Part shown: in pieces, positions 1 through 64,000 of the stretch
How the letters are laid out: each line of letters opens with the position of its first letter
How positions within the stretch are numbered: position 1 is the first letter of the stretch
NCBI GenBank assembly: GCA_964016885.1
Contig: OZ024765.1
Span: 12,090,001-12,154,000 of the forward strand
Direction: 5' to 3'
Origin: Eledone cirrhosa
Taxonomy: Eukaryota
DNA length: 64,000 bases
Notes under the pieces: generated by a model
What the model was told of the DNA's origin: nothing
What the model saw: the letters and a program-made list of their open reading frames with translations, nothing else
The model's database searches: none
Translations under genes and position numbers: made by a program

Positions 1-10424: not shown

Positions 10425-10744
10425 ATATATATTGTTCTATTTGGGGAGGGTCATATTGTTATAATATTGCCAAAAATAATAATAAAACACATTCCCAGTG
10501 AGTGTGTTTTATTATTATAACAATATGACCCTCCCCAAATATAACAATATATATATAACAAATAGTTTATCGCTCTACATGGCTGAATACAATAAATGTA
10601 ATCTGAGTTGTTTTTAATATTAATAATATTCAAAAAACTCAAATTACACACACACACATATATATATATTTGTATATATATATTTGTGAATGCACGCGTA
10701 TGTGTGTAAATATCATCATCATCATCGTTTAACATCCATTTTCC

Positions 10745-11070
10745 AAGAAGAAGAAGAAGAAGAAGGTAAAGAAGAAGAAGGCGAAGAAGAAGAAGAAGAA
10801 GAAGAAGAAGAAGAAGAAAAGGAAGGAAAAGAAGGAAAAAGGAAAAGAAGGAAAAAGGAAAAGAGAAGGAAAAAGGAAAAGAGAAGGAAAAGAAGAAGAA
10901 GAAGAAGAAGAAGAAGAAGAAGAAGAAGAAGAAGAAGAAGAAGAAGAAGAAGAAGAAGAAGAAGAAAAAAGAAAAAAAGAAAAAAAGAAAAAAAGGAAGG
11001 AGAAAAAGGAAAAGAAGAAGAAGGAAAAGGAGAAGAAGAAAAAGAAAAAGAAAACGAAAAAGAAAAAGAA
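10745..11070. repeat. (GAA)n / GA-rich polypurine tract
   Basis: Nearly pure purine strand with long GAA runs. Confidence 0.95.
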
Positions 11071-11249
11071 TGCTAGTGTCAAATGAGAGGAGGGAGGGGA
11101 GGAGTGGGGAAGGCATAGTTTATTTGAATAGGTGAAGGGAGGATGGGAGTAATTTTAAATAAAACTTTGGTTTATATGTATGACTAGTTTTGGTAAAGTA
11201 AAGAGGTAAACAAATGAGTAAATAACCTCATAATTAACCAGAGATGGAA

Positions 11250-12107
11250 TAGTTCTTCACACAACAATCACCATCCATACATCACATGTCCATACCAGCA
11301 GAGTCTCCTCTCCTACACACTACATCTGATTCCCCTTATACCTAGTTCTTCACACAACAATCACCATCCATACATCACATGTCCATACCAGCACAGTCTC
11401 CTCTCCTACACACTACATCTGATTCCCTTTATACCTAGTTCTTCACCCAACAATCCTCATCCATACATCACATGTCCATACCAGCAGAGTCTCCTCTCCT
11501 ACACACTACATCTGATTCCCTTTATACCTAGTTCTTCACCCAACAATCCTCATCCATACACACCACATGTCCATACCAGCAGAGTCTCCTCTCCTACACA
11601 CTACATCTGATTCCCCTTATACCTAGTTCTTCACCCAACAATCCTCATCCATACACACCACATGTCCATACATCACATGTCCATACCAGCAGAGTCTCCT
11701 CTCCTACACACTACATCTGATTCCCTTTATACCTAGTTCTTCACCCAACAATCCTCATCCATACACACCACATGTCCATACCAGCAGAGTCTCCTCTCCT
11801 ACACACTACATCTGATTCCCTTTATACCTAGTTCTTCACCCAACAATCCTCATCCATACATCACATGTCCATACCAGCAGAGTCTCCTCTCCTACACACT
11901 ACATCTGATTCCCTTTATACCTAGTTCTTCACCCAACAATCCTCATCCATACACACCACATGTCCATACCAGCAGAGTCTCCTCTCCTACACACTACATC
12001 TGATTCCCCTTATACCTAGTTCTTCACCCAACAATCCTCATCCATACACACCACATGTCCATACCAGCAGAGTCTCCTCTCCTACACACTACATCTGATT
12101 CCTCTTG
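11250..12107 (-). repeat. ~93-95 bp minisatellite (~9 copies) derived from RTE LINE coding sequence
   Basis: The unit's reverse complement translates as GIKGIRCSV*ERRLCWYGHV..MDEDCWVK, matching the RTE C-terminal fragments at 52925-53125 and 53660-53995. Confidence 0.85.
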
Positions 12108-12114
12108 TACCACA

Positions 12115-12330
12115 AACCTGCCAGTGGAGACTTCTGGTGTCCTTGACGCTAGGGCTACCTCCCTAATCACCACGATAGGCGCTGAGCTGGGTAGCTGCAG
12201 GTGTGAGCCTCGCGAGATGGAATGGCTCTTCCAGCACATCTCCCATACCATCCTCCAGGGAAACGCCTTCTCCATTCTGTCTGCGAGGGCCATAGGGCAG
12301 CCAGCGCGTGGGACCCCATTTGCTCACAAT
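12115..12330 (+). mobile_element. CRE-like non-LTR retrotransposon, C-terminal fragment
   Basis: VETSGVLDARATSLI...EWLFQHISHTILQGNAFSIL; overlaps the end of the 61155-61672 fragment. Confidence 0.75.
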
Positions 12331-12779
12331 AGAGAGAGAGATGTGGAGGGTGAGAGAGATGGAGGTGATGACAGTGTTTGGACACATTTATCAATTCTAT
12401 GTTATAGAATATTATTATTATTGACTTTGCCTTTCATCCTTACGGGGGTCGATAAAATAAAGTACCAGTAATGCACTGGGTAATTGCTGGCCTTGTGCCT
12501 AAAGTAGAAACAATTATTATTATGGACATTTGTGTTGAGGTGCACAAGTTTACTGTAAATTCGATTATAACTCTTTCCCATTTATATAGGAGATATGATA
12601 CAGATATCCATTAGACATTGGTCAGTTTGTAACTACAGAAGAAGAGATTGATGAAAGTTTTCAAGAAGTGACTCTGATTGAAACCATATTGTTGTGATGA
12701 TAAATTAACCAGAACTGACCTGATGATTTCATAAGAATGAAACAGTTCTAGTCCTGTAAAAGTAATTTCTATATATAAT

Positions 12780-12968
12780 AATTGTTTCTACTTTTGGCAC
12801 AAGGCCAGCAATTGCCCAGAACATTACTGGTACTTTATTTTATCGACCCCATAAGAATGAAAGGCATAGTTAACCTCGGCTGGATTTGAACTCAGAATGG
12901 AAAGGGCCGTAACTCTATGCGTCAAAGCATGGCGTCCGACCCTCTACCGATACTGCCAATCCACCAAT
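12780..12968 (-). mobile_element. tRNA-derived SINE (family A)
   Basis: Reverse complement of GAGTTCAAATCC B-box + gcctttcat..ggggtcgataaaataaagtacc core + aaagtagaaacaattatt tail. Confidence 0.85.
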
Positions 12969-12975
12969 AATAATG

Positions 12976-13041
<66 letters not shown>

Positions 13042-13263
13042 GTATGGAACAATGCTTGAGCTGTAGAAGTAATTCCTATATATAATAATTGTAACCCAGT
13101 GTATTACTGGTGATTTATTTTATCGACTACATAAAGATGAAAGGTAAAGTTAACCTTGGCGGAATTTAAACACAGAACGTAAAGGGCCATAACCCTATGC
13201 TGCAAAATCATGGCGTCTGACGCTCTGCCAATCCATTGCCCATAAGAATGATGTGTATATATA

Positions 13264-13340
13264 CAGGCTGTCACCCAAAATGTATACACATTTCAATGGG
13301 AATCTAATAAATATGTGCATACATTTTTGGGGTCACCCAG
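13264..13340. mobile_element. Tc1/mariner-type MITE
   Basis: Imperfect inverted termini cagg.tgtcacccaaaatgtatacac / gtgcatacatttttggggtcacccag flanked by TA; related to 22483-22583. Confidence 0.6.
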
Positions 13341-13710
13341 TATATATATAGGTATATATGTGTAGATCCCGGGTTAAATCTGGGATAACCACAGTAAGTA
13401 AGGTACTCAATACATAGCAGAGTAAAAGTAATTTAATATAGAAATGGCTTCTACAGGACTAGAACTGTGTCATTCGGAGGAAATCATCAGAAATATGGTC
13501 GTTGGACTTTCGTCAAATCGGACCGAAGAAACAATGTTTCCGTCGGTCTTTCCAATTGCTAATACTATCTATCGGTCGCAACTCCAGTTAGAAGGAGCAA
13601 CGTGAAATAAAGTGTCTTGCTCAAGGACATAACGCATCACCCGGTCCGGGAATCGAACTCTCAACCTCACGATTGTGAATCCAATTCTCAAACTACTCAG
13701 CCACGCGCCT

Positions 13711-13880
<170 letters not shown>

Positions 13881-14649
13881 CGTATGCGTTTACATCTACA
13901 CATACATACGTACGTACATATGTGTGTGTGTGTGTGTGCGCATGTTATATATCCTTATTTTTTTGAGCGTTTACTGGTTTCAGTCATTACCAGCATTAAG
14001 AGCAACAACAACACCATCAACAACAACAACAAACGTACTGAGATATCGCCTTTAATTTATCAAATCAAAACACGTGTTTTAACAAAACACACACATACAC
14101 ACAGACTCACAAACACACAAAATCAGTTGGCTTAAACTCGTGATCTATGTGGATGGTCATGGCTGGAACGCCTTTGTTACTATATTTGCTCGATCAGAAC
14201 TGACCCAAGGTGGGAATAACAACTGTCATTTCACTGACTCTTGCGTTGTAAGGAGACAGAAAGTGTACAGCCTAAATATCAAGGGAGGTAACTACTCGCT
14301 GTCTTAATTAGACTCTAGCAGACGATAAGTTATATTTGCGTATAAGTAACCGAATTTGTGTAAATATGTATATATATTTATACATTTTTAGTATATAAGC
14401 ATATAAACATGCCAAATATACTTATATTTGGCATGTTTATATGCTTAACATTTTTATATATATATGTTTATATATTACTAAATCTCGCCAAATTCTTTAT
14501 TTCGAAAATTAGTTGAACAACACAGCCAGTGGCTTTAATGTAAAATAGAGCAATGAAAAGGTTAATGTGTTTATATTTACCTAAAAATCTTCCATCACAA
14601 TTTTATGCAAGAATCTTTGTTAAGTTATGTTCCAAACTCTAAATAAATA

Positions 14650-14980
14650 ATTGTTTCTACTTTTGGCACAAGGCCAGCTATTATTCCAGTACATTACTGG
14701 TACTTTATTTTATCGACCCCGTAAGGATGAAAGGCAAAGTTAACCTCGGCGGGATTTGAACTCAGAATGGCAACGGCCGTAACTCTATGCGTCAAAGCAT
14801 GGCGTCCGACCCTCTACCGATACTGCCAATAAATAAATAATGACTCTAAATAAATAATTGTTTCTACTTTAGGCACAAGGCCAGCAATTATCCAGTACAT
14901 TACTGGTACTTTAATTTATCGACCCCGTAAGGATGAAAGGTAAAGTTATCCTCGGCGGGATTTGAAATCAGACTGTAAAG
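14650..14980 (-). mobile_element. Two tandem family A SINE copies
   Basis: Reverse-complement SINE A at ~14650-14832 and a partial copy at ~14857-14980. Confidence 0.85.
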
Positions 14981-15445
14981 GATGATGAAGTTAGTTGCAT
15001 TACTAAATCTCTTCAAATTCTTTGATTATTTCCAAAATCATTTGGAAATATAGGCAAAGTCTTTTACGAAAAATATGGTAACGAAGAGGTAAAAAAATGT
15101 TAAGAAAAAACGAAGTGTGGAAGTGCCACAAAGCTACAAATATTTTGGAGACGGGTTTAATATTTTGACGGTGAAATCTATGGTTTTCCTATAGTTTCCT
15201 TTTTATGTATTTTTAAAGAATATGTTTTCAAAACTTTCGTAAATTGCTCGTCTTCTGTGGTCCCCCCCAACAACAACTCTATAATACCTGTCTTGTACAC
15301 GGGAGTAATAATAAATATTTACCCTAAAGTGTGGTTTATTTTCCATATTTATTTTCTTACAATGAGAGATCTCTACAAAGTAATTAATAATAAATTAATT
15401 AATAAATAATTACTAATAAATTAGTAATTAATAAACGAAGGAGTT

Positions 15446-15625
15446 GTGGTAAGGAACCAGATGGACCATAACGCACCAGAGTACTCAATACTTAGGGTAG
15501 TAGAGTGGGTAATAGGAAAATGTATGGCCCCGACGGCAGAGCTCAAGCCGTTTCGACGGCTATTTCAGTCCAGAAATCGCCTTCGAAACGGCTTGAGCTC
15601 TGCGGGGTCATACATTTTCCTATAT
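15446..15625. mobile_element. Hairpin-ended dispersed element (probable Penelope pLTR remnant)
   Basis: Inverted arms ataggaaaatgtatg..agagctcaagccgtttcga / tcgaaacggcttgagctct..catacattttcctat; homologues at ~25845-26000, ~38095-38335, ~63660-63825. Confidence 0.55.
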
Positions 15626-16289
15626 ATATATAACATTACAAACTGCTCTTCATTCTTTCAGAATAACATTGCAAATATAATGCTGTTGACAAACACAAAT
15701 GTAAACGTATATAACGTGTCTGATATATATGAGTATAAACGATATCTGCTTATATAGGGTGTCCCCAAAAAGTCTATACATATATTTATTAAAATGGTGT
15801 TGAGGAGTGTATATATTTTTTAGAGACACGCAGTATATACATTCGTCGTTCTTGGATAAACAATTATTATGAAAGTAAGTGCTGACATACCATAATAAGC
15901 ACGTGTAGAAGCCATGCCGGTAGAAACACAACACCTCCATTTTGGCACATTTAAAATCTACTATATATTTTGTAAGTCCAGTAGGTAAATCCTGAGTTAT
16001 TTTGAGCCAGTTCTTTTTTTTTCTGGCCTTTCTATTACCCGTTACATTATTAGTATGAGAAAAGGTGCGACTTATAGGCAATAATTTAATATTGCCAGAC
16101 ACCGGTAACTTTGGTTAACAGAATCTCACACCTGTCAACATCGAAAAAGGTGTAACTAATACTAATCAGGGGGGATAACTCGGTATATTTGTTTTGCCTA
16201 TTTTAACGTGTTGATAGTTCCTCTCCTCATTGCTTAGAACTGGAAATAAGAGATAAAATCAGAGTTTATTTATTATTAATTACTATTAA

Positions 16290-16510
16290 GGCCGGTAGAT
16301 TGACAGTATCGGTGGAGCATCGGACAATATGCTTTGTGGCCTAGCGTTACGCCCTTTTACGATCTGAGTTCAAGTCCCGCCGAGGTTAGCTTTGCCTTTC
16401 ATCTTTACGGGGTCGATAAAATAAAGTACCAGTAACAAACTGGGGTCGATTTAATCGACTTTCCCCTACTCCAAAATTGCTGGCCTTGTGCCTATATAAG
16501 AAACTATTAT
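16290..16510 (+). mobile_element. tRNA-derived SINE (family A)
   Basis: GAGTTCAAGTCCC B-box, gcctttcatc..ggggtcgataaaataaagtacc core, (ATT)n tail. Confidence 0.85.
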
Positions 16511-16714
16511 TATTAATTACCGCATTAGAGGGTCAAATTTTTGGTTGTCGAAATTAGGGTGCGTACTCGAGGACGAGCATCTTCGGCGCCGGGAAATACA
16601 GTATATTAATTAATTAACTTTGCCTTTCATCCTTACGGGGTCGATAAAATAAAGTACCAGTAATGTGCTGAGTAATTGCTGGCCTTGTGCCTAAAGTAGA
16701 AACAATTATTATTG

Positions 16715-17050
16715 GCTGGAAGGGTAGGTGATTTTCCTCTGCCTGGTGGCGGTAGAGACCCAGGTTGAAAGGGCTGAAGACAGGCGCTTTTCTCTGAGGC
16801 CAATCCCTCAACTTTTTTCAAGTTTCACTTTGAAAGGAAGGTGAGGGTGGTGAGAAAAGTGACATTTGCTAAAAGGTGGGTGAATGTGGCGAGAACGGCC
16901 TGTGTGAGTGGGCCTGCTCTGAGCATGCGCCTGTAGGCTGGTTGACTTGAGGAGGAGAGGACTGCCTTTCCCAGGGGATCCCTTGAAGTGTCCGGTAGTT
17001 CAGGATTGGTGGGGTACCCGATTCGACCCTGGGTGGCCAATAAAGAAATT
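16715..17050 (+). mobile_element. LINE 3' fragment (L1/Tx1-like)
   Basis: Decayed C-terminus FFKFHFERKVRV..KRWVNVARTACV-stop ending in gtggccaataaagaaa; same family on minus at 40962-41733 and ~49070-49135. Confidence 0.55.
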
Positions 17051-17459
17051 ATTATTATTATCGGTAGAACATCGGACGCCATGCTTTGCAGCACAGAGTT
17101 CCTGCCCTTTAAGGTCTGAGTTCAAGTCCCGCCGAGGTTAACTTTGCCTTTAATCCTTACGGGGTCGATAAAATAAAGTACCAGTAATACACTGGGATAA
17201 TTGCTGGCCTTGTGTCCAAAGTAGAAACAATTATTATGGCCCTTTATGATTTGAACTCAGAACTTAAAAGGTCCTAACTCTATGCACTCCGCCTACAACT
17301 GGTGCTGCACCAGTCACATCTAGAGTGACACTCCTCCTACAACTGGTGCTGCACCAGTCAAATGAATTTCATTGTTTGGTTGGTTGATTGCTACATAAAC
17401 ATATCATATATATGACATCATATACATGTCCAATAGCTTGTTTAGAAGTGACACAACAC

Positions 17460-17870
17460 AAGGACCCAGTCCTCCTGTAAAGGGATTCTGACATAACAAA
17501 AAGCACCCAATCTATCCTGTAAAGTGGTTGTGTTGGTGACACAACAAAAAGGAGCCAGCCCGCATTGTAAAGTGATTGTGTTGGTGACATAACAAAAAGG
17601 ACCCAAACCACACTGTAAAGTGGTTGTGTTGGTTCTATGACAAAAAGCACCCAACCCACCCTGTAAAGTGATTGTATTGGTGAGATAACAAAAAGGACCG
17701 AGTCCACACTGTAAAGTGGTTGTGTTGGTGACATAACAAAAAGCACCCAGTCCATACTATAAAGTGGTTGTGTTGGTGACATAACAAAAAGCACCCAGCC
17801 CACACTGTAAAGTGGTTGTTTTGGCGACAACAAAAAGCACCCAGTCCACCTTGTAAAGTGGTTGTTTTGA
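17460..17870 (+). repeat. ~60-bp tandem repeat of the SINE internal module
   Basis: About 7 copies of aacaaaaagcacccag.ccacactgtaaagtggttgtgttggtgac. Confidence 0.85.
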
Positions 17871-18331
17871 TGACATGCTGGTGGCGGTGATGATGGTGAT
17901 GATGCTGATGATGATGATGGTAATGATGATGATGAAATTCTCCAGTAACCCATGTCACCAATTCAGATGATTATTTGTCCTCTCTATTGCAAGATTCAAC
18001 TTCCTAGGGTCAGACTTTCACTAAGTTCAGCCATGTTTTCCGAGGTCTACTTACATAAAACCCATCCACTGAGAATTCTCTTCACTGTTCACTTCACAGA
18101 CCCTTGTACCTTATTCTATGTACTATACATGCACCTTTGAACAGTTGTAGTGCACCTGAGCACTGTACACAATAATTGTCATTATCATTATTATATTCTT
18201 TATAAGGATGGTGGATGGTGGATCCTGCATTGTCCTGTATTGTCCTGTACTGTCCTTAATGTCTACTTTATGTAAACCCTTGTGGTTAATAAAGAAAGCA
18301 TTATTATTATTTAGAAACCATTATTATTATT

Positions 18332-18720
18332 GTGGTGAATTGGCAGTATCGGTAGAGGGTCGGACGCCATGCTTTGACGCATAGAGTTACGGCCCTTGCC
18401 ATTCTGAGTTCAAATCCCGCCGAGGTTGACTTTGCCTTTCATCCTTACGGGGTCGATAAAATAAAGTACCAGTAATGCACTGGGTAATTGCTGGCCTTGT
18501 GCCTAACATAGAAACAATTATTATTATTGTGGAATGGCAATATCGGTAGAGAGTCGGACACCATGCTTTGAAGCATAGAGTTACGTCCCTTTACGGTCTG
18601 AGTTCAAATCCCGCCGAGGTTAACTTTGCCATTCATCCTTACGCGGTCGATAAAATAAAGTACCAGTAATACACTGGGTTATTTGCTGGCCTTGTGCCAA
18701 AAGTAGAAACAATTATTTTA
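18332..18720 (+). mobile_element. Two tandem full family A SINEs
   Basis: tggcagtatcggtagag..GAGTTCAAATCCC..core..tail at ~18332 and ~18530. Confidence 0.9.
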
Positions 18721-19283
18721 TTTATGCCGAGGTTAACTTTGCTTTCATCTTTACAGGGTCGATAAAATAAAGTACCAGTAATACACTGGGGTAATTGCTG
18801 GCCTTGTGCCAAAAGTAGAAACAATTATTTTATTTATGCCGAGGTTAACTTTGCTTTCATCCTTACAGGGTTGATAAAATAAAGTACCAGTAATACACTG
18901 GGTATTTGCTGGCCTTGTGCCAAAAGTAGAAACAATTATTTTATTTATGCCGAGGTTAACTTTGCTTTCATCCTTACAGGGTCGATAAAATAAAGTACCA
19001 GTAATACACTAGGTAATTGCTGGCCTTGTGCCAAAAGTAGAAACAATTATTTTATTTATGCCGAGGTTAACTTTGCTTTCATCCTTACAGGGTTGATAAA
19101 ATAAAGTACCAGTAATACACTGGGTTATTGCTGGCCTTGTGCCAAAAGTAGAAACAATTATTTTATTTATGCCGAGGTTAACTTTGCTTTCATCTTTACG
19201 GGGGTCGATAAAATAAAGTACCAGTAATACACTAGGTAATTGCTGGCCTTGTGCCAAAAGTAGAAACAATTATTTTATTTATG
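18613..19283 (+). repeat. Tandem array (6x ~111 bp) of the 3' half of SINE A
   Basis: gccgaggttaac recurs at ~18613, 18726, 18838, 18949, 19061, 19171. Confidence 0.9.
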
Positions 19284-19392
19284 CAGCTGTCATTCAGCAT
19301 ATGCATCACATGTCTATACCAGGGCTGACGTTTCTCTAAACACACTTCTTTGGATTCCTCTTACGCAACATTTTTCTCTCAGCTCACACATG

Positions 19393-19429
<37 letters not shown>

Positions 19430-19620
19430 TGTGTGTGTATGAATGTATGTATGTGTGAGTATGTATATATGGATGAGTGTATGTATGTAGGTATGTATAT
19501 GTGTGTGTATGTGTGTATATATGTCTGTAGGTCTGTGTATATGTGTGTGTGTATGCAGGTGTACATATGTGCGTACATACACAGAGACGTGTGCATAACA
19601 TATATATATACATATATATG

Positions 19621-19677
<57 letters not shown>

Positions 19678-19714
19678 ATACATATATATATATATACATG
19701 CATATATATATATG

Positions 19715-19756
<42 letters not shown>

Positions 19757-19805
19757 CATATATATATATACATACATACGTACATATATATATATACATA
19801 CGTAC

Positions 19806-19836
<31 letters not shown>

Positions 19837-19893
19837 CATACATATGTATATATATATATATATATATACATACATACGTACATATATATATAT

Positions 19894-19937
<44 letters not shown>

Positions 19938-20047
19938 TACATATATATATATATATAGAGAGAGGGGGGGGGGGGAGAGGGGGAGATACATACACATACA
20001 CATATACATACATATGCACGTATATATATATATATATATATATATAT

Positions 20048-20419
20048 CATCATCATCATCATCATCATCAACGTTTAACGTCCGTGTTCCACGCTTGCAT
20101 GGGTTTGGACGGGGGTAGTCCCACTTGAGGCAAGAGTGATTGTCTTGCTCGCATAGGACTGTCTGGCAGGTTTTCTACAGTTGGATGCCCTTCCTAACAC
20201 CAACCACATTTACAGTGTGGGTCTGGGAGGTTTTTACCGTGTTGCCTACACGGCCACATTACAGCGTGGACTGTGTGTTTTTTTGTCGTGACACCTACAC
20301 GATCTCATTTGTTTCGGCCTGGATGGCGCGGCACCAACATAACTTTACATAGAACGGGGTGGTGTGGATGGGGTGGGGGTGGTGGCGGGACGGGGTGTAG
20401 TTTGTTAGAGATGCCTACT

Positions 20420-20420
<1 letters not shown>
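20048..20420 (-). mobile_element. SINE-like element with RTE-type tail (family C)
   Basis: Near-identical copies at ~35575-36075 and ~47575-47970; tail cccatgcaagcgtggaacacggacgttaaac(gat)n on minus. Confidence 0.75.
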
Positions 20421-20457
<37 letters not shown>

Positions 20458-20538
20458 TGTACATTTACATACATATATAAACACACACACACATATGTAC
20501 ATACATATAGTACATACCTACATACACACACAGATATG

Positions 20539-20690
<152 letters not shown>

Positions 20691-20731
20691 CATATATATA
20701 TATGTGTGTGTGTATATATATATATATATAT

Positions 20732-20764
<33 letters not shown>

Positions 20765-20912
20765 CACAAACACACATATATATATACACATATATATATA
20801 TATATATGTGTGTGGTGTGTGTATATATATATATATACATATATATACATATATATATATATATGCATGTGTATATATATATATATGTGTGTGTGTGTAT
20901 ATATATATATAT

Positions 20913-20971
<59 letters not shown>

Positions 20972-21326
20972 TATATATATGTATATATATATATGTGTGT
21001 ATATAAGTGTTGGAAGCTCACTAATTGACAGTAAGATGATCAGTGAAGCATGACAAATTACAGGGCTAGAGTGTCATAAAATGGTAGTATATGTAGCAGA
21101 ACTATTGCAGTCATTGAGGGAGGTCAACAGGTAGAACTATTGTTAACAGCTATAGTACTGGACATACTAATGAAGGAACTGGTAATATACCTGCCTCTCC
21201 CCCCCCCTCTCTCTGTCTCTCTCTCATATATATATGTATATATGTATGTATATATATATATTTATATATATATGTTTATATATGTGTATATATATATATG
21301 TATATATATATATATGTATATATATG

Positions 21327-21359
<33 letters not shown>

Positions 21360-21381
21360 GTATATATATATTATGTTTATA

Positions 21382-21433
<52 letters not shown>

Positions 21434-21852
21434 CATATATATATATATATCATCATCAGTGTTTTACGTCCGTTCTTCCACGCTAGCATGGGTTAGTACG
21501 GTTTGTCCTGTTGTGGGCAGTACCCGGTCTGCTGACCTTGTCTTGCTCATGTGTGTGTGTGTATATGTATATATATATACACATATATATACATATCATC
21601 ATCATTTTACGTCCGCTTCTCCCTGCTTGCAAGGGTGGGACGGGAACTGATTCTGGCTTGATTTCTACAGCTGAATGCCCTTCCTAACACCAACCTCATT
21701 TACAGTGAGTGCTGGGTGCTTTTTTGCCGTGGTGCCTACACGTCCACTTTACAGTGTGGGCCGGGTGCTTTTTTGCCGTGGCACCTGCACAACCACCTTG
21801 TAGTGGGAGGGGTGGGGGCATATTGTCTATATGCTTCAGCTTCGCCTTTTTC

Positions 21853-21917
<65 letters not shown>

Positions 21918-21922
<5 letters not shown>

Positions 21923-22425
21923 TAAAATAACAGATTAAAGTTTAAGCAAAGAATCGCTGCTTTCATGCACGCTATTGTTCTCCACGCTCCACATATGACT
22001 TATTATCTTCGTTCTTTCGTTCATTGCCAGAGAACGTCTCTATGAACCACCTTAGAGAACATTAGTCTACGACCTCTTTTATACCATAAACGTGGTTCTG
22101 TCCTTGCACGTAATTGTTTTTCACTGCTCCTATTAATGACGTATTATTCGTTTTTTCCCGTTCTTTGCCAGCGAACGTCACCATGAACCAAAGTATCGTC
22201 TTCCTGTCTTCCTCCGGTTGCAACGTTTTTTGAAATATCCAGTTCTGCGTTTACAGATTGACTTTGTTAGTTTCAGAAGATCCCGTTAAGGGTGAAAGCA
22301 GCGATTCTTTGCTTAAACTTTAATCTGTTATTTTAATAAATATTTGCTCCTCGGTTCTTATATATTTGATATATATTTTCCTTATCGAGCCCTCTTTGGA
22401 TTTTAGTCTTCAATTTTATTATTAT

Positions 22426-22430
<5 letters not shown>
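21918..22430. mobile_element. Dispersed element with inverted terminal duplication and hammerhead-like motif (probable Penelope pLTR derivative)
   Basis: attaaaataacagattaaagtttaagcaaagaatcgctgctttca at ~21920 is inverted at ~22293-22338; CAGAAGA-T-CCC-gttaa-GGG-T-GAAA motif; further copies near 28765, 37395, 37910, 43500, 48055, 52195. Confidence 0.6.
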
Positions 22431-22476
<46 letters not shown>

Positions 22477-22482
22477 CATATA

Positions 22483-22583
22483 CAGGGTGTTCCAAAAAAA
22501 TGTATACACACTCAACAGCATTCTAATAAATATTGCCTGTACAGGTAATCAAAGTGTGTATACATTTTTTTTAGGGACACCCT
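22483..22583. mobile_element. Tc1/mariner-type MITE
   Basis: Inverted termini agggtgttccaaaaaaatgtatacacac / gtgtgtatacatttttttagggacaccct. Confidence 0.7.
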
Positions 22584-23089
22584 AGAAACAATGCATACTG
22601 ATATTTGGGCTAAATGATACCTGATGCAATGGCCATTTAACTGCCAACGCATCTGAAATTCAGTCCGGAACTACCTGTTGAAACTGCAACAGCTCTGTTG
22701 GACAACCCGTCTGACCCATGCTAGCGTGGAAGAACAGACGTAAAACGGTGATGATGATACTAGACATCAACCCAGGGTTGCTCAGAAGTGGAAAATGATA
22801 TTTACCAAATCCATATTTTTCAACTTCCTCTTTCTCCAAACAACCCAAACCCAAACCCTAATCTCAACATGCTGCAGGGTTATGGAGCCTATGAATCCAT
22901 AGATTGAACAGAAATACCATATCAAATATATATCATTTACCACTTAATATCCTGTACCACATGAAACCACATTAGTTAGATAATCTTGAAAAGTACTAAA
23001 CACCACTAAGACTGTCTCACATTAAAAATTATAGTCTTTACTTTCATACTGCAAATTTTTACAACAATTTGTTCACTAGTAACGACATG

Positions 23090-23500
23090 ATTGGCTAAAT
23101 CACTTGAAGACAATGCCCCAGTATGACTGCAGTTTGATGACTGAAGCCAATAAAAGAGTACTAGGATTGGTGTTTGACTAAAACACTTGAAGACAATGCC
23201 CCAGTATGGCCGCAGTCTGGTGACTGAAACCAATAAAAGAGTACTAGGTTTCACATGTTTGACTAAAACATTTGAAGATAGTGCCCCAGTATGGCCACAG
23301 TCTGATAACTGAAACCAATAAAAGAGTACTCAATTTGATATGTTTGACTAAAACTCTTGAAGATAATGCTCCAGCATGGCCAAGGTTTGAAGAATGAAGC
23401 CAATAAAAGAGTACTAGGTTTGGTGTTTGACTAAAACACTTGAAGACAATGCTCCAGTATGGCTGCAGTCTGATAACTGAAGCCAATAAACGAGTATTTG
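23090..23500 (+). repeat. ~84-bp tandem repeat (5 copies)
   Basis: tgactaaaacacttgaagacaatgccccagtatggccgcagtctg..actgaaaccaataaaagagtact repeated. Confidence 0.85.
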
Positions 23501-23777
23501 GTGTCAATATAAAACCAGTAAAATAGTAAAAGAATATAATAGATAAATAGATATAAATAATGGTACAATGCCACAAGGTTAATAATGATAGAAAAGTGAG
23601 GTTAATATCTTTTTATAATGTCATTCATATTAGTGGAAATATTTTCACCTGCTCTGCTATCTCCATAATCCCTTCCATTCCGATATTTCTAATTAAATAC
23701 CTACCTATGGTTTTCAAACATCTCTTGAAAAATAACAAAGAATTCTGAGGAATTTAGGAATATAACTATCTTTATTA

Positions 23778-24005
23778 TTAACCCTTTAGCATTCACATTA
23801 CTCTATATATACTATTGTATTTTCATGCTAAAGGCTTTACCTCGCATAATTATCTCACATAATATCGAATCTATGAGATTTTGAAAGTATTTATTTTGAG
23901 AACAATACCTTAACATCAGTTTGAGTGACCAGTTACAGCCAGTTTCAACAGAAAGAAGTAGAGAATTCTGGTCAGTTTTGGTCAGTTTGAATATTAAAGG
24001 GTTAA
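23778..24005 (+). mobile_element. TTAA-flanked MITE (piggyBac-like termini)
   Basis: TTAA-CCCTTTAGCATTC...GAATATTAAAGGG-TTAA; copies at 31490-31724 (-), ~59365-59529 (partial), 61129-61858. Confidence 0.8.
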
Positions 24006-24811
24006 GCTGGTTTTCAGATAAATATAAACCCTTTAACCATTTCATTACAATATTTCTAATTAAATAGACTACCAATGGCTTTTGAATAGTCTTTTTAATT
24101 TTGAGAATTTTAATAATATATCTATATTTATTATTAAGCTGGTTTTTAGATAATACTAGCAGAATGGTCAGGTGTTGCTCAGGATTTGCTCTAGGGTTCT
24201 TATATATATGATATATATTTATCCTTATCGAGCCTCATGAAATAAATGCATTTGTTTATATTTTGTTATTGTGTATGCAAAAATATCCGTACACGAATAT
24301 ATAATTATATATATATATAACAGTACAGAGAAATACAGAATTCCTCGGCCTCGGGATGGTGTCTACATTTTGTGCTTATAAAACAAATTTGTGTCCTTTT
24401 TTTCAAGATTTGAGGGTGATTGGGCTGCTTTTTCTAGCAGATTGTGTAACCACATACAATGTACCAAACACTACATTATCCAATGTGTCCTCTTTTTTTT
24501 TGAGATTTGAGGGAGATTTGCCTGCTTTTTCTAGCAGATTGTGTAACCACATACAGTCTCTAAAACATTAATTTATCTAATGCTTCCTTTCTTTCTAGAT
24601 TTGAGTGTGATTTGGCTGCTATTTCTAGCACATTCACTGAATGTGTAGAAGCTCCAACGTTTGTTAGCTCGTAAAATTGACATTTCATTTCAGGTGGTGA
24701 CACTAATCACCTTAATTAGTCTTAGTAGTGATCAGTTTATTAATTAACCTATATTAACAGTTTCACAAGTAATTTCATTAACTGTGATGTAACTAGTCTG
24801 TTCAGGTGTCA

Positions 24812-25700
24812 GTGTTGTTGTTGTTGTTGTTATTGTTATTGTAGTGGTGGTGATGGGGTGGTGAGTTAGTTATTGGTGATAATGTTGTTATTGTTATAGT
24901 GGTGGTGGCTGTGGTAGTAGTGGTGGTGGTTGTGATAGTAGTGGTGGTGGCTGTGGGGGGAGGGTAGTCATGGTTTGTATTGTTGTGGTGGTGGTGGTGG
25001 TGGTGGTGATAATGTTGTTGTTGTTATAGTGGTGGTGGGGAGGTAGTAGTAGTCGTGGTTTGTATTGTTGTGGTGGTGGTGGTGGTGATAATGTTGTTAT
25101 TGTTGTAGTGGTGGTGGTGGGGAGGTAGTAGTAGTAGTAGTCGTGGTTTGTATTGTTGTGGTGGTGGTGGTGGTGATAATGTTGTTATTGTTGTAGTGGT
25201 GGTGGTGGGGAGGTAGTAGTAGTAGTAGTAGTCGTGGTTTGTATTGTTGTGGTGGTGGTGGTGGTGATAATGTTGTTGTTGTTGTAGTGGTGGTGGTGGG
25301 GAGGTAGTAGTAGTAGTAGTCGTGGTTTGTATTGTTGTGGTGGTGGTGGTGGTGGTGATAATGTTGTTATTGTTGTAGTAGTGGTGGTGGTGGGGAGGTA
25401 GTAGTAGTAGTAGTCGTGGTTTGTATTGTGGTGGTGGTGGTGGTGGTGGTGATAATGTTGTTGTTGTAGTAGTGGTGGTGGTGGGGAGGTAGTAGTAGTA
25501 GTAGTCGTGGTTTGTATTGTTGTGGTGGTGTTGTTGTTGTTGTTGGTGGTGGTGGCGGTGGTGGTGATGGTTGTAGTGATGGTTGCAGCGGTGGTAGGAG
25601 TTGTGGTAGAGGTGGTGGTGGTGGTTGTAGCGGTGGTGGTTGTGCTGGTGGTAGTAGTGGTGGTGGTAATGGTGGTTGTGACTGTGGTGATAATGGTGGT
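24812..25700. repeat. (GGT/GTT/AGT) compound minisatellite, ~60-70 bp period
   Basis: Recurring gtcgtggtttgtattgtt(gtg)n ataatgttg..ggggaggtagtagt. Confidence 0.9.
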
Positions 25701-25772
25701 ATTAAATATTGTATATACTGTACAATGTATTGAGTACTTTACTTACTGTAGTTACCCCTGATTTAACCCAGG

Positions 25773-25830
<58 letters not shown>

Positions 25831-26404
25831 ACAAAGAGGGTATGATAAGATACCAGGTGGACCATAACGCAACAGAGTACTCAATACTTTGGGTAGGAGA
25901 GTGGGTAATAGGAAAAGAGTCAGGACCCCGACGGCTGAGCTCCGGCCGTTTCAACAGCTAGATCCGAACTCAGCCGTTGGGGGATCCTGACTCTGTTCAT
26001 ATATATGTGTGTGTGTGTGTGTGTGTGCGTGCGTGTGTGTGTGTGTGCGTGCGTGTGTGGGGGGATGTTTGTGTGTGTGCGTGCGTGTGTGTGCGTGCGT
26101 GCGTGTGTGTGTGCGCGTGTGTGTGTGTGTGTGTGCGTGTGTGCGTGCGTGTGTGTGCGTGTGTGCGTGTGTGTGTGTGTGTGTGTGCGTGTGCGTGTGT
26201 GTGCGTGTGTGTGTGCGTGTGTGCGCGTGTGTGTGTGTGTGTGTGTGTGTCTGTGTACACCAAATATTGTAAAGTGAAATGACAGTTTAACAAATGTTTA
26301 TTCAAATAACACATGTTTTGCTCACAGAATGGCTGAAGACCATAGGGAATAAGATAATTTATTTCATATAAAAATGAGGAAACTCAATTCTAGAACAGCC
26401 ATTA

Positions 26405-28342
26405 AAACAGCTAAATAGGCAAAAATGCCTCAATGGACAGAGACCAACGGTCAGTGGTCAACAGAGAGAGACAAACCACAAGGTGGGTGACAGGCAGATG
26501 AAATATAGAAAAGATTGAAAGAAGAGGCCATGGAGAAGTGTGTTGGTGCACAGAAGTGACTGGAAGGAGAAAATAAAGAACAGCAGTGTACAAGACAAGT
26601 TTACACATTCACATCTCCACCATCATCAGCTCTCAAACCAGCAAAATGGTTTCACATGATTTAGTCACTTCTGTGCACCAGCACACTTCTCCATGGCCTC
26701 TTCTTCTTTCAATCATTTCTATATTTCATCTGCCTGTCACCCACCTTGTGGATTGTCTCTCTGTTGACCACTGGTCACTAGTCTCTGTCCTCTGAGACAT
26801 TATATATCATCTACCTGTCACCCACCTTGTGGATTGTCTCTCTGTTGACCACTGTTCACTAGTCTCTGTCCTCTGAGACATTATATATCATCTACCTGTC
26901 ACCCACCTTGTGGATTGTCTCTCTGTTGACCACTGGTCACTAGTCTCTGTCCTCTCAGACATTATATATCATCTGCCTGTCACCCACCTTGTGGATTGTC
27001 TCTCTGTTGACCACTGGTCACTGGTCTCTGTCCTCTCAGACATTATATATCATCTACCTGTCACCCACCTTGTGGATTGTCTCTCTGTTGACCACTGGTC
27101 ACTAGTCTCTGTCCTCTCAGACATTATATATCATCTGCCTGTCACCCACCTTGTGGATTGTCTCTCTGTTGACCACTGTTCACTAGTCTCTGTCCTCTCA
27201 GACATTATATATCATCTACCTGTCACCCACCTTGTGGATTGTCTCTCTGTTGACCACTGGTCACTGGTCTCTGTCCTCAGACATTATATATCATCTACCT
27301 GTCACCCACCTTGTGGATTGTCTCTCTGTTAACCACTGGCTGCTGGTCTCTGTCCTCAGACATTATATATCATCTACCTGTCACCCACCTTGTGGATTGT
27401 CTCTCTGTTGACCACTGGTCACTGGTCTCTGTCCTCTCAGACATTATATATCATCTGCCTGTCACCCACCTCATGGGTTGTCTCTCTGTTGACCACTGGT
27501 CACTGGTCTCTGTCTTCTGAGACATTATATATCATCTACCTGTCACCCACCTTGTGGATTGTCTCTCTGTTGACCACTGGTCACTAGTCTCTGTCCTCTC
27601 AGACATTATATATCATCTGCCTGTCACCCACCTTGTGGATTGTCTCTCTGTTGACCACTGTTCACTAGTCTCTGTCCTCTCAGACATTATATATCATCTA
27701 CCTGTCACCCACCTTGTGGATTGTCTCTCTGTTGACCACTGGTCACTGGTCTCTGTCCTCAGACATTATATATCATCTACCTGTCACCCACCTTGTGGAT
27801 TGTCTCTCTGTTAACCACTGGCTGCTGGTCTCTGTCCTCAGACATTATATATCATCTACCTGTCACCCACCTTGTGGATTGTCTCTCTGTTGACCACTGG
27901 CTGCTGGTCTCTGTCCTCTCAGACATTATATATCATCTGCCTGTCACCCACCTCATGGATTGTCTCTCTGTTGACCACTGGCTGCTGGTCTCTGTCCTCA
28001 GACATTATATATCATCTGCCTGTCACCCACCTTGTGGATTGTCTCTCTGTTGGCCACTGGTCTCTGTCCTCTGAGACATTATATATCATCTGCCTGTCAC
28101 CCACCTTGTGGATTGTCTCTCTGTTGACCACTGGCTGCTGGTCTCTGTCCTCAGACATTATATATCATCTACCTGTCACCCACCTTGTGGATTGTCTCTC
28201 TGTTAACCACTGGCTGCTGGTCTCTGTCCTCTCAGACATTATATATCATCTACCTGTCACCCACCTTGTGGATTGTCTCTCTGTTGACCACTGGCTGCTG
28301 GTCTCTGTCCTCTCAGGCATTTTTACCCATCTAGTTGTTTTC
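26405..28342. repeat. Inverted-repeat element whose right arm holds ~20 copies of a 79-81 bp minisatellite (26727-28315)
   Basis: Unit catct(a/g)cctgtcacccaccttgtggattgtctctctgttgaccactgg..tctctgtcctctcagacattatatat; 26405-26565 is the reverse complement of 26663-26790 plus 28316-28342. Confidence 0.9.
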
Positions 28343-28452
28343 ACGTATGTACTCAATCAAATACACTCTTGATTTGTCTTAGTCTATGACTTCTTTTATA
28401 CCATAAATGTGGTTTTGTCTTTGCGTGTAATTGTTTTTCACTGCTCCAAATA

Positions 28453-28635
28453 ATTGTTTCTGCTTTTGGCACAAGGCCAGCAATTACCCAGTGTATTATT
28501 GGTACTTTATTTTATAGACCCCGTAAGGATGAAAGGCAAAGTTAACCTCGGCGGGATTTGAACTCAGTCCATAAAGGGACGTAACTGTGCTGCAAAACAT
28601 GGCGTCCGATCCTCTACCGATACTGCCAATCCAAA
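28453..28635 (-). mobile_element. tRNA-derived SINE (family A)
   Basis: Full reverse-complement copy, interrupting a copy of the 21918-type element. Confidence 0.85.
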
Positions 28636-29164
28636 ATAATGACGTATTATATTCGTTTTTTCCCGTTCTTTGCCAGGGAACGTTTCCACGAACCAAAGTA
28701 TCGTCTTCCTCCGGTTGCAACGGTTTTTAAAATATTCACTTCTGCGTTCACAGATTGACTTTGTTAGTTTCAGAAGATCCCGTTAAGGGAGAAAGAAGCG
28801 ATTCTTTGCTTAAACTTTAATCTGTTATTTTAATAAATATTTGCTCTGCGGTTCTTATATATCTGATATATATTTATCCTTATCGAGCCCTCTTTGGATT
28901 TTAGTCTTCAAATTTATTATTATTACTATATATATACATATATATATATACATATATATATATATACATACGTATATATATACATACGTATATATATATA
29001 TATATATATACATACATATGTATATATATATATACATATATATAGTATAACCAGGAGTATATTAATATCTCTAATATCTCCAGTCATGTATAACTTAATA
29101 TCTTTCTGATTCAATATTTTTCATCTTGGAACTTTCCTTCAACTTTCTAATATATATATAAAAA

Positions 29165-29214
<50 letters not shown>

Positions 29215-29293
29215 TATAGATAGATAAATAGATAGATAAAATAAATATTGAGCAATATTTCTATAGCTTTAGGTTTCATATAATCTTGTCTAG

Positions 29294-29346
<53 letters not shown>

Positions 29347-29347
29347 C

Positions 29348-29410
<63 letters not shown>

Positions 29411-29433
29411 TATATACATATATATATATATAA

Positions 29434-29464
<31 letters not shown>

Positions 29465-29607
29465 AATATATATAAATATATATACATATATATACATATA
29501 TATATATGTGTGTGTGTTTGATATATCAATCAATAATTCTATAGCTTTAGGTCTTTTCATTTCATGTCTAGCTTTATAAACACCAATAGCTTTCATCAGT
29601 ACTGCTG

Positions 29608-31140
29608 TCACCACCACCACCACCACCACCACCATATCCACCACCACCACCACCACCACCATATCCACCACCACCACCACCACCACCACCATATCCACCA
29701 CCACCACCACCACCACCATATCCACCACCACCACCACCACCATATCCACCACCACTACCACCACATCCACCATATCCATCACCACCACCACCACCACCAG
29801 ATCCATCACCACCACCACCACCACCATATCCATCACCACCACCACCACCACCACCATATCCACCACCACTACCACCACATCCACCATATCCATCACCACC
29901 ACCACCACCACCAGATCCATCACCACCACCACCACCACCATATCCATCACCACCACCACCACCACCATATCCATCACCACCACCACCACCACCATATCCA
30001 TCACCACCACCACCACCACCAGATCCATCACCACCACCACCACCACCATATCCATCACCACCACCACCACCACCATATCCATCACCACCATATCCATCAC
30101 CACCACCACCACCACCACCACCATATCCATCACCACCACCACCACCACCAGATCCATCACCACCACCACCACCACCATATCCATCACCACCACCACCACC
30201 ACCACCACCATATCCATCACCACCATATCCATCACCACCACCACCACCACCACCACCATATCCACCACCACCACCACCACCATCACCATCACCACCACCA
30301 TATCCATCACCACCACCACCACCATATCCATCACCACCACCACCACCACCACCATATCCATCACCTCCACCACTAGATCCATCACCACCACCACCACCAC
30401 CATATCCATCACCACCACCACCACCACCACCATATCCATCACCTCCACCACTAGATCCATCACCACCACCACCACCATATCCATCACCACCACCACCACC
30501 ACCACTATATCCACCACCACCACCACCACCATCACCATCACCATCACCACCACCATATCCATCACCACCACCACCACCATATCCATCACCACCACCACCA
30601 CCATCATCATCATCAGCATATTCACCATCATCATCATTGTCATCCTTATCATCATCACCACCACCATCATCATCAACATATAACATCATCATATCCATCA
30701 CCATCATTATCATCATCATTGTCATCAACATCATCATCCCTACTTTGCTGTCACTATAATTATCATTGACATTCTATATTGTATCATCATCATCATCACC
30801 ACCTCCATTGTTATCATCGTATCCATCACCATCACCATCATCATCATCATTGTCTTCCCCATCACCATCATCAACATCATCATCCCTACATTGCTGTCAC
30901 TATAATTTTCATTGACATTCTATATTGTATCATCATCATCATCATCATCACCATCACCACCACCTCCGTTGTTATCATCTGTTTCTTCAACACCATCACC
31001 ATCACCATCATCGTCATTGCCATCATCAACCTCAATACTCTCATCATCATCATCATCATCATCATCATTATTATCACTGTCTTCACCATCATCATCATCA
31101 TCAGCAGCACCCACGTTGTTCATTGTCTTCATCAACATCA
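29608..31140. repeat. (CAC)n/(CAT)n compound repeat with catatccat spacers
   Basis: CAC runs separated by catatc(cat)/cagatccat, grading into (CAT)n. Confidence 0.9.
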
Positions 31141-31159
31141 ACATTTCTGTGTGAGTTGT

Positions 31160-31488
31160 AGGGCAGAGTCCTCAAGCACACTTTCCTATCAGAAGCAACT
31201 GTCTCCAATTAACCTGGCTGGATCCCCAAAATGAGTCCAGCTTTGGTCATGGATATTAACTGACCATCTTACTTGGGGTCTACCAGTGGGTCTCTTGCCA
31301 GTTGGTTTTGTCCGTAAAATCTGTCCAGCAATTTTTTTCCTTAGACATTCTAACTACATGTCTGTAGCATCTGAGCTATGATCTCTCAATTTGAAAAAGT
31401 AGTGTCTCTACCTGGAGTGAGCCTCTGATCCACGAGCTATTGACTCTGGCAAGTAATGTTACTCCAAAGACCTTTCGGAGGAACCCCA
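31160..31488 (-). mobile_element. RTE-clade LINE 3' fragment
   Basis: Minus translation FLRKVFGVTLL..QIERS*LRCYRHVVRM..TGKRPTGRPQVRW. Confidence 0.75.
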
Positions 31489-31489
31489 T

Positions 31490-31724
31490 TTAACCCTTTA
31501 ATGTTCAAACCGGCCAAAACCGGCCAGAATTCTCTACCTCTTTCTCTTGAAACTGGCTGTAACTGGTCGCTCAAACTGATGTTAAGGTATTGTTCTCAAA
31601 ATAAATACTTTCAAAATCTTATAGATTCGATATTATGTGAGGTAATTATGCGAAGTAAAGCCTTTACCACAAAAATATAATATATATATGTATATATAGA
31701 GTAATGTGAATGCTAAAGGGTTAA
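31490..31724 (-). mobile_element. TTAA-flanked MITE
   Basis: Reverse complement of 23778-24005, TTAA at both ends. Confidence 0.8.
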
Positions 31725-32494
31725 GCTGCTTGTATATGTGATCGTATTCATGTCTCTTAACATAACTAGCAGAAAAACCACCCTTCGGATGGTTTTCTGC
31801 TAGCATGTGTAGTGTGTATATTGATATTATACACAAATATATATATGCATGTAGATATGATACATCAAATAACATCGTAATTGAGAATATATACAGAAAT
31901 TGGAGAGAGGCTGTGTTACACTCTCTTCTGTAATCAGTAAAGTAATCCATGATAATTTAAAAAAGACGATATTATATATAAACTGTATTACAACAAAATT
32001 TTATGAAAACGAAAAAGAAGAAAATTAGCAACAGAAATATAAACCTTATATAACAATGAAAATATATGAATGTTTACATAAGTGATATAATAAATGTTAT
32101 AATATAACGGACGCTAACTAAAAAAAGTGAATCTTAAAATAAGCAATCATTTATATAAGAATATTTATGTTTAATCAATAGCTACGAAATTTAGTAGATA
32201 AATTATGTAATATTCATTCACTATTTATTCAAAGTAATCTAACTTATTTTACTAACGGGATAAAAAAATATATTCAGGACACAGTCCCGCACTCCTTATT
32301 TTATTATAGTTATGATTCACAGGAGTAATCAGCATGACTCAGTGTGTGACAAGTTTAGGGAACTACACCTTCTATTGATAACAAAAGCTTTCTCCGACTG
32401 TATAAAAATTCAGCTGAATGATGCCTGTGTGCAATGGTTCTGAAACATGGGCAGTGACTGTAGACGATATGCACGGGCTGGAGAGAAATGAAGC

Positions 32495-33860
32495 AAGACG
32501 AAATCCAAGCAGTTAATGTTGGAACTCGAAAAATACTAAACAACACCGGAAACTTCCCCATCAACAGTGACATAGACCACCTTTGCTTGAAACGTAAGCA
32601 GGGAGGCAGAGACCTAACATCAGTCCAGACAGCATTTGAATGTCACATCATATCCCTCCGACAACATCTACGAACCTCGAAGCGTAGGAGCCAGTCTCTC
32701 GAGCAAGTCTATCTGCATGAAACAGATAAGATCATGAGAGTTGGGAAGGAACTCCTCGAGAGATATTCCCTATGTGATAATCAAAAACTCACACCCCAGG
32801 AAGTCACTCAGCAGTATCGCAGTGAATCCATGGATGAAAAACTGCAATGCTTATCAGCAAAAAATCATACATGGATATGTTGCCAGGAAGTAGTCTATCT
32901 TAGACCAACAACCGCTATATTGGCTCCCACTTTGAAGGATACGCTTTTGCAATCCAAGAACAGGAAATTAACACGAAATACCTGATTCACAAAAGAGATA
33001 GGGATGCAGGCAAAACACCTAGATGTGATAACAAGTGCAGACTCTGCAGAATTAACATCGAAGATGTCACCCATGTCATCATGGGCTGTCCAAAGATGTC
33101 ATCGCAGTACTATCTACCTATGAGGCATGATGTAGTGGCCAAAGCACTGTACAATGCAGTTTGTAAAAAAGATAGCCCCGATAATAAACACATTAAAAGC
33201 TACAGTAATGTGGAAGACATCCATGTACATAATATGAAAGAGTACTGGTGGAATGTTCCAGTAAAAACCCCAATAAAATGCAGGCATAACAGACCAGATA
33301 TTATGATATGGGACAGGGAGAAGAAAGCATGCACAGTAGTGGAAATTAGCTGCCCAGCTGATGCCAATATAATATCAAAGATTAGTGAAAAGGAGAATAT
33401 TTATGCAGAACTGATGAGAAATCTGCAGATACTCCACACTGATTATACCTTCAGATTTATACCTGTGATTATCGGGGCACTGGGGTATGTTAGTAACTGC
33501 CTCAATACAAATCTTGAGAAGCTGGGCTTCACAGGAACAGAAAGAACACAACTAGTTAGGAAATTACAAGTACAATCCATTAATGGAACAGTGAAAATAT
33601 GTAAAACTTTCCAAAAATTTTGCATCTAATAACTGCATAAACACATGTACAGATACAAAGCATATACACATGCACACATACAACTCAAAACATACACATC
33701 CACACATACAATAACATCCATGCCTGCACACACATGCATGCAGACATACATATCTACCTAGTTGATGATGTGTAAATTCCAATGAGAGAGTCTTGTGTCT
33801 ATGTTAGAAACCGACTCTCTCTCTATTGGTAAAAATTTGTGAAATTATAAAACGAGAAGA
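32495..33860 (+). mobile_element. R4/Dong-like non-LTR retrotransposon, 5'-truncated and frameshifted
   Basis: LCLKRKQGGRDL (post-RT), CRLC..EDVTHVIMGC zinc knuckle, RHD, NRPDIMIWD..VVEISCP..K (restriction-like endonuclease), stop at 33629, 3' UTR followed by an (ACAT)n tract. Confidence 0.85.
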
Positions 33861-35186
33861 ACATACATACATACATACAGACACACATACATACATACAT
33901 ACACACATACATACACACATACACACACACACACACACACACATACATACATACATACATACATGCATACATACATTCATACACACATACATACATACAT
34001 TCATACACACACACATACATACATACATACATTCATACATACATACATACATTCATACACACACACACATACATACATTCATACATACATTCATACACAC
34101 ACACACACATACATTCATACATACATTCATACACACACGCACACATACATACATTCATACACACACATACATACATTCATACATACATACATACATTCAT
34201 ACATACATACATACATACATTCATACACACATACATTCACACACACACACACATACATACATTCATACATACACACATACATACATTCACACATACATGC
34301 ACACATACATGCATTCAAACATACATACATACACACATACATATATTACATACATATATACATACATATATTACATACATATATTACATACACACTCAAA
34401 GTGAAAGAGGAAGTGATAAAGTAACATGTATGCAAGCATATGTAGACACACACACAAGTATGTGTATGTATGTGAGTATATATAAATATATAAATATATA
34501 TATATATATATGTGTGTGTGTAGAGAGAGAGAGAGAGAGAAAGTCAATTAACTGACAACTGACACCTACATATGTCTACAACATTTCCCATGTGTATAGT
34601 CCTATTGACCCTGTATCAGCTGATACAACACATATACATACAGACAGATATATATATATATATAAATATATACATATATACATACATCTATATACATGCA
34701 TATATACATACCGACAGATATATATATATATATATAAATATAGACATATATACATACATATATATACATGCATATATACATACCGACAGATATATATATA
34801 TATATACATACATATATATATAGACAGATATATATACATGCATATATACATACTGACAGATATATATATACATACATATATATATAGACAGATATATATA
34901 CATGCATATATACATACAGACAGATATATATATATACATATATACATACAGACACAGACACACATACACATGTACATAAATGCATAAATATATATATATA
35001 ATATATATATATACATTATATATATATATATATATGTTTTACTTTCATAATTCTTCGGCTCTGTTTAATTACATTGAGCTATTCCTTTTACTGTCATTTC
35101 TATAATACGAAGAGGGTGTTTAACTCCAACACGCTCCAGTATTTTAATCCTTATATATATATACATTTTATATATATATATATATA

Positions 35187-35453
35187 GAAGAAGAAGTTTA
35201 TGAAACGGAAATGCGGGTATAAAGAATTTATTAGGTAACAATTGTTTCTATAGTGTATGGGTTACCTATACCTCGCTATTTGTATAATATAAAAATATTA
35301 TCATAAATCGTAGGTACACAGTGTACCTACGATTTATGATAATATTTTTATATTATACAAATAGCGAGGTATAGGTAACCCATACACTATAGAAACAATT
35401 GTTACCTAATAAATTCTTTATACCCGCATTTCCGTTTCATAAACTTCTTCTTC
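35187..35453. repeat. Perfect palindrome, 133-bp arms, 1-nt loop at 35320
   Basis: gaagaagaagtttatgaaacgg...taggtacac|a|gtgtaccta...ccgtttcataaacttcttcttc. Confidence 0.95.
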
Positions 35454-36203
35454 ATATTTTCTCCGGATTTTAAAACACACTTTATTATATGTTGAGCAAT
35501 CTCCGACGTCGGTTGACTCCATCCAATGCGACTACTTAGTAACATTGGAATACAGATTTATTAATTCTATATATTCATCGTCATCATCATCAAGGTTTAG
35601 CGTCCGTGTTCCACGCTTGCATGGGTTTGGACGGGGGTTTTCCCACTTGAGGCAAGAGTGGTTGTCTTGCTCGCATAGGACTGTCTGGCGGGTTTTCTAC
35701 AGCTGGATGCCCTTCCTAACGCCAACCACATTTACAGTGTGGGGCTGGGAGGTTTTGACCGTGTTGCCTACACGGCCACATTACAGCATGGACTGTCTGG
35801 CGGGTTTTCTACAGCTGGATGCCCTTCCTAACACCAACCACATTTACAGTGTGGGGCTGGGAGGTTTTTACCGTGTTGTCTACACGGCCACATTTACAGT
35901 GTGGACTGTGTGTTTTTTTGTCGTGACACCTACACGATCTCATTTGTTTCGGCCTGGATGTTGTGGCACCAACATAACTTTACATTGAAAGGGGCAGTGT
36001 GGATGGGGTGGGGGTGGTGGGACAGAGGTGTGTTTTGATAGAGATGCCTACTGACTGTAGTAGGTTTTACTTTGTATATATATATATATACATACAAATG
36101 GAAGTTTAGTAAAGTCGAAGTTTTGGCTGTGGCCAAGCTAACGATATACAATCAGGAATGTGCAGCAAAGCACTCAATAAGGTTGTGTCACCTTAGAGTA
36201 ATA

Positions 36204-36387
36204 ACTGTTTCTACTTTAGGCACAAGGTCAGCAATTACCCAGTTCATTACTGGTACTTTATTTTATCGACCCCATAAGGATGAAAGGCAAAGTCAACCTC
36301 GGCGGGATTTGAACTCAGATCGTAAAGGGAAGTAACTGTGCTGGAAAGCATGGCGTCCGACCCTCTACAGATACTGCCAATCCACCG
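36204..36387 (-). mobile_element. tRNA-derived SINE (family A)
   Basis: Reverse-complement full copy. Confidence 0.85.
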
Positions 36388-36519
36388 TAGAGTAATAACA
36401 TACGTTAGATAGATTGACAAATTGAAAAAATTGAAAACTGTGACAGGTAAGCCCAGCCACATGAAACCAAAGCAACGAAAGAAACCAATCAGGTCTTGAT
36501 AAACATATATATATATATC

Positions 36520-36863
36520 ATCATCATCATCATCATCATTTTACGTCCGCTTTTCCCTGCTTGCAAGGGTGGGACGGGAACTGATTCTGGCTTGATTTCT
36601 ACAGCTGGATGCCCTTCCTAACACCAACCTCATTTACAGTGAGTGCTGGGTGTCTTTTTTGCCGTGGCACCTCCACGACCACTTTGCAGTGGAATGATAG
36701 GGACCCCAGTCCCTATCATCTCATTTCTACAGCTGAGTAAACTGGAGCAATGTGTAATAAAGTGCCTTGCTCAAGGAAACAACACATCACCCGGTCTGAG
36801 AATTGAACTCACAACCTTTCGATTGCAAGCCCAATGCTCTAACCACTAAGTCATGTGCCTCCA
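36520..36863 (-). mobile_element. Composite SINE (family B)
   Basis: Reverse complement of 46928-47318. Confidence 0.9.
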
Positions 36864-37078
36864 TATATATATATATATATGTTAGGTAATTCTAAAGAAA
36901 AAGCAAAGGAAAAAAGGGTGCTCTATGTATAAAACAGAGCTATTTAATTAGAAAGTGAACAACACAAAATATAACTACTCCATTACCAAAGGTTTCTGGA
37001 TCCTAGACGATATTATTATACATCATGTCTCACTACCATGCAGCATTGCACATCTCACACAGGCATTATATATAATAG

Positions 37079-37265
37079 GGCGGTGGATTGGCAGTATCGA
37101 TTGAGGGTCTGACACCATGCTTTGCAGCAAAGAGTTACGGCGCTTTATGATCTGAGTTCAAATCCCGCCCAGGTTAACTTTGCCTTTCATCCTTACGGGT
37201 TCGATAAAATAAAGTACCAGTAATACACTGGGATAATTGCTGGCCTTGTGCCAAAAGTAGAAACA
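37079..37265 (+). mobile_element. tRNA-derived SINE (family A)
   Basis: ggcggtggattggcagtatcg..GAGTTCAAATCCC..core..aaagtagaaac. Confidence 0.85.
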
Positions 37266-37541
37266 AAAAAAAATTATATATATATACATCTAAATATTTG
37301 TGGTCCTTGGGTCATCCGGTCACTGGACGGGATGGTAAATAAGCCACAAGGTGTAAGTAAATATCCAGGTTCGAAATACATATATATATATATTTATTAA
37401 AATAACAGATTAAAGTTTAAGCAAAGAATCGCTGCTTTCACTCTTAACAGGATCTTCTTTGCTCTACGGTTCTTATATATCTGATATATATTTATCCTCA
37501 TCGAGCCCTCTTTGGATTTTACTCTTCAAATTTATTATTAT

Positions 37542-37614
<73 letters not shown>

Positions 37615-37871
37615 AGAGTTTAGATGAGTTGATAATACAACGATATAAAGGAAAAGAAGATTTCAAAGCTCTGTGATTTTATAGTTTACATCAAGATAGA
37701 CAAGAGACAGTTCAGAGATTAATCCAATCAGTAAATTTCCAAACACAGTTTAACAATATCACTGAGCATATATATATATGCTGATGAAGAAGGGTTTCTC
37801 CCTGCGTATGAAAGGCCGGTTATATGATGCCTGTGTGAGGAGCGCGATGCTGCATGGTAGTGAAAAATGAA

Positions 37872-37903
<32 letters not shown>

Positions 37904-38442
37904 ATATATTAAAATAACAGATTAAAGTTTAAGCAAAATCTGTTATTTTAATAATATATATATATATATATATAGTAATAATAATAAATTTGAAGACTAA
38001 AATCCAAAGAGGGCTCGATAAGGTGAAAGCAGCGATTCTTTGCTTAAACTTTAATCTGTTATTTTAATAAATATATATATATATATCAGATTGGGTATGG
38101 TAAAAACCAGCAACACCATAACACACCAGAGTACTCGATACTGGGGGTAGTAGAGACAATATACTGTCAAACTAACACATCTTCATAATGGAACCTTAGA
38201 TAAAAACTCTTTCTTAAGAAAATTCTAAGATTCCTGAGTTTATAATCTCATATCCTTGGGATGGCTCTCTCTCAGTTGAAACATTTTAGTTTGACAGCAT
38301 ATCGACTCTTTGGTGTTTATTATTCTTTAAAATACCAGTAATACACTGGGTTAATTACTGGCCTTGTGCCAAAAGTAGAAACAATTATTCTTTATATATG
38401 AGCTCTGCAGGAACCTTATTGCATTGAACTTTAAACATATAT

Positions 38443-38503
<61 letters not shown>

Positions 38504-39054
38504 CATACATATATATATACACACATACACACACACATATATATATATATATACATATATATATACATACACACACATATATATACACACATACACACAC
38601 ATATATATATATATATACATATATATATACATACACACACATATATATATATACATACATCTACACACATACACATATATATATATATTTATATATACAC
38701 ATTCACACGCACACATATATACACCTACACTACACACACACATATATATACACATACACACATATATATACATACACACAGATATATATATACACATACA
38801 CACATATATATATATATATATATATACACATACACACATATATATATATACACATACACACACACATATATATATATACACATACACACACACATATATA
38901 TATATATATACACATACACACACACATACACACACATATATATATATATACACATATGCACACATACACATATATATACATAAATACACACACACAGACA
39001 CGTGCACTCTTAATGAGTATCAATAAGAAATAGATATGTGACATAAAATAATCA

Positions 39055-52325: not shown

Positions 52326-52357
<32 letters not shown>

Positions 52358-52358
<1 letters not shown>

Positions 52359-52703
52359 CATCATCATCATCATCATTTCATTTTACGTTCGCTTTTCCCT
52401 GCTTGCTAGGGTGGGACGGGAACTGATTCTGGCTTGATTTCTACAGCTGGATGCCCTTCCTAACACCAATCTCATTTACAGTGAGTGCTGGCTACTTTTT
52501 TGCTGTGGCACCTCCACGACCACTTTACAGTGGAATGATAGGGACCCCAGTCCTTATCATCTCATTTCTACAGCTGAGTAAACTGGAGCAATGTGAAATA
52601 AAGTGTCTTGCTCAAGGAAACAACACATCACCCGGTCTGAGAATTGAACTCACAACCTTTCGATTGCAAGGCCAATGCTCTAACCACTAAGCCATGTGCC
52701 TCC
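52358..52703 (-). mobile_element. Composite SINE (family B)
   Basis: Reverse complement of 46928-47318; further copies at 55693-56036 and 59026-59361. Confidence 0.9.
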
Positions 52704-52924
52704 ATATACATATATACACACACACATATAGCGTCATAATGTCATAATGCAGACAGCCAGACATACAGACAGATATTATAAGGACGCAACCTTATATCTA
52801 TGTATCTATCGAAAAAGAAAGACTAAGAATTATAGAGAGAGATCACTAAAGCGCCTAATGCGGTCCCTAGGGCATTGAAAATTTGAAAATTTTTTTTCTC
52901 AAAACACTCACAGGACCATAAGTA

Positions 52925-53125
52925 TTACATGAGGTCACGGTGCTGTGTCATCGCCTTTGAGAGGTGCAATTGGGTAAGGTCGGCTTTTATCACCTCATCC
53001 CAAATCTTCTTGGGTCTCCCCACTCCGTGGCTGCCATCAACTTCTTGTGCTCTGCACCTTTTTATGCAGCTGTCATCCTTCATACGCATCACATGTCCAT
53101 ACAACACAACCTCCTCTCCTGCATA
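52925..53125 (-). mobile_element. RTE LINE C-terminal fragment (duplicate at 56258-56458)
   Basis: YGHVMRMKDDSCIKRC..VDGSHGVGRPKKIWDEVIKADL. Confidence 0.8.
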
Positions 53126-53587
53126 TAGTATTGTATAGTATTGCATAGTAGTATTGTATAGTATTTTATAGTATTGTATAGTATTGTATTGTATAGTCTT
53201 GCATAGTATAATGTAGTATTGTATAGTATTGTACAATATTGTATAGTGTTGTTAAGTATTTTATAGTATTGTAAAGTGTTGTATAGTATTCTATAATATT
53301 GTATAGTATTGTATAGTATTGTACAGTATTGTATAGTATTGTATAGCTCTCAAACTAGAAAAATACTGATCTCAAATCCCTGATATTCACAGAGAGGATG
53401 ACAAAGGAACTTGACAAGTGGAGAGATGTTGTGCTGAAAAGGACCCATCCAACCCATGCAAGCATGGAAAAACAAACGGAAAAACAATAAATGATGACAA
53501 TGATGATGATACACACATACACACACACATTTATATATAGATATATATATAGTTATTTTTTCCTGGACCTTTCCAACGGAATTACTT

Positions 53588-53639
<52 letters not shown>

Positions 53640-53654
53640 TATATATGTATGTGT

Positions 53655-53992
53655 GTCAATGTACGAGAACGACCAAGCATGGATGAGTTGAAAGAGAACT
53701 GAAGGATAAGTTGTGGTGTGCAGGAGAGAAGACTGTGATTGTATGGACATGTGATGCGCATGGAGGATGACCGCTAGGTAAAGAAGTGCCAAGAAATGCC
53801 AGTAGAAGGAAGACGCAGTAGAGGGAAGCCACGAAAAACACGGACAGAGGTGGTGAGAGCTGACCTCAGATCGCTGATGTTCACGGAAGAGATGAGGAAG
53901 GACCGTGACAAGTGGAGAGATGCTGTGCTGGATAGGACCCATCCCACCCTTGCAAGCAGGAAAAAGCAGACGTAAAATGATGATGATGATGA

Positions 53993-53995
<3 letters not shown>
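53655..53995 (+). mobile_element. RTE LINE 3' end with (TGA)n tail (duplicate at 56988-57328)
   Basis: VQERRL..YGHVMRMEDDR*VKKC..VEGRRSRGKPRKT..EMRKDRDKWR, then cccacccttgcaagcagg..gacgtaaaa(tga)n. Confidence 0.85.
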
Positions 53996-54039
<44 letters not shown>

Positions 54040-54481
54040 CACACACACATATATATATATATATATGTGTATATATACACATATAGGTAGATAGATGGAT
54101 GGATATTTATGTACATATATATTACATTCTAAACAAAGATGTTACATTAATATGATAGCTTATCTGTTTACTGCATGAGAGGACACAGATAATAGGTGGG
54201 CTAGTGTTTACACACACAGACACACACACACACACACTAACCATCCAATCCACACATACATATACGCAAAACAACCAAACCCTTCTTTGTTTTAACTTCA
54301 TAATAAAGAAAGCTAAGAAAAAGAGGTCCTTATGGCTATATATATATATATATACAAACACACACACGTAGTCTTCTTCGAGTAAACAGCATCTGATCCC
54401 TCTTTTTTCTTAATTTCTCACTTGGTTCGTTTATGCTTTGCCGTTCATGTATATTACTATGATACATCCAATGAGGAATAA

Positions 54482-54512
<31 letters not shown>

Positions 54513-54513
54513 C

Positions 54514-54572
<59 letters not shown>

Positions 54573-54587
54573 CATATATATATATAC

Positions 54588-54634
<47 letters not shown>

Positions 54635-54640
54635 TATATG

Positions 54641-54713
<73 letters not shown>

Positions 54714-54717
54714 GTAT

Positions 54718-54763
<46 letters not shown>

Positions 54764-54764
54764 G

Positions 54765-54810
<46 letters not shown>

Positions 54811-54814
54811 CATA

Positions 54815-55284
54815 TATAAAAACAAATAACGAAACGAAATTAAATTTTGTTTCGTTTGTAACTCACTTTTGTATGACTGACGCTTAAACAATTAAGTTAA
54901 AAATGTACATCTACATATGCATACTGAAATACTAGTGTGTATATGAATACACACACGTATACATATGTAGGTGTACCAAGTCTTTCACTGGTCGCTTTAC
55001 AGTGAGCGGCCCAGCTATTCTGTATGTAAACACACAGACAAACCGGTTTTTAGAGTCATACTGGTTTTTCGGGGGAAACACCTTCCCCCTATTCTCCAGA
55101 AAGCCAGACAAGGAATATTGAACTAGTTTCGTTGTTGTTACAACTCATCAGCAATATTTACCTATCTACCGGCCTTTCTGGAGAATTGTAAAAGCACATA
55201 TCGTTATATGCTTTTTCTATGAAAATTAGTAGTGGGCAGACCAATTTGCATAGAGTGTGAGTACGCACCGGTTCAGCGGAGACG

Positions 55285-55287
<3 letters not shown>
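54815..55287 (-). mobile_element. Single diverged monomer of the hammerhead repeat family (duplicate at ~58148-58620)
   Basis: Shares with the 478-bp unit the ctcac..tatgcaaatt.g.ctgc..taattttcata..aaag block, the hammerhead, and the tttaag..catac.aa.agtgag..aaa.gaaa..tttcgttt segment; flanked by (TA)n. Confidence 0.8.
55091..55186 (-). ncRNA. Extended type I hammerhead ribozyme (variant family member)
   Basis: Minus: AATATTG-CTGATGA-GTTG-TAACAA-CAAC-GAAA-CTAG-TT-CAATATT; distal stem ATTCTCCAGAAA/TTTCTGGAGAAT; GUU site between 55121 and 55120. Confidence 0.88.
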
Positions 55288-55315
<28 letters not shown>

Positions 55316-55402
55316 CATATATATATATACATATATATATATATACATATATATATATACATATATATATATACATATATATATATACATATATATATAT
55401 AC

Positions 55403-55475
<73 letters not shown>

Positions 55476-55508
55476 CATATATATATACATATATATATAC
55501 ATATATAC

Positions 55509-55591
<83 letters not shown>

Positions 55592-55618
55592 TATACATAT
55601 ATATATACATATATATAC

Positions 55619-55689
<71 letters not shown>

Positions 55690-56920
55690 TATCATCATTT
55701 CATCATCATTTCATTTTACGTCCGCTTTTTCCTGCTTGCAAGGGTGGGACGGGAACTGATTCTGGCTTGATTTCTACAGCTGGATGCCCTTCCTAACACC
55801 AACCTCATTTACAGTGAGTGCTGGGTGCTTTTTTGACGTGGCACCTCCAGGACCACTTTGCAGTGGAATGATATGGACCCCAAGCCCTATCATCTCATTT
55901 CTACAGCTGAGTAAACTGGAGCAATGTGAAATAAAGTGTCTTGCTCAAGGACACAACACATCACCCGGTCTGAGAATTGAACTCACAACCTTTCGATTGC
56001 AAGGCCAATGCTCTAACCACTAAGCCATGTGCCTCCATATACATATATACACACACACATATAGCGTCATAATGTCATAATGCAGACAGCCAGACATACA
56101 GACAGATATTATAAGGACGCAACCTTATATCTATGTATCTATCGAAAAAGAAAGACTAAGAATTATAGAGAGAGATCACTAAAGCGCCTAATGCGGTCCC
56201 TAGGGCATTGAAAATTTGAAAATTTTTTTTCTCAAAACACTCACAGGACCATAAGTATTACATGAGGTCACGGTGCTGTGTCATCGCCTTTGAGAGGTGC
56301 AATTGGGTAAGGTCGGCTTTTATCACCTCATCCCAAATCTTCTTGGGTCTCCCCACTCCGTGGCTGCCATCAACTTCTTGTGCTCTGCACCTTTTTATGC
56401 AGCTGTCATCCTTCATACGCATCACATGTCCATACAACACAACCTCCTCTCCTGCATATAGTATTGTATAGTATTGCATAGTAGTATTGTATAGTATTTT
56501 ATAGTATTGTATAGTATTGTATTGTATAGTCTTGCATAGTATAATGTAGTATTGTATAGTATTGTACAATATTGTATAGTGTTGTTAAGTATTTTATAGT
56601 ATTGTAAAGTGTTGTATAGTATTCTATAATATTGTATAGTATTGTATAGTATTGTACAGTATTGTATAGTATTGTATAGCTCTCAAACTAGAAAAATACT
56701 GATCTCAAATCCCTGATATTCACAGAGAGGATGACAAAGGAACTTGACAAGTGGAGAGATGTTGTGCTGAAAAGGACCCATCCAACCCATGCAAGCATGG
56801 AAAAACAAACGGAAAAACAATAAATGATGACAATGATGATGATACACACATACACACACACATTTATATATAGATATATATATAGTTATTTTTTCCTGGA
56901 CCTTTCCAACGGAATTACTT

Positions 56921-56972
<52 letters not shown>

Positions 56973-57325
56973 TATATATGTATGTGTGTCAATGTACGAG
57001 AACGACCAAGCATGGATGAGTTGAAAGAGAACTGAAGGATAAGTTGTGGTGTGCAGGAGAGAAGACTGTGATTGTATGGACATGTGATGCGCATGGAGGA
57101 TGACCGCTAGGTAAAGAAGTGCCAAGAAATGCCAGTAGAAGGAAGACGCAGTAGAGGGAAGCCACGAAAAACACGGACAGAGGTGGTGAGAGCTGACCTC
57201 AGATCGCTGATGTTCACGGAAGAGATGAGGAAGGACCGTGACAAGTGGAGAGATGCTGTGCTGGATAGGACCCATCCCACCCTTGCAAGCAGGAAAAAGC
57301 AGACGTAAAATGATGATGATGATGA

Positions 57326-57372
<47 letters not shown>

Positions 57373-57814
57373 CACACACACATATATATATATATATATG
57401 TGTATATATACACATATAGGTAGATAGATGGATGGATATTTATGTACATATATATTACATTCTAAACAAAGATGTTACATTAATATGATAGCTTATCTGT
57501 TTACTGCATGAGAGGACACAGATAATAGGTGGGCTAGTGTTTACACACACAGACACACACACACACACACTAACCATCCAATCCACACATACATATACGC
57601 AAAACAACCAAACCCTTCTTTGTTTTAACTTCATAATAAAGAAAGCTAAGAAAAAGAGGTCCTTATGGCTATATATATATATATATACAAACACACACAC
57701 GTAGTCTTCTTCGAGTAAACAGCATCTGATCCCTCTTTTTTCTTAATTTCTCACTTGGTTCGTTTATGCTTTGCCGTTCATGTATATTACTATGATACAT
57801 CCAATGAGGAATAA

Positions 57815-57845
<31 letters not shown>

Positions 57846-57846
57846 C

Positions 57847-57905
<59 letters not shown>

Positions 57906-57920
57906 CATATATATATATAC

Positions 57921-57967
<47 letters not shown>

Positions 57968-57973
57968 TATATG

Positions 57974-58046
<73 letters not shown>

Positions 58047-58050
58047 GTAT

Positions 58051-58096
<46 letters not shown>

Positions 58097-58097
58097 G

Positions 58098-58143
<46 letters not shown>

Positions 58144-58423
58144 CATATATAAAAACAAATAACGAAACGAAATTAAATTTTGTTTCGTTTGTAACTCACT
58201 TTTGTATGACTGACGCTTAAACAATTAAGTTAAAAATGTACATCTACATATGCATACTGAAATACTAGTGTGTATATGAATACACACACGTATACATATG
58301 TAGGTGTACCAAGTCTTTCACTGGTCGCTTTACAGTGAGCGGCCCAGCTATTCTGTATGTAAACACACAGACAAACCGGTTTTTAGAGTCATACTGGTTT
58401 TTCGGGGGAAACACCTTCCCCCT

Positions 58424-58519
58424 ATTCTCCAGAAAGCCAGACAAGGAATATTGAACTAGTTTCGTTGTTGTTACAACTCATCAGCAATATTTACCTATCT
58501 ACCGGCCTTTCTGGAGAAT
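58424..58519 (-). ncRNA. Extended type I hammerhead ribozyme (duplicate of 55091-55186)
   Basis: Identical sequence at +3333. Confidence 0.88.
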
Positions 58520-58617
58520 TGTAAAAGCACATATCGTTATATGCTTTTTCTATGAAAATTAGTAGTGGGCAGACCAATTTGCATAGAGTGTGAGTACGCA
58601 CCGGTTCAGCGGAGACG

Positions 58618-58648
<31 letters not shown>

Positions 58649-58735
58649 CATATATATATATACATATATATATATATACATATATATATATACATATATA
58701 TATATACATATATATATATACATATATATATATAC

Positions 58736-58808
<73 letters not shown>

Positions 58809-58841
58809 CATATATATATACATATATATATACATATATAC

Positions 58842-58924
<83 letters not shown>

Positions 58925-58951
58925 TATACATATATATATACATATATATAC

Positions 58952-59022
<71 letters not shown>

Positions 59023-60000
59023 TATCATCATTTCATCATCATTTCATTTTACGTCCGCTTTTTCCTGCTTGCAAGGGTGGGACGGGAACTGATTCTGGCT
59101 TGATTTCTACAGCTGGATGCCCTTCCTAACACCAACCTCATTTACAGTGAGTGCTGGGTGCTTTTTTGACGTGGCACCTCCAGGACCACTTTGCAGTGGA
59201 ATGATATGGACCCCAAGCCCTATCATCTCATTTCTACAGCTGAGTAAACTGGAGCAATGTGAAATAAAGTGTCTTGCTCAAGGACACAACACATCACCCG
59301 GTCTGAGAATTGAACTCACAACCTTTCGATTGCAAGGCCAATGCTCTAACCACTAAGCCATCTGCCTGCATAATTATGTCACATAATATTGAATCTATGA
59401 GATTTTGAAAGTATTTATTTTGAGAACAATACCTTAACATCAGTTTGAGTGGCCAGTTACAGCCAGTTTCAACAGAAAGGGGTAGAGAATTCTGGCTGGT
59501 TTTGGCCGGTTTGAACACTAAAGGGTTAATATCCTGCTGAGAGATGCCAACATTGATAACATCGATGAACTGAGAAATGTCATGCTCAACCAAGACCACT
59601 GGAGAAAACGTGCTGAATCTTTACTAGTGTAAACTTGGCCTAAGAAGAAGAATTAATATCATTCTACTCATGACTGATAGTGCCTTCATATTGACATTAT
59701 CTAACAAGAAATGACAGCCACAAATCTATCATATTTCACACAGCAACAATCTTAAATAAAGAATGAGATGGTCATCAATATATTGATTATAAAGTTGTGG
59801 TCAGTTGTCCATCAATTAATCCTTAAAGGCCATTGCCCATAACTCAGTTTCTTGCTCACCCATTGTTGTTAACAGAGACATCAAATATAAGCAATTGATT
59901 TGACAAACATATTCATAAGTTCCTGTTTGTATCTATCAACCCCTCTCTCTCTCACACTCTCTCTCTATCTATCTATCTATCTTTCTGTTCTCCCCTCGCT

Positions 60001-60063
<63 letters not shown>

Positions 60064-60338
60064 GTGTGTATGTGTGTGTGTGTGTGTGTGTATATATAAC
60101 AAAGACTTAATAAGAGATGGCAATCATCTGTGAAGACACTGCAATCCTCATATATATACACACATATATATGTATATATGTTCACACACACACACACATA
60201 TATATATAAATATATATATATATACATATGTGTGTGTGTGTGTGTATACATATAAATATATATAGTTCAAGGAAACAACAAAACATACAAAAAGTCTTAG
60301 TTTCACACTTTATATAGATTTATCTATCTATCTACCTT

Positions 60339-60370
<32 letters not shown>

Positions 60371-61128
60371 CACACACACATATATATACACATAGATATA
60401 TATGTAATATGTACACACACATATATATATATTTCAAGGAAACAACAAAACAGAGATACAAAGTATTATTAGTTTCACGCTGTATATGGAAAATGGGAAA
60501 GAAAGTTTGACATGCCTGTCATTGGCCCTTCTTCAGGGGTACAAAAATAGAGACAGGATCACAAGGGATAGACACAGAGAATAAAAGGTAGTCTGTAGTA
60601 AAAAAAAAAATAAATAAATAAATAAATAAAACAAAAGAGACTAAATAAGATAAACCCATTAGGTAGTCTTGGTAATGTAAATTGGAATGCTAAGTGAAAT
60701 TTGTGTACAGATTTGTCCAACCCTCACAAGCAGGGAAAGTGGTCACTAAACGATGATGATCGCACCCACACATGCACATACACACACTCATTGAACTCCC
60801 CCCCCCCCACACACACACACCCCACCCCACTACCCACACAATGCTGGCCAAAAGCATTTTGAAGAGCAAGGAGATTTGTCAGATAGACACACAAGTGGAA
60901 GATTACGAATTAAACGAACTCCTACTCTCATTAAAGCTGGTTGGGAAAGGATAAGAAGAAATCCGAAAAGGTTCATGAGGAAAAATGGCAAAAGACGTCC
61001 GAGTAAGCCCTAGGACAATGAGAAGGATCATCAATGATGACTTGGAAATGTCTTCCTTTACCCTTCAGAAGAGACAAACCTTTTTCTGAAAAGACAAAAC
61101 AAAAAAGACGAGAGAAGCAAGAATTTGC

Positions 61129-61858
61129 TTAACACTTTAGCATTTACTTTACTTTCCATGCCCTGCCCTCCTTCTCCATTGGCACGAAGCTAAACAACCA
61201 TAGCCTGCACATTGGCGTTTCCCTGAGGCTCGGCCTCCGGATCTGCCAGCCACACCAATGTCGCTGCGGTTCCACCGTGGACTCTTTCGGCCTCCACCCG
61301 CTTTCCTGTCGCCACAGTGCCGGCCGCATTCCGCGCCATGCTGCCATCAACGATTAAATTTAGGAACACCTTGGACGCTGCAGGCTTCCCTTCCCAGCTC
61401 GAGCCGGTGGGGCTGGACCGAGGGGGCGGCAAAAGGCCAGATGGCACGACCATCTTCCCATTCCGCGGTGGCAAACCCCTCGTCTGGGATGCCACTTGCA
61501 CTGACACTTTCTGCAGCCGCAACCTGGTGCAGTCTGCGACTGACCCAGGTTCTGCTGCACATCGGAGTGAGGAGACCAAACTCCTCAAATACCGGTCGCT
61601 CTCCGACAGGTTTGCGGTCGTACCCCTGGCAGTGGAGACTTCTGGTGTCCTCGGCCCCAGAGCTACCTCCTTACTATATACTATTGTTTTTTTGCTGTAA
61701 AGGCTTTACCTAACATAATTTTGAATCTATGAGATTTTGTTATTATTTAGAGAACAATACCTTAACATTGGTATGAGTGGTCAGTTACAGCCAGTTTGAA
61801 CAGAAACAGATGAGAGAATTCTGGCCAGATACGACTGGTTTAAATGCTAAAGGGTTAA
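61129..61858 (+). mobile_element. TTAA MITE carrying an internal CRE-like fragment
   Basis: TTAACACTTTAGCATTTA ... TAAATGCTAAAGGGTTAA termini; 61671-61858 aligns by eye with the 23778 MITE. Confidence 0.75.
61155..61672 (+). mobile_element. CRE-like non-LTR retrotransposon fragment (zinc knuckle + restriction-like endonuclease)
   Basis: [32 protein letters not shown]; LEPVGLDRGGGKRPDG..PFRGGKPLVWDATC..EETKLLKY..PLAVETSG. Confidence 0.82.
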
Positions 61859-62766
61859 AGAAATGAAATGTGGCATGGCGGGGGCAAATTATCTGGTGAG
61901 ATTAAAAGATTGTCACTGTTGAGCAGACATACAACTGAAGAAATGATTGAGTCATAAGGAGAAAAAAAACATCAGCAATCAGTCTTGACCAACAAATCGG
62001 CTTCTGTTATGGTCTGGGGAACTGTTCCATCATCTTGGAAGTCTCTCATTTTTGTGAAAGAAAGGACAAAAATCAACTCCCAAACAGTATTCTGAAGCCT
62101 ATGCTTGCTTCTGCAACTAATCATTTTGGCAATAATTATCTGTGGACCTGCCAAAACACAAACATATATACTTACATACACACATATATATATATACTTA
62201 CATATACATATACATATATATATACTTACATATACACACATACACACATATATATATACTTACACACACACATACACACAAATATATATATATATATATA
62301 TATACATATATATACTTACATACACACACAAACACTTACTTATCATCCACATACATCCAGTTATGTTTCATTGTTGTTATTCCCCCAACCTCAATGTTGT
62401 CAAGGGATTGGTTAGGTCACAAAACTCTGTGTCATGTCACCTTATACATAACAACAACATAACACCAATCCTAACATTGATGTCATCAGATATCCTACAA
62501 CGAAGGTGGCAGGGGTATATTAAGGGTCTGGGGGGTGTATTTTATCAGATTTATTATTTTTTTTCTTTTACTTTTACAATCGATAGAATAATCAGTAAGA
62601 TCAATAGAGAGGAAAATCAATAATAGGTTTATGTCAAATATACAGACGCACAATTCAATACGTTTCAGCTGCTAATAAAATATACATACTCTACTTTAAA
62701 TATAGAGTATTATATCCTGCTTCTTTCGTTTGTAAATCCAGCTTTTCATCAAGCAATATATATATA

Positions 62767-63394
62767 TCATCATCATTTCATTTTACGTTCGCTTTTTCCC
62801 TGCTTGCAAGGGTGGGACGGGAACTGATTCTAGCTTGATTTCTACAGCTGGATGCCCTTCCAAACACCAACCTCATTTACAGTGAGTGCTGGGTGCTTTT
62901 TTGCTGTGGCACCTCCACGACCACTTTGCAGTGGAATGATAGGGACCCCAGTCCCTATCATCTCATTTCTACAGCTGAGTAAACTGGAGCAATGTAAAAT
63001 AAAGTGTCTTGCTCAAGGAAACAACACATCACCCGGTCTGAGAATTGAACTCACAACCTTTCGATTGCAAGTTCAATTCTCAGATCGGGTGATGTGTTGT
63101 TTCCTTGAGCAAGACACTTTATTTCACATTGCTCCAGTTTACTCAGCTGTAGAAATGAGATGATAGGGACTGGGGTCCATATCATTCCACTGCAAAGTGG
63201 TCATGGAGGTGCCACGGCAAAGAAGCACCCATCCCACACTGTAAAGTAGACGTGGAGGCGCCACGGAAAAAAAAAAAAAGCACCCAGCACTCACTGTAAA
63301 TGAGGTTGGTGTTAGGAAGGGCATCCAGCTGTAGAAATCAAGCCAGAACCACTTCCCATCCCACCCTTGCAAGCAGGGAAAAAGCGGACATAAA

Positions 63395-63426
<32 letters not shown>
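62767..63426. mobile_element. Head-to-head inverted pair of SINE B copies
   Basis: Minus copy 62767-63070 joined directly to a plus copy starting gttcaattctcag at 63071; both heads truncated. Confidence 0.88.
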
Positions 63427-63427
<1 letters not shown>

Positions 63428-63608
63428 ATATATATATATATATATATATAAATGAAGTATTTCCGTAGGAAAGGTAAAGAAAAAGAGAGTGCTCTATGTA
63501 GGCTACAGAGCTTTTTAGTTATGTAATAAACAACATAAGATAATTATTTCATCTGTCTTCAAGAAACCACTGGTAAATGAAATAATTATCTTATGTTGTT
63601 TATTACAA

Positions 63609-63652
<44 letters not shown>

Positions 63653-64000
63653 CGAAGGAAGTGTGGTAAAGAACCAGGTGGACCATAACGCACTATGGGT
63701 AGTAGAGTGGGCAATAGGAAGAGAGTCAGGAGCCCAACGGCTGAGCTTCGACCGTTTCGACAGCTATTTCTGGCGGTTAGTCCAGATCTAGCTCAGCCGT
63801 CGGGATCCTGACTCTTTTCCTATATATTTGTATATGTATGTATGTATGTATATACATATATGTATGCATGTATGTATACATATATTATATGTATGCATAA
63901 ATATATATATAATGTGTGTGTTAATTTATATATATATATGTTAAGTATTTCCAAAGAAAAAGCAAAGGGGAAAAAGTGTGCTCTATGTATAAAACAGAGC

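What the first reader, a model, noticed from the sequence alone, without database searches (positions are those of the whole stretch)
54815..55287. A diverged family member gives in-window covariation proof of the ribozyme fold
Seen: an independent ~470-bp monomer on the minus strand keeps CUGAUGA, GAAA, stem III CUAG, loop 2 UAACAA and a GGUA bulge next to stem I. Its helices are rewritten but still pair: stem I AACGGTG/CATCGTT becomes AATATTG/CAATATT, stem II AGC/GCT becomes GTTG/CAAC, and the distal stem GTTCAAC/GTTGAAC becomes ATTCTCCAGAAA/TTTCTGGAGAAT. Inference: structure has been selected across subfamilies, so this is a dispersed mobile family and not a local duplication accident. The conserved loop and bulge are the likely tertiary contact.
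Basis: partly seen in the sequence, partly recalled or inferred. Interest (0 to 1): 0.82.

Follow-up and report, generated by a model that had tools for sequence, protein, structure and literature searches.

The report
Hammerhead retrozyme copy, Penelope-type insertion
This 469-base stretch is one copy of a very abundant, protein-free repeat whose paired sequence changes preserve the fold of a hammerhead (predicted self-cutting) RNA; it belongs to a known class of genome parasites (retrozymes) and was likely pasted into TA repeats by a Penelope-type jumping-gene enzyme, probably from a circular RNA.

Summary
A type I hammerhead sits in a 469-bp unit (54816-55284, minus; family B), homologous outside the core to the 478-bp array unit at 6703-9979 (family A). 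Six helix I/II pairs changed on both sides and all still pair; over 14 representative copies 87% of cells pair (shuffles 68%). Helix I is 6 bp, not 7. Helix III stays palindromic across families, pointing to dimeric cleavage. The copy is not unique: an identical one lies 3,333 bp away in a local duplication. The genome holds 22,495 matching motifs. Of 24 complete two-armed B insertions, 21 end at two fixed sites about 69 nt apart, mostly in (TA)n: the Penelope 'tail' signature. One sister insertion repeats the same A-to-G block in alternate units of both arms, as an edited RNA circle would. A 12-mer shared with host U6 promoters lies upstream of the ribozyme. Verdict: new member of the known non-LTR retrozymes. 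Cleavage, transcription, circularity and the partner enzyme are untested. The scan reported these same features before on other DNA of this genome.

The parts
54816..55284 (-). Family B retrozyme unit, exactly one monomer (unit positions 1-469)
   Evidence: tandem period 466-470 in sister loci
55241..55252 (-). 12-mer shared with host U6 promoters (octamer-like); this copy has one mismatch
55203..55211 (-). TATA-like box, 42 nt after the octamer start (46-48 nt in host U6; spacing read by eye)
   Evidence: function inferred
55174..55186 (-). 5' arm of distal stem extending helix I
55158..55162 (-). 5' strand of the helix I internal loop (GGUAA), facing UCC on the 3' strand; likely partner of loop 2
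   Evidence: contact inferred
55115..55157 (-). Type I hammerhead: helix I 6 bp, CUGAUGA, helix II 4 bp with loop UAACAA, GAAA, palindromic helix III ACUAGU, GUU triplet; predicted cut between 55121 and 55120
55091..55103 (-). 3' arm of distal stem
54885..54890 (-). Family 'short' end site (unit 395-400): second fixed insertion end in sister copies, internal in this copy
   Evidence: 31 of 68 B 3' ends
54816..54859 (-). Terminal hairpin, T5 run and family 'long' end (unit 469)
   Evidence: (33 of 68 B 3' ends)
54478..54815 (.). (TA)n target, downstream flank
55285..55692 (.). (TA)n target, upstream flank
58149..58617 (-). Identical second copy inside an exact tandem duplication (52620-56028 = 55953-59361)
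6703..9979 (+). Family A array: 6.8 units of 478 bp, seven hammerheads (GUA triplet, U.U at base of helix II), 5'-truncated, ending in (TA)n

Best explanation
It is one monomer of an abundant non-coding repeat with a covarying type I hammerhead fold (a non-LTR retrozyme) that is likely transcribed from tandem copies, likely self-cleaved and circularised, and likely inserted into (TA)n by a Penelope-type reverse transcriptase/endonuclease. Shown here: fold conservation, dispersal, tandem and inverted arrays, two fixed ends, TA targets, and one insertion carrying a strand-specific A-to-G block. Inferred: (1) an internal snRNA-type promoter starts transcripts about 55 nt upstream of the cut site; (2) adjacent ribozymes cut as a dimer through the palindromic helix III, helped by the loop-2/internal-loop contact; (3) a host ligase closes monomers or dimers into circles; (4) the Penelope enzyme nicks both target strands and starts copying at two internal sites (unit 469 and about 400), giving two back-to-back arms that run through the cut site. 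This solo copy has one ribozyme and a mismatch in the promoter-like 12-mer, so it is probably a dead end.
For: Covariation in helices I/II and across the unit. Helix III is palindromic in all three family-level states (ACUAGU, ACAUGU, ACGCGU); 36 of 38 non-A/B matches among the 100 listed are palindromic (by eye; 3 of 12 allowed dinucleotides are; many are related). G at the cleavage position in 109 of 22,495 motifs, 86 of the 100 listed in one local array. 21 of 24 complete two-armed B insertions have one long and one short end, none two of the same; 56 of 68 3' ends abut TA-rich DNA. The short ends align between A and B. Young Penelope-type ORFs with the same two-ended TA insertions are abundant. 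Two-site internal initiation on both strands is shown in vitro for a Penelope protein (PMC11167929). G000:C2:95687872-95695158 has the same 21-24 A>G (0-1 T>C) in 6 units of both arms, with U/A 5' neighbours at 25 of 29 sites vs 73 of 118 (p = 0.015). U6-type 12-mer exact in 144 of about 198 A/B/D copy contexts vs 2 hits in 489 kb of other loci, both before a hammerhead.
Against: No RNA data were obtained, so expression, cleavage and circles are unshown. The young B subfamily has U at position 17 (40 of 46 copies), which PMC1636495 treats as disfavoured. Predicted folds never form helix III in the monomer. In vitro the Penelope enzyme prefers uncleaved RNA and does not need the ribozyme (PMC11167929), so fixed ends do not require a circle. 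No partner was identified: the 785-aa family shares no sequence with A/B beyond TA repeats, and end spacings are 118 and about 90 nt for the two families examined vs about 69 for B. The edited block is one locus; 49 other insertions show no A>G excess (57 vs 46, p = 0.20). Host U1/U2 promoters lack the octamer and their matrix does not pick the element. Octamer-to-TATA spacing is 4-5 nt short of U6, T5 runs would stop Pol III, family C lacks the 12-mer (0 of 8), and the motif rests on 3 promoters. In family A only 10 of 14 complete two-armed calls were long/short (alignment ends are noisier).
Confidence: 0.82

Rival explanations
1. Same element and enzyme, but the template is an uncleaved linear multimer read from tandem source loci; circles are a by-product and the ribozyme is dispensable for insertion.
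For: Ribozyme mutants do not impair insertion in vitro and unprocessed RNA is the main substrate (PMC11167929). U17 and the weak helix III could leave multimers uncut. Long arrays show DNA-level higher-order duplication (C1:95.63-95.67 Mb), which can also make alternating units.
Against: The identical edited block recurs in alternate units of both inverted arms, starting at both outer ends, and spans one unit with borders between positions 65 and 199, which bracket the cut site at 164 (about 29% by chance). Cleavage-dead G17 never founded a dispersed subfamily, although its rarity is about that of other point mutants.
Confidence: 0.3
2. The units are solo or tandem pseudo-LTRs shed by an autonomous Penelope element, not a self-sustaining non-autonomous family.
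For: Truncated Penelope insertions leave terminal repeats, and Xenopus retrozymes are sisters of pLTRs (bioRxiv 10.64898/2026.07.22.740005).
Against: In the sampled loci arms run unit into unit and none continues into an ORF. The 785-aa family has a different terminal repeat with a minimal hammerhead-like core, and 19 of 20 loci of the second family show no canonical core downstream of the ORF. At least three further Penelope-type families were seen only as fragments.
Confidence: 0.1
3. A satellite amplified and dispersed only at the DNA level, the hammerhead being a neutral relic.
For: Arrays of at least 83 units with higher-order duplication, and a 47-kb array with a dead triplet, exist.
Against: Compensatory changes, fixed two-site ends and a strand-specific A>G block need selection and copying at the RNA level.
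Confidence: 0.03

Closest known systems
Metazoan non-LTR retrozymes (coral, mussel, axolotl: PMC7229834; vertebrate survey: bioRxiv 10.64898/2026.07.22.740005)
   Same: Non-coding, low-GC tandem and solo units with a canonical type I hammerhead; thousands of copies; co-occurrence with Penelope-like elements; a U.U base of helix II as in axolotl HHR_Amex2 (family A).
   Different: Longer unit (469 bp vs about 170-400 nt RNAs, though within the 51-972 bp survey range). Inverted two-armed insertions with two fixed ends, (TA)n targeting, a U6-type 12-mer and edit marks were not described for retrozymes in the parts I read. Expression and circles are untested here.
Penelope-like elements with C-terminal GIY-YIG endonuclease, and non-autonomous derivatives such as MRC1 (PMC8557442, PMC11167929, PMC4209133)
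   Same: Tandem/inverted insertions, an optional tail between two start sites, (TA)n bias, no discernible target duplication, hammerhead in the repeat.
   Different: No ORF; tail about 69 nt (published 30-40 nt); canonical rather than minimal hammerhead; no sequence tie to the autonomous families examined.
Newt satellite 2 (via PMC6155905 and PMC2220036; the original promoter paper was not held)
   Same: Weak palindromic helix III, internally looped helix I, tandem repeat, internal snRNA-type promoter.
   Different: Satellite 2 is reported as Pol II-driven; here the motif matches host U6 rather than U1/U2 promoters, and nothing was assayed.
Rfam Hammerhead_HH9 (RF02275)
   Same: Whole-model match, same 6-bp helix I, internal loop and A-rich 6-nt loop 2.
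   Different: 38.6 bits, below the 52-bit cut-off; helix III much shorter; sits in a mobile repeat.

Membership tests
Type I hammerhead ribozyme | Conserved core CUGAnGA, GAAA, NUH with helices I-III, helix I open | tested here: met
   H17 is U
Type I hammerhead ribozyme | Helices supported by compensatory changes | tested here: met
   5 of 6 helix I pairs and 3 of 4 helix II pairs with both-sided changes
Type I hammerhead ribozyme | Loop 1 / loop 2 tertiary contact | tested here: inconclusive
   conserved nucleotides at HH9-model positions; no covariation
Type I hammerhead ribozyme | Self-cleavage | not testable with these tools
   needs an in vitro assay
Rfam RF02275 Hammerhead_HH9 | Score at or above 52 bits | tested here: not met
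   38.6 bits; not filed as HH9
Non-LTR retrozyme | Non-coding unit of a few hundred bp, each with a type I hammerhead, in tandem and solo copies, no LTRs | tested here: met
   frames over the unit are microsatellite read-throughs
Non-LTR retrozyme | Dispersed at high copy number | tested here: met
   22,495 motif matches for families A and B together, reversed-pattern control 0
Non-LTR retrozyme | Expressed as linear and circular RNA | not tested
   no reads obtained; only the indirect A>G block at one sister locus
Non-autonomous Penelope-like element | Tandem/inverted insertion with a tail at one end | tested here: met
   21 of 24 complete two-armed B insertions
Non-autonomous Penelope-like element | Microsatellite target bias, no clear target duplication | tested here: met
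   56 of 68 3' ends TA-rich
Non-autonomous Penelope-like element | Terminal similarity to an autonomous partner | tested here: inconclusive
   none to the 785-aa family; second family compared only by end spacing and core search; others unsampled
U6-type (snRNA) internal promoter | Host proximal element plus TATA at host spacing | tested here: inconclusive
   12-mer matches; spacing 42-43 vs 46-48 nt; distal host motif not seen in the unit by eye; no transcription data

The most novel reading that the evidence does not exclude
A self-promoted retrozyme: each unit carries a captured U6-type promoter, cleaves as a dimer, is circularised (also as two-monomer circles), can be ADAR-edited, and is then copied round the circle from two fixed sites by a Penelope dimer into both ends of a (TA)n break, so that RNA edits act as a barcode of rolling-circle retrotransposition in an animal genome.
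Probability: 0.4. Interest if true: 0.72.

Novelty: new member of a known kind. Interest (0 to 1): 0.47.

Why it matters
The class is known, but its life cycle (promoter, role of cleavage, circle as template, which enzyme inserts it) is mostly proposed. This family offers thousands of young insertions with fixed start sites, natural structural variants of the ribozyme, a candidate promoter and an edit-barcoded insertion. With the published in vitro Penelope system these make the circle-versus-linear question directly testable. Nine literature searches listed no cephalopod retrozyme description; subscription papers, Repbase/Dfam and supplements were not seen.

Tried and rejected
Rfam at gathering thresholds: no hit in the window. 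A DNA search of the genome with the family A ribozyme returned nothing, which the tool attributes to skipping very common words; the pattern search found it. Metagenome scan: 104 stretches matched the pattern, none with BLAST similarity to A or B at E 1e-3; many look like unrelated hammerheads of the same core type. U1/U2-type promoter: rejected (no octamer in 30 loci; matrix p 0.06-0.99). 14 further U6 matches lack the proximal 12-mer and look like retrocopies. Family-wide A>G excess: not found outside one array; the raw excess is partly due to that array and to units counted more than once. The 5'-G depletion test alone was not significant (p = 0.11). Pfam found nothing in the 785-aa ORF; its Penelope identity rests on RT and GIY-YIG/CCHH-type motifs read by eye (recalled, and as described in PMC8557442) and on its insertion pattern; clade not tested. 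No Penelope ORF fragment in the window. microRNA matches reflect the TA/CA hairpin and were dismissed. RNA expression remains untested.

Full report
1. Observation. The minus strand at 54816-55284 holds a 469-bp unit between two (TA)n tracts. The ribozyme region folds at z = -3.9 and the unit at z = -10. Rfam has no hit at gathering level, but HH9 matches over its whole model at E 2.4e-8. The comparator is the 478-bp array at 6703-9979 (family A), 62% identical over 269 nt and homologous outside the masked core in the 5' and middle blocks (0 of 500 shuffles reach the score) and weakly in the 3' block. An identical second copy lies at 58149-58617 in an exact 3,409-bp duplication whose borders fall in copies of a tRNA-like repeat; real duplication or assembly artefact is undecided.

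2. Covariation. Between the two window units six standard pairs of helices I and II changed on both sides and all six pair; chance is about 0.02. I aligned 14 real copies chosen to represent families A, B, C and D from 214 distinct ribozyme contexts. 87.1% of cells pair (shuffles 68.3%, 0 of 500), covariation score 0.54 vs 0.20, slid controls at most 0.16; by number of pairs the result is weaker (9 vs 7.1, 49 of 500). Relatedness inflates such counts. Helix I is 6 bp; the seventh pair holds in 5 of 14 and belongs to an internal loop (G-U-A-W facing U-C-C). Across the whole unit 26 of 98 predicted pairs show a both-sided change in an A+B alignment and 7 of 154 within B; the two monomers fold into matching series of helices.

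3. Helix III and cut site. Helix III is two pairs closed by two nucleotides and is not predicted to form in the monomer. Its six bases are palindromic in every family: ACUAGU (A, B), ACAUGU (D and older repeats), ACGCGU (C). Among the 100 matches listed (of 177), 36 of 38 non-A/B motifs are palindromic, against 4 of 62 A/B-type mutants (by eye). Published work links such palindromes to dimeric cleavage in tandem copies (PMC4209133, PMC7229834). Position 17 is U, C or A by subfamily; G occurs in 109 of 22,495 motifs, 86 of the 100 listed in one array. The young B subfamily has U17, a residue PMC1636495 (passages) treats as disfavoured, so this copy may cut slowly.

4. Dispersal and insertion pattern. 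The genome (3.0 Gb; cephalopod-like by inference and by earlier notes) has 22,495 A/B-type motifs, control 0; these are motifs, not insertions. I examined 44 B insertions, one locus each, 19 of them picked as best hits to this copy. 4 were incomplete, 16 one-armed (10 long end, 6 short), 24 two-armed and back to back. Of the 24, 21 have one end at unit 468-469 and the other at 395-401; 3 are exceptions; none has two equal ends. 56 of 68 3' ends abut TA-rich DNA. Family A shows the same at about 478/423 with more noise (10 of 14), and the short sites align between families. This is the Penelope tandem/inverted-plus-tail pattern (PMC8557442, passages), which PMC11167929 (parts 1-2 of 4) traces to two internal start sites and cutting of both strands. 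Two young Penelope-type families with long open frames (785 and 713 aa; at least 150 scored matches each) insert the same way, with ends 118 and about 90 nt apart. Neither was tied to B. The window copy is the only exact 1-469 monomer among the 44; its 5' junction has TAT microhomology with the target.

5. Evidence for an RNA template. At G000:C2:95687872-95695158, a two-armed B insertion of 16 pieces, six units carry the same 21-24 A>G changes (0-1 T>C) on the sense strand at unit positions 200-374. The following unit carries four more at 23-64 in all four cases where one follows, and they also appear once at the arm junction. The block alternates with unchanged monomers, begins at both outer ends, and has an ADAR-like 5' U/A bias (25 of 29 vs 73 of 118, p = 0.015; the ADAR preference is recalled). 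The simplest reading is one edited RNA with a two-monomer period copied into both arms, for example a dimeric circle. It is one locus; irregular extra units show later rearrangement; 49 other insertions show no A>G excess (p = 0.20); long arrays elsewhere grew by DNA-level duplication. An uncleaved multimer from a source that already alternated cannot be excluded.

6. Promoter. An octamer-containing block upstream of the ribozyme is kept in A, B and D even where its hairpin partner is lost (D). Host U1/U2 genes lack it. Three distinct host U6 promoters carry the same 12-mer at about -78 with a TATA box at about -30. It is exact in 144 of about 198 A/B/D contexts, 0 of 8 C, and occurs twice in 489 kb of other loci, both times before a hammerhead. 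Against: spacing 4-5 nt short, T5 runs at unit 382-386 and 463-467, only three promoters, no transcripts. Newt satellite 2 is a precedent for an internal snRNA-type promoter (cited in PMC2220036; original not held). The window copy has an A>G change in the 12-mer.

7. Mechanism, marked. Shown: structure, dispersal, ends, targets, one edited insertion. Inferred: internal promoter (about 0.5), dimeric cleavage (about 0.7), circle as template (about 0.6), Penelope enzyme (about 0.9), partner unknown.

8. Comparison and novelty. It works like, and meets the testable criteria of, a metazoan non-LTR retrozyme (PMC7229834, passages and Discussion; bioRxiv 10.64898/2026.07.22.740005, parts 1-3 of 5, supplements closed; it sampled 35 genomes, whose invertebrates were three insects and a coral). 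Expression and cleavage are untested, and it is below the HH9 cut-off. My nine paper searches listed no cephalopod retrozyme report and one unrelated paper for retrozyme plus ADAR. Earlier notes of this scan describe the same two-armed ends, promoter-like block and edit marks on other DNA of this genome. I had seen the ends and the edited unit before those look-ups; the U6 test followed one of them. Verdict: real, a new member of a known kind, useful as a test bed; interest 0.47.

Noticed in passing
window 52620-59361: Exact 3,409-bp tandem duplication, identical even through impure microsatellites, with borders inside a tRNA-like repeat; very recent recombination or assembly artefact.
   Followed up: partly
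window 9980-10400 and 55700-56050: The family A array and the family B monomer both sit in TA tracts next to the tail of the same tRNA-like short repeat (ARAGORN calls no tRNA).
   Followed up: no
window 12720-12750: Isolated CTGATGA...GAAA motif whose helix II region resembles family C, with no clear helix I; probably a decayed remnant or chance.
   Followed up: no
G000:C2:95687872-95695158 (L398-L399): Same A>G block in alternate units of both arms of one insertion.
   Followed up: yes
G000:C3:12.27-12.32 Mb: Array of at least 86 family A units with a cleavage-dead G at position 17: local DNA-level amplification of an inactive unit.
   Followed up: no
L033:1208-1770: B insertion into a (CAT)n tract with ends at 326 and 395: both differ from the usual pair but are again 69 nt apart.
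   Followed up: no
L123:2554-4908 and L351-L370: Two very abundant young Penelope-type families with long open frames; the first has a minimal hammerhead-like core in its terminal repeat, the second no canonical core downstream of the ORF in 19 of 20 loci.
   Followed up: partly
L321-L350, L371-L373 upstream regions; L149 downstream of a Penelope fragment: Host U1, U2 and U6 genes share a distal pyrimidine-rich 11-mer at about -260 to -290; the same motif occurs in a Penelope 3' region.
   Followed up: no
L006, L011, L101, L130, L132, L138, L139, L370: Another abundant motif with hammerhead core pieces and a 6-bp helix II but no standard helix I or III; may be the re-ordered hammerhead noted by earlier reports.
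   Followed up: no
L187-L290 (metagenome contigs): Many contigs carry unrelated hammerhead-like motifs with the same palindromic helix III.
   Followed up: partly
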